From positions 1,652 to 65,651 of the forward strand of contig JAZNKG010000049.1 in assembly GCA_045578445.1 (NCBI GenBank): DNA of 64,000 bases, in the 5' to 3' direction. The translations under genes and the position numbers were made by a program. Below are positions 1 through 64,000 of this stretch, one piece after another. The notes beneath the pieces are model-generated. The model saw only the letters and a program-made list of their open reading frames with translations, did not search any database and was not told the origin of the DNA. Within the stretch, counting starts at the first letter, position 1. Every line of letters begins with the position of its first letter. The DNA comes from Alphaproteobacteria bacterium. Its GTDB lineage: Bacteria; Pseudomonadota; Alphaproteobacteria; RF32; CAG-239.

Positions 1-92
1 GAACGTTTCATTAGGAGTAATAATAACGTTTAATACGACTTCTTGTTTGTATTCATCAAATAAATACCATTGTTGTTGAATTAATTCTACTT

Positions 93-130
93 GCTGTATT
101 GCTTAGGCAATACAGCATTTTTACTTTTTT
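93..130 (+). terminator. Rho-independent terminator
   Basis: Perfect 10-bp stem gctgtattgc/gcaatacagc (93-102/107-116), loop ttag, then T-rich tail; probably ends a + strand gene left of the window. Confidence 0.6.
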
Positions 131-210
131 ATATTGCTTTTTTCGTTTTTTACATATAACATCCCAGCCATTAAGGAATATAATTATAAAAATGCTAAAA
201 TTTATATATT

Positions 211-555
211 ATGATGACATTTGAAAAACTTGAAAAAACGGACATTGCTTTTGACTTTAGCAATCCATTCGTCATTGCAAAAGTTCCTGAAGATTATCAC
301 ACAGCAGAAGACTTTGCTTTACGTTGTGTTTACACTCTCGGACCACTCCTTGCAAGAAAAATGAATGTTGACTACTCAAAAGTAGTATTAGTTGCTATCA
401 GCAAAAACAATAAGGTGGTGGTTTATTCTGTTAGCAGCCAGTACAGAGATTGGCTTTACTTATTCTTCAAAAAACCATCTATGAAATATGCTCAATTTTA
501 TGATGATGTAGAACCTGAGCAAATTATAGAAAAGATGAAAGAACTATCTAAATAA
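211..555 (+). CDS. hypothetical protein (114 aa)
   Basis: Intact ORF followed 10 nt later by the next + ORF; no motif recognised. Confidence 0.5.
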   Translation: MMTFEKLEKTDIAFDFSNPFVIAKVPEDYHTAEDFALRCVYTLGPLLARKMNVDYSKVVLVAISKNNKVVVYSVSSQYRDWLYLFFKKPSMKYAQFYDDVEPEQIIEKMKELSK

Positions 556-564
556 AAATACTTC

Positions 565-747
565 ATGGAAAAAATTATTTACTTTCTTAATGGTCCTATC
601 ATCCCCTTAGCAATTGTAATTCTAGGTGTAATTTGCTTTTTAGTTATTTACTCTAAAGAAAACAAACGAGTAAACAAACTCAGAGAAAATGTTCAGCAAA
701 AAATTATTGAAGAACAGCAAAACAAAGCCACTAGCAACAAAAACTAA
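565..747 (+). CDS. small membrane protein (60 aa, one TM helix)
   Basis: Hydrophobic stretch IIPLAIVILGVICFLVIY followed by a basic/polar tail; terminator immediately downstream. Confidence 0.45.
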   Translation: MEKIIYFLNGPIIPLAIVILGVICFLVIYSKENKRVNKLRENVQQKIIEEQQNKATSNKN

Positions 748-751
748 AATC

Positions 752-787
752 CCCCTCACAACAAAAAAATTGTGAGGGGTTTGTTTT
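752..787 (+). terminator. Rho-independent terminator
   Basis: cccctcacaa / ttgtgagggg 10-bp stem followed by tttgtttt. Confidence 0.7.
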
Positions 788-853
788 ACCTTAACTAAAT
801 TTTATATATTAAAGCATAAGATAATCCCATAGAAATTACACAGGAACACAATA

Positions 854-1333
854 ATGCAACTTACAACAATATTTAATGAAGAAATTGAAACACCTTGTGC
901 CGGATGTATTGTACTTGATAATACAAAATTCAAAGAAGGTCGCATTTATCAAACAAAGCTGTGGGATATAAGTCAAGATTTTGAAATTGCTTACCCTGGA
1001 ATGATTGTATTATCTCCTTTAAGACATGTTTCTAATTATGCCGAACTAACATCTCAAGAACAACAAGAATTAAATACCTTGCTCATACATAGCAAAAAAG
1101 CAATTGTTAAAATATTTAATTGCGAAAAACTAGCATATACATTCTACGAAAAACCTAACGGACACATACATTTTGTTATCATCCCTCTTCATGGACTTAT
1201 TGAAATAAAAGATAAATATTCTGTTTTAGGTGAACTAATCGCAAAATCAGAAGAACTAAAGAACAACAAAGACAATATGCAAAATGTAAACAAGGCCATT
1301 AAACAGCTCAGAACCTACTTTCAAAATTTATAA
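854..1333 (+). CDS. HIT-family-like protein (degenerate histidine triad)
   Basis: N-terminal CAGC motif and NGHIHFVIIP resembling the HxHxHxx histidine triad with one His missing. Confidence 0.5.
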   Translation: MQLTTIFNEEIETPCAGCIVLDNTKFKEGRIYQTKLWDISQDFEIAYPGMIVLSPLRHVSNYAELTSQEQQELNTLLIHSKKAIVKIFNCEKLAYTFYEKPNGHIHFVIIPLHGLIEIKDKYSVLGELIAKSEELKNNKDNMQNVNKAIKQLRTYFQNL

Positions 1334-1452
1334 AAACATACAAAAAAATTACATTTAAACAAAGTTTAATCATAAAAACACTTGATTCTTATAATAAAAT
1401 GTGCTCTTATGTCCGCCATATATGAGTATTATTCTTAAAAAACATTATAATT

Positions 1453-1911
1453 ATGAAAAAGTCTAACGAAGAACAACTAAAAATGTTCGAGCTTCCAAAT
1501 GCGGAGGAAGAGGTTTATGCATACCTCAAAAAATATCCGCTATGCGACGAAGCACAAATGAAGATGTTCGAGCTTTCTAACATCGGCAAGCTACTTATAG
1601 AACACGCAATGCGTCCGTTCTGCACTCTCATAGATGAGGCAATGGTAAAAATGTTTGATATTCCTAATGCAAAAGAGATTGTACTGGAATTTATCCAACT
1701 TGAACCACTATGCGACAAAGCCGAAGTAAGAATGTTTGAACTTGCTAATGCAAAAGATGTTGTATGGGAATACATCAAATACTGGAGACTGTGTGAAGAA
1801 GCTCAGATGAAAATGTTTGAGCTTCCAAATGCGCGAGATATAACAAGAAAATATGCTCAGCGCTATCCTGTATCTGAAGTTTACAAAGCAAAACTTGAAC
1901 AGTATCTCTAA
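1453..1911 (+). CDS. repeat protein, five tandem 27-28 aa units each containing (K/R)MF(E/D)(L/I)xN(A/I)
   Basis: KMFELPNA, KMFELSNI, KMFDIPNA, RMFELANA, KMFELPNA at aa 10, 38, 66, 93, 120; most units end in P-L-C-D/E. Confidence 0.6.
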   Translation: MKKSNEEQLKMFELPNAEEEVYAYLKKYPLCDEAQMKMFELSNIGKLLIEHAMRPFCTLIDEAMVKMFDIPNAKEIVLEFIQLEPLCDKAEVRMFELANAKDVVWEYIKYWRLCEEAQMKMFELPNARDITRKYAQRYPVSEVYKAKLEQYL

Positions 1912-1927
1912 GAACATCTGCAATCAC

Positions 1928-1962
1928 AAAAAAGCCTATCATCAGATAGGCTTTTTATTTTT
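1928..1962. terminator. bidirectional terminator between convergent genes
   Basis: agcctatc / gataggct stem, A-run upstream and T-run downstream. Confidence 0.7.
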
Positions 1963-1984
1963 AAGACACTAAACCATATATATT

Positions 1985-3187
1985 TTAGCGTTCTGCAAGT
2001 TTTTGATTAACAATATCTTGTGCTGTAACGCTTTTTGCTTCATCTACTTTTGCATTATGTTTAGCTCTAAGTTTTTCTTTTTCATCAGCAACTCGCTCTA
2101 AATCTTTCTGAGACATATCAAAAATAGCGCCTAATTTTGGCATTGTGCCATTAACTTTTGCCTCTGCAACACTTGCAAAATATTCTCCTACAGAAGTAAT
2201 TTCGCCCTTTGTAACTTTTCTAACAACATTATTGGCTTTCATTCTCGCGATTTTTAATTCTTTTTTTAATTCTCTTCTAGAAAGTTCTCTTCCTGCCCCA
2301 TCTTCTATATTAATCTCAAACCCTATTTTCTCTTTACCTTTTATACTAATTTTTGTTAAATGTTCTTTATCTAATGTTTCATAACTCTCGTGTCCATTAC
2401 TTTCAATAGATGCCAAAAATTTTTCCTGCTTTTTATCAGAAATAATATCTACTTGACCTACACCATTTTCACTTTTAGCCGAAACACTAAAAGCTTTTTT
2501 TATTTCATAATTATCTGAATTACCTAAACCAACTCTTGTACTACCATCTTCATTATAATTATATTTTTCAATATTATCTCTTCTAATACCTGCCCCTATA
2601 GAATGTATTTCTTTATGACTTTCAGCCTTTTTATAACGCCCCTTCCTATCATATTTAATTTTTTCTTCATAATGATTAGAACTTTCTGCAGTAAACTCTT
2701 TACCCATTGTATGATCCGTTGCTCCACTTTCAGTATAAAGTGTACTAGAATTTTCTTCTTCAGAATATTTAAGTATTCCTGATTTTCTTCTTTTTTCTGC
2801 TGTTTCTTTTACGTCTTCTTTTTTATGATACCCAGCTGTTAAATTATAACCTTCAACAACATATTCAGTTTTATATTTTTTAGTTCTACCCTTTTGCTCT
2901 TTCTCATTTGTATTTGTTGAAACAATTACATTTTCATAACTATCACCACTTATAGAACGAGTCGTTTCGACATTATAAGTCTTTCCTCCTTTTGAAATTT
3001 CTTCACTTGCCTCTGTAAATTCATGCACACGAGAATTATTATCTTCAACAGAAGGATTCACATCAGTTGCATTCGATGATCCTGTAGAACTAGCGAATAA
3101 ACCAACAGCAGATGCTGCTATTCCTCTCATTTTTTTCATAAAAGCACTTGTTTTTTTAGGCTCTTCTGTGCTTGCTTCGTTTCCCAT
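1985..3187 (-). CDS. hypothetical Lys/Glu-rich protein (400 aa)
   Basis: Long intact ORF; short hydrophobic segment GIAASAVGLFASS near the N-terminus; highly charged low-complexity body; no motif recognised. Confidence 0.6.
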   Translation of the reverse strand: MGNEASTEEPKKTSAFMKKMRGIAASAVGLFASSTGSSNATDVNPSVEDNNSRVHEFTEASEEISKGGKTYNVETTRSISGDSYENVIVSTNTNEKEQKGRTKKYKTEYVVEGYNLTAGYHKKEDVKETAEKRRKSGILKYSEEENSSTLYTESGATDHTMGKEFTAESSNHYEEKIKYDRKGRYKKAESHKEIHSIGAGIRRDNIEKYNYNEDGSTRVGLGNSDNYEIKKAFSVSAKSENGVGQVDIISDKKQEKFLASIESNGHESYETLDKEHLTKISIKGKEKIGFEINIEDGAGRELSRRELKKELKIARMKANNVVRKVTKGEITSVGEYFASVAEAKVNGTMPKLGAIFDMSQKDLERVADEKEKLRAKHNAKVDEAKSVTAQDIVNQKLAER

Positions 3188-3259
3188 AATCCCTCCTTAA
3201 AATAATATTTAAGCAACATGCATTATTATACCACAAAATAAGAAATTTGTCAAAATAAA

Positions 3260-3288
3260 TAATAAAAAAGCGAGGCAAATCCCCGCTT
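3260..3288 (-). terminator. Rho-independent terminator (minus strand)
   Basis: On the minus strand AGCGGGG ATTTG CCTCGCT (one G-U pair) followed by TTTTTTATT; lies just after the stop of 3305..3928. Confidence 0.55.
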
Positions 3289-3304
3289 TTAAAACACTTG
3301 AGTA

Positions 3305-3928
3305 CTAAAGCCCCAAAACTTTCATAAACTTTCTTACATCATAATTTTTCTGCAGATACAACGTGTAAGCATATACTAACAATCCATACAAACCTACACC
3401 TCTATATTGTCCCATCAGAAAATTAAAATCAAAGTCCAAGTTTTCTCTAATTCGTTCAATTTGCTCTTTCTTTGCCTTATTCAAAAACATCCTAGAATTG
3501 GCATCATAAAGAAGCCTTCTTCTCTTTAGAATATTAAGAAGCCTCGTTATAACAGTCTCAAATTCTGAAGCAAACTTCTCATTAGCTACTAATCTAGGTG
3601 TTTTTTTCAATGCGCCAAGAAAATATAATTTATACCACTTTTCCGCATACTCATAATTTGACAAAGGAAACATGCTTTTTGAGCTAAGCAATAACTTATC
3701 TTCATCGCTCAAATCAAAATGAACACGACGCACATAAATTTTAGATGCAACATGTTCTAAAATCCTTGTCATACTTTTTAAGAAATCTATTTCAGATTGC
3801 TCAGACAATCTTAACACAGACTCCAAAGGAAGCTCTATAAACTCTATTGTATCATAATGCTCCCTTAAAAAGGGTGGTTTTATTAAAAACACCTTTTTAA
3901 TCTTAAAAACTAATAATTTTTCACTCAT
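3305..3928 (-). CDS. hypothetical protein (207 aa)
   Basis: Intact ORF with its own terminator; no motif recognised. Confidence 0.55.
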   Translation of the reverse strand: MSEKLLVFKIKKVFLIKPPFLREHYDTIEFIELPLESVLRLSEQSEIDFLKSMTRILEHVASKIYVRRVHFDLSDEDKLLLSSKSMFPLSNYEYAEKWYKLYFLGALKKTPRLVANEKFASEFETVITRLLNILKRRRLLYDANSRMFLNKAKKEQIERIRENLDFDFNFLMGQYRGVGLYGLLVYAYTLYLQKNYDVRKFMKVLGL

Positions 3929-4050
3929 AAAAATTTAATCTTAATAATATTTAATTAGGAGAGGGAATATAAAACACGCATTTTTTAAAGTCAAAATATT
4001 TATCAAAAATTTTTCATATCAAAAAACATATAACTAGCTAAAACTTTCTC

Positions 4051-4081
4051 TTGACATCTCATAAGAAAAACATTTATATAA
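4051..4081 (+). promoter_or_regulatory. sigma70-like promoter upstream of secE
   Basis: TTGACA at 4051-4056, 17 nt spacer, TTATAT/TATAAA around 4074-4081. Confidence 0.4.
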
Positions 4082-4149
4082 ATGCTAATATTTAATGGCA
4101 ATTAGATATTAATTGTCTGTGTTTATAAACTTATTGAAATGGTACAGCT

Positions 4150-4341
4150 ATGGGAAAAACAAGTCCAATACAATTTTTTAGACAAGTTAAACAAGAAGTA
4201 AAAAAGGTTACTTGGCCTGCAAAAAAAGAAGTTACTCGTGCAACAATTATGGTTTTAACAATAGTTGCAATTGCATCTGTTTTCTTCTTTTGTGTAGACT
4301 GGTTCTTTGGTTCTATAGTAGGTGCAATTTTCGGAAATTAG
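4150..4341 (+). CDS. secE: preprotein translocase subunit SecE
   Basis: 63 aa with the motif VKxEVKKVTWP and a single C-terminal TM helix, directly upstream of nusG. Confidence 0.85.
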   Translation: MGKTSPIQFFRQVKQEVKKVTWPAKKEVTRATIMVLTIVAIASVFFFCVDWFFGSIVGAIFGN

Positions 4342-4352
4342 GAGTTTAACTA

Positions 4353-4886
4353 ATGGCTGCTCGTTGGTATGTTGTTAATGTTTATTCAGGTTCAGAAAAA
4401 AAGGTTGCTGAGTCTATCCGTGAACAAGCAATATTGAAAAAAATGGAAGACCGTATTTTGGAAGTTTTAGTTCCAACTGAACAAGTTGTTGAAATTAGAA
4501 AAGGCGCTAAGGTTAATGCTGAACATAAGTTCTTCCCTGGCTATATCTTGGTAAAAATGGAAATGAGCGATGACACTTGGCACGTAGTAAAAGATACTCC
4601 ACGTGTTAGTGGCTTTTTAGGTAGTCACAACAAGCCTCAAGCTATTACAGAAAAAGAAGTTCAAAGAATTATGGCTCAGATTGAGGAAGGTGTTGAACGT
4701 CCAACAACTCAAATTTACTTTGAAGTTGGTGAGCAAGTTCGCGTTAATGAAGGTCCGTTCGCTTCATTTATTGGTGTTGTTGAAGAGGTTGATAATGAAA
4801 AATCTCGTTTGAAAGTTTCTGTTTCAATCTTTGGTAGATACACACCTGTTGACTTAGACTTTACACAAGTTGAAAAAGTATCTTAA
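4353..4886 (+). CDS. nusG: transcription termination/antitermination factor NusG
   Basis: WYVVxVYSGSEKKV N-terminus (NGN domain) and C-terminal KOW-like GEQVRVNEGPFASFIGVVEEVD. Confidence 0.95.
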   Translation: MAARWYVVNVYSGSEKKVAESIREQAILKKMEDRILEVLVPTEQVVEIRKGAKVNAEHKFFPGYILVKMEMSDDTWHVVKDTPRVSGFLGSHNKPQAITEKEVQRIMAQIEEGVERPTTQIYFEVGEQVRVNEGPFASFIGVVEEVDNEKSRLKVSVSIFGRYTPVDLDFTQVEKVS

Positions 4887-4887
4887 G

Positions 4888-4916
4888 AAAAGGCCTCAAA
4901 TGAGGCCTTTTTTATT
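4888..4916. terminator. bidirectional terminator
   Basis: aggcct caaatg aggcct followed by ttttttatttc; overlaps the stop of the convergent HD gene. Confidence 0.7.
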
Positions 4917-5694
4917 TCAATTTCTGCTCCATAAAATCAAACATTTGTTTTTTATAAGCATCAATATTTTCATCAATCCAAAATTTAGCAAATAAATCAA
5001 ATAACCCCTCTATAATTTTCATTTTTTTCAAAAAAACAAAAGATGACTTATACTTCAAATCATAAACACAAGCTATAATCATCAAAGCGTGGTCTGCATG
5101 ACTTTTTATATCTTTTTTATTAACAGATTTACAAGCCATAAAATCACTTAAAACTTTTTCAGATGGATATTTTGTATCTATAGGCATGGGAGAAAAAAAC
5201 AAAGTTTCAAACTCTGCAAACTCTCTAAATAACAAATATGAATTAGCTAGTTTATCAGCATCACGAATAAGATAAATATATCTATCAATAATATTTTTTT
5301 CTTCTTTACCTAAAGCTTTATATTCTACATCATCATATAGTTCTTCAATCAGATGACCATGATGTTTTATAGGCAAATATGCAGTTATCATATTAAAAAT
5401 AGTTTTATCTTTTAATAAATCTGCACCAAAAACCCCATGGTCAATTCCCGATGTAACCCCTTCTTGAAAACGTCCTATATCATGCAATAAAACAATTGCT
5501 TTAAGAAAATCAATTTCATCAGAAGTACCATTTTTAAAAACATCTTCATTTTTCAAAAGATAATTACCCATACCTAAAACTTGATATGAATGTCTTATTT
5601 TCTCATCCATTAAACGCTTTCCATGTGCGTTTGCCAATTGATATTTATTTTCATATTCTTCCGATAAAAGTTTTTTTGCCAATTCTAAATACAT
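4912..5694 (-). CDS. HD-domain phosphohydrolase
   Basis: VLLHDIGRF and later HHGH motifs. Start moved to the internal Met (MYLELAKKLL, 5694) because the upstream 25 codons are low-complexity and a GAGAG RBS precedes this ATG. Confidence 0.75.
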   Translation of the reverse strand: MYLELAKKLLSEEYENKYQLANAHGKRLMDEKIRHSYQVLGMGNYLLKNEDVFKNGTSDEIDFLKAIVLLHDIGRFQEGVTSGIDHGVFGADLLKDKTIFNMITAYLPIKHHGHLIEELYDDVEYKALGKEEKNIIDRYIYLIRDADKLANSYLLFREFAEFETLFFSPMPIDTKYPSEKVLSDFMACKSVNKKDIKSHADHALMIIACVYDLKYKSSFVFLKKMKIIEGLFDLFAKFWIDENIDAYKKQMFDFMEQKLK

Positions 5695-5801
5695 TTTTTC
5701 TCTCTTATAAATTATCACAAAATAAATATAATACGAATAAGTAAAAAAAGCATAAAAAAAGAGGAACATCTATGTTCCTCTTTCTAACTTTTAGATTCTA
5801 A

Positions 5802-6008
5802 CTAGAATCCTTCTGTATCTAAGCGTTTGCGAAGTTGCTTTCTTGATCTTCTTACAGCTTCAGCTTTACGACGAGTCTTTTTCTCAGAGTTTTTCTCATG
5901 ACAACGTCTTAACTTCATCTCACGGAAGATACCTTCTCTTTGCATTTTTTTCTTCAAAATTTTCAAAGATTGAGCAACGTCATTACCAATAACAGTAACT
6001 TGTACCAC
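5802..6008 (-). CDS. rpsU: 30S ribosomal protein S21
   Basis: MVQVTV...[14 protein letters not shown]...[13 protein letters not shown], typical S21 of the alphaproteobacterial kind. Confidence 0.95.
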
Positions 6009-6174
6009 TTAAATCACCTCATTTCTATTTTTCTAAAGTTAACAATTTTTACCCCTTATAACATATTTTTTTTAGATTGCAACAAAAAAACAACAGTAAA
6101 AAATTTATATTTATGAAAAATTAACATTTATTCATATATCGTAAAACAAAGATATATTTAAGTGGATATTAACA

Positions 6175-6576
6175 ATGGCAAGAACAAAAGACATATATGA
6201 ATTACTAGAAAATAACAACAAAGAAATAATGGTATTAATATATACATTAGGTAATCAACCTGAAAACCCTAAATTTATATTAAATGAAAACAATCGTTGC
6301 CTAGAAATATACCGCAACAAAAAAGAGGCTGTTATTTTAAAAGGGTTACAAAAAGAAACCATTGAAAAGATAAAAAAATTAGACGTTGTATATGTATGCG
6401 AACTTAATAGTTCAGCCAATCAACCAGCAGAAAATAGTATAGTTTATGCATACACGGCAGAACGTACAACTATAGAGGATTTAACGTCTTCTAATAATAA
6501 TGCTAAAATTATTAGTCAAAAAACCCAATCATTAAAAGAAAAATTAAACACAAAAAATAAAAATCTAAATTCATAA
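6175..6576 (+). CDS. hypothetical protein (133 aa)
   Basis: Intact ORF, no motif recognised. Confidence 0.5.
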   Translation: MARTKDIYELLENNNKEIMVLIYTLGNQPENPKFILNENNRCLEIYRNKKEAVILKGLQKETIEKIKKLDVVYVCELNSSANQPAENSIVYAYTAERTTIEDLTSSNNNAKIISQKTQSLKEKLNTKNKNLNS

Positions 6577-6674
6577 AAAAAATATATCCAACATGCACTT
6601 TTATATTGTTTTTAATTTTAAATATTGCTAATCTATTTTTCGCTTAAACAATATTTATATAAAGGAATGAAAAG

Positions 6675-7961
6675 ATGCTGGATATCAAATTTATTGTTGA
6701 AAATACAGAATTTGTAAAAGATGGTCTTCAAAAAAAAGGATATACCCAAGAAGACATTAATATTGATGATTTAATTGCACTACACAAAAGTGTAAACAAA
6801 CTTAAAACTTCAACCCAAGCTTTAGCAGAAGAAAAAAATCGCCTCAGTAATTCCATCAAATCCGCATCGCCTGAGGATCGTCCTTCTATTATAGCAAAAA
6901 GTAAAGAAATCGGTGAACAACTAAAAAACGAACAAGAACAGCTTGTTCAAGAACAAGAAAAATTTGACAATATTATGTGGCGCATGCCCAATTTACCTTG
7001 CCCAGAATCTCCTGTTGCCCCAGATGATTCAGGTAACGTTGTTATCAAAAAATATGGTGAACCAACAAAATTCAACTTCACACCAAAGGATCATGTTGAA
7101 CTCATGGAATTAAACGATTGGTCTGAACTTGAACGCATAACTAAAGTATCTGGAGCTAGAACATATGCAATCAAAAATGAACTATCTCGTTTAGAGTTAG
7201 CTATGCACATGCTTGTTCTAGATAAACTTGCATCACATGGTTTTACCACAATTACCGTTCCATCTATATCAAAGCAAAAACCACTTTATGGTATGGGATA
7301 TCTTCCTTTTGCTAAAGATGAAATTTACTATATGCCTGCTGATGATTTATATTTATCAGGAACAGCCGAACTAGTACTAAACTCTTTAAGAGCAGATGAA
7401 ATTTTATCTGAAAATGATTTGCCAGTATTATACGCAGGTTTTTCTCCATGTTTCCGTCGTGAAGCTGGTGCTGCAGGAAAAGACACTAGAGGTCTTGTAC
7501 GTGTTCACCAATTCTTAAAAACAGAACAATTTGTCATCTGCAAAAATGATATAGAAGAAAGTGATAAATGGCATAAAAAACTTCTACAAATATCAGAAGA
7601 AGTTCTACAAGATTTAGAATTACCATACCAAGTTCTCGAAATTTGTACTGGAGATATGGGCGCTCCTAAATATCGCCAATATGACCTAGAGGCTTGGACA
7701 CCTTCTCAAAATTGTTATAGAGAAACACATTCTTGTTCAAATATCACTGAATGGCAAGCTCGTCGTACAAATTTAAGATATAGAGACAACAAAGACGGTA
7801 AGGTAAAATTTGCACATACCTTAAACAACACAGGTATTGCAACACCACGTATTTTAGCTCCATTTATTGAAAATCATCAGCAAGAAAATGGTAGTGTGCG
7901 CATTCCAGAAAAACTACAGCCATATATGAACGGTAAAAAGTTTATTGGAAAAAATGCCTAA
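6675..7961 (+). CDS. serS: seryl-tRNA synthetase
   Basis: N-terminal coiled-coil arm, class II motifs (FSPCFRREAGAAGKDTRGLVRVHQF, TLNNTGIATPR). Confidence 0.97.
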   Translation: MLDIKFIVENTEFVKDGLQKKGYTQEDINIDDLIALHKSVNKLKTSTQALAEEKNRLSNSIKSASPEDRPSIIAKSKEIGEQLKNEQEQLVQEQEKFDNIMWRMPNLPCPESPVAPDDSGNVVIKKYGEPTKFNFTPKDHVELMELNDWSELERITKVSGARTYAIKNELSRLELAMHMLVLDKLASHGFTTITVPSISKQKPLYGMGYLPFAKDEIYYMPADDLYLSGTAELVLNSLRADEILSENDLPVLYAGFSPCFRREAGAAGKDTRGLVRVHQFLKTEQFVICKNDIEESDKWHKKLLQISEEVLQDLELPYQVLEICTGDMGAPKYRQYDLEAWTPSQNCYRETHSCSNITEWQARRTNLRYRDNKDGKVKFAHTLNNTGIATPRILAPFIENHQQENGSVRIPEKLQPYMNGKKFIGKNA

Positions 7962-7980
7962 CCTATAAAAAGCTAAGACT

Positions 7981-9045
7981 ATGTTGTTATATGTAGATAA
8001 AAAAAAGCAAAAACGCCAAAAGATAAAAGTGCTATGCTTTATATTTACTTCTATCTTCATAGTCTTAGCTAATATTTTGCACTTTAAAAAAGTCCTTCAT
8101 TCTGCAAAAACAAATTTAACCAATTATCAAAATATACAAATTAAAAACGATTGGTTTTATACGTCGGATTCGCTTCAAATATTCACAAAAAAAAATAAAC
8201 AAACTCCAATAATAATAATAGCCCCACAAAAAATTACTCGAGAAAATGCTCAATTACTATCTGTTGCTTTATCAAAAGTGCCTAACAACACAACTATACA
8301 ACTATCATCAAACCTTAAAAATAAAAAAACAATCAAAACTCTTATAAACCAACTAAATCTAGATACAGCAAAAACATCATCTTCTCAAAAAACATTAATA
8401 ACAAGCGATATAAAAGAAGCTGAAAAATTAATATATAAAGAAAAACTTTTTCCTAAATTTATAACATATAAAAATGCCCAAAAATTAAATAATACACCTC
8501 AAATTAAGTTGGTTATTGATAATTTGTTTCCTCTACCCTCAAAACCTACAACAACCTTAGAACAAGAACTATACTCTATAAAAGAATTTACCAATAATTA
8601 CAAAAAAGAACTTATAAACGCATTTTCAACTACACCTAAATATTCTTTTACAACACACGGATTCTTCCTAAAAAACATAAACATTTGCGCCATAACATCA
8701 AGCAAAACTATATGTGAAATAAACGACAATAATTCACTAGAAAAAAACATTAAAAACATTTTAGAACAATCTACAAATGATAAGCAAATATTACAAATAA
8801 GCCTTCTCACAACCTTAAAAGAAATTTCACCTAATGACCTTTTAGAAAATGATGAAGGAATTATATTTCAATTTGAAAAAAGAAAAGAAATACTATTACC
8901 GCAAGAAATAAAAAAATTATCCATAAATGATAATCCCTTTTATATAATAAAACAAAAATTAGGAATAAACCCCAATCACTTAACACCTCAAATGAAATTT
9001 TATAAATTCAAAACCTTGGAGATAAATATAAATGACGCAATATAA
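7981..9045 (+). CDS. hypothetical membrane-anchored protein (354 aa)
   Basis: Basic N-terminus then a TM helix VLCFIFTSIFIVLANIL; Asn/Lys/Thr-rich body; overlaps the next gene by 14 nt. Confidence 0.55.
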   Translation: MLLYVDKKKQKRQKIKVLCFIFTSIFIVLANILHFKKVLHSAKTNLTNYQNIQIKNDWFYTSDSLQIFTKKNKQTPIIIIAPQKITRENAQLLSVALSKVPNNTTIQLSSNLKNKKTIKTLINQLNLDTAKTSSSQKTLITSDIKEAEKLIYKEKLFPKFITYKNAQKLNNTPQIKLVIDNLFPLPSKPTTTLEQELYSIKEFTNNYKKELINAFSTTPKYSFTTHGFFLKNINICAITSSKTICEINDNNSLEKNIKNILEQSTNDKQILQISLLTTLKEISPNDLLENDEGIIFQFEKRKEILLPQEIKKLSINDNPFYIIKQKLGINPNHLTPQMKFYKFKTLEININDAI

Positions 9046-10753
9046 TGGATATGAATTAAATTATTCTATTGAAGAATTAACCAAAATGACAACAGAAGAA
9101 ATGACCGATGTTGTTTTATTGTCAGAAGACAGTGATGCATATAAATCACTTCAAGAAGGAGATAAAAAAGCATTAAAACATTTAATTCAAGCATCTAAGA
9201 TATTAAACAATATTAGCCTAGAACAAGATCATCCATTAAATATCGCACAAAAACAATCTCTTGAAGATGCTTCAAAAACAGGTGACGAACACGCAACATT
9301 AGCGCTAAAATTATTCAATTCATTAAACGGTGTTGCTGGACTTAATGGTATAGATGATACCCCTATAACAATATTCAAAGGTCTAACAACATCTATCGGT
9401 AAAAATTTTTATCCTCAAGACCTAAGTATCGAAGAATTTCACGAGATACTATTAGATATGTTTAAAGATGGAAACATCTCAGAAATCAAAAAAATATTAT
9501 CATCAAGAACAATGGTTAGACGCGAAAAAGATTCACTAAAAGCTATTGATTATACAGAATATTTTGCTAAAGAATTTTCTGAAATGGCAAACGAACTAGA
9601 AGTTGCCGCACACTATTGTACCACACCTCTATTTAAAGAATTTTTGTCATGGCAAGCGCAAGCTCTTCTCCAAAACAATGAAGATATGGATATGCTGGCT
9701 GATAAACACTGGGCTATGATGCAAGATACACCATTAGAATTTACTATAAGTCGTGAAAATTATGATGATGAAATGACTTCAACTGTTTTAGAAAATGCGC
9801 AATTAGCAAAATTAATAGAAGAACATAAGATTGAGGTTGTTGCTAAAGATATGCTAGGAGCAAGAGTTGGTATAATAAACAAAGAAGGAACTGAACTTTT
9901 ATTACAATTCAAAGATATTATGCCTAAATTAAGCTCTAAAATGCCTTTTGCTGATAAATACGAACAAACAATTTCAGCTAATGCAGAAGCAAAACAAACT
10001 ATGGTAGATGCTGACTTGGTAAGCCTAACAGGAGACTATGCTCAATGCAGAGGTGGAATGACTATTGCTCAAAACCTTCCAAATAACGATAAATTAGCAA
10101 TAAAAACTGGTGGAGGCAGAAGAAATGTATACCACCGCCAAGTTCGTTTATCTGACGACCCTACTCGCACTCAAAAAATGTTAGACGCATTTCTACACAA
10201 AGATTTTCATAAATATTATGATAAAGAAGCAGACCATATCTTTGTAATAGGTCATGAAAATGGACATTCATTAGGCCCTAAAAGTGAATACCAAAACTCA
10301 CCAGGTATTTGCAAATCAATTATTGAAGAAAATAAAGCCGATACTGTTTCTATATCTTTTATGCCAGAATACGTAAAACAAGGTGTTATTACAGAAGAGC
10401 GCTTAAAACAAATTTATACCACATGGATTTTTAGATTACTATTACGTGCTAAACCTGTATTCCCAACAGAAACATATAAACTAGTAGACTTAATAGAATT
10501 TAATACTCTACTAAAACATAACGCATTATATTTTGATGAAAATAATTTACTACACATTAATTTTGAAAAAATAAGTCCTGCAATGTATGAATTGCTAAGT
10601 GAAGTAGTTGATATTCAGCTATCAAAATCACCTAAAAAAGCTCGTGAATTTATTGATAAAAATACAATATGGAATGAATTACACGAACACATTGCTCAAA
10701 CCCATAAAAAACTAGGTCTTAAAAAATACAAAAATATTGTAAGTTTCTTCTAA
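9032..10753 (+). CDS. zinc metallopeptidase, M49 (dipeptidyl-peptidase III)-like
   Basis: HENGH (HExxH) at GHENGHSLGP followed about 25 aa later by EENKAD, matching the EExxA(E/D) second zinc motif of family M49. Confidence 0.6.
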   Translation: MTQYNGYELNYSIEELTKMTTEEMTDVVLLSEDSDAYKSLQEGDKKALKHLIQASKILNNISLEQDHPLNIAQKQSLEDASKTGDEHATLALKLFNSLNGVAGLNGIDDTPITIFKGLTTSIGKNFYPQDLSIEEFHEILLDMFKDGNISEIKKILSSRTMVRREKDSLKAIDYTEYFAKEFSEMANELEVAAHYCTTPLFKEFLSWQAQALLQNNEDMDMLADKHWAMMQDTPLEFTISRENYDDEMTSTVLENAQLAKLIEEHKIEVVAKDMLGARVGIINKEGTELLLQFKDIMPKLSSKMPFADKYEQTISANAEAKQTMVDADLVSLTGDYAQCRGGMTIAQNLPNNDKLAIKTGGGRRNVYHRQVRLSDDPTRTQKMLDAFLHKDFHKYYDKEADHIFVIGHENGHSLGPKSEYQNSPGICKSIIEENKADTVSISFMPEYVKQGVITEERLKQIYTTWIFRLLLRAKPVFPTETYKLVDLIEFNTLLKHNALYFDENNLLHINFEKISPAMYELLSEVVDIQLSKSPKKAREFIDKNTIWNELHEHIAQTHKKLGLKKYKNIVSFF

Positions 10754-10817
10754 AAAGAAATTGCACACATAAAACAAAACTGCTATAAAATAAACAAATT
10801 TTTTTAAGGAGACTATA

Positions 10818-11192
10818 ATGCTTGATCGTTTTTATAAAGGAAAATGCTCTCTAGCTGAGGCTTTTTGGAAATATTCTATATTAGGATTAACAGTAGGTGG
10901 ATTTATTGTTAGATTTTTAATGATTAGATTAAAACAATCTGTTGGTTATGATGCTAATTTCTTCAACAATATCCTAAATAACCTTATTTATTACAGAACA
11001 AATACAACCGTAATGTTTTGGCTATTTGTATATTGCGTAGGTTTTGTTTCCCTTTTAATATATAGCGGAATTTGTATTGGAGGTATGTGGAAAACATACA
11101 AAGAATATGAAAAAAGCAAAGTTTTAGCAATAATTTGTATGCTAATTACTTGGATATTTATATATTCTGCTGTAACAACTTCATTATATTAA
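10818..11192 (+). CDS. hypothetical membrane protein (124 aa, 3-4 TM)
   Basis: Alternating hydrophobic segments; terminator follows. Confidence 0.55.
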   Translation: MLDRFYKGKCSLAEAFWKYSILGLTVGGFIVRFLMIRLKQSVGYDANFFNNILNNLIYYRTNTTVMFWLFVYCVGFVSLLIYSGICIGGMWKTYKEYEKSKVLAIICMLITWIFIYSAVTTSLY

Positions 11193-11197
11193 AATAA

Positions 11198-11230
11198 AAT
11201 AAGCTGTTTAATCAAACAGCTTATTTTTTG
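11198..11230 (+). terminator. Rho-independent terminator
   Basis: aagctgttt aatc aaacagctt followed by atttttt. Confidence 0.6.
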
Positions 11231-11231
11231 C

Positions 11232-11258
11232 ATTAAAAAAGGAGGGTTAACCCTCCTT
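11232..11258 (-). terminator. Rho-independent terminator of gyrB
   Basis: GGAGGG TTAA CCCTCC hairpin flanked by an A-run on the plus strand (T-run on minus). Confidence 0.6.
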
Positions 11259-11265
11259 TCTTTTA

Positions 11266-13719
<2,454 letters not shown>

Positions 13720-13819
13720 TTATTTCCATTTCAAAAGTCATTTTAATATAGCACAACCTTATTTTTTACCAAGCAAAATTTGCATTTTCATCAATTTTAT
13801 CAACAGAAAAAACATCACA

Positions 13820-13860
13820 AAAAAGCAAATCCCCTGTTCATTTACAGGGGATTTTTTCTC
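13820..13860. terminator. terminator after the nrd operon (bidirectional shape)
   Basis: aatcccctg / caggggatt 9-bp stem flanked by A-run and T-run. Confidence 0.7.
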
Positions 13861-13862
13861 TA

Positions 13863-14570
13863 TTATTTTCTAACATCAAAAATTTCAAAATTTTCTTTCA
13901 AATAAGCATTTAATTCCTCATTTTCCACCAAGGCCAAACACCTATCTTCAGTATTCTCTAAATCCGATTCTACTATACGATACTTTTGCAAATAATACTC
14001 TTTAACCCCCATTTCTTTAAGTTTATTTCCAATCGTATAAATATCCTCTACTGACAAAAATCTTGGATCACAAGTCGTTCTACATTCAAAACTTTTACCC
14101 GATTCGCAAAGCATTTTTAAGCTTTCTAAAACTTTATCTGCATTTGCGATTCCACCTGTAACAACTTTATATCTTTCTTTTTCTAACGGTGCTTTTATAT
14201 CAAAACCGACCCAGTCAACCAACTCTAAAACTTCTTTAAAAAATTCAGGTCTATATCCGCCTGTATGGAGTCCAACAATATATCCCAAGGATTTTACATC
14301 TTTTATAGCATCAACAAGACCTTCTTGCACCAAAGGTTCACCACCAGAGAATACCACAGCATCTAAAATACCTTTTCTCTGCTCTAAAAAATCAATAAAT
14401 TTATGCCAAACAATATTCGTTTCCGCATCTATACTTTGTAATTGCACATTGTGGCAAAACGGACAACGCCATGGACATCCCTGCATAAAAACAACAGCCG
14501 CCATCTTATTTGGAAAATCGACGATACTGAATTTCTCAATACCGCCGATTCTAATTCCTGCCATAAGCAT
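13863..14570 (-). CDS. nrdG: anaerobic ribonucleoside-triphosphate reductase activating protein (radical SAM)
   Basis: CPWRCPFCHN (CxxxCxxC) cluster motif near the N-terminus and position downstream of nrdD; the true start may be the third codon (ATG at 14564). Confidence 0.9.
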   Translation of the reverse strand: MLMAGIRIGGIEKFSIVDFPNKMAAVVFMQGCPWRCPFCHNVQLQSIDAETNIVWHKFIDFLEQRKGILDAVVFSGGEPLVQEGLVDAIKDVKSLGYIVGLHTGGYRPEFFKEVLELVDWVGFDIKAPLEKERYKVVTGGIANADKVLESLKMLCESGKSFECRTTCDPRFLSVEDIYTIGNKLKEMGVKEYYLQKYRIVESDLENTEDRCLALVENEELNAYLKENFEIFDVRK

Positions 14571-14605
14571 TAACCTCTATCTAGGTTATTTATAAAGCTA
14601 GCAAA

Positions 14606-14851
14606 TTATTCTGCTGCCAAAGCCAAAGACTCTGTTCTGCAAACACACTCACGAGCTTCACAACCATCAATAGCCTTATCTTCACAGAAGCATAGTCTTG
14701 ATTTGAATTCACCCATCTTACCAACATTGTATTCTGTTGTTGGACGGATATAACCCATAACACGGCTATAAATCTCGCAACGTTGTCTTTCAGAATTGTC
14801 TAATTTAACATCTTCAATATTAATAATATTGTTCATATCTCTCCCTTTCAT
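14606..14851 (-). CDS. stand-alone glycyl-radical peptide of class III RNR (NrdD C-terminal segment as a separate ORF)
   Basis: CEIYSRVMGYIRPTTEYNVGKMGEFKSR matches the NrdD glycyl radical signature RVxGY...N.GK..E...R. The likely start is the second ATG (14836), preceded by AAAGGGAGAG. A Cys-rich C-terminal tail follows. Confidence 0.75.
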   Translation of the reverse strand: MKGRDMNNIINIEDVKLDNSERQRCEIYSRVMGYIRPTTEYNVGKMGEFKSRLCFCEDKAIDGCEARECVCRTESLALAAE

Positions 14852-14864
14852 AAACTACTATATA

Positions 14865-16925
14865 TTACACTACTTTTTGCAATTTTGCAAGATTTTTCAA
14901 CTTCTCCGCCTTTTTTTCTTTGTCACAAATTGGGCAAAATTCATGCTCACCAGCAATATATCCATGCTTTGGACAAACAGAAAATGTTGGAGTAATCGTG
15001 ATATAAGGAAGTCTGTAATTTGCTAAAACTTTCTTCACAAAATCACGACAAACTTTAGCAGATGAAATACGTTGATTCATAAATAAGTGAAGCACCGTAC
15101 CACCTGTATATTTAGATTGCAATTTAGCTTGCAAATCTAAAGCTTCAAATGGGTCATCAGTATATCCTACAGGAAGCTGAGAAGAGTTTGTATAGAATGG
15201 AGCATCTTCTGTACCTGCTTGAATAATACCAATATAACGCTTTTTATCTTCTCTAGCAAATCTAGTTGTTGCACCTTCTGCTGGAGTCGCTTCAAGGTTA
15301 TACATATGACCTGTTTCTTCTTGGAACTTAACTAATCTATCACGTATAAAGTCTAAGAACTTCTCAGCAAAAGCCTGTCCCCAAGCATCTGCAATATTGT
15401 GCTCATCATTAGTAAAGTTTCTAATCATTTCATTCATACCGTTAACACCGATAGTAGAGAAGTGATTTCTCAATGTTCCCAAATATCTCTTTGTGAATGG
15501 GAACAAACCATTATCGATTAAACGTTGAATAACTTTTCTCTTAATCTCTAAAGAGGTTCTTGCAATATTCATTAATTCATCAACTCTTGCAAAAAGACCA
15601 GCTTCATTACCTTTATAAACATAACCTAGTCTTGCGCAGTTGATTGTAACCACGCCAACACTACCTGTTTGCTCAGCACTACCAAACAAGCCATTACCAC
15701 GTGCCAATAACTCTCTCAAATCAAGTTGTAAACGACAACACATAGAACGAATTTGACCAGGTTTTAATGATGAATTTAAGAAGTTTTGGAAATAAGGCAA
15801 ACCATATTTTGCAGTCATCTCAAACAACAATTCAGTATTTTCATCTTCCCAAGGAAAATCCCATGTCATATTATATGTAGGAATTGGGAATGTAAAAGGA
15901 CGTCCCATAACATCGCCACCCATCATAACATTGATGTAAGCTTTGTTAATCATAGCCATTTCTTTACCCAAGTCACCATATGTAAAGTCTTGTTCTACAC
16001 CACCAATATATGGTTTTTGGTCACGTAAATCTTCAGGACAAACCCAGTCAAAAGTAAAGTTAGTAAATGGTGTTTGAGAACCCCAACGAGAAGGTACGTT
16101 TAGGTTATAAATTAATTCTTGCATACATTGTTCAACTTGCTCATAAGAAAGATTATCTTTTCTTACATAAGGAGCTAAATAAGTATCAACAGAAGAGAAA
16201 GCTTGAGCACCAGCCCATTCGTTTTGAAGAGTACCCATAAAGTTTACCATTTGGCCAACAGCTGAACTTAAATGTTTTGGAGCGCCAGCTTCAACTTTAC
16301 CAGGAACACCATTAAAACCTTCACGCAATAAGTTCTTCAAAGACCAACCAGCACAATAAGCTGCCAACATACTTAAATCGTGAATATGAACATCACCATT
16401 TCTGTGAGCTTCGCCAACTTCGTGTGGATATACGTGAGATAACCAGTAGTTTGCTGTAACTTTACCAGAAACATTAAGAATTAAACCACCATTTGAATAT
16501 CCTTGGTTAGCATTCTCTTTAATACGCCAGTCAAGATTCTCTAAATATTCATTAACTGAACTTTCTACATCAACAACAGTCTTACCATCACCACGCATTC
16601 TATTTCTTTTATCACGATATAAAATGTATGATTTTGCTGTTCTAAAGTAGTTATCAGAAATTAAAACTTGTTCTACAACATCTTGTATATCTTCAACAGA
16701 AGGAAGAGATTCATCAAATTTATGAGATAAAATCTTCATAACTTTAGCTGTTAACAACCAAGCATCCTCAGCTTCAAATTCAGAAGTAATCTCACCTGCT
16801 CTTAAAATCGCATTATAAATTTTTTCACCATCAAAGTCAACGAGTGTACCGTCTCTTTTTGTTATACTTTTAAACGGCATTTTATATTTTTTTGCCGTCG
16901 GCATTTGCAACTCATTACTAGCCAT
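14865..16925 (-). CDS. nrdD: anaerobic ribonucleoside-triphosphate reductase, large polypeptide lacking the glycyl-radical loop
   Basis: N-terminal ATP-cone (ITKRDGTLVDFDGEKI), catalytic barrel, C-terminal zinc ribbon CPKHGY...CPIC. The ORF stops before any RVxGY motif. Confidence 0.93.
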   Translation of the reverse strand: MASNELQMPTAKKYKMPFKSITKRDGTLVDFDGEKIYNAILRAGEITSEFEAEDAWLLTAKVMKILSHKFDESLPSVEDIQDVVEQVLISDNYFRTAKSYILYRDKRNRMRGDGKTVVDVESSVNEYLENLDWRIKENANQGYSNGGLILNVSGKVTANYWLSHVYPHEVGEAHRNGDVHIHDLSMLAAYCAGWSLKNLLREGFNGVPGKVEAGAPKHLSSAVGQMVNFMGTLQNEWAGAQAFSSVDTYLAPYVRKDNLSYEQVEQCMQELIYNLNVPSRWGSQTPFTNFTFDWVCPEDLRDQKPYIGGVEQDFTYGDLGKEMAMINKAYINVMMGGDVMGRPFTFPIPTYNMTWDFPWEDENTELLFEMTAKYGLPYFQNFLNSSLKPGQIRSMCCRLQLDLRELLARGNGLFGSAEQTGSVGVVTINCARLGYVYKGNEAGLFARVDELMNIARTSLEIKRKVIQRLIDNGLFPFTKRYLGTLRNHFSTIGVNGMNEMIRNFTNDEHNIADAWGQAFAEKFLDFIRDRLVKFQEETGHMYNLEATPAEGATTRFAREDKKRYIGIIQAGTEDAPFYTNSSQLPVGYTDDPFEALDLQAKLQSKYTGGTVLHLFMNQRISSAKVCRDFVKKVLANYRLPYITITPTFSVCPKHGYIAGEHEFCPICDKEKKAEKLKNLAKLQKVV

Positions 16926-16983
16926 TTTTTTACTCTTCCCTTCTCTTTTGTTCTAATAAGTTAATTTTTTACGTTTCGTCGCC

Positions 16984-17036
16984 AAACTACTATATATTGT
17001 GTTAAAGAATTATTAAAAAACTATATCTAGTAGTAA
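16984..17036 (-). promoter_or_regulatory. pair of NrdR-box-like palindromes upstream of nrdD
   Basis: ctactatatattgtgt (16987-17002) and aaactatatctagtag (17018-17033), centres 31 bp apart; box 1 right half matches TaTwGtgt. Confidence 0.55.
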
Positions 17037-17252
17037 AAAATTTTTGAGACCAAAAATCTTGACTGTCCTTATATTAAAAAAAAGAGTCATTTTTACAATA
17101 TTTTTCCCTTCTTTTTTTTAAACTTTTTCATATCATACTAATATTAAAACGATTTTTTTTTTTAAACTAGTCCATAACCCCCTCTGCAACACTTTTAAAC
17201 AGGTTACTAACAGCTTTTAAAAAATATTATACCATATCAATAAATATAAGGG

Positions 17253-17281
17253 TTGACCTCTTATTTATCCTTATATATACT
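17253..17281 (+). promoter_or_regulatory. sigma70-like promoter upstream of the HAD gene
   Basis: TTGACC (17253-17258), 17 nt spacer, TATACT (17276-17281). Confidence 0.4.
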
Positions 17282-17318
17282 GCTCGACGAATTGAAACAT
17301 TAACAAACGAGGTCTGAT

Positions 17319-17987
17319 TTGAGTAAAACCATAATTTGGGATTTGGATAATACTTTATATATAGAAACACAAGAATTTAAAAATATGTTAAATGAAGCAA
17401 CCGCTCTTGCTGCCATTAATGAATTTAATGTTCCCTTAGATTTTCAAACAGCAACAGATAAAGTAAAAGAGTCTTACTCTATATATAGAGATGGTGTAGA
17501 AATTTTTGCTCAAGAATATAAAATTCCTCACAAAGATTTATATACAGCTTACCATAAATATAAATCTGAAGTTGTTCCAACAATTGAACCACACAAAAAT
17601 CTTTTAGAAAGACTCCAATCACTAAATTGCCCACAATACGTGTTTTCAACTTCATCAAGAGATATTTGCGAACAAATTTTAAAACACATTGGCTTATACG
17701 AATTTTTTAAAGACAGATTCTATTCAGTAGAAGATTTTGATGTATATAAAAAGAATGAAAGCTCCGATGTTTATTCTAAATTATGTGAAAAAATTGGAGT
17801 CTCCCCTAAAGATTGTATCTTTGTTGATGATAGCTATTCTAATTTAGATTACGGAAAACAAATAGGAATGACAACAATCCGCATCTACTATAAAAATAAT
17901 TCCGCCAAAGATATGACATTTATCGATTCGGCTTACAAAGGAATCGATGAGTGTATAGAAGGATTAAAAAACGACTATAACTGTTAA
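17319..17987 (+). CDS. HAD-superfamily hydrolase (pyrimidine 5-prime-nucleotidase-like)
   Basis: IIWDLDNTLY (DxDxT motif I), STSS motif II, FVDDS motif IV; TTG start. Confidence 0.75.
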   Translation: MSKTIIWDLDNTLYIETQEFKNMLNEATALAAINEFNVPLDFQTATDKVKESYSIYRDGVEIFAQEYKIPHKDLYTAYHKYKSEVVPTIEPHKNLLERLQSLNCPQYVFSTSSRDICEQILKHIGLYEFFKDRFYSVEDFDVYKKNESSDVYSKLCEKIGVSPKDCIFVDDSYSNLDYGKQIGMTTIRIYYKNNSAKDMTFIDSAYKGIDECIEGLKNDYNC

Positions 17988-18020
17988 AAAAATAAGCCAG
18001 ATTTTCTGGCTTATTTTTTA
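17986..18020. terminator. bidirectional terminator
   Basis: aagccag atttt ctggctt flanked by A-run and T-run; overlaps the stop of the convergent gene. Confidence 0.6.
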
Positions 18021-18724
18021 TCTATTTCATTACAAATGCGACTCTCTAAAGTGTAGTTTTCGATAGAATCCATTTTCATTTGTTCTTCTTCTACTTGCTT
18101 TCGCCAAAGATTAACACTAGACTTAATTTCTGATAAATAATCCTCATTCAGCTTTTCTGCCATACTTTCTGCCTCTTTTGTATCATTTGCGATTCTAACT
18201 CCTTTTTTATCTAGAAGCTCATACACAGACTTCTTAAATGTTGGCAAATAATAATCTAAAGCATGGATATAAATCTCCATATGTGTTTTTTCATGTCTTA
18301 AAGCCACATCATAAACACAGCTTCCTTTTTCCAATCCTTTCAAAATATAAATTGTCGGAACAGAATATCCTAAATGAGCATCTATTTTTTTAGGATAGAC
18401 ACAATATTTTGCATCACTAACGCCAATAACTCCTACTTCCATATTAAAATCCAGCACTTGCCTAACCTTTGTTAATCCAATAGGCTTATGGTCATCAGGC
18501 ATTCTTTGTCCTTGCTCTACATATTTTCTTTCTGTTTCTCTTCTTAAAAAATCTTCATTTTTATCAAAATTATATTTTAGTTTTCCATAGGACGACGTAA
18601 TTTTTATATCTGGTTTACTTATTACAGCCAAACAATCTTCAACATATTTTGACACATCATTATTAGCAAAAGTATTATTCGCAAAAATCATTAGCAAAAT
18701 TAATGTAAAAAAAACTTTTTTCAT
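18011..18724 (-). CDS. secreted putative zinc metalloprotease (DUF922/COG5661-like)
   Basis: Signal peptide MKKVFFTLILLMIFANNTFA and an HExxH motif (LRHEKTHMEIY). Confidence 0.45.
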   Translation of the reverse strand: MKKVFFTLILLMIFANNTFANNDVSKYVEDCLAVISKPDIKITSSYGKLKYNFDKNEDFLRRETERKYVEQGQRMPDDHKPIGLTKVRQVLDFNMEVGVIGVSDAKYCVYPKKIDAHLGYSVPTIYILKGLEKGSCVYDVALRHEKTHMEIYIHALDYYLPTFKKSVYELLDKKGVRIANDTKEAESMAEKLNEDYLSEIKSSVNLWRKQVEEEQMKMDSIENYTLESRICNEIDKK

Positions 18725-18765
18725 ATAAACTAACCTAAAATAAGATTTTACCCCTTGGAGCTCAC

Positions 18766-19455
18766 ATGAAGCATATCTACATTATATCTATAATATTGTC
18801 CAGCTTTTTTGCAATAAGTAGCGCAAATGCAAAAAACAATTTGCTACAATATGCTTTTTATATGCCTCAAGACGCTTTTCAATACAACACTATTGAAGAA
18901 CCAAAAACAACTAGAAAAAATATCAATACTTCAATGCAACAAATAAGAAATCAAAACAATAAGTCAAGCAAACCTATAACAAAAAAAACAACTTCATCCA
19001 AACCACAAAACATAAAATCAGATAAAAAAACACTCAAAACGTCCGCATATGAATATGCAAAACAAAAATCACGACAAAAATTTAAACCAAAAACTATTAT
19101 AAAAACAAAAAAGCCGTCAATTGACGGAAATGTTTCCAAACTTACAGTTTACAAACAAACAAACAAAACATCTCACTCGCCTTCCAAAACCACAAATAAA
19201 AAATCTTCATCTTCTAAAAATATAGCAACAGAAACTATTATTATGCAGAAGCCCACCCCTGAAAAAGAAAAAAGTATTTCTGAAGTATTTTCAGAAATAC
19301 CTTATCCTAACGAACAATTGCCTAAATATAAAAATGCATATTTAGATTACATACTATCACTACGTATATTATACCGCACAAAAAAGCTTCAACCTAACTT
19401 AAGACAAGAAGAAGTTTTATCCAAGGCAAATACAATTAGACGATTCGATATATAA
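18766..19455 (+). CDS. secreted low-complexity Lys/Thr/Ser/Asn-rich protein
   Basis: Signal peptide IILSSFFAISSANA, long KT/KS-rich body, ordered C-terminal 60 aa. Confidence 0.5.
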   Translation: MKHIYIISIILSSFFAISSANAKNNLLQYAFYMPQDAFQYNTIEEPKTTRKNINTSMQQIRNQNNKSSKPITKKTTSSKPQNIKSDKKTLKTSAYEYAKQKSRQKFKPKTIIKTKKPSIDGNVSKLTVYKQTNKTSHSPSKTTNKKSSSSKNIATETIIMQKPTPEKEKSISEVFSEIPYPNEQLPKYKNAYLDYILSLRILYRTKKLQPNLRQEEVLSKANTIRRFDI

Positions 19456-21258
19456 TTAATCATCTCCAATTCGTAAAGCTTCAATAAATGCTGATTGAGG
19501 CACCTCAACTTTACCGAACTGACGCATGCGTTGCTTACCCTTTTTCTGCTTATCTAAAAGTTTGCGTTTACGAGTAACGTCACCACCATAACACTTAGCC
19601 GTAACATCTTTACGCATAGCAGAAATTGTTTCTCTTGCTACAACTCTACCACCAATAGCCGCCTGAATAGGAATTTTAAACAAATGTCTAGGAATTAAAT
19701 CCTTTAATCTTTCACAAATTTGACGACCTCTCGATTCTGCCTGACTTCTATGACATAAAAATGCAAGAGCATCAACAGGTTCTTCGTTAATCAATATTTG
19801 AACTTTTACCAAATCAGATTGCTCATAATCAGTTAATTCATAGTCAAAGCTAGCATACCCACTGGTAATAGACTTTAACCTATCATAAAAATCAAAAACA
19901 ATTTCATTTAATGGTATCTGATAAACAACCATTGCTCTAGAACCAACATAAGTTAATTCTTTTTGAATACCTCGTCTTTCTGTACACAATTTCAGTACAG
20001 CACCCAAATATGTGTCTGGCACCATAATTGTAGCTCTAACCATCGGTTCTTCAATAGATGATACCGTAGATAAATCTGGCATATCAGCTGGATTATGCAA
20101 CATTATTGTCTCACCTTTTGTAAGATTGATTTTATACGCAACAGATGGTGCTGTTGTAATAATATCTAAATCAAACTCTCTGCCGATTCTCTCTTGGATA
20201 ATCTCCATATGTAGCAGACCTAAAAAGCCACATCTAAAACCCAAACCTAATGCTGCAGAATTTTCATTTTGATAATCAATACTTGCATCATTTAACTTTA
20301 ATTTTGCCAAAGCATCTTTTAGAGCTTCATATTGACTACTATCTACAGGAAACATTGAACAAAATACAACTGGAACAGATGGTTTGAATCCTGATAAAGC
20401 CTTTTCACAAGGACGTTTATTATCTGTAATAGTATCGCCAACACTACAATCACCAACACTCTTAATACTAGCTGTAATAAAACCAACTTCGCCTGCAGCA
20501 AGCTCATCAACATCTTGCATTTTAGGAGTAAACACACCGATTCTATCAACAGTATACGTTGCATTATTATTCATCATACGTATAACTTGCTTTTTCCTTA
20601 AACTGCCATCTATAATTCGAACTAAAATAACCACACCCAAATAAGAATCATACCAACTATCAATCAAAAGAGCTTTTAATGGAGCATCATATTCACCTTT
20701 TGGTGCAGGCAAATCTTTTACAATTGCCTCCAAAAGATTATCAACACCAACACCTGTTTTACCTGAAGTTTCCACTGCTCCACTAGCATCAATTCCAATA
20801 ACATCTTCAATTTGCTCTTTTACTTTATCAACATCTGCAGAAGGTAAATCTACCTTATTTAAAGCAGGAACAATCTCATGATTATTTTCTATTGCTAAAT
20901 AAACATTTGCTAATGTTTGAGCTTCCACACCTTGTGTTGCATCAACAACCAAAACAGAACCTTCACAAGCAGCCAAAGAACGAGATACTTCATAAGAAAA
21001 GTCTACGTGACCCGGAGTATCTATCATATTTAATAAATATTCTTCACCATCTTTTGCTTTATATTTCAAACGCACTGTTTGTGCTTTAATAGTAATACCA
21101 CGTTCTCTTTCTATATCCATAGAATCAAGCACTTGCTCTGTCATTTCTCTACGCTCTAAACCACCACAAGTTTCTATAATTCTATCCGCAATAGTTGATT
21201 TACCATGGTCAATATGCGCCACAATAGCAAAATTTCTGATTTTAGCCAAATCCTGCAT
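19456..21258 (-). CDS. lepA: elongation factor 4 (LepA)
   Basis: [17 protein letters not shown]-domain, DTPGHVDF, characteristic LepA C-terminal domain. Confidence 0.98.
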
Positions 21259-21399
21259 TAAAATTTTCCTTTATTATTTAAACTTACAATGTTCATACAG
21301 TATATTTTTCTTGAACGCAACAGATTTTACATTTTCTTATTGCATATACATTAAAAGTATGGTTTAATACTTTTATATGATACATAAATGGAGACTAAT

Positions 21400-21837
21400 A
21401 TGATTAAATTTATTGACATAGAGTTTGGTTCAAGCCGTTATCAGGAACTATTAGACTTAAGATATAAAGTATTATTGCAACCTTTAGGTCTAAAGTTTCT
21501 CGATTCTTATCGCCAAGAAGAAGCAAATTTTTTGCATATAGGATGTATAGAAGGAAGTACTGATGAATTAATTGGCGGATTAATTCTTGTTCCATTAAAT
21601 AATGATGAAATTCGTGTTATGCAAGTTGCAGTTGATGTTGTACACCAAGGAGAAGGAGTTGGTCGTAAATTAATCAAATATGCCGAAGATGTAGCAAAAG
21701 AAATCGGATACGAAACAATTGTTATGCACGCAATGCTTTCTGTTGTTGGGTTTTATGAAAAACTTGGTTTCAAACAAGAAGGCGATTTATTTGAAGAAAA
21801 AGGTATTAACTTTGTTAAAATGGTAAAAACATTATAA
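21400..21837 (+). CDS. GNAT family N-acetyltransferase
   Basis: VHQGEGVGRKLIKYAE acetyl-CoA binding motif. Start set to the second ATG (21400), 6 nt after GGAGA. Confidence 0.8.
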   Translation: MIKFIDIEFGSSRYQELLDLRYKVLLQPLGLKFLDSYRQEEANFLHIGCIEGSTDELIGGLILVPLNNDEIRVMQVAVDVVHQGEGVGRKLIKYAEDVAKEIGYETIVMHAMLSVVGFYEKLGFKQEGDLFEEKGINFVKMVKTL

Positions 21838-21852
21838 TCACATATTACAAAT

Positions 21853-21890
21853 TAAAATCCCGTAGTTTACAGACTACGGGATTTTTTTAA
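21853..21890. terminator. bidirectional terminator
   Basis: 11-bp stem aatcccgtagt / actacgggatt followed by ttttttt. Confidence 0.75.
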
Positions 21891-22966
21891 TCTAAATATA
21901 AAGAGCTTTGCTTATATCTCTTTATACCATATCTAACTAAAACACCAATAATTGCAGCAAGAGGTACTGCTAGCATTAAACCTAAAAATCCTAACAAAAC
22001 ACCACCAGCCAATAATGCAAACATAACCCATACAGGATGAAGACCAACACTTTCACCAACTAATTTTGGAGTCAAGAAATTACCTTCTATAAATTGACCT
22101 AACATAAATACTGCAATCACATATAAAACATGTGTAATATCACCATATTGAGCAAACGCTAATACGCATCCTAAAATAAATCCAGTTATTGACCCAACAT
22201 AAGGAATAAAAGATATAATACCAGCAATAAAGCCAACTAGTAGCCCCAATTCCAAACCAACTAATTTCAAACCAATGGAATAAAACAGTCCTAAAATCAA
22301 GCAAACACTTAATTGACCACGAATAAATCCAGCTATAATTTTATCAATTTCCTTAAAACCTTCAATAATTCCTTTTTTAGACTTTTTAGGTAATAAAGAC
22401 TCAAATTTTTTAACAAAATCATCCCAATCACGCAACATATAGAAAGTAACAACAGGCATAATCAACAATAGAGAAATTAAGTTAATTAAAGCAAAGCCAT
22501 TAGACATTAAACTTCTCAATATTCTGCCGGCAACTTTCATTCCATTACCAATATTTGCTTTTATTAATTCTTCAATATTAGCACCTTTTAAATCAGGAAA
22601 CCGCTCTGTAATATTTTGCAATGCAGGTTTTAGCTTTTCCATAATCAAGCTCAAATATTTAGGCGTCGCTTGCACCAATAAAGATACTTGATTTTCTATC
22701 ATACTAACCAATAAACTTATACAAGGCATAACAATCAAAATTGTTAAAAAACACACTATCAATGTCGCCCATGTTCTAGAAAACTTTAACTTTTGAAGTC
22801 TATCAACCATAGGGTCTAATAAATATGCTAATAAAATTCCAGCAACAAAGGGCATTAAAACCGAACGCAAAACATATAACATATAAAAAAATACAAAAAA
22901 TATTACGAACCACATATATGGATTTACATAAAATTTTTTCTGATTTTTGCTATTAATTAATGACAT
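21887..22966 (-). CDS. AI-2E family transporter (PerM-like permease)
   Basis: About 8 TM helices with the typical length and layout of this family. Confidence 0.8.
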   Translation of the reverse strand: MSLINSKNQKKFYVNPYMWFVIFFVFFYMLYVLRSVLMPFVAGILLAYLLDPMVDRLQKLKFSRTWATLIVCFLTILIVMPCISLLVSMIENQVSLLVQATPKYLSLIMEKLKPALQNITERFPDLKGANIEELIKANIGNGMKVAGRILRSLMSNGFALINLISLLLIMPVVTFYMLRDWDDFVKKFESLLPKKSKKGIIEGFKEIDKIIAGFIRGQLSVCLILGLFYSIGLKLVGLELGLLVGFIAGIISFIPYVGSITGFILGCVLAFAQYGDITHVLYVIAVFMLGQFIEGNFLTPKLVGESVGLHPVWVMFALLAGGVLLGFLGLMLAVPLAAIIGVLVRYGIKRYKQSSLYLD

Positions 22967-23975
22967 AAAAATCTCCTTCTCTATTCAAATGATATCCCTT
23001 TAATCCCAAAGCTGTTTGTAATTTTTCAACAACACCAATATATTTAAAACTAAAGTGAACCTTACCCTTAGCTAAAGAAATCACATTAAGATCCTGAACT
23101 TGAGGCATAGCTTCAAGCAATCTTTTTAACTCCATCCATTTTAACAACTTTGGATAATTATAAATAACTTCAAAATTTACCTCTTCTGAGGTTTCTGGTT
23201 GCTCCTTAATAGTTGCTTTCTTATTATCCTTAAAATAAGGCAAAACTTTATCAACCATTTCCATTTCTGTTGCATTATCAATTACAACTTCAAAAACATC
23301 TTTTTTAGGAAAATGCTTAATATAAACTTTAGCATCTTTTAGAGAATATTTTAATACATATATATCTTCAACTCTGTTAAAAGATGCCATCTCAGTATAT
23401 TGCTCATCATTCATATCAAAAATACGATTCGCTTCAACAACAGTAATATTTCCTAAATTTTTCTGAATTACATTTATATTCAAATTTCCTTTTCTTAAAT
23501 TTTTTCGCTGAATAAAAGCATCTCTCCATGTATTTTCACCACTCCATAAATCGATAGTCCCATCTTCTCTTTCTATTAAAGGAACAACCAAAATATCTTG
23601 TTCTTCACCAATAATAAGTGGCAAATTATTTTCTCTCATATAAGATTTTAAAACTTCTTCATTAACACTAACTCGCAAATCAGCAATATAGCGAACATCA
23701 GAACTTTTTTCCATCAAAACCATAACTTCTGATATAAAATGCTGAATTTGATTATCATTTAATTTATTTAATTCATCAACAGTCTCTTGTGTACTAATAC
23801 TAAGAACAACATTATTTAAACCATCTCTAACGGCTTTTAGCATTGCTAACTTTTTTGCCTCTGCAACCGTAGATGAAGTAATATCCACGCTAACATCAGT
23901 ATCAAATTGAGTGTTTGCAAAAGCACCTAAAACAAAAAACAAACTAAAAAAACAGCTTAAAATGAATTTTTTCAC
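22953..23975 (-). CDS. hypothetical secreted protein (340 aa)
   Basis: Signal peptide FFSLFFVLGAFA; overlaps the downstream permease gene by 14 nt; possibly DUF2066-like, not verifiable here. Confidence 0.55.
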   Translation of the reverse strand: MKKFILSCFFSLFFVLGAFANTQFDTDVSVDITSSTVAEAKKLAMLKAVRDGLNNVVLSISTQETVDELNKLNDNQIQHFISEVMVLMEKSSDVRYIADLRVSVNEEVLKSYMRENNLPLIIGEEQDILVVPLIEREDGTIDLWSGENTWRDAFIQRKNLRKGNLNINVIQKNLGNITVVEANRIFDMNDEQYTEMASFNRVEDIYVLKYSLKDAKVYIKHFPKKDVFEVVIDNATEMEMVDKVLPYFKDNKKATIKEQPETSEEVNFEVIYNYPKLLKWMELKRLLEAMPQVQDLNVISLAKGKVHFSFKYIGVVEKLQTALGLKGYHLNREGDFYVIN

Positions 23976-24118
23976 TATATTTTACTCCTAAACAGTACCA
24001 ATTAACGCATATTTACACTACAAAAGCATAAAAATCAAACTTTTTTATTGCCTTTTAAATGCTGATGATATTTACTAGAGAAAACTTTATTTTTTCATTT
24101 ATATAAAAGGAACATACA

Positions 24119-25123
24119 ATGGAGATAAGTAAATTTTTAAATAGTCTTTTGGATAGAGCGTCCAAAAACTTACAAACAATCGTTTTGCCTGAAGGGGAAG
24201 ACGAGCGTATTTTACAAGCTGCTCACATTATAGCAGAACGCAAAGCTGCTAAAATAATCATACTAGGAAATCCGGAAGAAATTAAAGCATATTACGCAAA
24301 AAATTCTTGGAATTTAGATGGTATCGAAATATTACACCCAGAATCTTCAGAAAGATTAGAAGAATATTCCAACCTTTTATATGAATTAAGAAAATCAAAA
24401 GGAATGACTCCTGAAGATGCAAAAAAACTAGCACTTAATTATAACTATTTTGGAACATTGATGGTAAAAGCTGGTCATGCTGACGGTCTTGTTTCTGGTG
24501 CAAATCATTCAACAGCTGAAACTGTTCGTCCTGCATTACAAATTATTAAATCATCAAACCCAGCTCGTAGCGTATCTTCTTCACTAATTTTGGTTGCAAA
24601 TGATACTCCATATCTATTGGCAGACTGCGCAATCATCATTAACCCATCAGAACAAGAATTAGCAGATATGGCTATTGCAACTGCAGAAACTGCATTAAAA
24701 TTTGGATTAGACCCAAAAGTTGCAATGTTATCCTATTCAACTAAAGGTTCTGGTTCTGGCGGAATGGTTGATAAAGTTAAAAACGCAACAGCTATTGCCA
24801 AAGATATGTTAGCATCAGATGAATTTAAACATTTACCAATTGAATTAGACGGTGAATTACAAGCAGATGCAGCTCTAGACCCTGTTGTAGGACAAAAGAA
24901 AGCTCCTGATTCTAAAGTTGCAGGACAAGCAAACGTTCTTATTTTCCCTTGTCTTGAAGTTGGTAATATTGGCTACAAATTGTTACAACGTCTATGCGGA
25001 TGTGAAGCATATGGACCAATTATGCAAGGTATGAATGCTCCAGTTAATGACCTATCTCGTGGCGCATTAACAGAAGATATTGTTGGTATGATTGCAATTA
25101 CAGCAATTCAAGCTATGAAATAA
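24119..25123 (+). CDS. pta: phosphate acetyltransferase (short form)
   Basis: IVLPEGEDERIL, SGANHSTAETVRPALQII motifs; immediately upstream of ackA. Confidence 0.93.
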   Translation: MEISKFLNSLLDRASKNLQTIVLPEGEDERILQAAHIIAERKAAKIIILGNPEEIKAYYAKNSWNLDGIEILHPESSERLEEYSNLLYELRKSKGMTPEDAKKLALNYNYFGTLMVKAGHADGLVSGANHSTAETVRPALQIIKSSNPARSVSSSLILVANDTPYLLADCAIIINPSEQELADMAIATAETALKFGLDPKVAMLSYSTKGSGSGGMVDKVKNATAIAKDMLASDEFKHLPIELDGELQADAALDPVVGQKKAPDSKVAGQANVLIFPCLEVGNIGYKLLQRLCGCEAYGPIMQGMNAPVNDLSRGALTEDIVGMIAITAIQAMK

Positions 25124-25142
25124 GATAAAGGACGTAAATAAA

Positions 25143-26327
25143 ATGAAAAAGATTCTTGTATTAAACTCTGGCTCTTCATCATTAAAATATCAATTATTTA
25201 ATGTTGAAGGCGAAAACTATAACGTTATTGCTAAAGGTGTAGCAGATCGTATTGGTATTCATGGTTCTTTTATAGAAATTAGATTAACTGGTCAAGATAA
25301 ACGTAAACGTGAAGTTGCTCTTCCTACACACAACGAAGCAATTGTTGAAGTAATAAAAGAATTATTAAACGGTGCTTTAACTTCTATGGAAGAAATTGAT
25401 GCGGTTGGTCACCGTGTAGTTCAAGGTGGCGATTACTTCAAAAATTCTGTATTAGTAACAGATGATGTTGTAGAAAAAATTGAAGAATTATCTGAATTAG
25501 CACCTCTACACAATCATGCACATGTTTTAGGTATTAACGCTGTTAAAAATCTTTTACCAAACGTTCCTCAAACCGTTGTATTTGATACAGCTTTTCATCA
25601 AACAATGCCTAAAGAAGCATTTTTATATGCTATCCCATTAGAACAATATACAAAACATAAGATTCGTCGTTATGGGTTCCATGGAACATCTCACGCATAT
25701 GTTTCCCAAAAAGCAGCTGAACTATTAGGCAAAAAAGGAAAAATCATTACATGTCACCTAGGAAATGGCGCATCTATTTCTGCTATTAATGATGGTAAAT
25801 GTGTTGATACATCCATGGGCTTCACTCCACTTGCAGGTCTTATTATGGGAACACGTTGTGGCGATATTGACCCATATATTCCATTATATATTTGCAAATC
25901 ACAAAATAAAACTCCAGACGAAGTAAATGAAATTCTAAATAAGAAGAGCGGTATGTATGGTATGTGCGGATACTCTGATAACCGTGATGTAGAAACATTA
26001 TACGGCGTTGAAGAAAATGCAACTAATGCTTTAGATGCATATGTACATAGCATTATTCGTTTTATTGGTTCATACATTGCAGTATTAGGCGGTGTTGATG
26101 CTATTGTATTTACAGCAGGTATTGGCGAGAATGGTTCTTTATTAAGAAGTTTGGTATTAAAACGTTTAAGCTATCTTGGCATTACTGTAGATGAAGAAGC
26201 AAATAGCAAACGTGGAAGCATCATGGAAATATCTACTCCAGATTCTCAAGTACGCGTATACGTTATTCCAACAGATGAAGAATATATGATTGCAAAAGAT
26301 ACAATGAACATCGTATTCGGCGCATAA
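25143..26327 (+). CDS. ackA: acetate kinase
   Basis: ILVLNSGSSSLKYQLF, RRYGFHGTSH, FTAGIGENG motifs. Confidence 0.97.
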   Translation: MKKILVLNSGSSSLKYQLFNVEGENYNVIAKGVADRIGIHGSFIEIRLTGQDKRKREVALPTHNEAIVEVIKELLNGALTSMEEIDAVGHRVVQGGDYFKNSVLVTDDVVEKIEELSELAPLHNHAHVLGINAVKNLLPNVPQTVVFDTAFHQTMPKEAFLYAIPLEQYTKHKIRRYGFHGTSHAYVSQKAAELLGKKGKIITCHLGNGASISAINDGKCVDTSMGFTPLAGLIMGTRCGDIDPYIPLYICKSQNKTPDEVNEILNKKSGMYGMCGYSDNRDVETLYGVEENATNALDAYVHSIIRFIGSYIAVLGGVDAIVFTAGIGENGSLLRSLVLKRLSYLGITVDEEANSKRGSIMEISTPDSQVRVYVIPTDEEYMIAKDTMNIVFGA

Positions 26328-26344
26328 TTATATAACTCACAAAA

Positions 26345-26380
26345 TAAAAAAGGCTCTAAAATATAGAGCCTTTTTATTTA
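26345..26380. terminator. bidirectional terminator
   Basis: aggctcta aaata tagagcct flanked by A-run and T-run. Confidence 0.7.
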
Positions 26381-27969
26381 TCTAAAGATGTTGCAACTAA
26401 CTCTCTATTTTTATAAAAATCATTTTCATCTAAAATCGCTAAAATATACTTATCATCAATATATACACTTCCTAATTTTGCTTTCATATATAGCCATTCT
26501 CTAATGTTTTTCATATTCTCAGGATTATTCGTCCAATATTTATCATCCCCCCAATATTTTCCCCCATCTCTATTAACTCTTAAAATCGAAGCGCTATTAA
26601 GAATACCTGCCCCAACAGCAACAGGAGCAAATTTTTCTTCCCAAAACAATTGATTAATAGTATCAAAATAAAATACCATTGTCTGCCCATTCATCTCACC
26701 TGAATTTTTAGTTCCATTATAAAATTTGTTTCTAAAATTAGGATATCCGAAAGTAAGAGATATGTATTTTTTTTCATATTTAAAATTTTTATTCATTACA
26801 AGTTTATCAAGTAATTTATGCTGATATTTTCTACCAGCAACAAATCCAAAATATTGAACTTTATGTATATAAAAATTAGTCTCAACAAACAAACTTAAAC
26901 AAACACAGCCCCAAAGCATCAAAATATTTTTAATACACTTTTCCTTATTTTGCATAATAATACTCAAAGCAAAAGCTAACACGCCGATTTTTCCAAAATA
27001 AACCAATCTAAAAGCGCTTACTTCTCCTTTCGTTGCAATCAAAAAGACAAAGCGAGATAAAAATAAAATAAAAGCCCAAAACAAAATCATAAATAACTTA
27101 TTTTTTCCACTGCGAAACATCAAAAACATTGCTAAAACAATAGGTATAATCAAACAAACACAGTAATTACCATCCATAAAACTATAAGGTTCAAACCATT
27201 GAGCGATGGAATACCACATCTCAAAAGGAACAGTCTGCAAAATTTCATAAATTCCTTTTGTTGAAATATTATACATATCAAGATTAATCAAATCGTTTTT
27301 TTGAAGAAAAATAAAAATACACTTAAATCCGATATATCCCAAAACAACTTCTAAGGCAAATAAACATCCTTTTTTTATAATATCTAAAATACTCTCCCTG
27401 TTATCCAAAAAAGCAATTATTCTCTTAGCAACAAACAAAACAAAAAACAAAGTAATATTAGGAGGATAACTCCCCAAAAGTAAAACAAATAAAACAACAC
27501 CTATCAAAAATCTTATCAAACTTTGCTTTTCAAACAAAAACAGTATGCCAACACCAACAATACACCACGCTATAAAAGGAAAGGCCAAATAAACATAATA
27601 AAAAAAAGCATATACATGAGGATTTAACGAAAAAAATAAAACAAACAAAATATAATTAAATTTCGTTTTTGGCACTTCCAAATAATAAGCAATCATCATA
27701 TTTAATACGACTAATGAAATAAGGCTTATTATAAAAGAAAAAATCGGTAGCACATGCCCATCTAGTAACAATACTGTAAACAGATGTTGAGTATATCTCG
27801 CTTCAAAAAAACCACTTTCTAAAGAAACGCCATCTTTTATATAACCCCAATCATGGTCTCCCCACCAAAACTGAAAAAACATAAAAGAATATGCCAACAT
27901 GCATAATAACATGCACTTCAAAAAAACATCTATATAAAAATTATCTTTCAATGGATAAAGTCTAATCAT
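26374..27969 (-). CDS. polytopic membrane protein (531 aa), possible GT-C-like glycosyltransferase
   Basis: More than 10 hydrophobic helices followed by a soluble C-terminal domain of about 150 aa; the family assignment is a guess. Confidence 0.55.
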   Translation of the reverse strand: MIRLYPLKDNFYIDVFLKCMLLCMLAYSFMFFQFWWGDHDWGYIKDGVSLESGFFEARYTQHLFTVLLLDGHVLPIFSFIISLISLVVLNMMIAYYLEVPKTKFNYILFVLFFSLNPHVYAFFYYVYLAFPFIAWCIVGVGILFLFEKQSLIRFLIGVVLFVLLLGSYPPNITLFFVLFVAKRIIAFLDNRESILDIIKKGCLFALEVVLGYIGFKCIFIFLQKNDLINLDMYNISTKGIYEILQTVPFEMWYSIAQWFEPYSFMDGNYCVCLIIPIVLAMFLMFRSGKNKLFMILFWAFILFLSRFVFLIATKGEVSAFRLVYFGKIGVLAFALSIIMQNKEKCIKNILMLWGCVCLSLFVETNFYIHKVQYFGFVAGRKYQHKLLDKLVMNKNFKYEKKYISLTFGYPNFRNKFYNGTKNSGEMNGQTMVFYFDTINQLFWEEKFAPVAVGAGILNSASILRVNRDGGKYWGDDKYWTNNPENMKNIREWLYMKAKLGSVYIDDKYILAILDENDFYKNRELVATSLDK

Positions 27970-28015
27970 ATCGTCATATTTAGGCTACCCGTAGGTAGCC
28001 TAACCTACATACATA

Positions 28016-28654
28016 TTATCTATTAATTAATACAATTTCCACTCTACGATTTTGTTCTCTTCCAGCAGCTGTTGCATTTGAAGCTATAGGATTTGATGAG
28101 CCATAACCATTAGACACGATTCTATTAGCATCAACGCCTTGAATTCTCAAATAGTTAGAAACAGAATTTGCTCTCATCAAAGAAAGTGTATTATTTGTAG
28201 CTGTACTACCTGTACTATCTGTATAACCATTTACTTGAACCATCGTTTTATTATATTCTTTAATAACTTTAGCAATAGAATTTAATACTGGTTGAAAAGC
28301 ATATTTAATAGTAGCTTGATTGCTATCAAAAGTAATATTACCAGGCATAATCAAATAAATTTGACCATTAATTTCTTTAACTTGAACACCTGTATTTAAT
28401 AACTCTCTACGAAGTTTTTGAGCTTGTATATCCATATAAGCTCCTGTACCAGCACCTGCTGCAGCTCCAACACCTGCACCAATCAATGCGCCTTTTTCTC
28501 CACCTGCAAGAGCGCCAATACCTGCTCCTGCTAATGCACCTAAACCACTGCCCCAAGCAGTATTAGATACTTTTCTTTCTCCTGTATAAGGGTCTGTTGC
28601 ACAAGCACTTAAAAATAAAACCATCAGCAAACTACAAATAAAAGATTTTCTCAT
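28016..28654 (-). CDS. OmpA-family lipoprotein with glycine-zipper segment
   Basis: Lipobox LSAC, GAGIGALAGG...GAGVGAAAGAGTGA glycine zipper, OmpA_C motifs NGYTDSTGS...NRRVEIV. Confidence 0.8.
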   Translation of the reverse strand: MRKSFICSLLMVLFLSACATDPYTGERKVSNTAWGSGLGALAGAGIGALAGGEKGALIGAGVGAAAGAGTGAYMDIQAQKLRRELLNTGVQVKEINGQIYLIMPGNITFDSNQATIKYAFQPVLNSIAKVIKEYNKTMVQVNGYTDSTGSTATNNTLSLMRANSVSNYLRIQGVDANRIVSNGYGSSNPIASNATAAGREQNRRVEIVLINR

Positions 28655-28723
28655 AACTTTATTCCTATAAAAAATTATAACACTGTCTAGAATATAAAAG
28701 AAAATCCTTTAAATAATTTTAAT

Positions 28724-29380
28724 TTATTTTAATTTCTTCATCACATATCTTGCAATCAACAATATATACAAACCACCTAACCCCCAAAGTAAAATATGCT
28801 TCAACGTTTTATTATATAATTCTTTAGTTACCTGATTTACATTAAGAGCACTACCCAATATTTTTATATCATCACTATTATTTTCATGTAACAAATTAAC
28901 AACATACTGATAATCTGGATTAAGAAAATCAAATTTAAGCACCAAATTTCTATTATATAGTATCAAATTTGCTGTAATAGCAGAAGTTGTCTCTTCATTA
29001 TCAATATTGTAGTGCACAAGCTTTAAATCTTTTGGAATAACAATTCTAATAGGATCATGGTCAATTTTAGAAACGTCTTCGCCAGATAGCGCTTGTTCTC
29101 CTTCATTAAACAAATAAACTTTAGTCAAATATAAATCCTGATAAGATTTATCTTTAACACTCACTCCAAACTCATTATTATTAAGAGAAGAAATTACTTT
29201 AATCGTATTTGTATCATATCTTAAAATTGGACGACTGACATAAAATTGATAATACCCCAAAGCCATTGCAGATACTGCTAAAATAAAGGCACCTGTTGGA
29301 CTTGTCCAAAAATCCCATACAGCAACATAAACATCTCTAAAAATACGCCTTTCTTCTTTTTCAACTTTTTTAAAAAACAT
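28724..29380 (-). CDS. hypothetical membrane protein (218 aa)
   Basis: TM helix near each terminus; no motif recognised. Confidence 0.5.
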   Translation of the reverse strand: MFFKKVEKEERRIFRDVYVAVWDFWTSPTGAFILAVSAMALGYYQFYVSRPILRYDTNTIKVISSLNNNEFGVSVKDKSYQDLYLTKVYLFNEGEQALSGEDVSKIDHDPIRIVIPKDLKLVHYNIDNEETTSAITANLILYNRNLVLKFDFLNPDYQYVVNLLHENNSDDIKILGSALNVNQVTKELYNKTLKHILLWGLGGLYILLIARYVMKKLK

Positions 29381-29431
29381 ATATCCTCCTTATATTTTAC
29401 ATATAATCCCTTCCTCTCAAATTTAAATAAG

Positions 29432-29465
29432 CAACAAAAAAGCCCGTCATTTTTGACGAGCTTTT
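29432..29465 (-). terminator. Rho-independent terminator of typA
   Basis: The minus-strand RNA forms AGCUCGUCA / UGACGGGCU (one G-U pair) followed by UUUUUUG. Confidence 0.6.
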
Positions 29466-29484
29466 CATTAAAAGATAAAATTGA

Positions 29485-31302
29485 TTAAGCATCAACATCA
29501 TTTCTTGAGCGTTTACGCAAAATTGGATCTAAGATCTTTTTACGTAAGCGTAATGATTTTGGAGTAACCTCCAAAAGCTCATCTTGTTGAATATAAGAAA
29601 GAGCTTGCTCTAAAGAAAGTTTTCTTGGAGGAATAAGATCAATTGCCTCATCTTTACCAGCCGCACGTATGTTTGTTAACTGTTTAGATTTTGTAGGATT
29701 AACTTCCAAATCATTAGATTTTGTATGCTCACCAATAATCATTCCCACATAAACAGGTGTATTATGCTCAATAAACATAGGACCTCTATCTTGCAACTTC
29801 CATAAAGAGTACGCAATAGCAGTACCTGCTTCACTAGAAATCAACACACCATTTCTATGGCTATCAATATCACCTTTAAATGGTTCATAACCAGAAAATA
29901 CTCTATTCATAACACCTGTACCACGAGTATCTGTTAAAAAGTCTGAATGATAACCAATTAAACCACGAGCAGGAGCTTTGAATATAAGTCTTGTTTTATT
30001 ACCAATTTGAGAAGGTATCATTTCCAACAACTCAGCTTTACGTTGACTTAATTTTTCAACAACTGTTCCTGAAAATTCTTCATCAACATCAACAACAACT
30101 TCTTCCATTGGCTCTAAAGCATTACCATTTTCATCTTTTTGCAACAAAACTCTAGGACGAGAAATAGACAGCTCAAAACCTTCACGACGCATAGTTTCAA
30201 TTAATACACCTAATTGAAGTTCACCACGACCAGCAACTTCAAAAGATTCTGCTGTTTCAGAACGAGAAATCTTAAGAGCAATATTACATTCTGCTTCTTT
30301 CTCCAATCTATCCCAAATCATACGAGAAGTAACTTTGTCACCTTCTCTACCTGCAAGAGGAGAATCATTAACAGAAAAAGTCATAGACAATGTTGGTGGG
30401 TCAATTGGTTGAGATTCTATAGCATCAACAACATCCATAGCACAAATAGTATCTGCCACAGTGCCTTTTACCACACCTGCAACAGCAACAATATCACCTG
30501 CATTAGCTTCATTTAATGCTACACGATCCAAACCTTTATAAGCCATAATTTTAGTAATACGTGTACGCTCAATTTCTCCATTTTTATTTATAACCTTAAC
30601 AGCATCATTAACTTTTAAGCTACCACTATGAATTTTACCTGTTAAGATACGACCAACAAACTTATCCGCCTCCAAAGTTGTCGCCAACATAGAAAATGGT
30701 TTATCTTTTTCACAAACAGGCTCTGGAACATAAGATAAAATAAGTTCAAACAAAGGTTTTAAATCAACTTTTTCATCTTCCAATTCTTTAACAGCCCAGC
30801 CATTACGTCCAGAAGCATATAATACAGGAAAGTCTAATTGTTCATCATTAGCATCCAAACTTACAAACAAATCAAAAATTTCATCCAAAACTTCATTTGG
30901 TCTCGCATCTGCTTTATCTGCTTTATTGATAACAACAATTGGTTTTAAACCAATTTTCAAAGCCTTACCTAACACAAATTTTGTTTGAGGCATTGGACCT
31001 TCAGATGAATCTACCAATAAAACCACGCCATCAACCATAGATAAAATACGCTCAACTTCACCACCAAAATCAGCGTGTCCTGGAGTATCTACAATATTAA
31101 TATTTGTACCATTCCACTCTACAGATGTGCATTTAGATAAAATAGTAATACCACGCTCACGTTCAAGGTCATTACTATCCATAACGCAAGTTTCAACCTT
31201 TTGATTATCTCTAAAAGTACCACTTTGACGTAACAAACCATCTACTAATGTTGTCTTACCATGGTCAACGTGAGCAATAATCGCAATATTTCTAATACTC
31301 AT
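29485..31302 (-). CDS. typA: translational GTPase TypA/BipA
   Basis: [33 protein letters not shown], BipA-type C-terminal domain. Confidence 0.97.
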
Positions 31303-31427
31303 AATTTTGTTTTTTCCTCAAAAAAAGCCTTCTAAGCCAAGCTTAAAGGCAAAGTAATAAAATAAATTTAACCTCTTTTATAGCAAAAAATTTTAAATAG
31401 CAAGTATTTAGTAGAAAAAAATTATAT

Positions 31428-31958
31428 CTATAATCTTAAAACAATACCCAAAATTGCTGATAATATAATATAAAAAACAGGTCCTTTTTTATAAAAATAT
31501 ACCAAAATAAAAAACAACACAGCAAAGATTGCAGACACATAATTTAACACGCTTATTTTCATTAAATCAATACCAGCCATCAATATTAAAGCCATTACAA
31601 CTGGACGAATAGACAACATAACTTCACACAAAATAGGATTATTACCAAACTTACGCAAGAATTTAGAAATTCGTACTACAATAATCAGTGATGGTAATAT
31701 TAATCCCAATGTTGCAATAATTCCCCCCAATATACCAGCTGTTTGAAATCCAACATAGGTCGCCATATTAACTCCAATTGGTCCAGGCGTTGACTGAGAT
31801 ACAGCAATCATGTTTGTTAATTCTTGTGCTGTAAACCAATCATATTTTTCAGTTAAATCAAATAAAAATGGTATTGTTACAGGACCTCCACCAATCGCAA
31901 ATAAACCAATTTGAAAAAATTCCCAAAATAATGTTACAAAAATCATTTTAATCTCCAA
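31428..31958 (-). CDS. chromate transporter (CHR family, short-chain, C-terminal-half type)
   Basis: FQIGLFAIGGGPVTIPF and SQSTPGPIGVN motifs; paired with the upstream half-size CHR gene. Confidence 0.8.
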   Translation of the reverse strand: MEIKMIFVTLFWEFFQIGLFAIGGGPVTIPFLFDLTEKYDWFTAQELTNMIAVSQSTPGPIGVNMATYVGFQTAGILGGIIATLGLILPSLIIVVRISKFLRKFGNNPILCEVMLSIRPVVMALILMAGIDLMKISVLNYVSAIFAVLFFILVYFYKKGPVFYIILSAILGIVLRL

Positions 31959-32476
31959 TACCTAATAAAACCAACGCTAGCCGCCAATAAAACTGCCAAT
32001 ATTGAAGACAAATCAAATAAAAACAACAAAGCAACAGCCACAGCAAATATAGCTACTTGAAATTTACTTTTAATGTTTTTCTTCATCAAATTCACTAATT
32101 CATTAAAAATTAAAACTGTAACACCAATTCTAATACCGGAAAAAGCATGATTTACCATTTCATTTTCAGAAATAACTCCTAAAATACCAGCTAGGCACAT
32201 TATTATAATCAACGATGGTAAAACAATTGCCAAGGTGGCTAAACATGCACCTTTTGCCCTTTTTATTTTATACCCTGTAAAAGTCGCAACATTAATAGCA
32301 ATAATACCTGGAGTACATTGACCAATAGAGTAATAATCCATCAACTCTTCTTCTGTAATATAATTGTGTTTTTCTATTAATTCACGACGAAACATTGGTA
32401 TCATCGCGTAGCCACCACCAAAGGTAAAAAGCCCTATTTTAAAAAATGAAATAAAAATTTTTAAATATTCTGCCAT
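31943..32476 (-). CDS. chromate transporter (CHR family, short-chain, N-terminal-half type)
   Basis: FKIGLFTFGGGYAMIP and GQCTPGIIAINV motifs; start set to the Met of MAEYLKIF (32476). Confidence 0.8.
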   Translation of the reverse strand: MAEYLKIFISFFKIGLFTFGGGYAMIPMFRRELIEKHNYITEEELMDYYSIGQCTPGIIAINVATFTGYKIKRAKGACLATLAIVLPSLIIIMCLAGILGVISENEMVNHAFSGIRIGVTVLIFNELVNLMKKNIKSKFQVAIFAVAVALLFLFDLSSILAVLLAASVGFIRYWRLK

Positions 32477-32547
32477 TGATATTCTTCTTTTGCTGTTTAT
32501 ATACACAGCATATATACACAACAAATATTAATATAAAGTTTTCACAA

Positions 32548-33522
32548 ATGATAATTGGAGCAATAAAAGAATATAACAAAAATGAAACAAGATGTGCTTT
32601 AACCCCTGAAGTGGTAAAAAAATTAACCCAATTAGGGCATAAAATCATTTTACAAAAAAATATAGGAAAAAAATCAAATTTCTATGATATTGAATACAAA
32701 AATTCTGGAGCAATTTTATATGATAAGGCTGATGATATTTTCACTAAGTGTCAAATAATCTTACAAATAAGCCCACCTAAATTGGAACTTTTAAATACAA
32801 AACAACTACTTATTGCTGATTTTAGTAATTTTGAATTTTCTGACATCAATAATTTACCGCAAATTATCAGATTAGAAAAAGTACCACGCACATCTGTTGC
32901 TCAATCTATAGACATTCTAAGCTCTCAACATACTATTCGTGGATATATGGGAGCTATGTATGCACTCTATCACTCATCAAGGATTGCTCCTCAATTAATT
33001 ACGGCTTCAACTTCAATCAAAGCAACATCTGCTCTGATTATTGGAGCAAGTATCACAGGGCTACAAGCAGCCACAATATTTAAAAAACAAGGTTGTAAAG
33101 TAACAATTCTCGATATAAATGAACAAACTAAAGAACTAGCTCAATCGGTTGGAGCAAATTTTACCTCAGCAAATACAAAACATGAACTTATAGATTTAAT
33201 AAAAAACCAAAACTTCATCTTATCTTCTGCAAGTTCTATTAAAAACTCTCCTAAAATAATCAATTACAATTATTTACAATATTTAGAAAATTATCCAGTT
33301 ATAGTAGATACAACAAAAAACAATATTGAGATAGATAAAAACGAAGAAAAAACAGATAAATACCTATTTTACCGCAACACACAATTAGAAACATTATGCC
33401 CAACCACCGCTTCTGAATTATGGGCAAACAATATGTTAAATCTTATAAAAACTATTTTACCAAACACAAATCAACTAAACTTAGATATAAATTATATATC
33501 TGAAATGTTATATAAAGGATAA
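32548..33522 (+). CDS. pntA: NAD(P) transhydrogenase subunit alpha part 1 (dI)
   Basis: MIIGAIKEYNKNETRCALTPE N-terminus typical of AlaDH/PNT; start set to the internal ATG at 32548; upstream codons overlap the divergent gene. Confidence 0.85.
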   Translation: MIIGAIKEYNKNETRCALTPEVVKKLTQLGHKIILQKNIGKKSNFYDIEYKNSGAILYDKADDIFTKCQIILQISPPKLELLNTKQLLIADFSNFEFSDINNLPQIIRLEKVPRTSVAQSIDILSSQHTIRGYMGAMYALYHSSRIAPQLITASTSIKATSALIIGASITGLQAATIFKKQGCKVTILDINEQTKELAQSVGANFTSANTKHELIDLIKNQNFILSSASSIKNSPKIINYNYLQYLENYPVIVDTTKNNIEIDKNEEKTDKYLFYRNTQLETLCPTTASELWANNMLNLIKTILPNTNQLNLDINYISEMLYKG

Positions 33523-33526
33523 TGCC

Positions 33527-33808
33527 ATGTTTTTAATAGATGTATTAATTTTATCTTGTTTCATCGGCTATTTTGCAATTTGGCACGTTACTCCAATGCT
33601 ACACTCACCATTAATGAGTGTTACAAACGCAATATCAGGAATTGTTATCTTAGGAAGTATACAAACGTTAAATTATGCCACAACCAATATGGAATATCTG
33701 TTACTCTATTTTGCCATATTTCTTGCATCATTAAATATTTTTGGTGGTTTTTACATATCTGGAAGAATGTTAAATATGTTCAAAAAGAAAGATAGCTCAA
33801 ATGATTAA
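33527..33808 (+). CDS. pntA: NAD(P) transhydrogenase subunit alpha part 2 (membrane dII-a)
   Basis: 93 aa, three TM helices, SPLMSVTNAISGIV motif, between the dI and beta genes. Confidence 0.85.
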   Translation: MFLIDVLILSCFIGYFAIWHVTPMLHSPLMSVTNAISGIVILGSIQTLNYATTNMEYLLLYFAIFLASLNIFGGFYISGRMLNMFKKKDSSND

Positions 33809-35129
33809 TTATATAAATATTCTCATCTATACCTTATTCATCTTATCAATAAATAAATTATCATACGCTAAAACTGCCTATAAAGGAAATTTTTATGCTA
33901 TATGTGGAATGATACTCGCATTATGTATAGCCATAAAAGATGTAAATATATCACATCTACCATATTTAACCATTAGCATAATATTAGGAGCTCTCATTGG
34001 CATAACATATGCTAAAAAGGTTCAAATGCAAAATTTACCTCAAATGATTGCCCTATTAAATGGTTTTGGAGGATTAAGCGCTGGACTCATTGGAATTGGC
34101 GAAATAATCACTACAACACAAACAACATTTTTACATTTATTTATAGTAATTTTAGGTTTCATAACCTTTAGTGGTTCAATAGCCTCTTTTATAAAACTAA
34201 CATCAAATATAAAATTAGCCGAAGAAAAAATCATAAGAACTACTAATTTTTTTATATTTATTCTAGCTTTATTAAGCGCCTATTACACTTATAAAATAGA
34301 TGACAATTACCTTTTTCCTCTAGTTTTATCATTCAGTATATGGAGTTTTTTATTTGTACTTCCAATAGGTGGCGCAGATGCTCCAATAATAATATCTATA
34401 CTAAATGCTTTATCTGGTTGGTCAACGGTACTAGTTGGATTCAGTATATATAATCCTTTACTAATTATAACAGGCTCTATCATAGGTGCTAGCGGAATGA
34501 TTTTATCACACATAATGACCAAATCTATGAACCGTCCTTTACACAATGTACTTTTTCCAACCAAAAACATTTCACAGGAAACATTAACACAACAAACTTC
34601 ACATTTAAGCACACCAAATGATGTTGCTTTTTTAATGGAAAATGCCAACAAAATAATCATTGTACCTGGGTATGGTATGGCTGTAGCATCTGCACAACAC
34701 GAAATAGCAAATATGGCAAAAATTTTACAAAACAAATATCACGTAGACGTAAAGTTTGCCATACATCCAGTAGCAGGAAGAATGCCCGGACATATGAATG
34801 TTTTATTAGCTGAGGCAGATGTAGATACAGACAATATTTTTGAACTAAAAGACATTAATCAAGAATTTCAAACAACTGATGTCGTTTATGTAATTGGAGC
34901 AAATGATATAACAAATCCACTTGCAAAAACAAAAATAGATAGTCCAATTTATAAAATGCCTATTTTAGAAGTAGAGCAAGCCAAAAGAATCATTTTCGTT
35001 AAACGCTCTATGTCTTCAGGATATGCAGGTATAGATAACCCTCTATTTTATAGCGATAAAACCTTAATGCTATTAGGAGACGCTAAAGAAGTTACCAAAA
35101 AGATTGTTACAGAACTAGAAGAAGATTAG
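33801..35129 (+). CDS. pntB: NAD(P) transhydrogenase subunit beta
   Basis: Membrane N-terminal half and a dIII NADP(H) domain (VPGYGMAVA, HPVAGRMPGHMNVLLAEA, IGANDITNP). Confidence 0.93.
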   Translation: MINYINILIYTLFILSINKLSYAKTAYKGNFYAICGMILALCIAIKDVNISHLPYLTISIILGALIGITYAKKVQMQNLPQMIALLNGFGGLSAGLIGIGEIITTTQTTFLHLFIVILGFITFSGSIASFIKLTSNIKLAEEKIIRTTNFFIFILALLSAYYTYKIDDNYLFPLVLSFSIWSFLFVLPIGGADAPIIISILNALSGWSTVLVGFSIYNPLLIITGSIIGASGMILSHIMTKSMNRPLHNVLFPTKNISQETLTQQTSHLSTPNDVAFLMENANKIIIVPGYGMAVASAQHEIANMAKILQNKYHVDVKFAIHPVAGRMPGHMNVLLAEADVDTDNIFELKDINQEFQTTDVVYVIGANDITNPLAKTKIDSPIYKMPILEVEQAKRIIFVKRSMSSGYAGIDNPLFYSDKTLMLLGDAKEVTKKIVTELEED

Positions 35130-35716
35130 CTAGCTAAACAAGACATACCAGCTAAATATGTATTAAACAAAACTCTAACCACATATCTTTTTTCTAAACG
35201 CACAAACTCTTTTTCCGTTGTCAATAAAGAACTAAGTGCAAATAACGTAACAAATAAAACTTCTGTTGAAACTTTTCTTTCATTATCTAAAACTTTATCA
35301 AACAATTTATGAATATTATTTTCTAAAAGCTCTACAATTTTGATAATTCTCTTCAAATAAAACAAATCATATTTTGTGTCATTATTAGTAAAATGAAAAT
35401 GGTATAACGTAAACCACAAATTCTTATTATCTAAAACAAACTCAACAAACTTTTCCAACAAAGAATTTAAATTTTTATAGGCATCAGATCCAAACTCTGC
35501 ACTTTTTAATACTTCATATAATTCATCCAAAGTATAGCAATTTTCCCAAATTATTAAATTATCCATACTTTTATATTGATTATAAATAGTACCAACAGAA
35601 TAGCCAGAATAATCAGCTAATTTTCTTGCTGTTAAAAACTCTAAACCTTTATCTTTTAATATTTCTCTTGCTTTAAGAATTAAATCAACTCTAATTTCTT
35701 CTTTTGTTTTAGTCAT
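35126..35716 (-). CDS. TetR family transcriptional regulator
   Basis: N-terminal HTH (LTARKLADYSGYSVGTIYNQY); start set to the Met of MTKTKEEI. Confidence 0.75.
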   Translation of the reverse strand: MTKTKEEIRVDLILKAREILKDKGLEFLTARKLADYSGYSVGTIYNQYKSMDNLIIWENCYTLDELYEVLKSAEFGSDAYKNLNSLLEKFVEFVLDNKNLWFTLYHFHFTNNDTKYDLFYLKRIIKIVELLENNIHKLFDKVLDNERKVSTEVLFVTLFALSSLLTTEKEFVRLEKRYVVRVLFNTYLAGMSCLAS

Positions 35717-35850
35717 ATTTAATCTCTCACTAGTGGCATTTACACTCACACAATAATCTAATTTAAAACAGTGTTCAAGTGTTTTTTTATAAAAAATTTA
35801 ACTATTATATCCTAAACTATTACCATTAACCAACAATAAGGACGAAAAAT

Positions 35851-37215
35851 ATGGCAAAAATAGGATTTTGCGCTATCGCAGGCAGTGGAATGAGTGCTCT
35901 CGCTCAAGTTCTAAAATTTAAAAATCACGATATTTATGGCACAGATAGAAGCTTTGACCAAGGAAAAGAACAAAAAGCAAAACAAAAATTAACAGAACTA
36001 GGCATCAAGCTTTATCCTCAAGATGGTTCAATGTTAGATAAAACATTTGATGTATTATATGCCTCAACTGCCGTAGAAGATACAATTCCTGATATTAAAA
36101 GAGCGAAAGAATTAAATATCCCTATTAAGCATCGTTCAGATTTACTTGCAGACATATTTTCGTCACACAAATACAATATTGCTGTCGGTGGAACTAGCGG
36201 AAAATCTACTGTAACGGCTATGATTGGTTATATCTTAGATAAATCAGCAAAATCTCCATTAGTAATAAATGGCGCTTTACTTAAAAATTATGAAAATCAA
36301 TCAGGAATTCCTAATGTAATCCTAAACAATGGCGAATATTGTGTAATAGAAGCAGATGAAAGTGATAGTTCTATAGAAAAATATACTCCATTCATATCTG
36401 TTATAAATAATATTTCATTAGACCATAAATCTATAGAAGAATTACAACAACTATTTGGAACATTCGCTCAAAAGGCAAAACGTGGTGTTGTTCTAAATAA
36501 AGATTGCCCAAATAGTTCAGCAATTACTCACATAAATAAAAATACTTTAACCTTTAGCATAACCGATTCTAGTGCAGATTTTTATGCAAAAAATATAACC
36601 GCCATTCAAAATGGAACATCATATACTTACAAAGACCAACAATATACATTAAACTTAATAGGCAAATTCAATGTATCAAACGCAATGTGTGCTATTGCTT
36701 GCTGTTCATTATTAGGAATAGATGCTCACACTTCTTGCAAAATTTTAGAAAGCTTTTTAGGAACAAAGCGCCGTCTTGAAGTTTTAGGACAAACAAATAA
36801 CATAACTGTTATAGATGACTTTGCACATAATCCAGATAAAGTAAATGCTTCTATGTCTGCCTTAAAAAGCTATAAGGGAAGATTAATTTTAATGTTTCAA
36901 CCGCACGGTTTCTCTCCAATGCGCTTAATGGGCAAAGAAATCATAGCAAGTTTTAATCGTCACATGGATGACCAAGATATCTTGCTTATTCCTGAAATAT
37001 TTTTTGCAGGAGGCACTGTTAAGAGAGATATATCATCTCTAGATTTAGTAAATCACGCAATAGAACTTGGCTCAAATGCAAAATTCTTCCCAACCAGAGA
37101 TGAACTAAAGCAACATATTTTAGAAATAGCAAAACCCAATGACCGTATTGTATTAATGGGAGCAAGAGATAACTCCATAACCGATATGGGCTTTGAATTA
37201 TTGGAGAAATTATAA
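35851..37215 (+). CDS. Mur ligase family protein (MurC/Mpl type), probably a murein-peptide recycling ligase
   Basis: GSGMSALAQVL N-terminus, P-loop GGTSGKST, DDFAHNP; stands outside a dcw cluster and is translationally coupled to ldcA. Confidence 0.8.
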   Translation: MAKIGFCAIAGSGMSALAQVLKFKNHDIYGTDRSFDQGKEQKAKQKLTELGIKLYPQDGSMLDKTFDVLYASTAVEDTIPDIKRAKELNIPIKHRSDLLADIFSSHKYNIAVGGTSGKSTVTAMIGYILDKSAKSPLVINGALLKNYENQSGIPNVILNNGEYCVIEADESDSSIEKYTPFISVINNISLDHKSIEELQQLFGTFAQKAKRGVVLNKDCPNSSAITHINKNTLTFSITDSSADFYAKNITAIQNGTSYTYKDQQYTLNLIGKFNVSNAMCAIACCSLLGIDAHTSCKILESFLGTKRRLEVLGQTNNITVIDDFAHNPDKVNASMSALKSYKGRLILMFQPHGFSPMRLMGKEIIASFNRHMDDQDILLIPEIFFAGGTVKRDISSLDLVNHAIELGSNAKFFPTRDELKQHILEIAKPNDRIVLMGARDNSITDMGFELLEKL

Positions 37216-38102
37216 TGGCAATACTAAAAAAGGGAGACAAAATCGGTATTATCGCTCCTTCTGTTGGTTTAAATGACAAAGATATAACTCCGTCTGTAAA
37301 CTATTTAAAAAAAATAGGCCTTACCCCTATATTAGCCAATAACTTAAACAAGAATTATCGCTATATGGCCGGTACTGATAAAGAGAGAGCCAATAATATA
37401 AACAAATTCTTCAAAGACGATAGTATTAGAGCTCTTTTTTGCTTAAGAGGTGGAGCTGGAGCTACTAGAATATTAGATTTATTAGACTATAACATCATTA
37501 AACAAAATAAAAAACCAATTTTTGGATTAAGCGATTCCACAGCTCTACAAAATGCCCTTATAGCAAAAGTAAAACTCACATCATACACTGGATTTTTACC
37601 TCTATATGATATAGATGGAGAAAATATAAATAAAACGCTACATACATCATTAAATAGCATATTATTCACCAATCATCAAAAAATAATTTCTGGTAATTGC
37701 TTTAAAAAAGGCGAATGCAAAGGAAAAATCGTAGGAGGATGTTTAAGTGTGCTTACATATCTTTGCGGAACACAATATTTCCCAAATTTATCTGGTAAAA
37801 TTTTACTACTAGAAGATGTTGGAGAAAAAACATATAAAATAGATTTAATGTTAAACCAATTAAAACAACAAAAAAACTTTAATAAATTAAAAGCTATAAT
37901 AATAGGACAATTTCATAACTGCATTATATCCGATAAAGAAGATGGAACAATAGAAGATTGCATCAAAGATTTTGCAAATGGACTAAATATTCCTGTAATA
38001 ACAAACTTCGCTTATGGACACATTAAAGAAAGATATGTTGTTCCATTAAACAAAACAGTTACACTTAAATCAACTACCAAAGAATGTTCTATTAGTTGGT
38101 AA
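37215..38102 (+). CDS. ldcA: LD-carboxypeptidase (peptidase S66)
   Basis: GDKIGIIAPS, LRGGAGATR, GLSDSTAL (nucleophile Ser), FAYGH (His). Confidence 0.85.
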   Translation: MAILKKGDKIGIIAPSVGLNDKDITPSVNYLKKIGLTPILANNLNKNYRYMAGTDKERANNINKFFKDDSIRALFCLRGGAGATRILDLLDYNIIKQNKKPIFGLSDSTALQNALIAKVKLTSYTGFLPLYDIDGENINKTLHTSLNSILFTNHQKIISGNCFKKGECKGKIVGGCLSVLTYLCGTQYFPNLSGKILLLEDVGEKTYKIDLMLNQLKQQKNFNKLKAIIIGQFHNCIISDKEDGTIEDCIKDFANGLNIPVITNFAYGHIKERYVVPLNKTVTLKSTTKECSISW

Positions 38103-38769
38103 AATACTGTAGAATCAACTCAATATAGCTTAAACTAAGTCTTGAAACAATGGTTACATATTTTTCAATTCCTTGCCATCCACCGTTATTAAAGGCAACA
38201 ATTGAAGAAAACATAAACATATTTGCACCAGGCAAAAAGAATATACAAAATGGAAAACCTACAATTTTAAAGTCTGGTTGGTCACCATGTATCTGCACCA
38301 TAATGCTTTCAACATGATATGCAAAAAAGTATCCTAAAATACCATTAATCCAATAACCTTCTGGTATTCTATTAGAAAAATATGTAATTCCAAGCATCAT
38401 AAAAAATAAAAAAAGCGGAAAGAAGTATGGACCAATTACAATTAACCAATTACCTCTACCCTTAAACTGCATAGCACCACCAGATTCATCCATATTAAGG
38501 TGAATATGCGTTACTTTGTGTAAAGTTAATAATGCAAAAAAGATATGCGTAAATTCATGTGCCAATATTTGCATAGAAACATTTGTTCTTGCTCCTGCAA
38601 CAATTTTTAAAGCTAAATATACAAACATCCCAACCCCAAAAACAACAAATCGCATATTTGTAACATTCAAATAATCTAAAGCTTTAACCAGTGCCGGCAA
38701 GGAAACAAGGGACAATATTGCTACAGGCCACTTAAATAAATCAATAAACAAATCAAGTAATTTTGACAT
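38092..38769 (-). CDS. integral membrane protein with HExxH motif (M50B/DUF3267-like putative metalloprotease)
   Basis: HEFTHIFFALL inside a multi-TM protein. Confidence 0.5.
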   Translation of the reverse strand: MSKLLDLFIDLFKWPVAILSLVSLPALVKALDYLNVTNMRFVVFGVGMFVYLALKIVAGARTNVSMQILAHEFTHIFFALLTLHKVTHIHLNMDESGGAMQFKGRGNWLIVIGPYFFPLFLFFMMLGITYFSNRIPEGYWINGILGYFFAYHVESIMVQIHGDQPDFKIVGFPFCIFFLPGANMFMFSSIVAFNNGGWQGIEKYVTIVSRLSLSYIELILQYFTN

Positions 38770-38896
38770 ACCAACCTCTCTTTACAAAGAGTCTATATCC
38801 TATATTTAATTTTTCAAATAAAATTTCTCTTTTATATTGGAAAAAGCATACTAGCTATTATATAAAAAACACCTTCAACCAAAGGAGAAACATTAA

Positions 38897-39274
38897 ATGA
38901 TAACATTTTGGAGAAAACAAATGGCTGAATATAAAAATAATAGAACTAATAACGATAATATGCAAAACAACAATGACTATCCATATTCTCAATATGAATG
39001 TGAATGTTGTCACTGCAAAAAAATATTTATGATGCTAGTACTATTAATTCTAACATTTATGGCTGGAATTATGGTTGGTAACTGTACAAGTCGTCCCTAT
39101 ATGACAAGCTATCCTTACGGTCCACATCTTGTAAAACAATATGAACACATGAAACATAAAAAATTTCACAAAGGAATGCACGAAGTTGCCCCAAACACAG
39201 CTCAACAAAATACGCCTGATATGCCAAACCAAGCAGTTGAAGGCTATATTGTAGAAATAAATCAAACAAATTAA
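38897..39274 (+). CDS. hypothetical single-pass membrane protein with CECCHC motif
   Basis: Asn-rich N-terminus, CECCHCKK immediately before the TM helix MMLVLLILTFMAGIMV. Confidence 0.45.
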   Translation: MITFWRKQMAEYKNNRTNNDNMQNNNDYPYSQYECECCHCKKIFMMLVLLILTFMAGIMVGNCTSRPYMTSYPYGPHLVKQYEHMKHKKFHKGMHEVAPNTAQQNTPDMPNQAVEGYIVEINQTN

Positions 39275-39291
39275 CTCATTGAAAATAAATA

Positions 39292-39320
39292 CAAGGCAGA
39301 TTTTTTCTGCCTTTTTGCTT
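39292..39320 (+). terminator. Rho-independent terminator
   Basis: aggcaga ttttt tctgcct followed by ttttgctt. Confidence 0.6.
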
Positions 39321-39398
39321 GACAAAACAAAATCATTACCTCAAACTGCTCACTACATAATAATTATTATTAACAATAAAAACTACTAACAAATTTTT

Positions 39399-40586
39399 AT
39401 GAAACAAACAAAAGCTTTGTATGCAGGATCATTTGATCCGTTTACAGTCGGGCATCTAGACATTGTAGAAAGAGCCTTACTGTCGTATGAAACGGTTTAT
39501 ATTGGAGTAGGATGTAACCCCAACAAAAAAACGTTTTTCAGTGCTACCGAACGCGTTGATTTAATCAAAGAAATCTTCATGTACCACCCTAAAAAACATA
39601 GGATTAAAGTATTGAAATATACTTGTTCTACTGTTGACTTAGCTATGTCACTAGACATTCATGTCCTCATTCGTGGAATGCGTTTTGAAGACCAAACCTT
39701 TGAAGAAACTAACGCAACTGCTAACCAGCTCATTGCCAGCACAAGAAATTATACCTTATATACAGAAATTCTCGTGCAAAACAATGACTTCTTGAAATGC
39801 GTATCATCCAGCGCTGTTAAAGCATTATGTGACCTTGGAGAATATGAAGCGGCATATCGTTATGTTCCACCTATTGTCCATCATGCACTAATGGAAAGAT
39901 ATCTATATCCTACATTTGCAACACTATTTTCACCAGAAACAGAAGAAAAGAAAGTTGCTCTTGTCTGGAAAAAACTGACATCTGCTTTACAGACAGAGAT
40001 ATACTACAACCTCTCAGAAATCGCTTTTAGAGTAAATATGTTTAACATCTATCTCGCACATAACCGTTGCGCCGAGATTGAAAGATATCAAAAAGAAATC
40101 TTAGCAGCTATTTTCCTATCTAATATTGTAGATAGATTTGTTGCTCACAAATTAAACATTACAGAGATTAATCTCAGCGATGAAGAGTTTAACGGCTATG
40201 CAGATACCTACAAAAAAACATATTTGCAAATATTCAATATCGTTGAATACAAATATGGCAAACTAAACTTCAATAAAGAAGCGGTTATCAATATAGACGG
40301 AGAATACAAAGAAGATGGCTCTTACGAATACAGTCAAAAAATATTTTGTGACCTTGAACTGCTATGGCTAGGAACAAAAGACGAAAAGCTTTTTGAACAA
40401 AAGGTTGCTCTAGTAAGAAGCTATTTCTCTACAAAGTATAACGGCAACGCATACTTCAAACAGTATCTTTGTGCTCTTAGAGATGAAGAAGAAATCTACG
40501 AAACAGAATTTTTCTATAACCTCTTTGAAAAACAAGCTCGAACAAACGTCTTCAAACAGATTATGCATATGCATTGCCCTGCATAA
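39399..40586 (+). CDS. coaD: phosphopantetheine adenylyltransferase fused to a C-terminal domain of about 230 aa (degenerate COG4339 HD-like)
   Basis: N-terminal 165 aa match CoaD (YAGSFDPFTVGHLDIVERA, SSSAVK). The C-terminal pattern DLELLWLG...VRSYF...IYETEFF...EKQARTNV resembles the tail of COG4339 HD-superfamily proteins. Confidence 0.8.
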   Translation: MKQTKALYAGSFDPFTVGHLDIVERALLSYETVYIGVGCNPNKKTFFSATERVDLIKEIFMYHPKKHRIKVLKYTCSTVDLAMSLDIHVLIRGMRFEDQTFEETNATANQLIASTRNYTLYTEILVQNNDFLKCVSSSAVKALCDLGEYEAAYRYVPPIVHHALMERYLYPTFATLFSPETEEKKVALVWKKLTSALQTEIYYNLSEIAFRVNMFNIYLAHNRCAEIERYQKEILAAIFLSNIVDRFVAHKLNITEINLSDEEFNGYADTYKKTYLQIFNIVEYKYGKLNFNKEAVINIDGEYKEDGSYEYSQKIFCDLELLWLGTKDEKLFEQKVALVRSYFSTKYNGNAYFKQYLCALRDEEEIYETEFFYNLFEKQARTNVFKQIMHMHCPA

Positions 40587-40597
40587 AGTCTAACATT

Positions 40598-40632
40598 TAA
40601 GCCACCTTTAAAAGGTGGCTTTTTTGTTTTTA
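40598..40632 (+). terminator. Rho-independent terminator
   Basis: agccacctt taaa aaggtggct followed by tttttgttttt. Confidence 0.7.
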
Positions 40633-40858
40633 AAATTTTTATTGACAAAACTTTATCATTACTATAAAAGACTCAACAGTTAAACTTTTTGAAAGTGCGA
40701 TAAATGAATATAGTATTTACAAATATTTCTTTACGCCGCCGCAATTTAAATATGCGACGATGATTTGTCTTACTTAAAAACAAGATAATCAGTCGCAAGG
40801 TTTGAGTTTTCTCAAATCTTTTTTTTATTTTAATTTGCATCAAAAAGGATTACAAAAC

Positions 40859-41626
40859 ATGTCAAAAAAACACCTAACATTAAAAAAACTTGATATCACA
40901 AACTTAAAAGACGTTATGTCTTTACAATCAACTATTATATCAGGGCTTCACCCTGATGAACAACATTTTATCCTACATAGAACAGAAAAAGACTATCTAA
41001 AGTCATTATCTGGCACTAGCTCAAATATGCTTGGAGTATTTGACCAAGATAAATTGATTGCCCAAATCATATATGCCCTCCCTCAATGTGGAGAAAACAG
41101 AGATATGCCAGAATTTAAATCAAATATACCAAACAACGAACTCGTAATTTATGAGGCTATATTAGTAGACCCTTCATACAGAGGCGGAAGCTTAATGAAA
41201 AAAATGCTTGGCTATATAGAAGAAAATCTTATCGATTCCAATAGAACCCACTCAATAATTCAAATTGCAATAGATAATCCTGCTAGTTGGATAAACGCAC
41301 TCAAACACGGTATGTCTATAACCAAAGTAGATAAAGACCCAACGGATGGTGTTAAAGTTATCTATCTCGAAAAAGAGATAAATAAACAGTCATCATCTTT
41401 TATTACCTCAAAATCTTATTCAATGTTTTTAGGTAATGATATTCACGCCAAAATACCTTCCCTATTCAATAAAATGCAATATTTTATAAATAGTGGATAT
41501 CATGGCGTTAGATTAGATAAAGAAACACAGTCTTTAATATGGGAAAAACAAGATTTTATAAACGAAAAACAAATCAAATACAGTCCCGTATTTTATCAAC
41601 ATTATGCAAAAACTGGAACAATGTAA
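40859..41626 (+). CDS. GNAT-like acetyltransferase with C-terminal extension
   Basis: ILVDPSYRGGSLMKKMLGYIE resembles GNAT motif A. Start set to the ATG at 40859 (AAGGA 9 nt upstream). Confidence 0.6.
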   Translation: MSKKHLTLKKLDITNLKDVMSLQSTIISGLHPDEQHFILHRTEKDYLKSLSGTSSNMLGVFDQDKLIAQIIYALPQCGENRDMPEFKSNIPNNELVIYEAILVDPSYRGGSLMKKMLGYIEENLIDSNRTHSIIQIAIDNPASWINALKHGMSITKVDKDPTDGVKVIYLEKEINKQSSSFITSKSYSMFLGNDIHAKIPSLFNKMQYFINSGYHGVRLDKETQSLIWEKQDFINEKQIKYSPVFYQHYAKTGTM

Positions 41627-42475
41627 TTATTTTTCTACCCCAAAATAGTACCACTCAGCACCAATTTCTGCACATAAATTAGGAAGAAGAATAAAGCCAT
41701 CATCAAGAGCGTATAACTCTTCTCCATCATCATAGCGAGCAATTAGCTCGCCTTTTTTTATACAATCTAAGTGCTTAAAATTTTTACACAATTTACCTTC
41801 ACGCTTTTTAATCACATAATTTTTCATTAAAATGTGTGTTTTTTCGTAAGTTTGACTATCTTTTGTTGCAACTAATCCAAACTTATTCAACATATTTATA
41901 ATAGCTTCATATGCAACATTACCCGCATCATCAGCTTTATGATAACCACACTCCAATGTTGTGCCAACATTACCGCAAAGATGAGCATATCTTTCTGTAG
42001 AAAAATCGTTTATCTCTCCTTGTCCATCATAAATTTGTGGCCAGCCTTCTAATACATACTTAACAGGTAAAACATCTATAAGTTTTTGATTTTCAACACT
42101 TGGATAATCACAAAAAGCAAAAGGAACATCTCCCTCACAATGAGTAGAGTGTAAATCTAACATAATATCGCAATCTTCAATCAACGGACATATTTTGTTT
42201 GCTAGTTTTTGTTCATATGTAGCAGGATTTTCATGTTTTGTAATAACTCTGTTCAAATTTTCATCAATAGAGCGTACATCTTTTTTATTTGCGTCGACAT
42301 TACAAACAGGAACTAAAACTAACTTTCCTTTTAATAATTTTATTTTTCCAGATTCTATCTCACTTATTAAACGACTAATAGCTTTAGGACCAGCTATCTC
42401 ATTACCATGTATAGCTCCTAAAATTAAAACATTAATTCCAGATTCCGCTCCTAAAAACTCAAATTTATTAATCAC
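41627..42475 (-). CDS. succinylglutamate desuccinylase/aspartoacylase family zinc carboxypeptidase-like protein
   Basis: LILGAIHGNEIAGP and MLDLHS motifs typical of the AstE/AspA family. Confidence 0.8.
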   Translation of the reverse strand: MINKFEFLGAESGINVLILGAIHGNEIAGPKAISRLISEIESGKIKLLKGKLVLVPVCNVDANKKDVRSIDENLNRVITKHENPATYEQKLANKICPLIEDCDIMLDLHSTHCEGDVPFAFCDYPSVENQKLIDVLPVKYVLEGWPQIYDGQGEINDFSTERYAHLCGNVGTTLECGYHKADDAGNVAYEAIINMLNKFGLVATKDSQTYEKTHILMKNYVIKKREGKLCKNFKHLDCIKKGELIARYDDGEELYALDDGFILLPNLCAEIGAEWYYFGVEK

Positions 42476-42823
42476 TTATCCCTCACAAACCTGCACAAAC
42501 TCTTTATAACGCTCACTATACATTTCTTCGCATTTACCACACATCTCCAACAAAGATTTTTGGCTTTTAAAATGCTCGATAACCCTTTCTTCTGGCTTTA
42601 TTGTCAAAATTTCACTACTTTCATCATAACTAGGATTTAATCCAATAAATGGAGCTTGAATATGAAAATTTTCAATTTCATCATAATACTTTTTAGAAAT
42701 TTTAAATTTTGTAACCAAACTCAAATCATCAGCATTAAGCATGCGCACAACCGCCATCTGACGAATAAAATCCATAATTAAAATTGGAGAAAAATCAATA
42801 ACATCTTCTGCCATATAAATCAC
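42476..42823 (-). CDS. hypothetical protein (115 aa)
   Basis: ORF abuts trpS upstream and the AstE-like gene downstream with no gap on either side. Confidence 0.5.
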   Translation of the reverse strand: MIYMAEDVIDFSPILIMDFIRQMAVVRMLNADDLSLVTKFKISKKYYDEIENFHIQAPFIGLNPSYDESSEILTIKPEERVIEHFKSQKSLLEMCGKCEEMYSERYKEFVQVCEG

Positions 42824-43885
42824 CTATTTTTTCAAAGAATTACCCTTAAAATAGTTTATACCCATTGCTGTTTTTACTTCATCTAAAGTATTAGACGCAA
42901 CTTCTCTTGCTTTTTCGCTACCAATTTGCAACATATTAAAAATTTCACCCAAATCTTTTGCAAATTCCTCACGTCTTTCTCTAATTGGAGCTAGTTCATT
43001 TTGCATAATTTCATTAAGAAACTTCTTAACAGTACCATCACCTAGACCACCTTTACGATAATGTGCTTTAAGTTCATCTAAATTTGCATATGCTGGTAAA
43101 AATGCTTCAAAATGCTTATCTTCACAAAAAGCATCTAAATATGTAAATACAGCATTACCTTCTGTATGTCCTGGGTCTTCCACTCTTAAATGTGTTGGAT
43201 CTGTGAACATACTTTGAACTTTTTTCTTAATATCATTCGCACTATCAGAAAGATAAATACAATTACCCAAAGATTTACTCATTTTTGCAGCCCCATCCAA
43301 GCCCGGAAGACGTGAACAAAGCTCATTTTCTGGAATAATTGCTTTCGGTTCAACCAAAACTTCTTTATACAATGAGTTAAAAGAACGAACAATTTCTCTT
43401 GTTTGTTCAATCATAGGCAATTGATCTTCTCCTACAGGCACAAGATTTGCCTTAAATGCAGTAATATCTGCAGCTTGACTGATAGGATATGTAAAAAATC
43501 CCACAGGAATACTCTGATTGAACTTTCTCATTTGAATTTCTGTTTTAACAGTAGGATTACGCTGTAATCTAGAAACAGTAACCAAATTCATATAATAAAA
43601 AGACAATTCACATAATTCAGGAATCTGTGATTGAATAAAAATTGTAGATTTTTCTGGATTTAAACCACAAGCCAAATAATCTAGAGCAACCTCTGATATA
43701 TTATTTCTTACTTTATTAATATCATCTGCATTATCTGTTAGTGCTTGAGCATCTGCAATCATGATATATATATCATTATAATTGCCACTATTTTGCATCA
43801 TCACACGACGTTTTAATGAACCAACATAATGTCCCAAATGTAGCTTACCAGTAGGTCTATCACCAGTTAAAATAACATCTTTCAT
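42824..43885 (-). CDS. trpS: tryptophanyl-tRNA synthetase
   Basis: [16 protein letters not shown] (HIGH region) and KMSKS. Confidence 0.97.
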
Positions 43886-43961
43886 TCTTTTAAACCCTTT
43901 TAAAATATATACTTATGAAGAAATCTATCATTACACATATTTGTTGTCAAGAAAGCATTAA

Positions 43962-44975
43962 TTACATTTGCCAATCTTTTGTAGCCTTATACATAAAAGC
44001 AATTTCACAAGCCTTTTCCATCTTAAACATTGTTTCATCATCAACACCTAAAATATTAGCAACATCATCTATGCTTTGTTTGGTATCTTTTGCAATTTTT
44101 TCAAAAGATATTTTATGACCACAACTATTTTGTACATCAACTGCTAAATTAACCATAGCTTTAGCATCTCCTCCTAACAATTTAGAAGCCAATGCCCAGG
44201 CTGTAAGATATTCATGAGGATATCTATAATCTTTTTCTGCATTTCTGCCATTTTCCAAAGCTTTATCGCCTCTACCAATGTGACCATACGCACTTAAAGC
44301 ATCAAACAAATTAACTTTTTTGTATTCTACAACCTCTCCTGTTGCCTGTTCTCTTGAGCGTTTTACAATTTCATCAATTAAACCTTCATCATCTTTGTAT
44401 ACATGACAATACGGAGAAATAGCAAAACACTCACCTTTACCATCCCAAATGTTTGTCATATAATTATCATCTTTAACATTTGGCATTTCAATAAGTTCCA
44501 TCTTGTTAGGGTTTATTGTAACATCGGTTATACCAATATCGCAAAGTTCCTCTTGCATTTCTCTTAAAACATTATTTTTTCTAATAATATCAATATCCTT
44601 TGTTAAATAAATCTGACCATTTTTTTCTACAACATCATCTTTTTTTCCAACTAATTGTTTTTTGCTCTCATCTGACAAAAAACAAAACTCCCTTTCATCA
44701 GTTCTTTCAGCAAGTCCACCCAATGCACCCAAACCATCAAGTTTGCCACTCCTATTTTTTCGTTGAATTAATCCCACAAATACATTTGCAAAGATTCCCT
44801 TACTATGCTTTGCACTAGCATCAATATCGCCACAATATAATGTTACATTAGCTCCACTACTTAACACAGCGGTTCTAATTTCTGGATTTTCTAATAATTT
44901 TGCTCTTTCTTCACCTTTTGGTGTTTGTGCTATTAATTCTAAAACTTGTTCTTTATTCAATTTATTGCTCCTCAT
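43962..44975 (-). CDS. hypothetical protein, possible Nudix-like fold with interrupted Nudix box
   Basis: GALGGLAE ... (about 45 aa) ... REMQEELCDIG resembles Gx5E...REUxEExGU with a long insertion; weak. Confidence 0.45.
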   Translation of the reverse strand: MRSNKLNKEQVLELIAQTPKGEERAKLLENPEIRTAVLSSGANVTLYCGDIDASAKHSKGIFANVFVGLIQRKNRSGKLDGLGALGGLAERTDEREFCFLSDESKKQLVGKKDDVVEKNGQIYLTKDIDIIRKNNVLREMQEELCDIGITDVTINPNKMELIEMPNVKDDNYMTNIWDGKGECFAISPYCHVYKDDEGLIDEIVKRSREQATGEVVEYKKVNLFDALSAYGHIGRGDKALENGRNAEKDYRYPHEYLTAWALASKLLGGDAKAMVNLAVDVQNSCGHKISFEKIAKDTKQSIDDVANILGVDDETMFKMEKACEIAFMYKATKDWQM

Positions 44976-45111
44976 ATCTTAATTTCAAAGTAAGTATACA
45001 TCAAAATACAAAACTTGGTCAAGTAATATATATATCAAAAAAATATTTTTTTACTAAAATTTAAACATAAAATTATAATTCTACTACATACATTTATTTT
45101 AAGGAACGACA

Positions 45112-45993
45112 ATGTGGGTAATATTTGCAATACTAACTAGTATTATTAATTCTTTTTACGATATGGGAAAACAAACCATAAAATTAACTCCAACAATATT
45201 CATTTTATTTAGAGGATATATTACAGCTTTTATTGCTTTGCCCTTCCTATTTTTATATCCATATCCGACTCATTGGCAATTTTATGCCTTATGTACTTTA
45301 CAAGGTGCTATTGTCGCATATAACGACTTAATTAATTACAAAGCCACAAAAAAATACGGTGCAGAAATGGTATCAGCCATTCAACCATTAAGCACTGCTT
45401 TATTATTTTTCGTATGGTTCTTTATCGCTCCCTCAATACTACAAGAATATTGGGCAAATAAAACTACATTCTTACTAATTATATTATCTTTATTTGGAAT
45501 AACTTTTTCAATCTATAAATACAATCAACAAAAAACTTGCAAAGAAGCTCTTCGCTATATGTTTCCAATAATTTGTACATCCGTTTTAATAAACATAGTA
45601 AATAAACTAACTACTCGTTATGGAACAATAAATCCTATTGCAACGGGACTATATTACTCTTTTGTAATGAGCATGGTTGTCGGTATAGTAAATACCTTTG
45701 CCTTAAAAGGTAGCATACAAAATATTAAAGTAGCATACAAACAGTTTAACTGGAAAATATTTATAATGTTTTCACTAATGCTACTTAGCATGATTTGTAA
45801 AAATGCATCCATGGGATTAGCCATCAATCCAACTTATGTTTCTGCTATCATATATCTAACCGTATTATGGAATATTATTGGCAATCATCTTACTGCAAAA
45901 TATAAAATTGGAAAAAAATACCCACATACAAAATGGAGATATGTAGCACTACTCGTTATTTCCAGTATTGCACTGATTATACTAACAAATTAG
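45112..45993 (+). CDS. DMT/EamA-like 10-TM transporter
   Basis: 293 aa, about 10 hydrophobic helices in two similar halves. Confidence 0.6.
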   Translation: MWVIFAILTSIINSFYDMGKQTIKLTPTIFILFRGYITAFIALPFLFLYPYPTHWQFYALCTLQGAIVAYNDLINYKATKKYGAEMVSAIQPLSTALLFFVWFFIAPSILQEYWANKTTFLLIILSLFGITFSIYKYNQQKTCKEALRYMFPIICTSVLINIVNKLTTRYGTINPIATGLYYSFVMSMVVGIVNTFALKGSIQNIKVAYKQFNWKIFIMFSLMLLSMICKNASMGLAINPTYVSAIIYLTVLWNIIGNHLTAKYKIGKKYPHTKWRYVALLVISSIALIILTN

Positions 45994-46064
45994 CATAAAA
46001 AATTTTATTGCATAACCTTCAAAAACGTGATATACTACTAATATATTGCATGGAGGGTAACAAT

Positions 46065-47201
46065 ATGGAAGAAAATACACAAGACGGAGTATATCTCGTT
46101 ATATCAAGACATGGCGATGCAGCATCAACAAATCTATCAGCCAAAGGAGCTGTTGAAGAATATTTTGTAGGTAAATATTTATCAGATGTTGCAAAAATTC
46201 CCCCTGTTGAACACTTTTTCTACTCTCCAATCAGTCGTGCACGTAACACTATGCGTATGCAAACTATCGCCATGCAAGTAAATTTATTACAAAACCCAGG
46301 AGCTTTTTATGATATTCGTTTACACGAAGGCTCTGGCCTTCCAGAAGAAGCTCTTCAAACAGCCATTGTTCTAGCTAATGAATGTAATATGCAATGTATA
46401 GAACTTGTATCACATCAACCTATTGTATCAGCTTTATGCCAAAAACTAAAAAAAGATGCTCCAAGCGGTTATGGTGGATTTATTGTATTAAAAGCAGACA
46501 ACTGGTATGATATGCTTACTGGAAACAATATTTCTACTGTATATCAATGCAATTCTGCTGCAGATTTTTTAATCAATGCTGTAGGAAGAGATAATGCTCA
46601 ATATATTCAATCAATCATAAGCAAAAAACCAACGCCCGAAAAACTGCCTGACAACCTAACTGAAGAAAATTATACTGTTCTTGAAGCTTGTGATGTCTAT
46701 AAATATTGGGCAAATACACAAGCTACAGCTATTGGTATGCCAAATATATTCCACAGTTATCTGCAAGATGCCCTCATGGGAACATTTGCCCCACATACAA
46801 ACGAAGCACTAAATCCCTATAATGCCACATCTCTTTTATTTGGCGAAAAATACTATGCAAACCCTAGTTTAGCATACCCTGATGATCCGCATGCCGTATT
46901 TAATGCTTTTGCCCATAAATTAGAAAAAGAAATGGGCGGTAAGGTCACAACAAGAAAGTTAGAAGTAGAAAATACTGCAAATATTTTAGAAGAAACCTTC
47001 CCCGGCTATCGTGAAGCAATGTTAGCAGGCGATACACACAACGAATATCCCGATTCTAATGGAGATATCAGAAACGGTCATCAATATACTATAATTAGTG
47101 GCGAAGAAGGTTTTGATGCAAATGGAGATTTCCAAGAAAAATCACCAATTTTAACCGCAGGACTTCTCAATATGTTACGCTCAAAACTTCAAAAAGATTA
47201 A
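46065..47201 (+). CDS. histidine phosphatase (SixA/PGAM-like) N-terminal domain fused to an unknown C-terminal domain
   Basis: VISRHGDA, SPISRARNT, VSHQP motifs. Start set to the ATG at 46065, 7 nt after GGAGGG; a TGaTATACT -10 lies at 46028-46036. Confidence 0.6.
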   Translation: MEENTQDGVYLVISRHGDAASTNLSAKGAVEEYFVGKYLSDVAKIPPVEHFFYSPISRARNTMRMQTIAMQVNLLQNPGAFYDIRLHEGSGLPEEALQTAIVLANECNMQCIELVSHQPIVSALCQKLKKDAPSGYGGFIVLKADNWYDMLTGNNISTVYQCNSAADFLINAVGRDNAQYIQSIISKKPTPEKLPDNLTEENYTVLEACDVYKYWANTQATAIGMPNIFHSYLQDALMGTFAPHTNEALNPYNATSLLFGEKYYANPSLAYPDDPHAVFNAFAHKLEKEMGGKVTTRKLEVENTANILEETFPGYREAMLAGDTHNEYPDSNGDIRNGHQYTIISGEEGFDANGDFQEKSPILTAGLLNMLRSKLQKD

Positions 47202-48469
47202 TTTTTTTGCCAACCTTTTGTAGCTCTATTTACGCAATCACTATATTTTGATTTTCTAGTACCTGGATAAGCTATCACTCCGCAAACAATATTTTTATCA
47301 GAACTTATAACTTCTGGTATTTCCCAAACTTTATTTTCTAGCTTATATCTTGCCAAATCAGCAAATAATCTTGCTTCCATATATTCCCCAAACGCTGAAT
47401 TTTTTATATCTATTTCAGCATTAAAACGCTTAACAAAGTTATCAAACATATCTCTATGTTCTGGCAAAACAAAAGCATTCCAGTTTAATAGATTATCAAA
47501 AACCTCTCTGACAACAGGATTTTTCCAGCCACCGCCAAACAAAACCATTTTAGTAGGTAATTTTATATTTTTATCTACTAAGCACATTGTATAAACTGCG
47601 ATATAAGCAGAAAAATACTCAAATGTATATACAACATCTTCAAATTTTATCTTATTTTTACTTACATAGTCAAAAATTTCATTTTTATGATAATATTGAG
47701 GGTCACCAGATTTTGGTAAAGACATTTCATAAAAATCACGTCCGATATCAAACATTTTTTGCAATAAATCTACATTAAGTCTGCCTTTTTTACCAAACAT
47801 ACCATCTCTATCAAACACTTCTTTTGTATTTTGACGAATGAAATTATCAATATATTCATTAAAAGGTCCAGCATCCGTACCCATTATTGCTTTTCCATCT
47901 ACAATAACAGCAAAATTTGATGTATTACCGCCATTATAATAAACTCCGTCACCTTCACTAGCAGAAATATGAGCATTGTGTGGAGGAACAAGAGGTGCTC
48001 CTTCAAAATTTGCCATAATAAAATCAGACCTAAAATCATAAACAACAGGAATTCCTGTCAAATCAGCAAGCATTTGTCCTGAACCAATTTGTAAAGTATA
48101 TGGTAAAGTATTATCAACTTTTGCTTTAGAAGGAGGATTATGGTCTAATGTTTTACCATGAAAGCCTATTGCATCAATAGTATTTTTATCAATATTATAT
48201 TTTTCACACATCTCATTAATACAATCCGCTATCTCTTCAATATATTCGTCATGAATTTTCTTAAACTCATCTATAGCTAAAATTTCTTCTTCTGTTTTAT
48301 TAAAAGCCGACTTACGCAAATACTCCATTTTTTCTTGCATATTTTTAGAGTAAGGTTTCGTAAAAGTGCAAACATCTTTCATAATATCGCCATCAAACTC
48401 CGTTAACACCAAATCAATAGCATCCATAGAGTTACCTGTCATATTTCCAATTATTTTATATTTTGTCAT
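47198..48469 (-). CDS. anmK: anhydro-N-acetylmuramic acid kinase
   Basis: IIGNMTGNSMDAIDLVL N-terminus (compare GLMSGTSxDGxD) and ASKHA-fold length; start set to the Met of MTKYKIIG. Confidence 0.8.
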   Translation of the reverse strand: MTKYKIIGNMTGNSMDAIDLVLTEFDGDIMKDVCTFTKPYSKNMQEKMEYLRKSAFNKTEEEILAIDEFKKIHDEYIEEIADCINEMCEKYNIDKNTIDAIGFHGKTLDHNPPSKAKVDNTLPYTLQIGSGQMLADLTGIPVVYDFRSDFIMANFEGAPLVPPHNAHISASEGDGVYYNGGNTSNFAVIVDGKAIMGTDAGPFNEYIDNFIRQNTKEVFDRDGMFGKKGRLNVDLLQKMFDIGRDFYEMSLPKSGDPQYYHKNEIFDYVSKNKIKFEDVVYTFEYFSAYIAVYTMCLVDKNIKLPTKMVLFGGGWKNPVVREVFDNLLNWNAFVLPEHRDMFDNFVKRFNAEIDIKNSAFGEYMEARLFADLARYKLENKVWEIPEVISSDKNIVCGVIAYPGTRKSKYSDCVNRATKGWQKN

Positions 48470-48537
48470 TTTATTCCTCTTTTTTTTATTAATAGATTCC
48501 AAAACTCATAACAAATATACAACCTATTGTCAATAAT

Positions 48538-48575
48538 GCAAAAACAGCAGAATCTACCTCTGCTGTTTTTGTTAT
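48538..48575. terminator. bidirectional terminator
   Basis: aacagcaga atctacc tctgctgtt flanked by A-run and T-run. Confidence 0.7.
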
Positions 48576-48599
48576 AAAAATACACCCTTTATTCTGTAA

Positions 48600-49562
48600 T
48601 TAATCAGTCACATCTTTCATTTTTTCCAATGCTTTCGCTTTAATTTTTTCTAAAAAATATTCATGTGTATTATCTCTATCTCTTTTACTGGTTTCGCATT
48701 CCTCTTGATGTTTTTTAAGTGCTTCATCATTTTCTTTCAAAAGCTTTTTTAATTCTGCTTCTTGTTGTCTTTCCAGTTCTTCTCTTTGACGTTTCTGACG
48801 TTCTCTTAATTCTCTAATTTTTTCTTGATTAGATAATTTTATTTGCTCTTCTTTATTTTTATTATCAATTTCTGCTTTTTCGCAACTCTCTTCATATATT
48901 TCATTTTCTTCTTTTCTGCTATCTACAGCTCTTACAATTCGTCCCCTTAAAGAAGTTTCATATTTCATTTCTTCTACTATCTGACGATGTCCAGACTCTT
49001 TTCTTGACTCCCTAATTTCATTTGTAACATCTTCAATTTTTGATATTTCTGCTAATTTAAGTAATAAATTATATCTTTCATCTAAACTCTCATAATCTCT
49101 CTCCCCTCGCGTTCTAATCATAGAAGAAACTTTATTTACTATCTTTTCAGCTAAAGATTTATTTCCTTTTCCTTTACGATAGCTCAATACTTTAATATCT
49201 TTATGTTCTTCCAAAGATATAAGAGATCGCTCTCTAATAATACCATCACTATCTTTTTTATATGCTCCCCTAAATCTTTCGGGAATTGCTTGAAGTTTTT
49301 CTTCACTGATATCGTTATTCGAATGACGTAATTTATGTTCATATGCTCTACCATATATTGAACTGATATAATTCAATAAATTCATCGCATTATAATAACG
49401 ATTTGGATGTAATATTGATGTATTAAGTTTATTTTGCTTAATAAATGTATAAACTTCTTGTTTTGTTTCTTCATCAAAACCTTGTATTAATTTTTCTACA
49501 TCCATCTTGCTATGCTTCAAACTTTTAGGCATATCACTTCTCCTCATTTTTTGATATATCAT
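48600..49562 (-). CDS. hypothetical protein with a Lys/Glu/Arg-rich C-terminal half that looks coiled-coil (320 aa)
   Basis: Intact ORF with its own terminator; C-terminal 120 aa are almost entirely E/K/R/Q. Confidence 0.55.
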   Translation of the reverse strand: MIYQKMRRSDMPKSLKHSKMDVEKLIQGFDEETKQEVYTFIKQNKLNTSILHPNRYYNAMNLLNYISSIYGRAYEHKLRHSNNDISEEKLQAIPERFRGAYKKDSDGIIRERSLISLEEHKDIKVLSYRKGKGNKSLAEKIVNKVSSMIRTRGERDYESLDERYNLLLKLAEISKIEDVTNEIRESRKESGHRQIVEEMKYETSLRGRIVRAVDSRKEENEIYEESCEKAEIDNKNKEEQIKLSNQEKIRELRERQKRQREELERQQEAELKKLLKENDEALKKHQEECETSKRDRDNTHEYFLEKIKAKALEKMKDVTD

Positions 49563-49753
49563 ATAATTATATTATATATTAATTTTACATCTATGTCAAC
49601 TTTATTCATACCTTCATAACTCTGATTAATTATGCTATGCTCAAAAGTCTTACTTATATACAAAAAACATTGGATAACACGCCCTAATTCATTTTACTAT
49701 AACAACAACCGATATATTATAAACCATAAACATATTCACATGGAGGTTATAAT

Positions 49754-50578
49754 ATGAAAAAAATTACCGTAATTGGTGCAGGGTTAGTTGGTGCTACTTC
49801 TGTTTATTCTATGATGCTAAAAGAAATTGCCGATGAAATCGCTTTAGTAGATATTGACGACAAGCGCTCAAATGCAGAAGTTTGGGATATTCGTCATGGT
49901 TTTCCAGAAATTAGCAAAACAGTAGTAAAAAAAGGAACTTATGCAGATTGCAAAGACAGTAATGTTATTGTAATTACAGCAGGTGTTGCTCGCAAAGTTG
50001 GTGAAAGTCGTAATGATTTGCTAATAAAAAACTCAAAAATTATGGAAGGTATTTGTTCAGAAATCAAAAAAACAAACACATCAGCTATCGTTGTTGTGGT
50101 ATCAAACCCTGTTGATGTATTAGCTAACCATGCAGCAAAATTCTTGCAAATGCCAGAAGGTCATGTTTTAGGAACAGGTTGCACACTAGATACATCTCGT
50201 ATGGTTGCACTATTAGCAGAAAGACTAAATAAACCAGCATCAAGCATAAACGCTCCTGTTGTTGGTGAACACGGCGATGAACAAATCGTACTTTGGGATG
50301 AAGTAACAATTGATGGTAAACCAGCTAATTTCTCTAACGAAGAAAAACAAGAACTTGCTGAGGCTGTTAAACGTGCAGGCATGACCATTATTGAAGGTAA
50401 AGGCAAAACATATTATGGAATTGCTACCACCGTTTGTGCTATTACTTCTGCCATTTTATTAGATAGACCTATGAAATATGCTGTTTCTGTTCCAAACCAA
50501 AATGAAGAAAAGGCTTTAAGTATGCTTTGCACCATAGCTAAAGACGGTATTATAGAAACTTTTCCATATGCTAAATAG
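49754..50578 (+). CDS. mdh: LDH-like malate dehydrogenase (compact, 274 aa)
   Basis: ITVIGAGLVGAT Rossmann motif, GVARKVGESRNDLL (Arg at the Gln/Arg substrate discriminator), VVGEHGD catalytic His. Confidence 0.75.
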   Translation: MKKITVIGAGLVGATSVYSMMLKEIADEIALVDIDDKRSNAEVWDIRHGFPEISKTVVKKGTYADCKDSNVIVITAGVARKVGESRNDLLIKNSKIMEGICSEIKKTNTSAIVVVVSNPVDVLANHAAKFLQMPEGHVLGTGCTLDTSRMVALLAERLNKPASSINAPVVGEHGDEQIVLWDEVTIDGKPANFSNEEKQELAEAVKRAGMTIIEGKGKTYYGIATTVCAITSAILLDRPMKYAVSVPNQNEEKALSMLCTIAKDGIIETFPYAK

Positions 50579-50587
50579 GAGAAAAAA

Positions 50588-51766
50588 ATGGAAGATTTAC
50601 AAAAAAATTTTAGTCCACTAGGGACTTTATCGCCATCTGTTACATTGTCATTGGCTGCTCGTGCTAAAGAGCTCAAAAAGCAAGGCTTAGATGTATGCTC
50701 TATGTCTGTAGGCGAACCGGATTTTGATACACCGCAATCAATCAAAGATGCTGCAATAAAAGCTCTTAATGATGGAAAAGTCGGATATATTGCATCAAGT
50801 GGTTTACCAGAACTAAAAGATGAAATTGTCAAAAAATTAGCAACAAATGGTATAACAACCACACCTGCTAATATCGTTGTTACAACTGGGGCAAAACTAG
50901 CCTTATTTGAAACAATTACAGCTCTTTGTGGTAGTGGAGATGAAGTTATTGTTTTAGCACCATATTGGTTATCATACCCAGAAATGATAAAAGCATCAGG
51001 CGCTAAAATGGTTGTAGTTAACACTAAAGCAGAAAATCAATTTGCACCAACAAAAGAAGAGTTAGAACAAGCGATAACTCCAAACACAAAATTGATTATC
51101 GTTAACTCACCAAACAACCCAACTGGTTCTGTATATTCAAAAGAAGTATTACAAATGATTGCTGATGTCGCTGTAAAGCATAATATTATGATATTATCAG
51201 ATGAAATTTACGAAAAGCTCATTTATGATAACAATACAAAACATATCAGTATTGCTTCACTAAACGAAAAAATTGCTGATTTAACCATTACCATAAACGG
51301 ATTTTCAAAAGCATACGCTATGACGGGCTGGAGATTAGGATATTTATCTGCACCAACATGGTTAGTAAAACGAATTTCAGCGCTCCAAAGCCACGCAACC
51401 AGTAATGCAACAACATTCGTACAATATGCTGCTGTTGTAGCCCTACAAGGAAAAGCTGACAACGATATCGAAAATATGATAAAAACTTTTGCTCGTCGTC
51501 GTGAGTTGTTGTGCCAATTACTTAAAGACATTCCACAAATTAGCTTTATAGAGCCTAAAGGAGCTTTTTATGTGATGTGCAATATCTCTAAAACAGGCAA
51601 AACTGCAAAAGATTTTGCAGAAGAATTATTAGAGAAAAAGCTTTTAACTGTTATTCCTTGTGAATCTTTTGGCGCTCCAGAATATATTCGTTTAAGCTAT
51701 GCTTGTTCTGAAGAACAGATAAAAGAATCAATCAAACGACTAAAAGAGTTTTGTGAAAGCCTATAA
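50588..51766 (+). CDS. aspartate aminotransferase (class I PLP aminotransferase)
   Basis: NSPNNPTG, NGFSKAYAMTGWRLGY (PLP lysine), IRLSYA. Confidence 0.92.
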   Translation: MEDLQKNFSPLGTLSPSVTLSLAARAKELKKQGLDVCSMSVGEPDFDTPQSIKDAAIKALNDGKVGYIASSGLPELKDEIVKKLATNGITTTPANIVVTTGAKLALFETITALCGSGDEVIVLAPYWLSYPEMIKASGAKMVVVNTKAENQFAPTKEELEQAITPNTKLIIVNSPNNPTGSVYSKEVLQMIADVAVKHNIMILSDEIYEKLIYDNNTKHISIASLNEKIADLTITINGFSKAYAMTGWRLGYLSAPTWLVKRISALQSHATSNATTFVQYAAVVALQGKADNDIENMIKTFARRRELLCQLLKDIPQISFIEPKGAFYVMCNISKTGKTAKDFAEELLEKKLLTVIPCESFGAPEYIRLSYACSEEQIKESIKRLKEFCESL

Positions 51767-51781
51767 ACATATATAAAAAAC

Positions 51782-51815
51782 AAAAAGCAGTCCTTAACCA
51801 GACTGCTTTTTTTAT
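51782..51815 (+). terminator. Rho-independent terminator of the mdh-aminotransferase operon
   Basis: agcagtc cttaacca gactgct followed by ttttttt; a near-identical copy lies at 52602-52634. Confidence 0.7.
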
Positions 51816-51826
51816 ATATTTTTTTC

Positions 51827-51855
51827 TTGCTAAAAATAGTTTTTTGGGGTATACT
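51827..51855 (+). promoter_or_regulatory. sigma70-like promoter of paralog 1
   Basis: TTGCTA, 17 nt spacer, TATACT; identical copy at 52645-52673. Confidence 0.45.
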
Positions 51856-51909
51856 GAGTGTTATAGTGTAGTAAATACTACAAAAGATAGTATTTTAAAG
51901 GAGGTTGAC

Positions 51910-52539
51910 ATGGTTGAAGATGCTAATAAAAAAATAGATGAAGCAAAAGAAAGAATTAGAAAAAAACAAGAAAGACGCGCTGCTGTTAAACTTGCAGGAG
52001 TTGTAACGGGTATTATGGCTACTATCGCAACCGTATCCGCTCCCAAGACAATACTTAAAAATGAATTAAAAGATACTAAAAATGAAGTAGCAGAATTAAT
52101 TGAGCAAAGCAAACAAGAAACAACACATGAAACAGCCATTTTTAAATGCAAATCAAAAAATACAGTGAATTTATTAAAAGAAAACGGATATTCATTAAAT
52201 TTAGCACCAGATTTTAACTCTCAAGATTATTTAAACTTTAAATGTGACATTGTTGATTCAAATAATAACACCGTTGGACTCGCTAATGTTATTTCAGAGG
52301 ATGAGTTACTTATTTATAATTTAACTGTTTTAAAAGATTCATCTTTAATGGACCTAATTTCATCACAACCAGAAAATGATTTTCAAAAACAACGTGAAGG
52401 TACAATATCCTTTATACAAGGCGAGCGAATAACTCAAGCCTTTTATCGTCACGATCATATAGAAAATCTACAAAGAAAAGAAAAACATCTTAAAGAAACA
52501 ATAACTGGAGTAAGAGAAGTATATTTGGGAACTGATTAA
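51910..52539 (+). CDS. mosaic paralog 1: single-pass membrane protein (209 aa)
   Basis: Start at the ATG 5 nt after AAAGGAGG; charged N-terminus, TM helix AAVKLAGVVTGIMATIATVSAP; the ends are near-identical to paralog 2. Confidence 0.65.
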   Translation: MVEDANKKIDEAKERIRKKQERRAAVKLAGVVTGIMATIATVSAPKTILKNELKDTKNEVAELIEQSKQETTHETAIFKCKSKNTVNLLKENGYSLNLAPDFNSQDYLNFKCDIVDSNNNTVGLANVISEDELLIYNLTVLKDSSLMDLISSQPENDFQKQREGTISFIQGERITQAFYRHDHIENLQRKEKHLKETITGVREVYLGTD

Positions 52540-52562
52540 AGTTATCTCATAAATAATACAAT

Positions 52563-52595
52563 AAACCCCACTATTTGATAGTGGGGTTTTGTTGT
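52563..52595 (+). terminator. Rho-independent terminator of paralog 1
   Basis: ccccactat ttg atagtgggg followed by ttttgttg. Confidence 0.65.
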
Positions 52596-52644
52596 ATAAA
52601 GAAAAAGCAGTCCTTAATCAGACTGCTTTTTTACATATTTTTTC

Positions 52645-52673
52645 TTGCTAAAAATAGTTTTTTGGGGTATACT
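52645..52673 (+). promoter_or_regulatory. sigma70-like promoter of paralog 2
   Basis: TTGCTA, 17 nt spacer, TATACT; duplicate of 51827-51855. Confidence 0.45.
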
Positions 52674-52727
52674 AAATATTGTAGTGTAGTAAATACTACG
52701 AAAGATAGTATTTTAAAGGAGATTGAC

Positions 52728-53351
52728 ATGGTTGAAGATGCTAATAAAAAAATAGATGAAGCAAAAGAAAGAATTAGAAAAAAACAAGAAAGACGCGCTG
52801 CTGTTAAACTTGCAGGGGTTGTAACGGGTATTATGGCTACTATCGCAACCATATCCGCTCCCAAGACAATACTTAAAAATGAATTAAACGATACCAGAGA
52901 AGAAACAACAGAATTACTTGATTTAAAAGCAAAAGAAACTCAGCACCAAACAGTACATTATGAATGTTTATGCAATAATGCTAAAGAAATTTTAGAACAT
53001 AATGGTTACTCTTTTGCTGTTCCAGAAAACACAAAAGAAGGCGTCTATAAATATGATATTCTTGATAAAAACAATGAAACAGTAGGAATAGTCAATGCCC
53101 TACATTTCGGAGAAAAACCCATTTTTACTGATTTAACTGTTTTAAAAGATTCTTCACTAATGGACCTATTAGAAAAGCAATCTGAAAACGATTTCAAAAA
53201 ACAACGTGAAGGTACAATATCATTTATACAAGGCGAACGAATAACTCAAGCTTTTAATCGACATGATCGCATAGAAAATCTACAAAGAAAAGAAAAACAT
53301 CTTAAAGAAACAATAACTGGAGTAAGAGAAATAAATATGGGAACTGATTAA
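52728..53351 (+). CDS. mosaic paralog 2: single-pass membrane protein (207 aa)
   Basis: Same RBS/ATG context as paralog 1; aa 1-53 and 136-207 are near-identical to paralog 1 and aa 54-135 are divergent. Confidence 0.65.
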   Translation: MVEDANKKIDEAKERIRKKQERRAAVKLAGVVTGIMATIATISAPKTILKNELNDTREETTELLDLKAKETQHQTVHYECLCNNAKEILEHNGYSFAVPENTKEGVYKYDILDKNNETVGIVNALHFGEKPIFTDLTVLKDSSLMDLLEKQSENDFKKQREGTISFIQGERITQAFNRHDRIENLQRKEKHLKETITGVREINMGTD

Positions 53352-53360
53352 AGTTATCTC

Positions 53361-53407
53361 ATAAAAACCTCCACCACAAGGATGAAGGTTTCTATTTTAT
53401 TGGTGAT
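53361..53407. repeat. 47-bp perfect direct repeat, copy A (tRNA-Glu 3-prime tail plus its terminator hairpin)
   Basis: ataaaaacctccaccacaaggatgaaggtttctattttattggtgat is identical to 56618-56664; the hairpin also serves as a convergent terminator for paralog 2 and the GNAT gene. Confidence 0.9.
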
Positions 53408-53421
53408 ACTTAACTCACAAT

Positions 53422-53877
53422 TTACGAGTTGATTTTTCTTTTTAGTACATAATGAGGATAATATATACCAGATGTATCATATTCTTCTTTAGAAAACACC
53501 TCAAAGCCAAATTTCTTGTATAAATGCAAAGCCACTTCATTTGTTGGTTTTACACCAATAGTCATTTCTTCTGAGTAAGTATCCAGCACATATTTTATCA
53601 ATTTACTACCAATACCCTTATTCATATACTCAGGCAACACATATAACATCTTTATAAGTTTCTTTTCTGCCCAATAACTTACATATGCAACAATTTTACC
53701 ATCTTGCTCAAAAACATATGTATCATATGTAGGATAAGAAAAAGATATTAGATTTTTATATAAAGATGACCAATCATCATCTGATAAATCATCTGTTGTT
53801 CGCAAAGACTTATCAAAAACATTAATTAAATCCGGCCAATCTTTAATCTCTGCCTTTCTAATCGTATAACTATTCAT
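53422..53877 (-). CDS. GNAT family N-acetyltransferase
   Basis: YVLPEYMNKGIGSKLIKYV motif A. The last three codons (AAC TCG TAA) lie inside the repeat arm ACTCGTAAATTGTGAGTTAAGT. Confidence 0.8.
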   Translation of the reverse strand: MNSYTIRKAEIKDWPDLINVFDKSLRTTDDLSDDDWSSLYKNLISFSYPTYDTYVFEQDGKIVAYVSYWAEKKLIKMLYVLPEYMNKGIGSKLIKYVLDTYSEEMTIGVKPTNEVALHLYKKFGFEVFSKEEYDTSGIYYPHYVLKRKINS

Positions 53878-53950
53878 AAGTAACTCCTTATAATATATTA
53901 TATTCTGATAATAAGATTTAAGATATTTACATTTTATTAAAAGTATAAAT

Positions 53951-54010
53951 AAAAAGCAGGCTTTTGACTGCCTGCCGCTTGCAATGGTAATCCCAACTCG
54001 ATTGACCTCA
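53951..54010 (-). pseudogene. tRNA-Glu 3-prime-half-like fragment followed by a terminator hairpin
   Basis: tggtaatcccaactcgattgacctca (53985-54010) matches the tRNA-Glu 3-prime end at about 21 of 26 aligned positions. The adjacent gcaggc...gcctgc hairpin block (53951-53991) matches 55233-55273 at 34 of 41 positions. Confidence 0.5.
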
Positions 54011-54074
54011 TTTCATTCGGTCGCACGGGCGCTCGTTCGCTTCGCTCACCGGCGTTCTTCCACTCGCCTCTCGC

Positions 54075-54100
54075 TTGTAGTCGAACTCTCTTTACAAGTT
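54075..54100. repeat. 26-nt repeat ttgtagtcgaactctctttacRagtt (copy 1)
   Basis: 25 of 26 positions identical to 56567-56592; contains a TTCGA T-loop-like core. Confidence 0.7.
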
Positions 54101-54127
54101 CAAATCTCTCAGACTATTCTACAAAAT

Positions 54128-54191
54128 AAAAAAGACACCTATTGGTGCCTTTTTTACTTTATTGGTGATGCTTAACTCACATTTTACGAGT
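54128..54191 (-). repeat. terminator hairpin plus ATCACCA core plus arm (att-like junction)
   Basis: agacacc tatt ggtgcct hairpin, then ttattggtgatgcttaactcacattttacgagt, which matches 53397-53429 at 31 of 33 positions. Confidence 0.6.
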
Positions 54192-54219
54192 ATTGTTTCA
54201 AATATTTGTTTGATTGTCG

Positions 54220-55029
54220 CTATCTTTCGTTTGATGGTACAATAACAGGTGTTTTAGTATTTATCATTTTCAATGTTTCTGCCGGTGACAACCATATTTG
54301 AGGTGAGGAAATTTTTGATTTAGAAGCAGATGTTTCATTCTTTTTTTCCCAATATTCTTTTTTCCTAATTTCAAGATGAATACGAGCTTGCTCTTCTTTG
54401 GTTAATGGTTTTTCAAAATCTCTTACTCTTTTACGTGATTCAGGATTTTTTTTACGTTCTTCCTCAAAAGCCTTTTCAGCTTTATTTCTTCTTACTGCTC
54501 GTTCTTCTTTTTCAAAGCGTTTTTGCCTTTGCTCTTCTTTTGATAGTGGTAAAGATTGCCCTTCTCTTCTTAGGCTTATCCTCAAATCTTTCTGAGCAGA
54601 TTGTCTTACATGAGGTATCAAATTTTCAGGAACATTTGTTCTTACAAAAGAATAATGTTCTTTATTAGGATATACAAAACCATGTTCCTTATCGGTAGTA
54701 ATGATATTATGTGGTGGATCGTCATCAATGACTTTTCCTGTTACTAATGTGTAAAATTCTTCAGAATAAGCATCCGCTCTAAAATAAGATTTATTTATTA
54801 AATGAAATTTTTCAGTATCAATTCCAACTTGTTTCAACAAACTTATAGAAGGAAATGATGAATATATATAAATATTTTCTCCATTTTGCTGAGCTTCTAA
54901 CATTGCCTCATAGAGAACCTCATTTAACTCACCTTTATTATTAATAAGAGTTCCCTGAACATCGACTAGATGTCCATCTAACACCTTTATAGGCATACTT
55001 TCATCCTCTATATTTTGATAACTATTCAT
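54220..55029 (-). CDS. hypothetical protein: degenerate HAD-like N-terminal domain plus Lys/Glu/Arg-rich tail (269 aa)
   Basis: LVDVQGTL resembles HAD motif I with the second Asp replaced; VIDDDP may be motif IV; C-terminal 110 aa are highly charged. Confidence 0.55.
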   Translation of the reverse strand: MNSYQNIEDESMPIKVLDGHLVDVQGTLINNKGELNEVLYEAMLEAQQNGENIYIYSSFPSISLLKQVGIDTEKFHLINKSYFRADAYSEEFYTLVTGKVIDDDPPHNIITTDKEHGFVYPNKEHYSFVRTNVPENLIPHVRQSAQKDLRISLRREGQSLPLSKEEQRQKRFEKEERAVRRNKAEKAFEEERKKNPESRKRVRDFEKPLTKEEQARIHLEIRKKEYWEKKNETSASKSKISSPQIWLSPAETLKMINTKTPVIVPSNER

Positions 55030-55199
55030 ATAAACTCCTTAAAAAGCAACTACAAAGCAATATATCACAAAATAAGGGATAAAGCAATACAAAAATCACA
55101 TCGTTAGACAAAACTATATAATAAGTTATTGAAAAATAAAGATAGTTGATGTATTACGTTCGTGAAAATTACAAAAACAGCTATTTTTGAAAAACAAAC

Positions 55200-55273
55200 A
55201 TTCGAACTCGCTGAAAGGCTTGGAAACAAAAGAAAAAGCAGGCATTTCTCTGCCTGCTGTTTGCATTGGTGAT
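55200..55273 (-). repeat. tRNA-Glu-derived fragments (T-loop 11-mer, hairpin, ATCACCA core)
   Basis: attcgaactcg (55200-55210) equals tRNA positions 56674-56684. aaaaagcaggca...tgcctgctgtttgcattggtgat (55233-55273) is paralogous to 53951-53991. Confidence 0.5.
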
Positions 55274-55301
55274 GCGATACTATCATTTTGATTGCCAAAA
55301 T

Positions 55302-56411
55302 CTATTTTTCATCCATACCTCCTGCTAATTTTTTTAATACAGGATTATCTTTTAATGTTTTATGTATATCAGAATCATCTCGTGTTGTGAATACTAATGA
55401 ACTACCCTTTTTAGTATCTATACCAGCTTCCGATAATCTCTGACCTTCAATATTTTTTTTCATTTCAGCCAATTTCATAGAAACATCTATAGTTTTTCTT
55501 AGTTGACTAAAACTCATATAATTTACATCTACACCTTTTTCAATCGGAACTGTTATACCCAATTCTTGTAAAGCCATTTTTTTTCTAGCTCTACCACATG
55601 AAAGTTCATGATCTAAATATTCCAATTCTTGCTCTGAAAACTGTTTAATTTTTTCTATGGCTTTATCTAGTTGTTCCTTATACTTTTTTAATACATCTTC
55701 ATCTGTTCCTAATCTTATAACATCCTCAAAATCAATTTTGTATCTACGAGACAATTCTCCACATTGATTCGCATATTCTTTTCTTGTATCTTCCTGTATC
55801 TCACAAACATTATAAAAGCCTAATTGTGGAGAAATTTCTCTCTTTGTATAAACAATATATCCTTTACCTTGTTCATCACGAACAGGATAACAAGTTCCTT
55901 TTTTGCGACGAAACTGTTCCCCATTAAATTCAAAACGACCAACTTGCTTAAGAACTTGCCTTGTTACTTTTTCATCTGCTATAATATGATCTTTAATCCA
56001 ACAGTCTTCTTCGTACTTTTCTCCACCTTTTTCCCCATATAGAAAGTAGTATTTTACCTCTTCATTACAATCAGGTAAATATTGTTCAAATAGATCACTT
56101 AGAATCTGTAATGGTGGGGCACTTAAAGTTCTTGGATGTGTAATTTCTACAGCATCTCTTTGACCTAAATGAAAATGTCCACCAACACCTGTAAACTCCG
56201 ATGATCGCCAAAACATTGGCTTATATTTTTCAGCAATATCAGGATGTTTTTGTAAAAACTCATCTTTAATCTTATAAGTATAATCACACCATTCAGTCCA
56301 TGCTGAATATGAATGTGACGAATTTGCCGGTATACTGTTATCATAATTACCACTTGTTACTTCAATAGCATCACGTAACTCTAATGCTAACAAAATATCA
56401 TCTTCCTTCAT
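55302..56411 (-). CDS. hypothetical protein (369 aa)
   Basis: Intact ORF with a GGGAGAAAAGAG RBS region; no motif recognised. Confidence 0.6.
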   Translation of the reverse strand: MKEDDILLALELRDAIEVTSGNYDNSIPANSSHSYSAWTEWCDYTYKIKDEFLQKHPDIAEKYKPMFWRSSEFTGVGGHFHLGQRDAVEITHPRTLSAPPLQILSDLFEQYLPDCNEEVKYYFLYGEKGGEKYEEDCWIKDHIIADEKVTRQVLKQVGRFEFNGEQFRRKKGTCYPVRDEQGKGYIVYTKREISPQLGFYNVCEIQEDTRKEYANQCGELSRRYKIDFEDVIRLGTDEDVLKKYKEQLDKAIEKIKQFSEQELEYLDHELSCGRARKKMALQELGITVPIEKGVDVNYMSFSQLRKTIDVSMKLAEMKKNIEGQRLSEAGIDTKKGSSLVFTTRDDSDIHKTLKDNPVLKKLAGGMDEK

Positions 56412-56466
56412 CTCTTTTCTCCCTATTTAAATTCTACATCAATAAAGAATCGCATTCTTTACTTCT

Positions 56467-56493
56467 ATTTTACCCCCCCCGATTTTTTGTCAA
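56467..56493 (-). promoter_or_regulatory. promoter-like element with a G8 (plus-strand C8) tract in the spacer
   Basis: The minus strand reads TTGACA (56493-56488), AAAAATC GGGGGGGG, TAAAAT (56472-56467); the spacer is 15 nt in this assembly. Confidence 0.4.
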
Positions 56494-56566
56494 GTTTTTT
56501 CCAAAAATTTTTTTAATTTATATTAAGCTAACTCGCTCTGCTAACTGGCGCCCTCATTACATCTGT

Positions 56567-56592
56567 TTGTAGTCGAACTCTCTTTACGAGTT
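56567..56592. repeat. 26-nt repeat ttgtagtcgaactctctttacRagtt (copy 2)
   Basis: 25 of 26 positions identical to 54075-54100. Confidence 0.7.
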
Positions 56593-56617
56593 CTAACCTC
56601 ATCTGAATACAGATAAA

Positions 56618-56664
56618 ATAAAAACCTCCACCACAAGGATGAAGGTTTCTATTTTATTGGTGAT
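56618..56664. repeat. 47-bp perfect direct repeat, copy B (overlaps the last 7 nt of tRNA-Glu)
   Basis: Identical to 53361-53407; 56658-56664 is the complement of ATCACCA, the tRNA 3-prime end. Confidence 0.9.
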
Positions 56665-56733
56665 CCCAACGAGATTCGAACTCGTGTTGCAGCCTTGAGA
56701 GGGCCACGTCCTAGGCCTCTAGACGATGGGACC
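56658..56733 (-). tRNA. tRNA-Glu (anticodon CUC), CCA encoded
   Basis: The minus strand GGTCCCATCGTCTAGAGGCCTAGGACGTGGCCCTCTCAAGGCTGCAACACGAGTTCGAATCTCGTTGGGATCACCA folds as a cloverleaf. The D-arm GTCTAGAGGCCTAGGAC is typical of tRNA-Glu, the anticodon loop is CTCTCAA and the T-loop is TTCGAAT. Confidence 0.93.
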
Positions 56734-56802
56734 AATATTTAAAGACTAATCTTAAATAAAACAAATATTTTTATATTGCAAGTATTTTCTTTTTATCTTT
56801 TA

Positions 56803-56840
56803 TCTAAAAAATTAGGCGGTAGCCATATAACTACCGCCAA
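56803..56840 (-). terminator. Rho-independent terminator of the efflux operon
   Basis: ggcggtag ccatataa ctaccgcc with an A-run on the plus strand (T-run on minus). Confidence 0.65.
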
Positions 56841-56844
56841 ATCA

Positions 56845-59800
56845 CTATTTTTTCTTTGTAAATTTATCAACCATTGTCTGTATCATAATATACAACAATG
56901 GAATAATGATAAGACCGGCAATTGTACCAATAAGCATACCATAAAATACTGGCACACCCACAGCAATACGAGAACCAGCACATGCACCTGTTGCCCAAAC
57001 CATCGGAGCCACACCAAGAACGAATGTTAATGCAGTCATTAAAACCGCTCTAAAACGTTCTCTTAATCCTGTAACTGCAGAATCAAGAATAGATGCACCA
57101 TGTTCATGTTCTTCTTTTGCAAATTCTACAATCAAAATAGCATTTTTAGCAGACAATCCCACCAACAACACCAATCCTAATTGTGCATATATACTCAAAG
57201 GAAGACCAGAAATATACATACCAGCAAAAGCACCTAACATAGCTGTTAATGTAGAAAGAATAACCGACATTGGAATTGTCCAACTTTCGTATTGTGCAAC
57301 CAAGAATAAATATGCAAACAAAATAGCCAACACTATCAAAATACCGATTTGACCTTGGTTACGTCTTTCTTGCAAGCTCATACCTGACCACTCATAAGCA
57401 TATTTATTAGACAATACTTCATCAGCTAATTTTTCAACTGCTTCCATAGCCTCACCAGAACTTGAGTTTTCTGCAGCCATAATGTTAATTGTTGCAGCCG
57501 GATACTGGTTATATCTATCTACCGCACGAGGAAGTGTTACGCGTTTAATTTCAATCAAACTACCCATTGGCACCATTTGACCTGAAGCGCTTTGAACATA
57601 TAAATCTTTAATGCTTTGTAGATTCTTACGATATTTCCAATCCGCCATAACCATAACTTTATTAGCTTGAGTACCAATATTTACGTCATTTACATACATA
57701 GAACCCAAATATGTTTGTAATGTAGAATAAATATTACCGATAGACACGCCCAAAAGCTCTGCTTTTTCACGATTTATATCCAAATATGCGTGAGGAGTTT
57801 GAGATGTAAATGTAGAATATGCCACCATAACTTCAGGTAATTGATTAAGCTTAACTAAAAACTCATTTAAGTTCTTTTGAAGCTCATTCATATCTGTACT
57901 TTCAATAGACTGCAAGCGCATATCCATACTATTGTTACTACCAAGACCTGGAATAGCAGGCATTTCAAATAGCATAATGTTTGCTTCAGGAATTCCTGAC
58001 AATACAGATGTCAAACGAGTACGAATATTAGTAGATAAATCTATAATATCTTTTCTATCTGCCCATGGTTTCAACGCAATAACATTAAATCCTACGTTTT
58101 CACCTTGACCAGCCAAAATACTAAATCCGCGCAAATTCATTACAGAGCGAACACCTTTTTCACTCTTGAAAACATCTCTTGTTTTATCAATAACATCTAA
58201 TGTTCTTTTACCTGCGCTACCTTCTGGCAATTGAATGTTTGCCATAATAACACCTTGGTCTTCATCTGGTAAGAAAGAAGATTTAATATCAGATACACAG
58301 AATAAATTCAATGCAATCAAACCAAATGCAATGATAACAATAATCAACATCTTACGACCAAGCCAAGAAAGAAATTTTACATACTTATTTTTAGAGTAGT
58401 TAATAAGTTGCTCAAATCTAAACAAAAACCCTGATGTTCTTGGTTTAATAGGACGTAACAATGTAGCACTTAATGCAGGACTTAATGTCAAAGCATTAAC
58501 ACCAGAGAACAACACCGCAAAAGAAATAGCAATCGCAAATTGTTGATAAATTCTACCTGTTACACCACCCATAAAAGCAATAGGCACAAAAATTGCTAAC
58601 AACACCAAAGTAGTTGCCACAATCGCAGAAGAAACTTGTTCCATCGCTTTAATAGAAGCTTGTTTTTGGGTTAACCCCTCAGACTCCATCAAATAAAGCA
58701 CACGTTCCACCACGATAATAGCATCATCCACCACCAAACCAATAGCCAAAATTAAACCAAATAATGTTAAAATATTTAAGTTATAACCCAAAGCCAACAT
58801 CACTGCAAATGTTGCTAAAATAGACACTGGAATAGCAATAGATGGAATAAGTGTAGCTCTCCAATCTTGTAAAAAGATATAACAAACTAATACCACCAAA
58901 ATAAAGGTCAAAACTAAAGTAAATACAACTTCTTCAATAGATACCTTAATAAAATCGGTAGCATCAAAGAAAACTCTTACTTCAAAATCTTCTGGATAAT
59001 ACTTTTCCAAACGCTTCAATTCTTTTTTAACAGCATCCATTGCCTTTAAAGCATTCGCACCAGAAAGTTTGTTAACCATAATAGCAACGTTTGGTTGTCC
59101 ATCCACGTCAGATTTTAATAAATAGTTTTCAGGACCAACTTCTACTTTGGCAATATCTTTTAATCTAACTAAACCACCCTCTTCTTCTGTTCTAACAATA
59201 ATATTTTCAAAGTCTTTTGCTTCATTCAAACGACCTTTTGTCTCTAAAGAAAATACTATCTGACTTGTTCCATCATTTGGCTCAGCACCAACAGAACCCA
59301 AAGAAGGTTGATAGTTTTGGCTAGAAATTGCAGCTCTAACTGCGCTAATTGGTAAATTAAGAGCAGTCATCTTATCTGCATCTAACCAAACACGCATACT
59401 CAAATCTGAACCCATAACGTTAGCATCACCAACACCATATTGACGACCCAAGTTATTTTTAATATTGTTTGTTACATAGTTATTCAAAAAGTTTGTATCA
59501 TGCGTACCATTTGGTGAAATAGCCTGTAAAAAGCCCAAAATTTCTGAAGAACGACGCACAACATTAACGCCTCTTGCTTGCACTTCATCAGGCAAAGAGT
59601 TAATAGCTTTTTGCACACGGTTTTGAACCTTTACTTGCGCCAAGTCAGGGTCTGTACCAATTTCAAAACTAATATCAAGTTGATAACGACCTGAGTTATA
59701 TGAAGAAGAGTTCATATACATCATATTATCAACACCATTAATTTCTTTTTCAATAGGTACCGCAACCGTATTAGCCACAGTTTCCGCACTTGCACCAGTG

Positions 59801-59949
59801 TAGTCAGCAAAAACAGTAACTTGAGGAGGTGTAATCTCTGGATACATTGCAATTGGTAAAGAAAAAATAGCAATAACACCAGCCAAGCTCATTATAATAG
59901 CAATTACAACCGCAAAACGAGGTCTTTCAATAAAAAACTTAGAAAACAT
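56845..59949 (-). CDS. RND multidrug efflux transporter, AcrB/HAE1 type
   Basis: [19 protein letters not shown]-terminus, 1034 aa, 12-TM layout with two large periplasmic loops. Confidence 0.95.
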
Positions 59950-59966
59950 AATATCCCCCTAAAGTA

Positions 59967-61136
59967 TTATTTACTCTCAACAACTTTAACAGTTGCACCT
60001 GGGCGCATCATTCTATTTTGAGTGCCATCAACAACAACTTTATCACCAACATTTAAGCCTTTTAGGATAACTTGATTTCCTGCAAAAGCCTCTCCTAATT
60101 CAACTTCTCTCAAAGATACCGTATTATCATCAGCAATCACATAAACATTAGATTTTTCAGCGCCCTGAACAACAGCTTTTTCAGGAATAATGATTCTTGT
60201 TTTAGGTTTAGATGTTGTTACAAACATCTTAACATATGCACCTGGCTTCAAAAGTCCTTTTTCATTTTTAATATCAGCATACACAGCAACAGTTGCAGTA
60301 TCAGAATTAACCTCATTACTAGCAAAAACTTTATCCATTTTTTGCTTATATATTTCGCCACTAGCAAGCTCAATATTTACTTCAAAATCATTCAAATTTT
60401 GCTCACCCATTGCTTTCATTTCCAAATATTCTTTATCTGTAATAGAAAAAGCAATTCTAATTGGATCAACTTGAACAACTCTCGCCAAAGGTTCACCAGA
60501 AGCATTTATATAATTACCAACTGTAGCCTTTGTCTTACCAATATATCCATCAATATACGCTTTAACTTCTGTATTGTCTAAATCTAACTCTGCTAATTGT
60601 AAATTTGCTTCACTCTGAGCAACAGATGCTTTTGCTTGTAAATATGCACTTTCTGCACTATCAAAAGTAGCTTTTGATGCAATATTTTTTGAACTTAATT
60701 GTTTTTGTCTCTTAAAATCACGTTCAGTCTTGGTAAGATTCGCTTTTGCACTCTCTAGTTGTGCTTTAGCTAGGTTATATTTTGCCTTATAACGGTCTTT
60801 ATCAATAACAAATAAAGGTTCGTCTTTCTTTACAAAATTACCTTCTATAAAATTAACTTTATCAAGAGTACCACTAACCTTAGCCACTACATCAACACTA
60901 TTTATTGCTTGTACTAAAGCCACATAATTTTTAGGATTATTTACAACTTTTTCTTCTGCAACATACGCAGTCACATTAACAGCTGGCATTTGCATTTCCT
61001 GTTTATCTTTACCATAAAATTGACAACCAGCAACTAATCCAATAAAAGCAACTGCGCCAATAAATAAGTACTTTTTATTAAATTCAAACTTATCATTAAC
61101 TTTTTTTACAGCATCTAAAACAACATCTTTTTTCAT
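59967..61136 (-). CDS. RND efflux periplasmic adaptor (membrane fusion protein, AcrA-like)
   Basis: N-terminal anchor, coiled-coil hairpin region (AKAQLESAKANL...), beta-barrel C-terminal part; directly upstream of the RND pump. Confidence 0.9.
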   Translation of the reverse strand: MKKDVVLDAVKKVNDKFEFNKKYLFIGAVAFIGLVAGCQFYGKDKQEMQMPAVNVTAYVAEEKVVNNPKNYVALVQAINSVDVVAKVSGTLDKVNFIEGNFVKKDEPLFVIDKDRYKAKYNLAKAQLESAKANLTKTERDFKRQKQLSSKNIASKATFDSAESAYLQAKASVAQSEANLQLAELDLDNTEVKAYIDGYIGKTKATVGNYINASGEPLARVVQVDPIRIAFSITDKEYLEMKAMGEQNLNDFEVNIELASGEIYKQKMDKVFASNEVNSDTATVAVYADIKNEKGLLKPGAYVKMFVTTSKPKTRIIIPEKAVVQGAEKSNVYVIADDNTVSLREVELGEAFAGNQVILKGLNVGDKVVVDGTQNRMMRPGATVKVVESK

Positions 61137-61153
61137 TGTAATATAAACCTCTC

Positions 61154-61765
61154 TTACTTTCTAATTCCGTCAAACAAAAAACCTAAACCAATTTTTATTT
61201 TTTCAGCAATATCTCCACCTTGAAACTTATTTAAAGAAGAAAAAACGATTCCCATATATGTAGAGCGAATAATTTCAACAACAACATCTAAATCCAGTCC
61301 TTCTTTTAACTCGCCACGAGTATCCGATGCTACCAAAACTTGTTTAATTTTTTCTAAATGCCAATCTTTTTGCGTAGCTAAAGACTTTTGCACACGGCTA
61401 ACAACTGCTTCAGACCACTCCATCTGGCAAATAATAAATCTATTAAATTTTGAAAAACGCAAATCATCTCTGAGCATTTTACCCCACAAAACAAAGTAAT
61501 TCAGCAAATCATCAAGTGAATCACCTAAAGGTATTTCTTCAGAAATTTCTGTTCTTTTTCTTTCCATATATTCAACAATTAAAGCAGCAACTAAATCCGC
61601 CTTATTTCTAAAATACCAATAAACAGCCCCTTTTGTAAAACCAGCTCTGGCAGCAATTTCATCAAAAGTAGCTTTAGCATATCCTTTTTCAGAAAAAACA
61701 TCCAAAGCAGCTTCAATAACTGCCTGTCTTGTTTTTTCAGCATCTTCTTTACATTTTCTTGCCAT
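61154..61765 (-). CDS. TetR family repressor of the efflux operon
   Basis: HTH FDEIAARAGFTKGAVYWYFRNK; start set to the Met of MARKCKED (61765), preceded by GGAGGC. Confidence 0.85.
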   Translation of the reverse strand: MARKCKEDAEKTRQAVIEAALDVFSEKGYAKATFDEIAARAGFTKGAVYWYFRNKADLVAALIVEYMERKRTEISEEIPLGDSLDDLLNYFVLWGKMLRDDLRFSKFNRFIICQMEWSEAVVSRVQKSLATQKDWHLEKIKQVLVASDTRGELKEGLDLDVVVEIIRSTYMGIVFSSLNKFQGGDIAEKIKIGLGFLFDGIRK

Positions 61766-61786
61766 TAAAGCCTCCAAATTTAAAAT

Positions 61787-61804
61787 ACATACCAAAATGT
61801 ATGT
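61787..61804. promoter_or_regulatory. candidate TetR operator (inverted repeat)
   Basis: acatac caaaat gtatgt palindrome about 20 nt upstream of the TetR start. Confidence 0.35.
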
Positions 61805-61918
61805 TTATTTAATCATATTTAAACAACAATTTGCAATAAATGTCAAGACAGTATTTTTATTTTTTTATGCAGGATGTTTACACTTTGTTAAATTACCGAT
61901 TCCAAAAATAATTATTAA

Positions 61919-62479
61919 TTAGCAAATATCAAGCTCTGCAAGAGTTGCATAAAAGTTTTCTTCATTTGGATTTGCAATATATGCCCCTGCTTTTACATCT
62001 TCATAATTTTTCAAATAAAAACTTCTAAATCTAATAAAATCAATCCCATTTAATGAATAAAAAAGAACATAATCGTTTTCAATACGATTAAGCCTAAACC
62101 ATAATTCATTGACTTCTTGTCCTAACTCAAAACCACACCAATCAGAATGTCCTGCTATTGTTAAAACTGATGCCAAACAATTTTCGTTATCTTGCTTATT
62201 CATTAAAGAAGCTTTAAACCAATTTCTCTCATCAATTCTCAACATAATACCACATTGAGAAAAAGCTTTTAAACTATCAAAATTCCATTTTAATGTTAAC
62301 GAAAAATCATTATCACGTCTGCAAAAAAAGAAATGGCCATTATCTTTTTTAAAATCACGATGTATACTTTGCCAAAAATCTGTACCATACTTTGCATATA
62401 CAACCATTTCGTTATTTTCAAAACGTACATTATCCGGCTCATTATACCAATCAAAATTAGCTAAAACTTCAAAGTTCAT
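61919..62479 (-). CDS. DUF1349-like (concanavalin/glucanase-like fold) protein
   Basis: WYNEP...TDFW...CGIML...SDW pattern and a length of about 186 aa resemble DUF1349; overlaps the cbpA stop by 1 nt. Confidence 0.5.
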   Translation of the reverse strand: MNFEVLANFDWYNEPDNVRFENNEMVVYAKYGTDFWQSIHRDFKKDNGHFFFCRRDNDFSLTLKWNFDSLKAFSQCGIMLRIDERNWFKASLMNKQDNENCLASVLTIAGHSDWCGFELGQEVNELWFRLNRIENDYVLFYSLNGIDFIRFRSFYLKNYEDVKAGAYIANPNEENFYATLAELDIC

Positions 62480-63381
62480 TAAAAAGTCCTTATTTGTTCA
62501 TCATTCATATTTTTTAACACATTTTCTAACTCTGCATTTTCCTTTTTAGAAACAACAACAGATAAATTAACTATTTGATCTCCAACACTATTTTTTGTTT
62601 TAACACCTTTTCCCTTTAATCTAAGCTTATCGCCACTAGAAGAATACTGCGGAATATTTAAATTTACCTTACCATTTATTGTAGGAACAACTATTTTTGC
62701 CCCCAAAACAGCCTCTTTAACAGAAATAGGTACATCAATAATAATATTTTTACCATCTAATTTAAAATATTTATGAGGCGAAACCTTTATGGTTATTAAC
62801 GCATCTCCATTAGCTCCCCCATTAAAACCAAATTCTCCTTGCCCTTTTAATCTTAAAATCTGTCCGGATTGAGTACCAGCTGGGATTTTAACATTAATCT
62901 GCTTATTTCCTAATACAATATTCTTTTCAGCACCTTTTACTGCATCTAAAAAATCTACATCCAAAGTATATGCAATATCTTGCCCTTTTTGTGCATACCT
63001 ATTTCTATAACTATTTTGCGAAAATCCGCCACCATTCATATTAGAAAATTGGCTAAAAATATCTTCTCCAAAAATAGAAGAAAAATCAAAACCAGCACCA
63101 TTAAAACCACTAGATGAATATGAGCCATAATTTCCACCACCCATACCAAAACCTGTAGGTTTTCCATCTGCATCTATTTCATTATTATCATATTTCTTTC
63201 GCTTTTCTTTATCACCCAAAATATCATAAGCCGAAGAAATTTCCTTAAATTTCTCCGCGGCTACTTTATCATTCTTATTCAAATCAGGATGATATTTACG
63301 CGCAAGCTTCCTATACTGAGATTTAATCTCAGCTTCTGTTGCATTTTTGCTTATACCTAAAATTTCATATAGATTCTTCAT
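62479..63381 (-). CDS. cbpA: curved-DNA-binding DnaJ homolog (J domain, G/F region, no zinc finger)
   Basis: [32 protein letters not shown] domain, Gly/Phe-rich linker, DnaJ C-terminal domains without CxxCxGxG repeats. Confidence 0.85.
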
Positions 63382-63426
63382 AAAAAATTCCCCATATTAA
63401 CTTCAAATAATATAGGGAAGATTTTT

Positions 63427-63777
63427 TTATATTGCAAGACTTACACAATCAAATGTTGCACGCATAAATCCATTATGGAAAATACTAACTTCTCTTAAAT
63501 AAGGAGATCCACCATAAGAAACATCTGCACAATACAATGAAGCCAAAGGAGAAATTTCATCTACTCTCACATTTCTATATTGGTATGTTACAAAGTCATC
63601 ACCTTCGCCAACAACAAATACATCATTACCAGAAATTAAACGTTCTTCTCCTACCATATTATCACTATAAGACACATCTGTTTCATTTAATACAGGCTCC
63701 CCATCATCCATTAATATATAAGATGTAGAACACGCATTTAGCATAAAAATTATAACAAACAACCAAATCTTTTTCAT
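63427..63777 (-). CDS. small lipoprotein (116 aa)
   Basis: Signal peptide with lipobox FMLNAC. Confidence 0.55.
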   Translation of the reverse strand: MKKIWLFVIIFMLNACSTSYILMDDGEPVLNETDVSYSDNMVGEERLISGNDVFVVGEGDDFVTYQYRNVRVDEISPLASLYCADVSYGGSPYLREVSIFHNGFMRATFDCVSLAI

Positions 63778-63787
63778 TATATAACTC

Positions 63788-64000
63788 CTATCTTAGCTCA
63801 TTATATATTTCTTTACCAGTTCTCTCCAAAATCTTCATTATTCTTCTATTTTTAGCTTCATTTGGACGAGAATTATCAAGTTTTTTTAGCATATTTGCCA
63901 AATCTTGTTTAAATTTTTGATGTTCTCTTAACTTTGCCACATCGTCAACAATATCAGCATCTTTCATTTTATGATCAACAACTACTTTAAGTGTTGTTAC
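63788..64000 (-). CDS. partial CDS (C-terminal about 70 aa), hypothetical; continues beyond the window
   Basis: Open minus-strand frame from the window edge to TAG at 63788-63790 (…KLREHQKFKQDLANMLKKLDNSRPNEAKNRRIMKILERTGKEIYNELR). Confidence 0.4.
   Translation of the reverse strand, partial: VTTLKVVVDHKMKDADIVDDVAKLREHQKFKQDLANMLKKLDNSRPNEAKNRRIMKILERTGKEIYNELR

Follow-up and report, generated by a model that had tools for sequence, protein, structure and literature searches.

A probable two-subunit class III ribonucleotide reductase in gut Alphaproteobacteria, with its glycyl-radical motif encoded by a separate small gene

Does a class III ribonucleotide reductase (RNR) gene that stops short of its radical site represent a broken enzyme or an enzyme made of two chains? 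Class III RNR is the textbook single-chain glycyl-radical enzyme, in which covalent linkage of the radical domain, the zinc domain and the barrel is taken for granted, and it is on this linkage that models of its activation by NrdG rest. In the published models, the Gly loop shares one chain with the zinc domain, the presumed contact site for NrdG. In the 64-kb stretch of alphaproteobacterial DNA analyzed here (the window), the nrdD reading frame ends before the radical site, which is found in a small open reading frame (ORF) between nrdD and nrdG. A preliminary description, made from the letters of this DNA alone, had taken this to be a real split with the radical-bearing loop supplied in trans.

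The large gene, nrdD-large (positions 14865..16925, on the minus strand, as are all features below), encodes a 686-aa catalytic subunit that ends in ...KLQKVV, followed by a TAA stop at 14867-14865. The preliminary description had recognized in it an ATP-cone, the barrel and a zinc ribbon and had noted that it ends short of the glycyl-radical loop; the coverage of domain models agrees. The ATP-cone was recognized by Pfam PF03477 (aa 20-108, 16602..16868; E = 1.9e-21), Pfam NRDD (PF13597) matched aa 137-674 over model positions 1-534 of 562 (2.9e-177), and NCBIfam NF006126 matched over model positions 3-652 of 684 with 1113 bits (cutoff 548). The small ORF matched only the ends of these models (NRDD positions 531-561, NF006126 positions 649-681); the models thus divide exactly at the boundary between the two ORFs, with complementary coverage and the loop in the small ORF only. 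The finger-loop motif MCCR (aa 395-398, 15732..15743) is of the double-cysteine type, one of the two classes (MGCR or MCCR) defined for NrdD (PMC9669993), and is invariant in our alignment. Equally invariant is the zinc ribbon, C651-x2-H654-x9-C664-x2-C667 (14925..14975), which lies entirely inside the large subunit. This CxxHx9CxxC motif (aa 651-667), from which metal binding is inferred, is of the same Cys-His-Cys-Cys ligand type as the CxxxHx6CxxC motif by which Thermotoga maritima NrdD binds Zn (PMC4493059), and the large subunit can be aligned with the T. maritima enzyme as far as the CPVC zinc ligands. The locus therefore meets the expectations for an NrdD in its NRDD barrel, its finger loop with the catalytic cysteine, its zinc-binding motif and an NrdG encoded nearby; the glycyl-radical motif RVxGY is not on the barrel polypeptide but on the separate 76-aa ORF. 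The large subunit is strongly constrained (pN 0.046 vs pS 0.65). It closes with a Lys/Glu-rich tail of 19 aa (DKEKKAEKLKNLAKLQKVV, 14868..14924) that is missing in compact fused relatives and that AlphaFold2 rendered as a helix (pLDDT about 80) inside a model of low overall confidence.

The small gene (14606..14836, with its TAA stop at 14608-14606) encodes a predicted glycyl-radical subunit. Its 76-aa product, which includes the peptide VMGYIRPTTEYNVGK, consists of an N-terminal extension (aa 1-16), a conserved Cys20, RVMGY at aa 25-29, a Cys-rich tail and a C-terminal LALAAE. In agreement with the preliminary description, the canonical signature lies here (RVMGYIRP), in a frame shifted by +1 relative to the large ORF. 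The motif R25-V-M-G28-Y29 (14750..14764) fits the NRDD and TIGR02487 models at their C-terminal positions and is conserved in the alignment of small subunits, and Gly28 (14755-14753) is the radical site predicted from it. Across alphaproteobacterial relatives the small ORF showed a dN/dS of about 0.08-0.11 with dS > 1, that is, at saturated synonymous sites, and constraint was found in the N-terminal extension, the core and the tail alike; the small ORF is under purifying selection. In the Cys-rich tail (14639..14692; pN/pS = 0.22), C49, C59, C64 and C66 are conserved and C51 varies. This tail extends past the point at which the Pfam NRDD model ends and, as had been stated, is absent from canonical enzymes, but it is a clade-specific feature, and fused relatives also bear Cys-rich tails. 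The alphaproteobacterial four-Cys tail ending in AAE may be a redox shuttle, like the Cys pair at the C terminus of class I and class II RNRs; alternatively, it may be a metal site. No match to the Gly_radical family of pyruvate formate-lyase (PFL), which is presumably PF01228, the Pfam family of GrcA, was obtained for the small ORF at E <= 1; Pfam returned only PF13597 and NCBIfam only NrdD models. The likeness to GrcA/YfiD that had been proposed is consequently one of function and not of family. A search of the PDB with a small-subunit profile gave no meaningful match, and PHROGs contained no family for the small proteins of the window and of loci L090 and L007; that of the viral locus L092 weakly matched phrog_4132 only, the function of which is unknown.

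Directly 3' of the small gene, as previously described, lies nrdG (13863..14570; TIGR02495 NrdG2, E = 1.4e-60), encoding the radical-SAM activase and probably starting at its second ATG, 14564. The same position was found for nrdG in almost all genomic relatives that reach far enough. Upstream of nrdD are two putative NrdR boxes, ACTACTAGATATAGTT (17019..17034) and ACACAATATATAGTAG (16987..17002), with their centres 32 bp apart. In most of the 29 upstream regions examined from relatives, nrdD is likewise preceded by a conserved pair of ACWATATNTWGT-like boxes at a spacing of about 32 bp. We take ACWATATNTWGT-like boxes to be the NrdR site, following the published NrdR box consensus; their retention points to an operon that is regulated and live.

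The junction itself argues against a simple error. The intercistronic spacer (14837..14864) measures 28 nt to the ATG at 14836, not 25 nt as first given, and the stops TAA 14867, TAG 14860 and 14857 and TGA 14850 cover all three frames. The earlier statement that a one-base indel cannot restore a fusion therefore stands. The good ribosome-binding site that had been claimed was also borne out: 34 of 35 relatives retain both the Shine-Dalgarno site (GAAAGGGAG, 14849-14841) and the ATG, which makes ATG 14836 the conserved start that yields 76 aa, and an upstream in-frame ATG at 14851 (MKGRD) is found in some relatives only. Whether relatives share the split had been proposed as a check, and they do: it is present in all 35 related gut alphaproteobacterial loci, in which the large ORF ends with TAA (16 loci) or TAG (19 loci) and the spacer is 25, 26, 27, 28, 29, 30 or 43 nt long, giving all three frame relations. 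A second, very abundant clade of gut Alphaproteobacteria has the same arrangement, with proteins of 684 aa and 68 aa followed by NrdG. Taken with the 70 of 72 complete genomic loci that are split, this is far beyond chance. A sequencing or assembly artefact in the window has nothing in its favour other than the prior that assembly-broken genes are often errors, and the recurrence of the structure in mutually independent assemblies of many samples, drawn from NCBI, ENA, JGI and Logan, together with the inability of one indel to restore the fusion, leaves it virtually no room. If nrdD were instead a decaying pseudogene, broken by nonsense mutation or frameshift and trailed by an untranslated remnant, the position of a stop right before the essential cofactor site of a normally single-chain enzyme would be explained. 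Such decay is, however, extremely improbable given an identical break in 35/35 relatives and in 70/72 wider loci, a small-ORF dN/dS of about 0.1 at saturated synonymous sites, a conserved Shine-Dalgarno site and ATG, and the retention of nrdG and of the NrdR-like boxes.

The split reaches well beyond Alphaproteobacteria, a spread of which the preliminary description was unaware. The 70 complete genomic loci include Gracilibacteria-type CPR bacteria and two Francisellaceae metagenome-assembled genomes (MAGs), and 42 of 44 non-alphaproteobacterial loci, mostly from CPR bacteria, are split under any assumed genetic code. The gene order large, small, nrdG holds in nearly all genomic split loci, and in CPR genomes the radical motif lies 59-357 nt past the stop of the large ORF. 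In a representative library of 1.84 billion proteins, proteins of 48-124 aa made up 149 of the best 150 matches. One protein, P0028 (891 aa, 13 matched stretches), was considered as a tandem array of radical motifs and rejected; it is an unrelated repeat protein without RVMGY. Viral loci were split in 24 of 77 cases, and the phage small gene is sometimes upstream of the large gene, or 0.6-2 kb away from it. In 28 viral loci a small gene was found with no large subunit or NrdG on the available sequence; two more viral scans, one of them covering the best 80 of 152 matches, detected no large subunit on these orphan phage contigs, and a distant partner remains possible. A 'Sutterella' MAG (L043) contains a prophage-like copy of the small gene that is near-identical to viral locus L092. 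A tblastn search of the deposited phage genomes in INPHARED retrieved the NrdD of ANMV-1 virus only and no cultured-phage example of the split. All genomic split examples come from MAGs or metagenomic contigs, and the split was not encountered in any cultured organism.

These arrangements also bear on recoding, in which the ribosome would read through the stop codon, shift frame or, as in T4 gene 60, bypass the spacer and so fuse the two ORFs into a single-chain NrdD. The spacer is short, its length is a multiple of 3 in about 16 relatives, the stop of the window lies between GTAGTG and GTAGTT repeats, and in one relative (L004) the spacer holds no further in-frame stop, such that TAG readthrough there would join the ORFs. 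Against this, the window has a stop in every frame and landing at the repeated GTA leads into a terminating frame, close relatives differ in frame relation through their spacers of 25-43 nt, and the elements that are conserved are those of initiation. The distance to the motif in CPR genomes and the phage small genes that precede the large gene count further against recoding, which we judge to be very improbable. Error, pseudogene and recoding can effectively be excluded because the split is conserved, the small ORF is selected and the phage genes are unlinked or reordered. An origin by split intein was considered and dismissed as well. The N- and C-fragments of inteins together span about 130 aa or more and end in His-Asn before a +1 Cys, Ser or Thr. 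At the break there are only 19 + 19 extra residues (about 35 aa), RQR rather than HN precedes Cys20, and no intein or homing endonuclease (HEG) domain was matched; an intein is excluded because the 28-nt spacer and the extra residues are too short.

The orphan phage genes and the prophage-like copy in the 'Sutterella' MAG would suit another possibility, namely that the main role of the small protein is, in the manner of GrcA, to rescue or regulate a different, full-length NrdD encoded elsewhere, the large ORF being inactive or having another role. We consider this unlikely. The small gene sits between nrdD-large and nrdG in nearly all genomes, the large subunit is as highly constrained as reported above and keeps all catalytic motifs (MCCR, the zinc ribbon and the ATP-cone), and no second NrdD piece was found within the 64-kb window, the rest of the genome being outside the search.

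Relatives in which the enzyme is fused (L048, L082, P0296 and P0334), and a natural re-fusion in L215 through a deletion of roughly 59 nt, allowed the break to be mapped to the segment that connects the zinc ribbon with the Gly hairpin. Split and fused forms are intermixed at a barrel identity of 70% or higher, and fission and fusion therefore recur. A two-chain model had also been suggested. AlphaFold2 did return one for the concatenated large and small chains, but its mean pLDDT was 63.8 and its pTM 0.57, and the finger loop and the Gly loop both scored below 50. Nothing about the interface can be read from such a model, and the docking of the two chains is thus without structural support.

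We therefore return to the split enzyme, and consider it likely that a class III RNR of two subunits is encoded here in one NrdR-regulated operon (nrdD-large, the small subunit and nrdG), with the radical loop provided in trans. The comparative support for this earlier proposal is strong, resting on the conserved split, purifying selection and unlinked phage genes; protein-level and enzymatic evidence is lacking, and other RNRs in these genomes are unchecked. Glycyl-radical formation, NTP reduction and activity in trans are accordingly inferred, and so are assembly, the order of activation, exchange of the radical peptide and any benefit from it, in distinction to gene structure, conservation, selection and distribution, which were observed. 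In the mechanism that we propose, the large subunit would supply the ATP-cone, the ten-stranded barrel with its finger loop (MCCR) and the zinc ribbon of Cys-His-Cys-Cys type. The small subunit, for which a Shine-Dalgarno site and an ATG of its own presumably allow independent translation, would supply the radical-glycine hairpin with Gly28 and the C-terminal segment that follows the hairpin in single-chain NrdD. NrdG, with S-adenosylmethionine, would abstract the C-alpha hydrogen of Gly28, with the peptide either free or bound at the zinc-ribbon face, after which the hairpin would enter the barrel beside the finger-loop cysteine and catalysis would run as in ordinary NrdD. The large-chain tail and the small-chain N-terminal extension, both missing in compact fused relatives, probably bind the chains together. 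Oxygen cleaves glycyl-radical enzymes at the radical glycine. From this we infer that the loss would be limited to a replaceable peptide of 8.6 kDa, and the split enzyme would have a built-in exchangeable radical cofactor.

More tentatively, and with rather less confidence than doubt, we suggest that stand-alone NrdD-type glycyl-radical proteins form a large unrecognized family whose members serve class III RNR as exchangeable subunits bearing the radical cofactor. Cells would swap the peptide after oxygen damage, and the orphan phage proteins would serve the host large subunit, or an oxygen-cleaved NrdD, by way of host NrdG, raising the dNTP supply during infection. If so, the orphan phage genes would be the RNR counterpart of GrcA and of T4 Y06I, and the split nrdD suggests a new type of phage auxiliary gene. 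Because a natural split separates the radical loop from the catalytic body, the activation steps (free versus docked) and the exchange of radical domains become directly testable. The split spans abundant gut Alphaproteobacteria, CPR bacteria and phages, and thousands of database entries named 'ribonucleoside triphosphate reductase' are without the cofactor site, their partner being annotated as a hypothetical protein. We found no description in the literature of a split NrdD with a separate radical subunit, and the architecture appears to be undescribed.

Among known systems, the single-chain NrdD and NrdG of E. coli, phage T4, T. maritima and P. copri (PDB 1H7A, 4COI/4U3E, 8P23) share with the present locus the ATP-cone, the barrel, a finger loop of the MCCR type, the zinc ribbon, RVxGY and an adjacent NrdG. 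They differ in that here the hairpin and C-terminal segment form a separate, independently translated protein of 76 aa, and canonical NrdD has neither the 19-aa tail of the large chain nor the N-terminal extension and Cys-rich tail of the small one. Benzylsuccinate synthase (alpha-beta-gamma) and 4-hydroxyphenylacetate decarboxylase (HpdB/HpdC) likewise combine a large glycyl-radical subunit with small Cys-rich accessory subunits; in these enzymes it is the large subunit that carries the radical glycine, and Fe-S clusters are bound by the small ones. For PFL, E. coli (GrcA/YfiD) and phage T4 (Y06I) have autonomous glycyl-radical 'spare part' proteins, which are activated by the cognate activase and complete the large glycyl-radical enzyme in trans. 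Like them, the protein described here is a small stand-alone radical-glycine protein, and phage-encoded versions exist of both kinds. GrcA, however, is a member of the PFL-type Gly_radical family, and the enzyme it rescues normally comes with a radical domain of its own, whereas the small subunit here is of NrdD type and obligatory, because the large chain is without any radical domain. Spare-part proteins are known only for formate lyases according to a 2026 review (PMC13450708), a limit past which the split enzyme would extend the principle. The split class II RNR NrdJa/NrdJb of Pseudomonas and Thermus phage phiYS40 is encoded by two consecutive genes with a short gap (PMC9669993, PMC3653736). 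It resembles our locus in having an RNR chain in two adjacent genes, the downstream piece bearing a C-terminal zinc or Cys module, but it is of the B12 class, is broken at another site, and its NrdJb carries redox and zinc-finger domains, not the radical site. Phage RNR genes can also be interrupted, as in the nrdA of Aeromonas phage Aeh1, split by mobE, the fragmented nrdD of phage phiAS4, and the nrdD genes of T4, Lactococcus phage 949 and Clostridium phage c-st, which contain introns or inteins (PMC3653736). These too are in two or more pieces, some of them proven functional (PMC3653736), but their interruptions either stem from mobile elements (introns, inteins or homing endonucleases) or are isolated fragmentations without an explanation, whereas the split nrdD described here has no mobile element and one break position that is conserved across phyla.

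The catalytic chain of the class III ribonucleotide reductase (RNR) is encoded on the minus strand (nrdD-large, 16925..14865, 686 aa) and matches both Pfam and NCBIfam models. Pfam places an ATP-cone at residues 20-108 and the NRDD domain at residues 137-674, the latter covering only positions 1-534 of the 562 in the model, and the NCBIfam equivalog NF006126 scores 1113 bits over model positions 3-652 of 684. The finger loop carries a double-cysteine motif (MCCR, residues 395-398), a motif class described as fitting either formate or thioredoxin as the reductant (PMC9669993), and the zinc motif, CPKH-x9-CPIC, has Cys-His-Cys-Cys ligands, as does the CxxxHx6CxxC motif of T. maritima NrdD (PMC4493059). 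The chain then ends in ...KLQKVV-TAA. A separate 76-aa ORF (14836..14606, minus strand), which contains RVMGYIRP, aligns with the final ~30 model positions only (NRDD 531-561, NF006126 649-681). It lies in the +1 frame relative to the large ORF, the spacer to its ATG at 14836 is 28 nt long, and every frame is closed between the two ORFs (TAA 14867, TAG 14860 and 14857, TGA 14850). The preliminary description had claimed that NrdD is split in this way; the split is borne out, as the models divide between the ORFs and all spacer frames are stopped, although two details had to be amended: the spacer to the ATG is 28 rather than 25 nt, and the zinc ligands are of the Cys-His-Cys-Cys type. nrdG lies 35 nt beyond the small ORF on the same strand (TIGR02495, 1.4e-60). 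Its start is ambiguous between two ATGs 6 nt apart (14564-14570), the second of which, at 14564, is favoured by the spacing of a GAGG Shine-Dalgarno (SD) sequence and by alignments of relatives. Two NrdR-like boxes lie upstream of nrdD (17034-17019 and 17002-16987, minus strand). They are palindromes 32 bp apart, and most of the 29 upstream regions compared among relatives retain such a pair.

When the small ORF was used as query in a word-indexed search, 26 proteins matched. All are short (49-95 aa), most share 66-90% identity with it in the aligned part, and their contigs always encode a 686-aa NrdD, a 75-77-aa protein and NrdG, in that order. Across 35 loci of uncultured, gut-associated Alphaproteobacteria (33 of them representing different GTDB species), the gene is divided at the junction in every case. 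The large ORF has its stop in all 35 (TAA in 16, TAG in 19), and GAAAGGGAG followed by ATG is kept in 34, while spacers range from 25 to 43 nt (mostly 27 or 28) and all three frame relations occur. Such conservation of stop, SD and ATG without conservation of frame is, as judged from sequence, the signature of independent initiation, and frameshifting, readthrough and bypassing were rejected on the same grounds. Another ATG, at 14851, is found in some relatives only, which points to 14836 as the conserved start (76 aa). The small ORF is clearly under selection, with pairwise dN/dS of ~0.08-0.11 at dS of ~1.1-1.2 and with pN/pS values showing constraint on each of its parts (N-terminal extension 0.14, core 0.12, Cys-rich tail 0.22). 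An artefact or a pseudogene can thus be rejected, since the junction is shared by relatives and the small ORF is selected. This comparative evidence supports the earlier proposal that the radical loop is supplied in trans, although trans activity itself is inferred.

Fused relatives show where the break lies. The junction is compact in two Francisellaceae MAGs (...CPICGEDRQLCEIYTRVMGY in locus L048, for example), and the metagenomic proteins P0296 and P0334 are fused through low-complexity linkers of 30-45 aa at the same junction, placing the break in the short stretch that connects the final zinc ligand to the glycine hairpin. The HMMER alignment to TmNrdD (4COI) spans the CPVC ligands and ends with chain residue 618, shortly before the expected position of the radical glycine. 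Extra sequence flanks the break in split forms, as a large-chain tail of 19-40 aa and a small-chain N-terminal extension of 10-40 aa. Locus L215 (2851-5124, compared with L213:2501-4794) is a natural re-fusion encoding a 757-aa NrdD (P0295). A deletion of ~59 nt removed the stop codon together with the large-chain tail and some of the spacer, and what was the SD region has become coding. When 154 large subunits were clustered by barrel identity, split and fused forms were intermixed at ≥70% identity, and a few split forms fell in a second, more distant cluster; fission and fusion have thus recurred at the break site.

Scanning of the small-subunit alignment over one genome per GTDB species retrieved 80 loci, 72 with a complete large gene, and 70 of these 72 were split. 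The split loci included 33 from Alphaproteobacteria, plus two Francisellaceae MAGs. Among non-alphaproteobacterial loci, 42 of the 44 examined were split, mostly from Gracilibacteria, 'Peribacteria' and Absconditabacterales. The large ORF of this CPR group stops at TAA or TAG, so the split holds whether or not UGA is read as glycine. Gene order was large, small, nrdG in nearly all split loci. With the 76-aa sequence as query, an exhaustive search of 1.84 billion representative proteins gave 1262 matches (E ≤ 0.001); 149 of the best 150 were proteins of 48-124 aa, and the lone long one was discarded as an unrelated repeat protein. The short matches inspected begin with a Met that precedes the conserved motif (E/D)RQxCE(V/I)(Y/W)(S/T)RVMGY by anything from a few residues to some tens. 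Another alphaproteobacterial clade of the gut, which is extremely abundant (labelled 'Azospirillum sp. 47_25' and indexed in 6240 blocks), encodes chains of 684 and 68 aa and NrdG. One long-read-like assembly of this type has its small gene called at 38 aa instead of 68 (L212:4588-4704), probably an indel error of that assembly. Five CPR genomes (L053, L057, L060, L063 and L089), most with in-frame TGA codons, have CGA/CGG in place of TGG at five invariant NrdD Trp positions, where other CPR loci use TGG. CGA/CGG arginine codons are reportedly reassigned to Trp in Absconditabacterales, and the usage seen here fits this.

The IMG/VR database holds 77 NrdD loci of this subfamily, of which 51 are fused, 24 are split and 2 have the large gene only. 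The small gene overlaps or abuts the large one in some split phage loci, lies 0.6-2 kb downstream in L155, L156 and L181, and lies upstream in L137, L171, L172, L200 and L210, a variable order incompatible with co-translational joining of the chains. Several split-system phage large subunits carry barrel insertions (~170 aa in L095:6281-9958, ~366 aa in L097:7391-9958; also L193, L194 and L197) that look like inteins or homing-endonuclease insertions. A scan with the small-subunit alignment picked out a small NrdD-type glycyl-radical ORF at 34 viral loci, and at 28 of these (L090, 9809-10168; L091-L093, L098-L105, L108-L110, L112-L116, L118, L124-L128, L132 and L133; ORFs of 40-121 aa) neither NrdD-large nor NrdG was found within the up to ±10 kb examined. 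Thirteen of the 28 had ≥5 kb on both sides and nine had ≥9 kb; we call them orphan in the sense of unlinked, as absence from the remaining contig is not proven. The 119-aa gene of L090 sits within a DNA-metabolism module (Cas4-like exonuclease, metallophosphoesterase, Holliday-junction resolvase, DUF6378, lysozyme and RNase H), and a like orphan, P0025 (L007:684-971), lies on a short phage-like contig with a DNA ligase. None of the viral stand-alone small ORFs belonged to a functionally annotated PHROG family. Nearly identical 61-aa small proteins occur in a betaproteobacterial 'Sutterella' MAG (L043:529-663) and a viral contig (L092:9986-10180). Neither NrdD-large nor NrdG was detected close to them, which suggests a prophage-borne orphan copy. 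Phage takeover remains a hypothesis. The finding reaches further than the preliminary description supposed: split NrdD is widespread rather than a one-off, and it extends to phages.

Two separately initiated, co-conserved and selected genes thus jointly hold every class III RNR element next to the activase gene, and we consider it quite likely that they encode two functional subunits of one enzyme. By inference from glycyl-radical enzyme biology, the small chain would receive its radical from NrdG at Gly28, either as free peptide or in a ternary complex, the hairpin would insert into the barrel beside the finger-loop cysteines, and the large-chain tail and small-chain extension would tether the chains. 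The two-chain modelling suggested in the preliminary description did yield a model, from a shallower alignment, but one of low confidence (mean pLDDT 63.8, and <50 in both the finger loop and the Gly loop); it has a helix at the large-chain tail and a beta-hairpin around RVMGY and permits no conclusion on docking. Glycyl-radical enzymes are cleaved by oxygen at the radical glycine, so the loss in a split enzyme would be confined to an 8.6-kDa peptide, a plausible advantage at oxic-anoxic interfaces that could also explain phages with the small gene alone. Such an exchange or spare-part benefit is a hypothesis. The zinc domain, conjectured to contact NrdG (PMC4493059), remains on the large chain. 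The alphaproteobacterial small-chain tail has four conserved cysteines (C49, C59, C64 and C66) and an invariant C-terminal AAE, and other Cys-rich tails occur on some relatives, fused or split; a role as metal site or redox shuttle is speculative.

In databases the large chain is entered as 'ribonucleoside triphosphate reductase' and its small partner as 'hypothetical protein'. A split class II RNR, NrdJa/b (PMC9669993), and interrupted phage RNR genes (PMC3653736) are known, including cases in which introns, inteins or homing endonucleases interrupt nrdD (PMC9669993, PMC3653736). None of these carries the radical site on a conserved subunit of its own, as far as the open-access literature goes, which cannot prove absence. 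All class III RNR sequence features tested are shared, the location of the radical motif on another chain being the only exception. Functionally, the small subunit resembles GrcA/YfiD and T4 Y06I of pyruvate formate-lyase by analogy, its trans activity being inferred. These proteins are not homologous to the small ORF, for which Pfam gave NRDD only, and they serve as backup, whereas the small subunit would be an obligatory part of its enzyme.

Follow-up and report, generated by a model that had tools for sequence, protein, structure and literature searches.

A tRNA-Glu-anchored array of single-gene cassettes in an uncultured gut alphaproteobacterium, with a large serine recombinase of relatives as candidate trans-acting enzyme

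How do single genes come to be lined up behind a tRNA gene, bounded by repeats of its tail, in DNA with no recombinase in view? The question is raised by a 64,000-nt stretch (the window) from an uncultured gut alphaproteobacterium, where single-gene cassettes of about 1 kb are inserted, swapped and lost at the end of tRNA-Glu. As originally predicted, the window yielded no recombinase in limited tests by tblastn (queries: two serine recombinases, one XerD) and motif regular expressions on a subset of ORFs. The cassettes probably dock by means of a serine recombinase whose gene lies elsewhere in the genome.

The array, on the minus strand throughout, is anchored at tRNA-Glu(CUC) (56658..56733; ARAGORN; Rfam tRNA, 52.4 bits). 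The final 7 nt of this tRNA (56664->56658) are the shared core ATCACCA, junction J0, directly followed by terminator I, an A-rich palindromic hairpin (56618..56657). Together they form the proximal copy of a 47-bp repeat (56618-56664), whose other copy at 53361-53407 is 100% identical. The repeats bracket a three-gene block, and the second terminator I (53361..53400), at the end of the distal copy, is the distal edge of the array. The first gene encodes a 369-aa protein of unknown function (55302..56411), which matched no family in a Pfam search and is found in just 5 protein clusters among 5.8 billion. Behind it lies J1 (55267..55300), a degenerate arm (..AAAATGATAGTATCGC) with core ATCACCA (55273->55267). 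The next cassette (55277->54159) has a 5' module (55127..55266) composed of terminator II (stem 55258->55237; terminator scan) and the ~130-nt 'leader A' (124.6 bits with the nhmmer leader model), carries a 269-aa gene of unknown function (54220..55029) and ends at J2 (54163..54191; nhmmer, 35.5 bits), where the conserved arm ACTCGTAAAATGTGAGTTAAGC precedes the core (54169->54163). Terminator III, a native-type A-rich palindromic hairpin (54123..54160), and a full copy of a GC-rich structured element (53976..54125; nhmmer, 142-145 bits) separate J2 from terminator II' (53947..53976; 82% identity with terminator II), at the head of a cassette carrying a 151-aa GNAT acetyltransferase (53422..53877; Pfam Acetyltransf_1, E = 7e-16). 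This cassette ends at J3 (53401..53429; nhmmer, 37.0 bits), arm ACTCGTAAATTGTGAGTTAAGT plus core (53407->53401). Without mismatches, ATCACCAATAA has only three copies in the 64 kb, all within the array locus; a fourth core, ATCACCAATGC, lies at 55267-55273 and a variant core, ATTACCA, at 53985-53991. The arm ACTCGTAAAWTGTGAGTTAAGY has two copies (53408-53429 and 54170-54191), with 0 expected from shuffles. The original prediction of a perfectly recurring tRNA tail with its terminator, three co-oriented genes between the repeats and cores at the module boundaries was confirmed, and an array of single-gene modules anchored at tRNA-Glu is supported.

The conserved cassette end, a ~27-nt arm (..CTCGTAAAyyGTGAGTTAAGC) followed by the core ATCACCA, was matched in 83 stretches of the genome collection, nearly all MAGs of gut Alphaproteobacteria. 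The 3.3 Mb of fetched DNA held 146 arm copies at a median spacing of 1105 bp. A co-oriented upstream tRNA-Glu, with anticodon CUC or UUC, was in view for 69 of them and a mis-oriented one for none, and no arm was associated with any of the 158 non-Glu tRNAs fetched. The proposed tie to tRNA-Glu is borne out, and a reading as generic dispersed repeats at an invariant locus fails for the arm and core, which are tRNA-Glu-specific at a variable locus. The cargo of 87 cassettes falls into 52 protein families, including GNAT, CAT, hexapeptide acetyltransferase and methyltransferase, and differs in every species. In 25 of the 87 the gene lies on the strand opposite to the arm, the orientation of the arm being constant.

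The arm had also been thought to mimic a T-arm. Its sequence allows a hairpin of six pairs and a 7-nt loop, 12 nt short of the junction, yet across 115 distinct arms covariation did not exceed what column composition yields (paired fraction 0.913, against 0.912 in shuffles), and mimicry is not upheld. Owing to G-T pairs, only the tRNA-sense strand of the arm can fold (0.91 paired, against 0.65 for the complement). This limitation to the sense strand, and a placement like T arm, acceptor strand and ACCA directly 5' of a terminator, would fit a primarily RNA-level signal, that is, a tRNA-like 3' end for processing or stability of cassette mRNA, with mobility due to another cause. We consider this very improbable: the acceptor strand lacks a partner, neither T-loop sequence nor covariation is present, the arm keeps its orientation in the cassettes with opposite cargo, and homology breakpoints coincide with the core.

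Terminator I is the native right-flank type, found after tRNA-Glu also in L020, L015, L018 and L019, and because its right flank is of this type J0 looks like an unoccupied site. Strain L306 has additional cassettes at this very point, where the window is empty. Right flanks form two classes, the native terminator, A-rich and palindromic, alone or together with the GC-rich element, and the cassette-borne terminator II with leader. The sequence of terminator III likewise lies directly 3' of tRNA-Glu in L018 and L019, and that of terminator II/leader A in L001, L004, L045 and others. The terminator order I-II-III-II-I was recovered in the repeat and terminator scan, but not its interpretation as nested integration; it reflects the two right-flank classes plus a secondary tRNA-tail copy contributed by the GC-rich element.

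This element has covarying helices and no Rfam entry, and its family, of at least 117 stretches, follows tRNA genes of many kinds in the clade. It accompanies tRNAs genome-wide, on their downstream side, and is not a tRNA-Glu-specific scar. A truncated copy comprising its 5' part lies at 56528..56617 (nhmmer; 34-nt repeat). The repeat first described as 26 nt long (54075 and 56567) does exist, at 34 nt and 91% identity, and the degenerate tRNA 3' half is indeed a tail (53985-54003, with 84% identity to the 3' end of the tRNA); both are parts of the two element copies (54125->53976, full; 56617->56528, truncated). The 3' end of the full copy is J2b (..GAGTTGGG, then ATTACCA; core' 53991->53985), a secondary tRNA-type site. 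The 11-nt T-loop fragment reported near 55200 is present too, and sits within the ~130-nt leader that is conserved and common to many cassettes.

Relatives were expected to differ in content or to have empty sites, and the locus proved hypervariable. L011 equals L012 plus exactly one cassette adjoining the tRNA, an occupied and an empty site whose difference breaks at the core; in this species pair the terminator moves with the downstream cassette. Strains of the window's species differ by entire cassettes, and there the terminators remain at their sites. Terminators are components of cassette boundaries. The slot upstream of the GC-rich element is filled by the GNAT gene in L306 and L308-L312, whereas the window and L318 have the 269-aa gene there; the GNAT cassette is upstream of the element in L306 and L308 and downstream of it in the window. 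With its arm, this cassette also occurs in L109 (91%), L114, L140, L151 and L158, being the first after tRNA-Glu in L114 and L140. The 269-aa cassette is missing from L306 and L308-L312, and in L318 it adjoins an aminotransferase flank. It recurs in L316 with 96.4% identity over 1119 nt, at a copy of the tRNA-Lys(UUU) tail, where homology ends inside TCACCAAT on both sides. Given the whole-cassette differences between strains and this relocation, the cassettes are discrete mobile units and not generic repeats. Mobilisation in trans, one of the mechanisms first suggested, is the right frame, because one cassette was precisely transposed to another tRNA tail.

Could such variation arise without a dedicated recombinase, by RecA-type homologous recombination of terminator, leader and tRNA-tail repeats following transformation or transduction? 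When the window is compared with L308, terminators are retained at the upstream site and breakpoints fall after the terminator T-run and not at the core, the leader offers ~130 nt common to many cassettes, and the repeats include whole terminators (the perfect 47 bp in the window, ~49 bp in L306). Terminators that stay and repeats that contain entire terminators suggest homologous recombination, or a need for longer identity, in at least some events. As the sole mechanism it is unlikely. In L316 the cassette and its tRNA-Lys-tail target have just TCACCAAT(AA) in common on either side, less than RecA needs, L011 and L012 diverge at the core, and homologous recombination does not need a strongly conserved, strictly oriented ~27-nt arm.

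The 'decay of small islets' in the original prediction is an unnecessary assumption, since a cassette has a conserved module that looks functional at either end. In another reading, the modules would be remnants of multi-kb tyrosine-integrase islands, serially integrated at tRNA genes and shrunk by deletion. One classical integrase island does occur in the clade, at tRNA-Lys(CTT) (L242), and a tycheposon preprint (10.1101/2020.12.28.424599) and the Islander report (PMC4383910) describe tandem accretion and decay at tRNA genes as common. Nevertheless, this origin is largely refuted and has very little probability left. Cassette ends are not random deletion edges, sizes cluster near 1.1 kb, the tRNA part repeated at arm junctions is 7 nt only, no tyrosine integrase or fragment was detected in the arm loci, and the same cassette has identical boundaries at different sites.

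Elements of 11-13 kb that share the cassette ends occur in relatives and encode a large serine recombinase (LSR). It has Resolvase, Recombinase and Zn_ribbon_recom domains, and every solved recombinase structure is only a distant relative. L167, L170 and L173 are single units of this size, reading from tRNA-Glu(UUC), core and leader through the LSR gene to arm and core. At nearly all loci of its close homologues, the LSR gene shares the strand of an arm and precedes it by 0.9-5 kb; one MAG combines an LSR element (L164) with an LSR-less array (L011/L104). In L315 a 52% homologue of the 369-aa protein is a cassette behind arm and core, 5.7 kb downstream of an LSR gene. More distant LSR homologues adjoin tRNA-Pro, Met, Gly, Thr and Arg, and in L177 a 64% homologue is paired with an arm whose core, CCCACCA, fits a different tRNA tail. 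No LSR was found in the MAGs closest to the window, which are incomplete, in a search that reaches close homologues only. The 1.1 Mb of arm-bearing loci yielded serine-recombinase motifs only and no tyrosine recombinase signal. Judged from sequence, the LSR inside same-ended elements is the best candidate for the trans-acting enzyme. Left of the core ~27 nt are conserved, a length that matches one half-site of a serine integrase; with the core as centre, no dyad symmetry was detected.

The cassettes might instead be non-autonomous passengers of another trans-acting class that reads the arm as a folded ssDNA hairpin, either HUH/Y1 (IS200/IS605, REP-RAYT) or a tyrosine recombinase of integron-attC type. 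The six-pair hairpin before the junction and its confinement to one strand agree with this, as do insertion invariably 3' of a fixed short sequence and the arm's GTTAAGC, which fits the integron core consensus, GTTRRRY. We find this quite doubtful, even more so than homologous recombination alone: the hairpin has no covariation support and is far shorter than an attC site, and no HUH or tyrosine-type gene was found near any array, while the LSR recurs.

With moderate confidence, we favour a site-specific gene-cassette system that has its primary attachment site at the tRNA-Glu 3' end and whose enzyme is most likely an LSR in trans. A cassette would consist of a terminator (often II with its ~130-nt leader), one gene, occasionally two, the ~27-nt arm and the core ATCACCA(AT), the same sequence as the tRNA tail. 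A circle would be inserted or excised by crossover within the common TCACCAAT of an arm-type and a tRNA-type site, the latter being either the tRNA's own tail or the tail copy of a GC-rich element, and arrays would grow by repeated insertion adjoining the tRNA. Homologous recombination between repeated terminator and leader modules could add further shuffling. The LSR would be encoded on the autonomous 11-13 kb members of the family and act in trans on the window's 1-kb cassettes as non-autonomous passengers. We infer the LSR as catalyst, the existence of circles, of which none was observed, and the exact crossover dinucleotide. Canonical serine integrases need a directionality factor to recombine hybrid sites; under that rule, tandem accretion requires that junctions of tRNA and cassette flank still act as targets.

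By analogy, such site-specific accretion would resemble an integron in layout and SCC in logic. Integrons and CALINs (attC clusters without integrase) share mostly single-gene cassettes with sites in one orientation, insertion beside a primary site, arrays often lacking a nearby recombinase, and extremely diverse cargo, including GNAT, CAT, hexapeptide acetyltransferase and methyltransferase. However, their primary site is attI beside intI and not a tRNA tail, their attC sites are structured and 57-141 bp long as opposed to a ~27-nt conserved arm with a 7-nt core, and they use a common Pc promoter, whereas each cassette here has its own terminator and leader; nor was a tyrosine recombinase detected in the window or arm loci. 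Staphylococcal SCC elements integrate at rlmH/orfX through the large serine recombinases CcrAB or CcrC, and pseudo-SCC elements lack ccr. Like the system proposed here, they combine a large serine recombinase (a candidate in our case) acting at the 3' end of a conserved gene with tandem accretion of modules, short direct repeats between these, and recombinase-less modules that share sites and are presumably moved in trans. They differ in target, which here is a tRNA gene, in passengers, here ~1-kb single genes with conserved arm and leader, and in host, here an uncultured gut alphaproteobacterial clade whose LSR is distant from solved structures.

Streptococcal CIMEs and ICE accretion and the pdif modules of Acinetobacter plasmids likewise feature recombinase-less gene modules flanked by recombination sites, with the enzyme encoded elsewhere; their enzymes are tyrosine integrases or XerCD acting at other sites, without a tRNA-tail anchor that carries long single-gene arrays. 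In Prochlorococcus tycheposons and tRNA islands, successive integrations at one tRNA also displace older elements outward, and partial tRNA copies separate the units. Tycheposons are nevertheless multi-kb, with their own integrase and often replication genes, whereas most units here have no recombinase, and their repeats are true partial tRNAs, where the units here repeat 7 nt of tRNA next to an arm of non-tRNA sequence. For a minority of tycheposons the enzyme is a large serine recombinase (preprint 10.1101/2020.12.28.424599).

The distal flank of the array is variable as well: two convergent paralogous genes of 231 and 258 aa (51844..53351, plus strand; ORF call) are represented by one copy in sibling strains and by none in L318. 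At the proximal end, 5' of the 369-aa gene, a promoter-like TTGACA and TAAAAT (56467..56493, minus strand) are separated by 15 nt that include a G-tract (56473-56480), which is G8 in the window, G7 in L306, G9 in L307 and interrupted in L308.

The tRNA-Glu(CUC) gene (56658-56733, minus strand; ARAGORN and Rfam) heads an array that is read here along the minus strand and is divided by junctions carrying a core, ATCACCA, which is the last 7 nt of the tRNA. At the first junction (J0), the tRNA and the core are followed by the hairpin terminator I and a truncated GC-rich element (56617->56528, minus), and a gene for a 369-aa protein lies between J0 and J1. At J1, the core has a degenerate arm before it and terminator II and a leader of ~130 nt after it, the arm being a conserved stretch of ~27 nt directly 5' of the core at the end of a cassette. 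The gene for a 269-aa protein separates J1 from J2, where the arm is ACTCGTAAAATGTGAGTTAAGC and the core is followed by terminator III and a full GC-rich element (54125->53976, minus), the latter closed by a degenerate tRNA tail with the core ATTACCA (J2b). Terminator II' and a GNAT gene come next, then J3 (arm, core and terminator I) and two convergent paralogous genes. The original prediction described this locus accurately: the copies of the 47-bp repeat are perfectly identical, the exact 11-mer ATCACCAATAA is confined to the locus within the 64-kb window, and the 22-nt arm has two copies in the window and none in shuffles. Its interpretation was also largely right in seeing a tRNA-anchored cassette array. 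The proposed mimicry of a T-arm by the arm hairpin is not supported by covariation, the paired fraction of the 6-bp hairpin being 0.913 vs 0.912 in shuffles.

The arm-core is linked to tRNA-Glu well beyond the window. In 1.4 Mb of loci around the pump gene (the AcrB-like gene adjoining tRNA-Glu) plus the window, an arm+core profile gave strong matches only downstream of tRNA-Glu. The exact pattern retrieved 83 stretches from 185,579 species genomes, nearly all of them from the same clade, and was absent from viral contigs. Within 3.3 Mb of DNA fetched from related genomes, the arm-core was confined to positions that follow tRNA-Glu or a tail copy. None of the 146 arm copies was mis-oriented with respect to tRNA-Glu; 69 had a co-oriented tRNA-Glu (CUC or UUC) upstream inside the fetched stretch, and for the other 77 no tRNA-Glu was visible, the fetched stretches being limited in length. 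A generic, dispersed REP-like or terminator repeat, the alternative set against the original prediction, is ruled out for the arm-core by this link to tRNA-Glu and tail copies, by the uniform orientation and by the absence from viral contigs. Spacing from site to site had a median of 1105 bp (interquartile range 875-1483 bp), the exceptions being three units of 11-13 kb.

Relatives share the architecture of the locus and not its content. A search with the pump gene yielded 80 loci in low-GC MAGs of Alphaproteobacteria from gut or rumen. Among the ~20 closest species, whose pumps are 78-91% identical, tRNA-Glu is kept and the downstream content is never conserved; their pump loci contained no homologues of the window's three genes or of its distal flank. 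The recurring design is the tRNA, then 1-5 units each ending in ..CTCGTAAAyyGTGAGTTAAGC and ATCACCA, then a terminator. Terminator II with its leader, found to the right of J1 in the window, directly abuts the tRNA in three related loci (L001, L004 and L045), and terminator III with the GC element, found to the right of J2, does so in two others (L018 and L019), so the window genes lie between sequences that are adjacent to the tRNA in other loci. In many MAGs (L004, L007, L008, L013, L014, L018 and L021), the contig ends 80-650 bp past tRNA-Glu, which is consistent with strain heterogeneity or repeats disrupting assembly at a hotspot.

Comparisons between strains and species resolve the array into movable parts. 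The related locus L011 equals L012 plus exactly one cassette, placed between the tRNA and the next cassette, and in this pair the terminator moves together with the downstream cassette. The GNAT cassette of the window, including its arm, is also present in L109, L114, L140 and L151 (protein identity 84-91%), being the first unit past the tRNA in L114 and L140. Strains of the window's own species were retrieved through the 369-aa protein (an exact match and a 99% cluster member; flanks 95-99% identical); exact-protein look-ups with the GNAT and 269-aa proteins gave no match, and near-identical cluster members were used instead. In three such strains (L308, L309 and L311), the order is tRNA, 369-aa gene, GNAT, GC element, one paralogue and aminotransferase, and a further one, L306, has additional cassettes at the tRNA-proximal site, ending in a second arm family (..GTTCGAGATTTATCGCATTGGTT followed by TCACCA). 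Relative to these strains, the window has the 269-aa cassette in the GNAT slot, and its GNAT follows the tail copy within the GC element.

The 269-aa cassette was also found at a different tRNA. In L316, a locus reached via a 97%-identical protein, the cassette is 96.4% identical over 1119 nt, a match that corresponds to window positions 55277->54159, exactly core to core. The insertion point in L316 is a tail copy with the end ..CTCGCTCACCA, downstream of tRNA-Lys(UUU), and the right flank of the cassette is the terminator native to that tRNA-Lys. Homology between L316 and the window begins and ends within TCACCAAT at both cassette ends; TCACCAAT is common to target and element sites, and it is there that homology breaks in both L011/L012 and L316. 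As judged from these alignments, the apparent relocation to tRNA-Lys is the decisive case for cassette mobility. In L318, the 269-aa cassette is the last unit ahead of the aminotransferase gene, and a 52% homologue of the 369-aa protein forms a cassette behind an arm and core in L315. Taken together, the L011/L012 pair, the recurrence of the GNAT cassette, the strain differences, L316, L318 and L315 identify the cassettes as discrete portable units bounded in the core, and we consider it very likely that they are site-specifically mobile. A 49% homologue of the 369-aa protein was additionally found between tRNA-His and tRNA-Gln in L314 (5268-8345), with no arm-core nearby; this spacer may be another tRNA-linked variable spot.

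Not every rearrangement maps to the core. Some strain differences break past the terminator, and a ~49-bp repeat in L306 and the 47-bp repeat in the window both take in whole terminators, indicating that homologous recombination among boundary modules also contributes. Deriving the window arrangement from L308 in one step fails because the distal flanks differ, with terminator I and a second paralogue in the window vs terminator II' and another terminator in L308. The two paralogues of the window (51844-52539 and 52575-53351, plus strand) are diverged, the array-proximal one having ~77% nucleotide identity to the single copy of sibling strains. Remnant terminators lie at 52540-52630, and a terminator II-like hairpin without a core sits between the two genes. 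Copy number is one in sibling strains, none in L318 and two in the window, so the variable region reaches as far as the aminotransferase gene.

Left half-sites were arm-type or tRNA-type, the latter comprising genuine tails and tail copies. Right half-sites were either a native A-rich palindromic terminator, often with a GC element, or terminator II with its leader, and the two kinds split 63 vs 56 among 119 arm junctions. Attachment sites of large serine recombinases (LSRs) have imperfect dyad symmetry about a central dinucleotide. A dyad scan around the core gave a best core-centred value of 0.37 at +-16 nt, with none standing out, and the strongest dyads nearby were those of the terminator and arm hairpins. 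In serine-integrase terms, J0 could be read as target-like, J1 as donor-like with a degenerate arm, and J2, J2b and J3 as hybrid; the GNAT would then lie between a junction of tail copy with cassette flank and one of arm with native flank, as expected of an integrated element. Since no core-centred dyad symmetry was found, these assignments are offered as a reading and not as a result. The second arm family (..AAGTTCGARATTYATYGCG...T, then ATCACCA or TCACCA) closes other cassettes at the same tRNA-Glu sites (L306:1800-1830, L098 and L082).

The cargo is diverse, with 87 cassettes falling into 52 protein families. A terminator-like hairpin stands ahead of every cassette, and 25 of the 87 have their longest ORF on the opposite strand, the orientation of the arm staying fixed. 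Pfam families include GNATs, P-loop kinases, zeta-toxin-like proteins, CAT, hexapeptide transferase, methyltransferases, nitroreductase, NUDIX, SDR, the metallo-beta-lactamase fold and NADAR, and a few proteins are PADLOC defence candidates. Neither the 369-aa nor the 269-aa protein of the window matched a Pfam family; both are very rare, with five protein clusters each in 5.8 billion.

The GC-rich element is distinct from the cassettes. A degenerate tRNA half and a 26-nt repeat that had been counted towards the cassette pattern turned out to be pieces of the two copies of this element. Scanning for its core pattern retrieved at least 117 stretches, several per genome and often in tandem; among the matches listed, all but one belonged to this clade, the exception being a bin labelled Acutalibacteraceae. 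Unlike the arm-core, the element has dispersed copies downstream of tRNA genes of many specificities (Ser, Pro, Lys, Gly, Arg, Met, Val, Asn, Glu, Gln, Thr and Ala among them), and 104 of 133 copies had a co-oriented tRNA within 700 nt upstream. This tRNA typically ends 67-83 nt before the conserved motif, or one repeat unit further away in tandem arrays.

Each unit begins with the tRNA, a palindromic terminator continuous with a degenerate copy of the tail in antisense, and a short loop. Next come the 5' strand of the T stem in sense orientation, TTCGA, a C and a conserved core of ~90 nt. Past this core, the T loop is completed and the same tRNA continues with the 3' strand of its T stem, its acceptor strand and CCA, before a copy of the terminator closes the unit. 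The element is thus the 3' third of the local tRNA with a covarying ~90-nt core inserted behind the T-loop sequence TTCGA, and an antisense T-arm hairpin stands ahead of it. Among 103 distinct copies, covariation is seen in one core helix (GC/CG 89:10 and GC/AU 74:27, 97-100% paired), pairing of the variable hairpin is kept across many sequences (mean -6.0 vs -1.6 kcal/mol in shuffles), and a single copy folds with z = -4.6. Motif-anchored counting outperformed MAFFT with RNAalifold, which on 14 copies recovered two helices only, the variable hairpins aligning poorly. Against Rfam 15, only the tRNA scored above threshold, with nothing credible at E <= 10 over 53976-54125, and readings as tmRNA, hammerhead or another ribozyme were rejected because acceptor pairing is impossible and core motifs are not conserved.

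At tRNA-Lys(CTT), L242 carries a classical tyrosine-integrase island (678-6600; 446-aa integrase) with a displaced tRNA fragment, after which come the terminator and GC element. Since the displaced tRNA-Lys fragment still has its GC element, the element belongs to the native context that follows tRNAs. The tail copy in it is a secondary landing site, taken by the GNAT in the window and, at a type-2 element, by the 269-aa cassette in L316. By nature, the element may be an RNA gene or, alternatively, a miniature element with the T loop as its insertion site. Type-2 elements (L082:2648-2807, L165 and L316:7590-7750) have the same outer layout, from an antisense/sense T-arm hairpin to a tRNA tail copy, with a different internal core.

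In the window we detected no serine-recombinase homologue and no tyrosine-recombinase motif or XerD-like match, and in sibling strains the neighbours within ±8 kb are housekeeping genes. Clustering the ORFs of arm-bearing loci gave one recurrent mobile-element protein, an LSR of ~530 aa with Resolvase, Recombinase and Zn_ribbon_recom domains, whose gene lies 0.9-5 kb upstream of an arm on the same strand. Three loci (L167, L170 and L173) show tRNA-Glu(UUC), the core with a leader, ~7 kb, the LSR gene, cargo, and an arm with its core; they contain no internal sites and are therefore single units of 11-13 kb. The LSR elements carry genes of restriction-modification and defence-like type, and no replication genes were detected in them. 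A catalytic-motif scan of 1.1 Mb of arm loci gave 30 serine-recombinase matches and no tyrosine-recombinase match; in 3.3 Mb of related loci, one weak tyrosine-recombinase match was unconnected to arrays. In L177, the arm that goes with a 64% LSR homologue has the core CCCACCA, matched by a tail copy. More distant homologues (L183-L188, 32-48% identity) end exactly at a convergent tRNA-Pro, Met, Gly, Thr or Arg, which suggests that a wider LSR lineage may be aimed at tRNA tails. A PDB sequence search with the LSR gave only a weak resolvase-domain match.

The LSR is the best candidate for the enzyme that would catalyse cassette events. Encoded elsewhere, it would act in trans on the small cassettes, and we regard the full model, with the LSR as the enzyme, as moderately probable. 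A small serine recombinase of ~200 aa (Resolvase and HTH_7) usually accompanies the LSR on the same strand, about 1-2.2 kb upstream (L164, L165, L171, L173, L174 and L176); it could be a partner, a resolvase or an invertase.

The textbook example of a system that stockpiles and shuffles single genes is the integron, which depends on folded attC sites and a single family of tyrosine recombinases. Integrons are defined by an IntI-type tyrosine recombinase beside a primary site, and CALINs by recognisable attC sites, which are imperfect palindromes of 57-141 bp conserved in structure rather than sequence; their cassettes are promoterless and expressed from a common promoter. The array described here resembles both in its co-oriented, mostly single-gene cassettes of variable content (median 1105 bp; 52 families in 87). 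However, no IntI-type tyrosine recombinase was detected in the window, the site is a sequence-conserved arm of ~27 nt whose hairpin lacks covariation, each cassette is preceded by its own terminator-like hairpin, and 25 of 87 cargo genes are on the opposite strand. SCC-type accretion offers other parallels: an LSR (Resolvase, Recombinase and zinc ribbon) inside site-bounded elements, in L167, L170 and L173 but not in the window, passengers without a recombinase, and a short core shared by target and element at which breakpoints fall.

In the Islander definition (PMC4383910), a classical island has a tyrosine integrase, with the regenerated tRNA marking one end and a displaced fragment of it the other. 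Here, in contrast, no tyrosine integrase was detected and the repeat at arm junctions covers just 7 nt of the tRNA; the longer tail copies at the locus belong to the GC element. Tycheposons carry their own integrase and usually replication or packaging genes, and integrate at tRNAs (10.1101/2020.12.28.424599). The array shares their tRNA-anchored accretion, whereas the window cassettes have one cargo gene and no recombinase. Single-gene units with a dedicated arm and leader, anchored on a 7-nt tRNA tail, set it apart from both SCC and tycheposons. Literature searches found no description of the cassette system or of the GC element, and we place the system within site-specific accretion, as a new variant.

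The broadest reading would make it a serine-recombinase analogue of integrons in uncultured gut Alphaproteobacteria, with the tRNA-Glu tail as attI and the arm with ATCACCA as attC. Self-contained cassettes of ~1 kb (terminator, leader and gene) would be captured, reordered and exchanged between strains, even between tRNA tails, and the GC element would, as a structured RNA or miniature element of a new class, make extra landing sites behind many tRNAs. We put this joint reading, its claims on the GC element included, forward tentatively and regard it as somewhat doubtful in its entirety. If true, integron logic would have been built independently from a tRNA tail, a short site of double-stranded type and, probably, a serine recombinase. 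The host is an abundant but uncultured gut lineage, and the acetyltransferase, CAT, hexapeptide-transferase and kinase families among the cargo are of kinds that modify antibiotics. Such a system would provide gut microbiomes with a hidden route for gene flow and would account for the MAG assemblies of this clade that break just past tRNA-Glu. Serine integrases need no host factors, and the site and enzyme would form a compact pair for genome engineering. The GC element is a separate problem, being highly repeated, structurally constrained and matched to each local tRNA.

Two further features of the window concern sequences ahead of the cargo genes. Leader A (55127-55236) and its homologues contain a T-arm-like GCGAGTTCGAATG, with an inverted partner, CGAACTCG, ~40 nt further on, and a CCTTTCA motif similar to the anticodon loop of tRNA-Glu(UUC); these motifs may represent a promoter, an operator or a relic. 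Upstream of the 369-aa gene, TTGACA (56488-56493) and TAAAAT (56467-56472) flank a tract in the promoter spacer at 56473-56480 that is C8 on the plus strand and thus G8 in the sense of the gene. The tract is G7 in L306, G9 in L307 and interrupted in L308, and by this variation in length the promoter looks possibly phase-variable.
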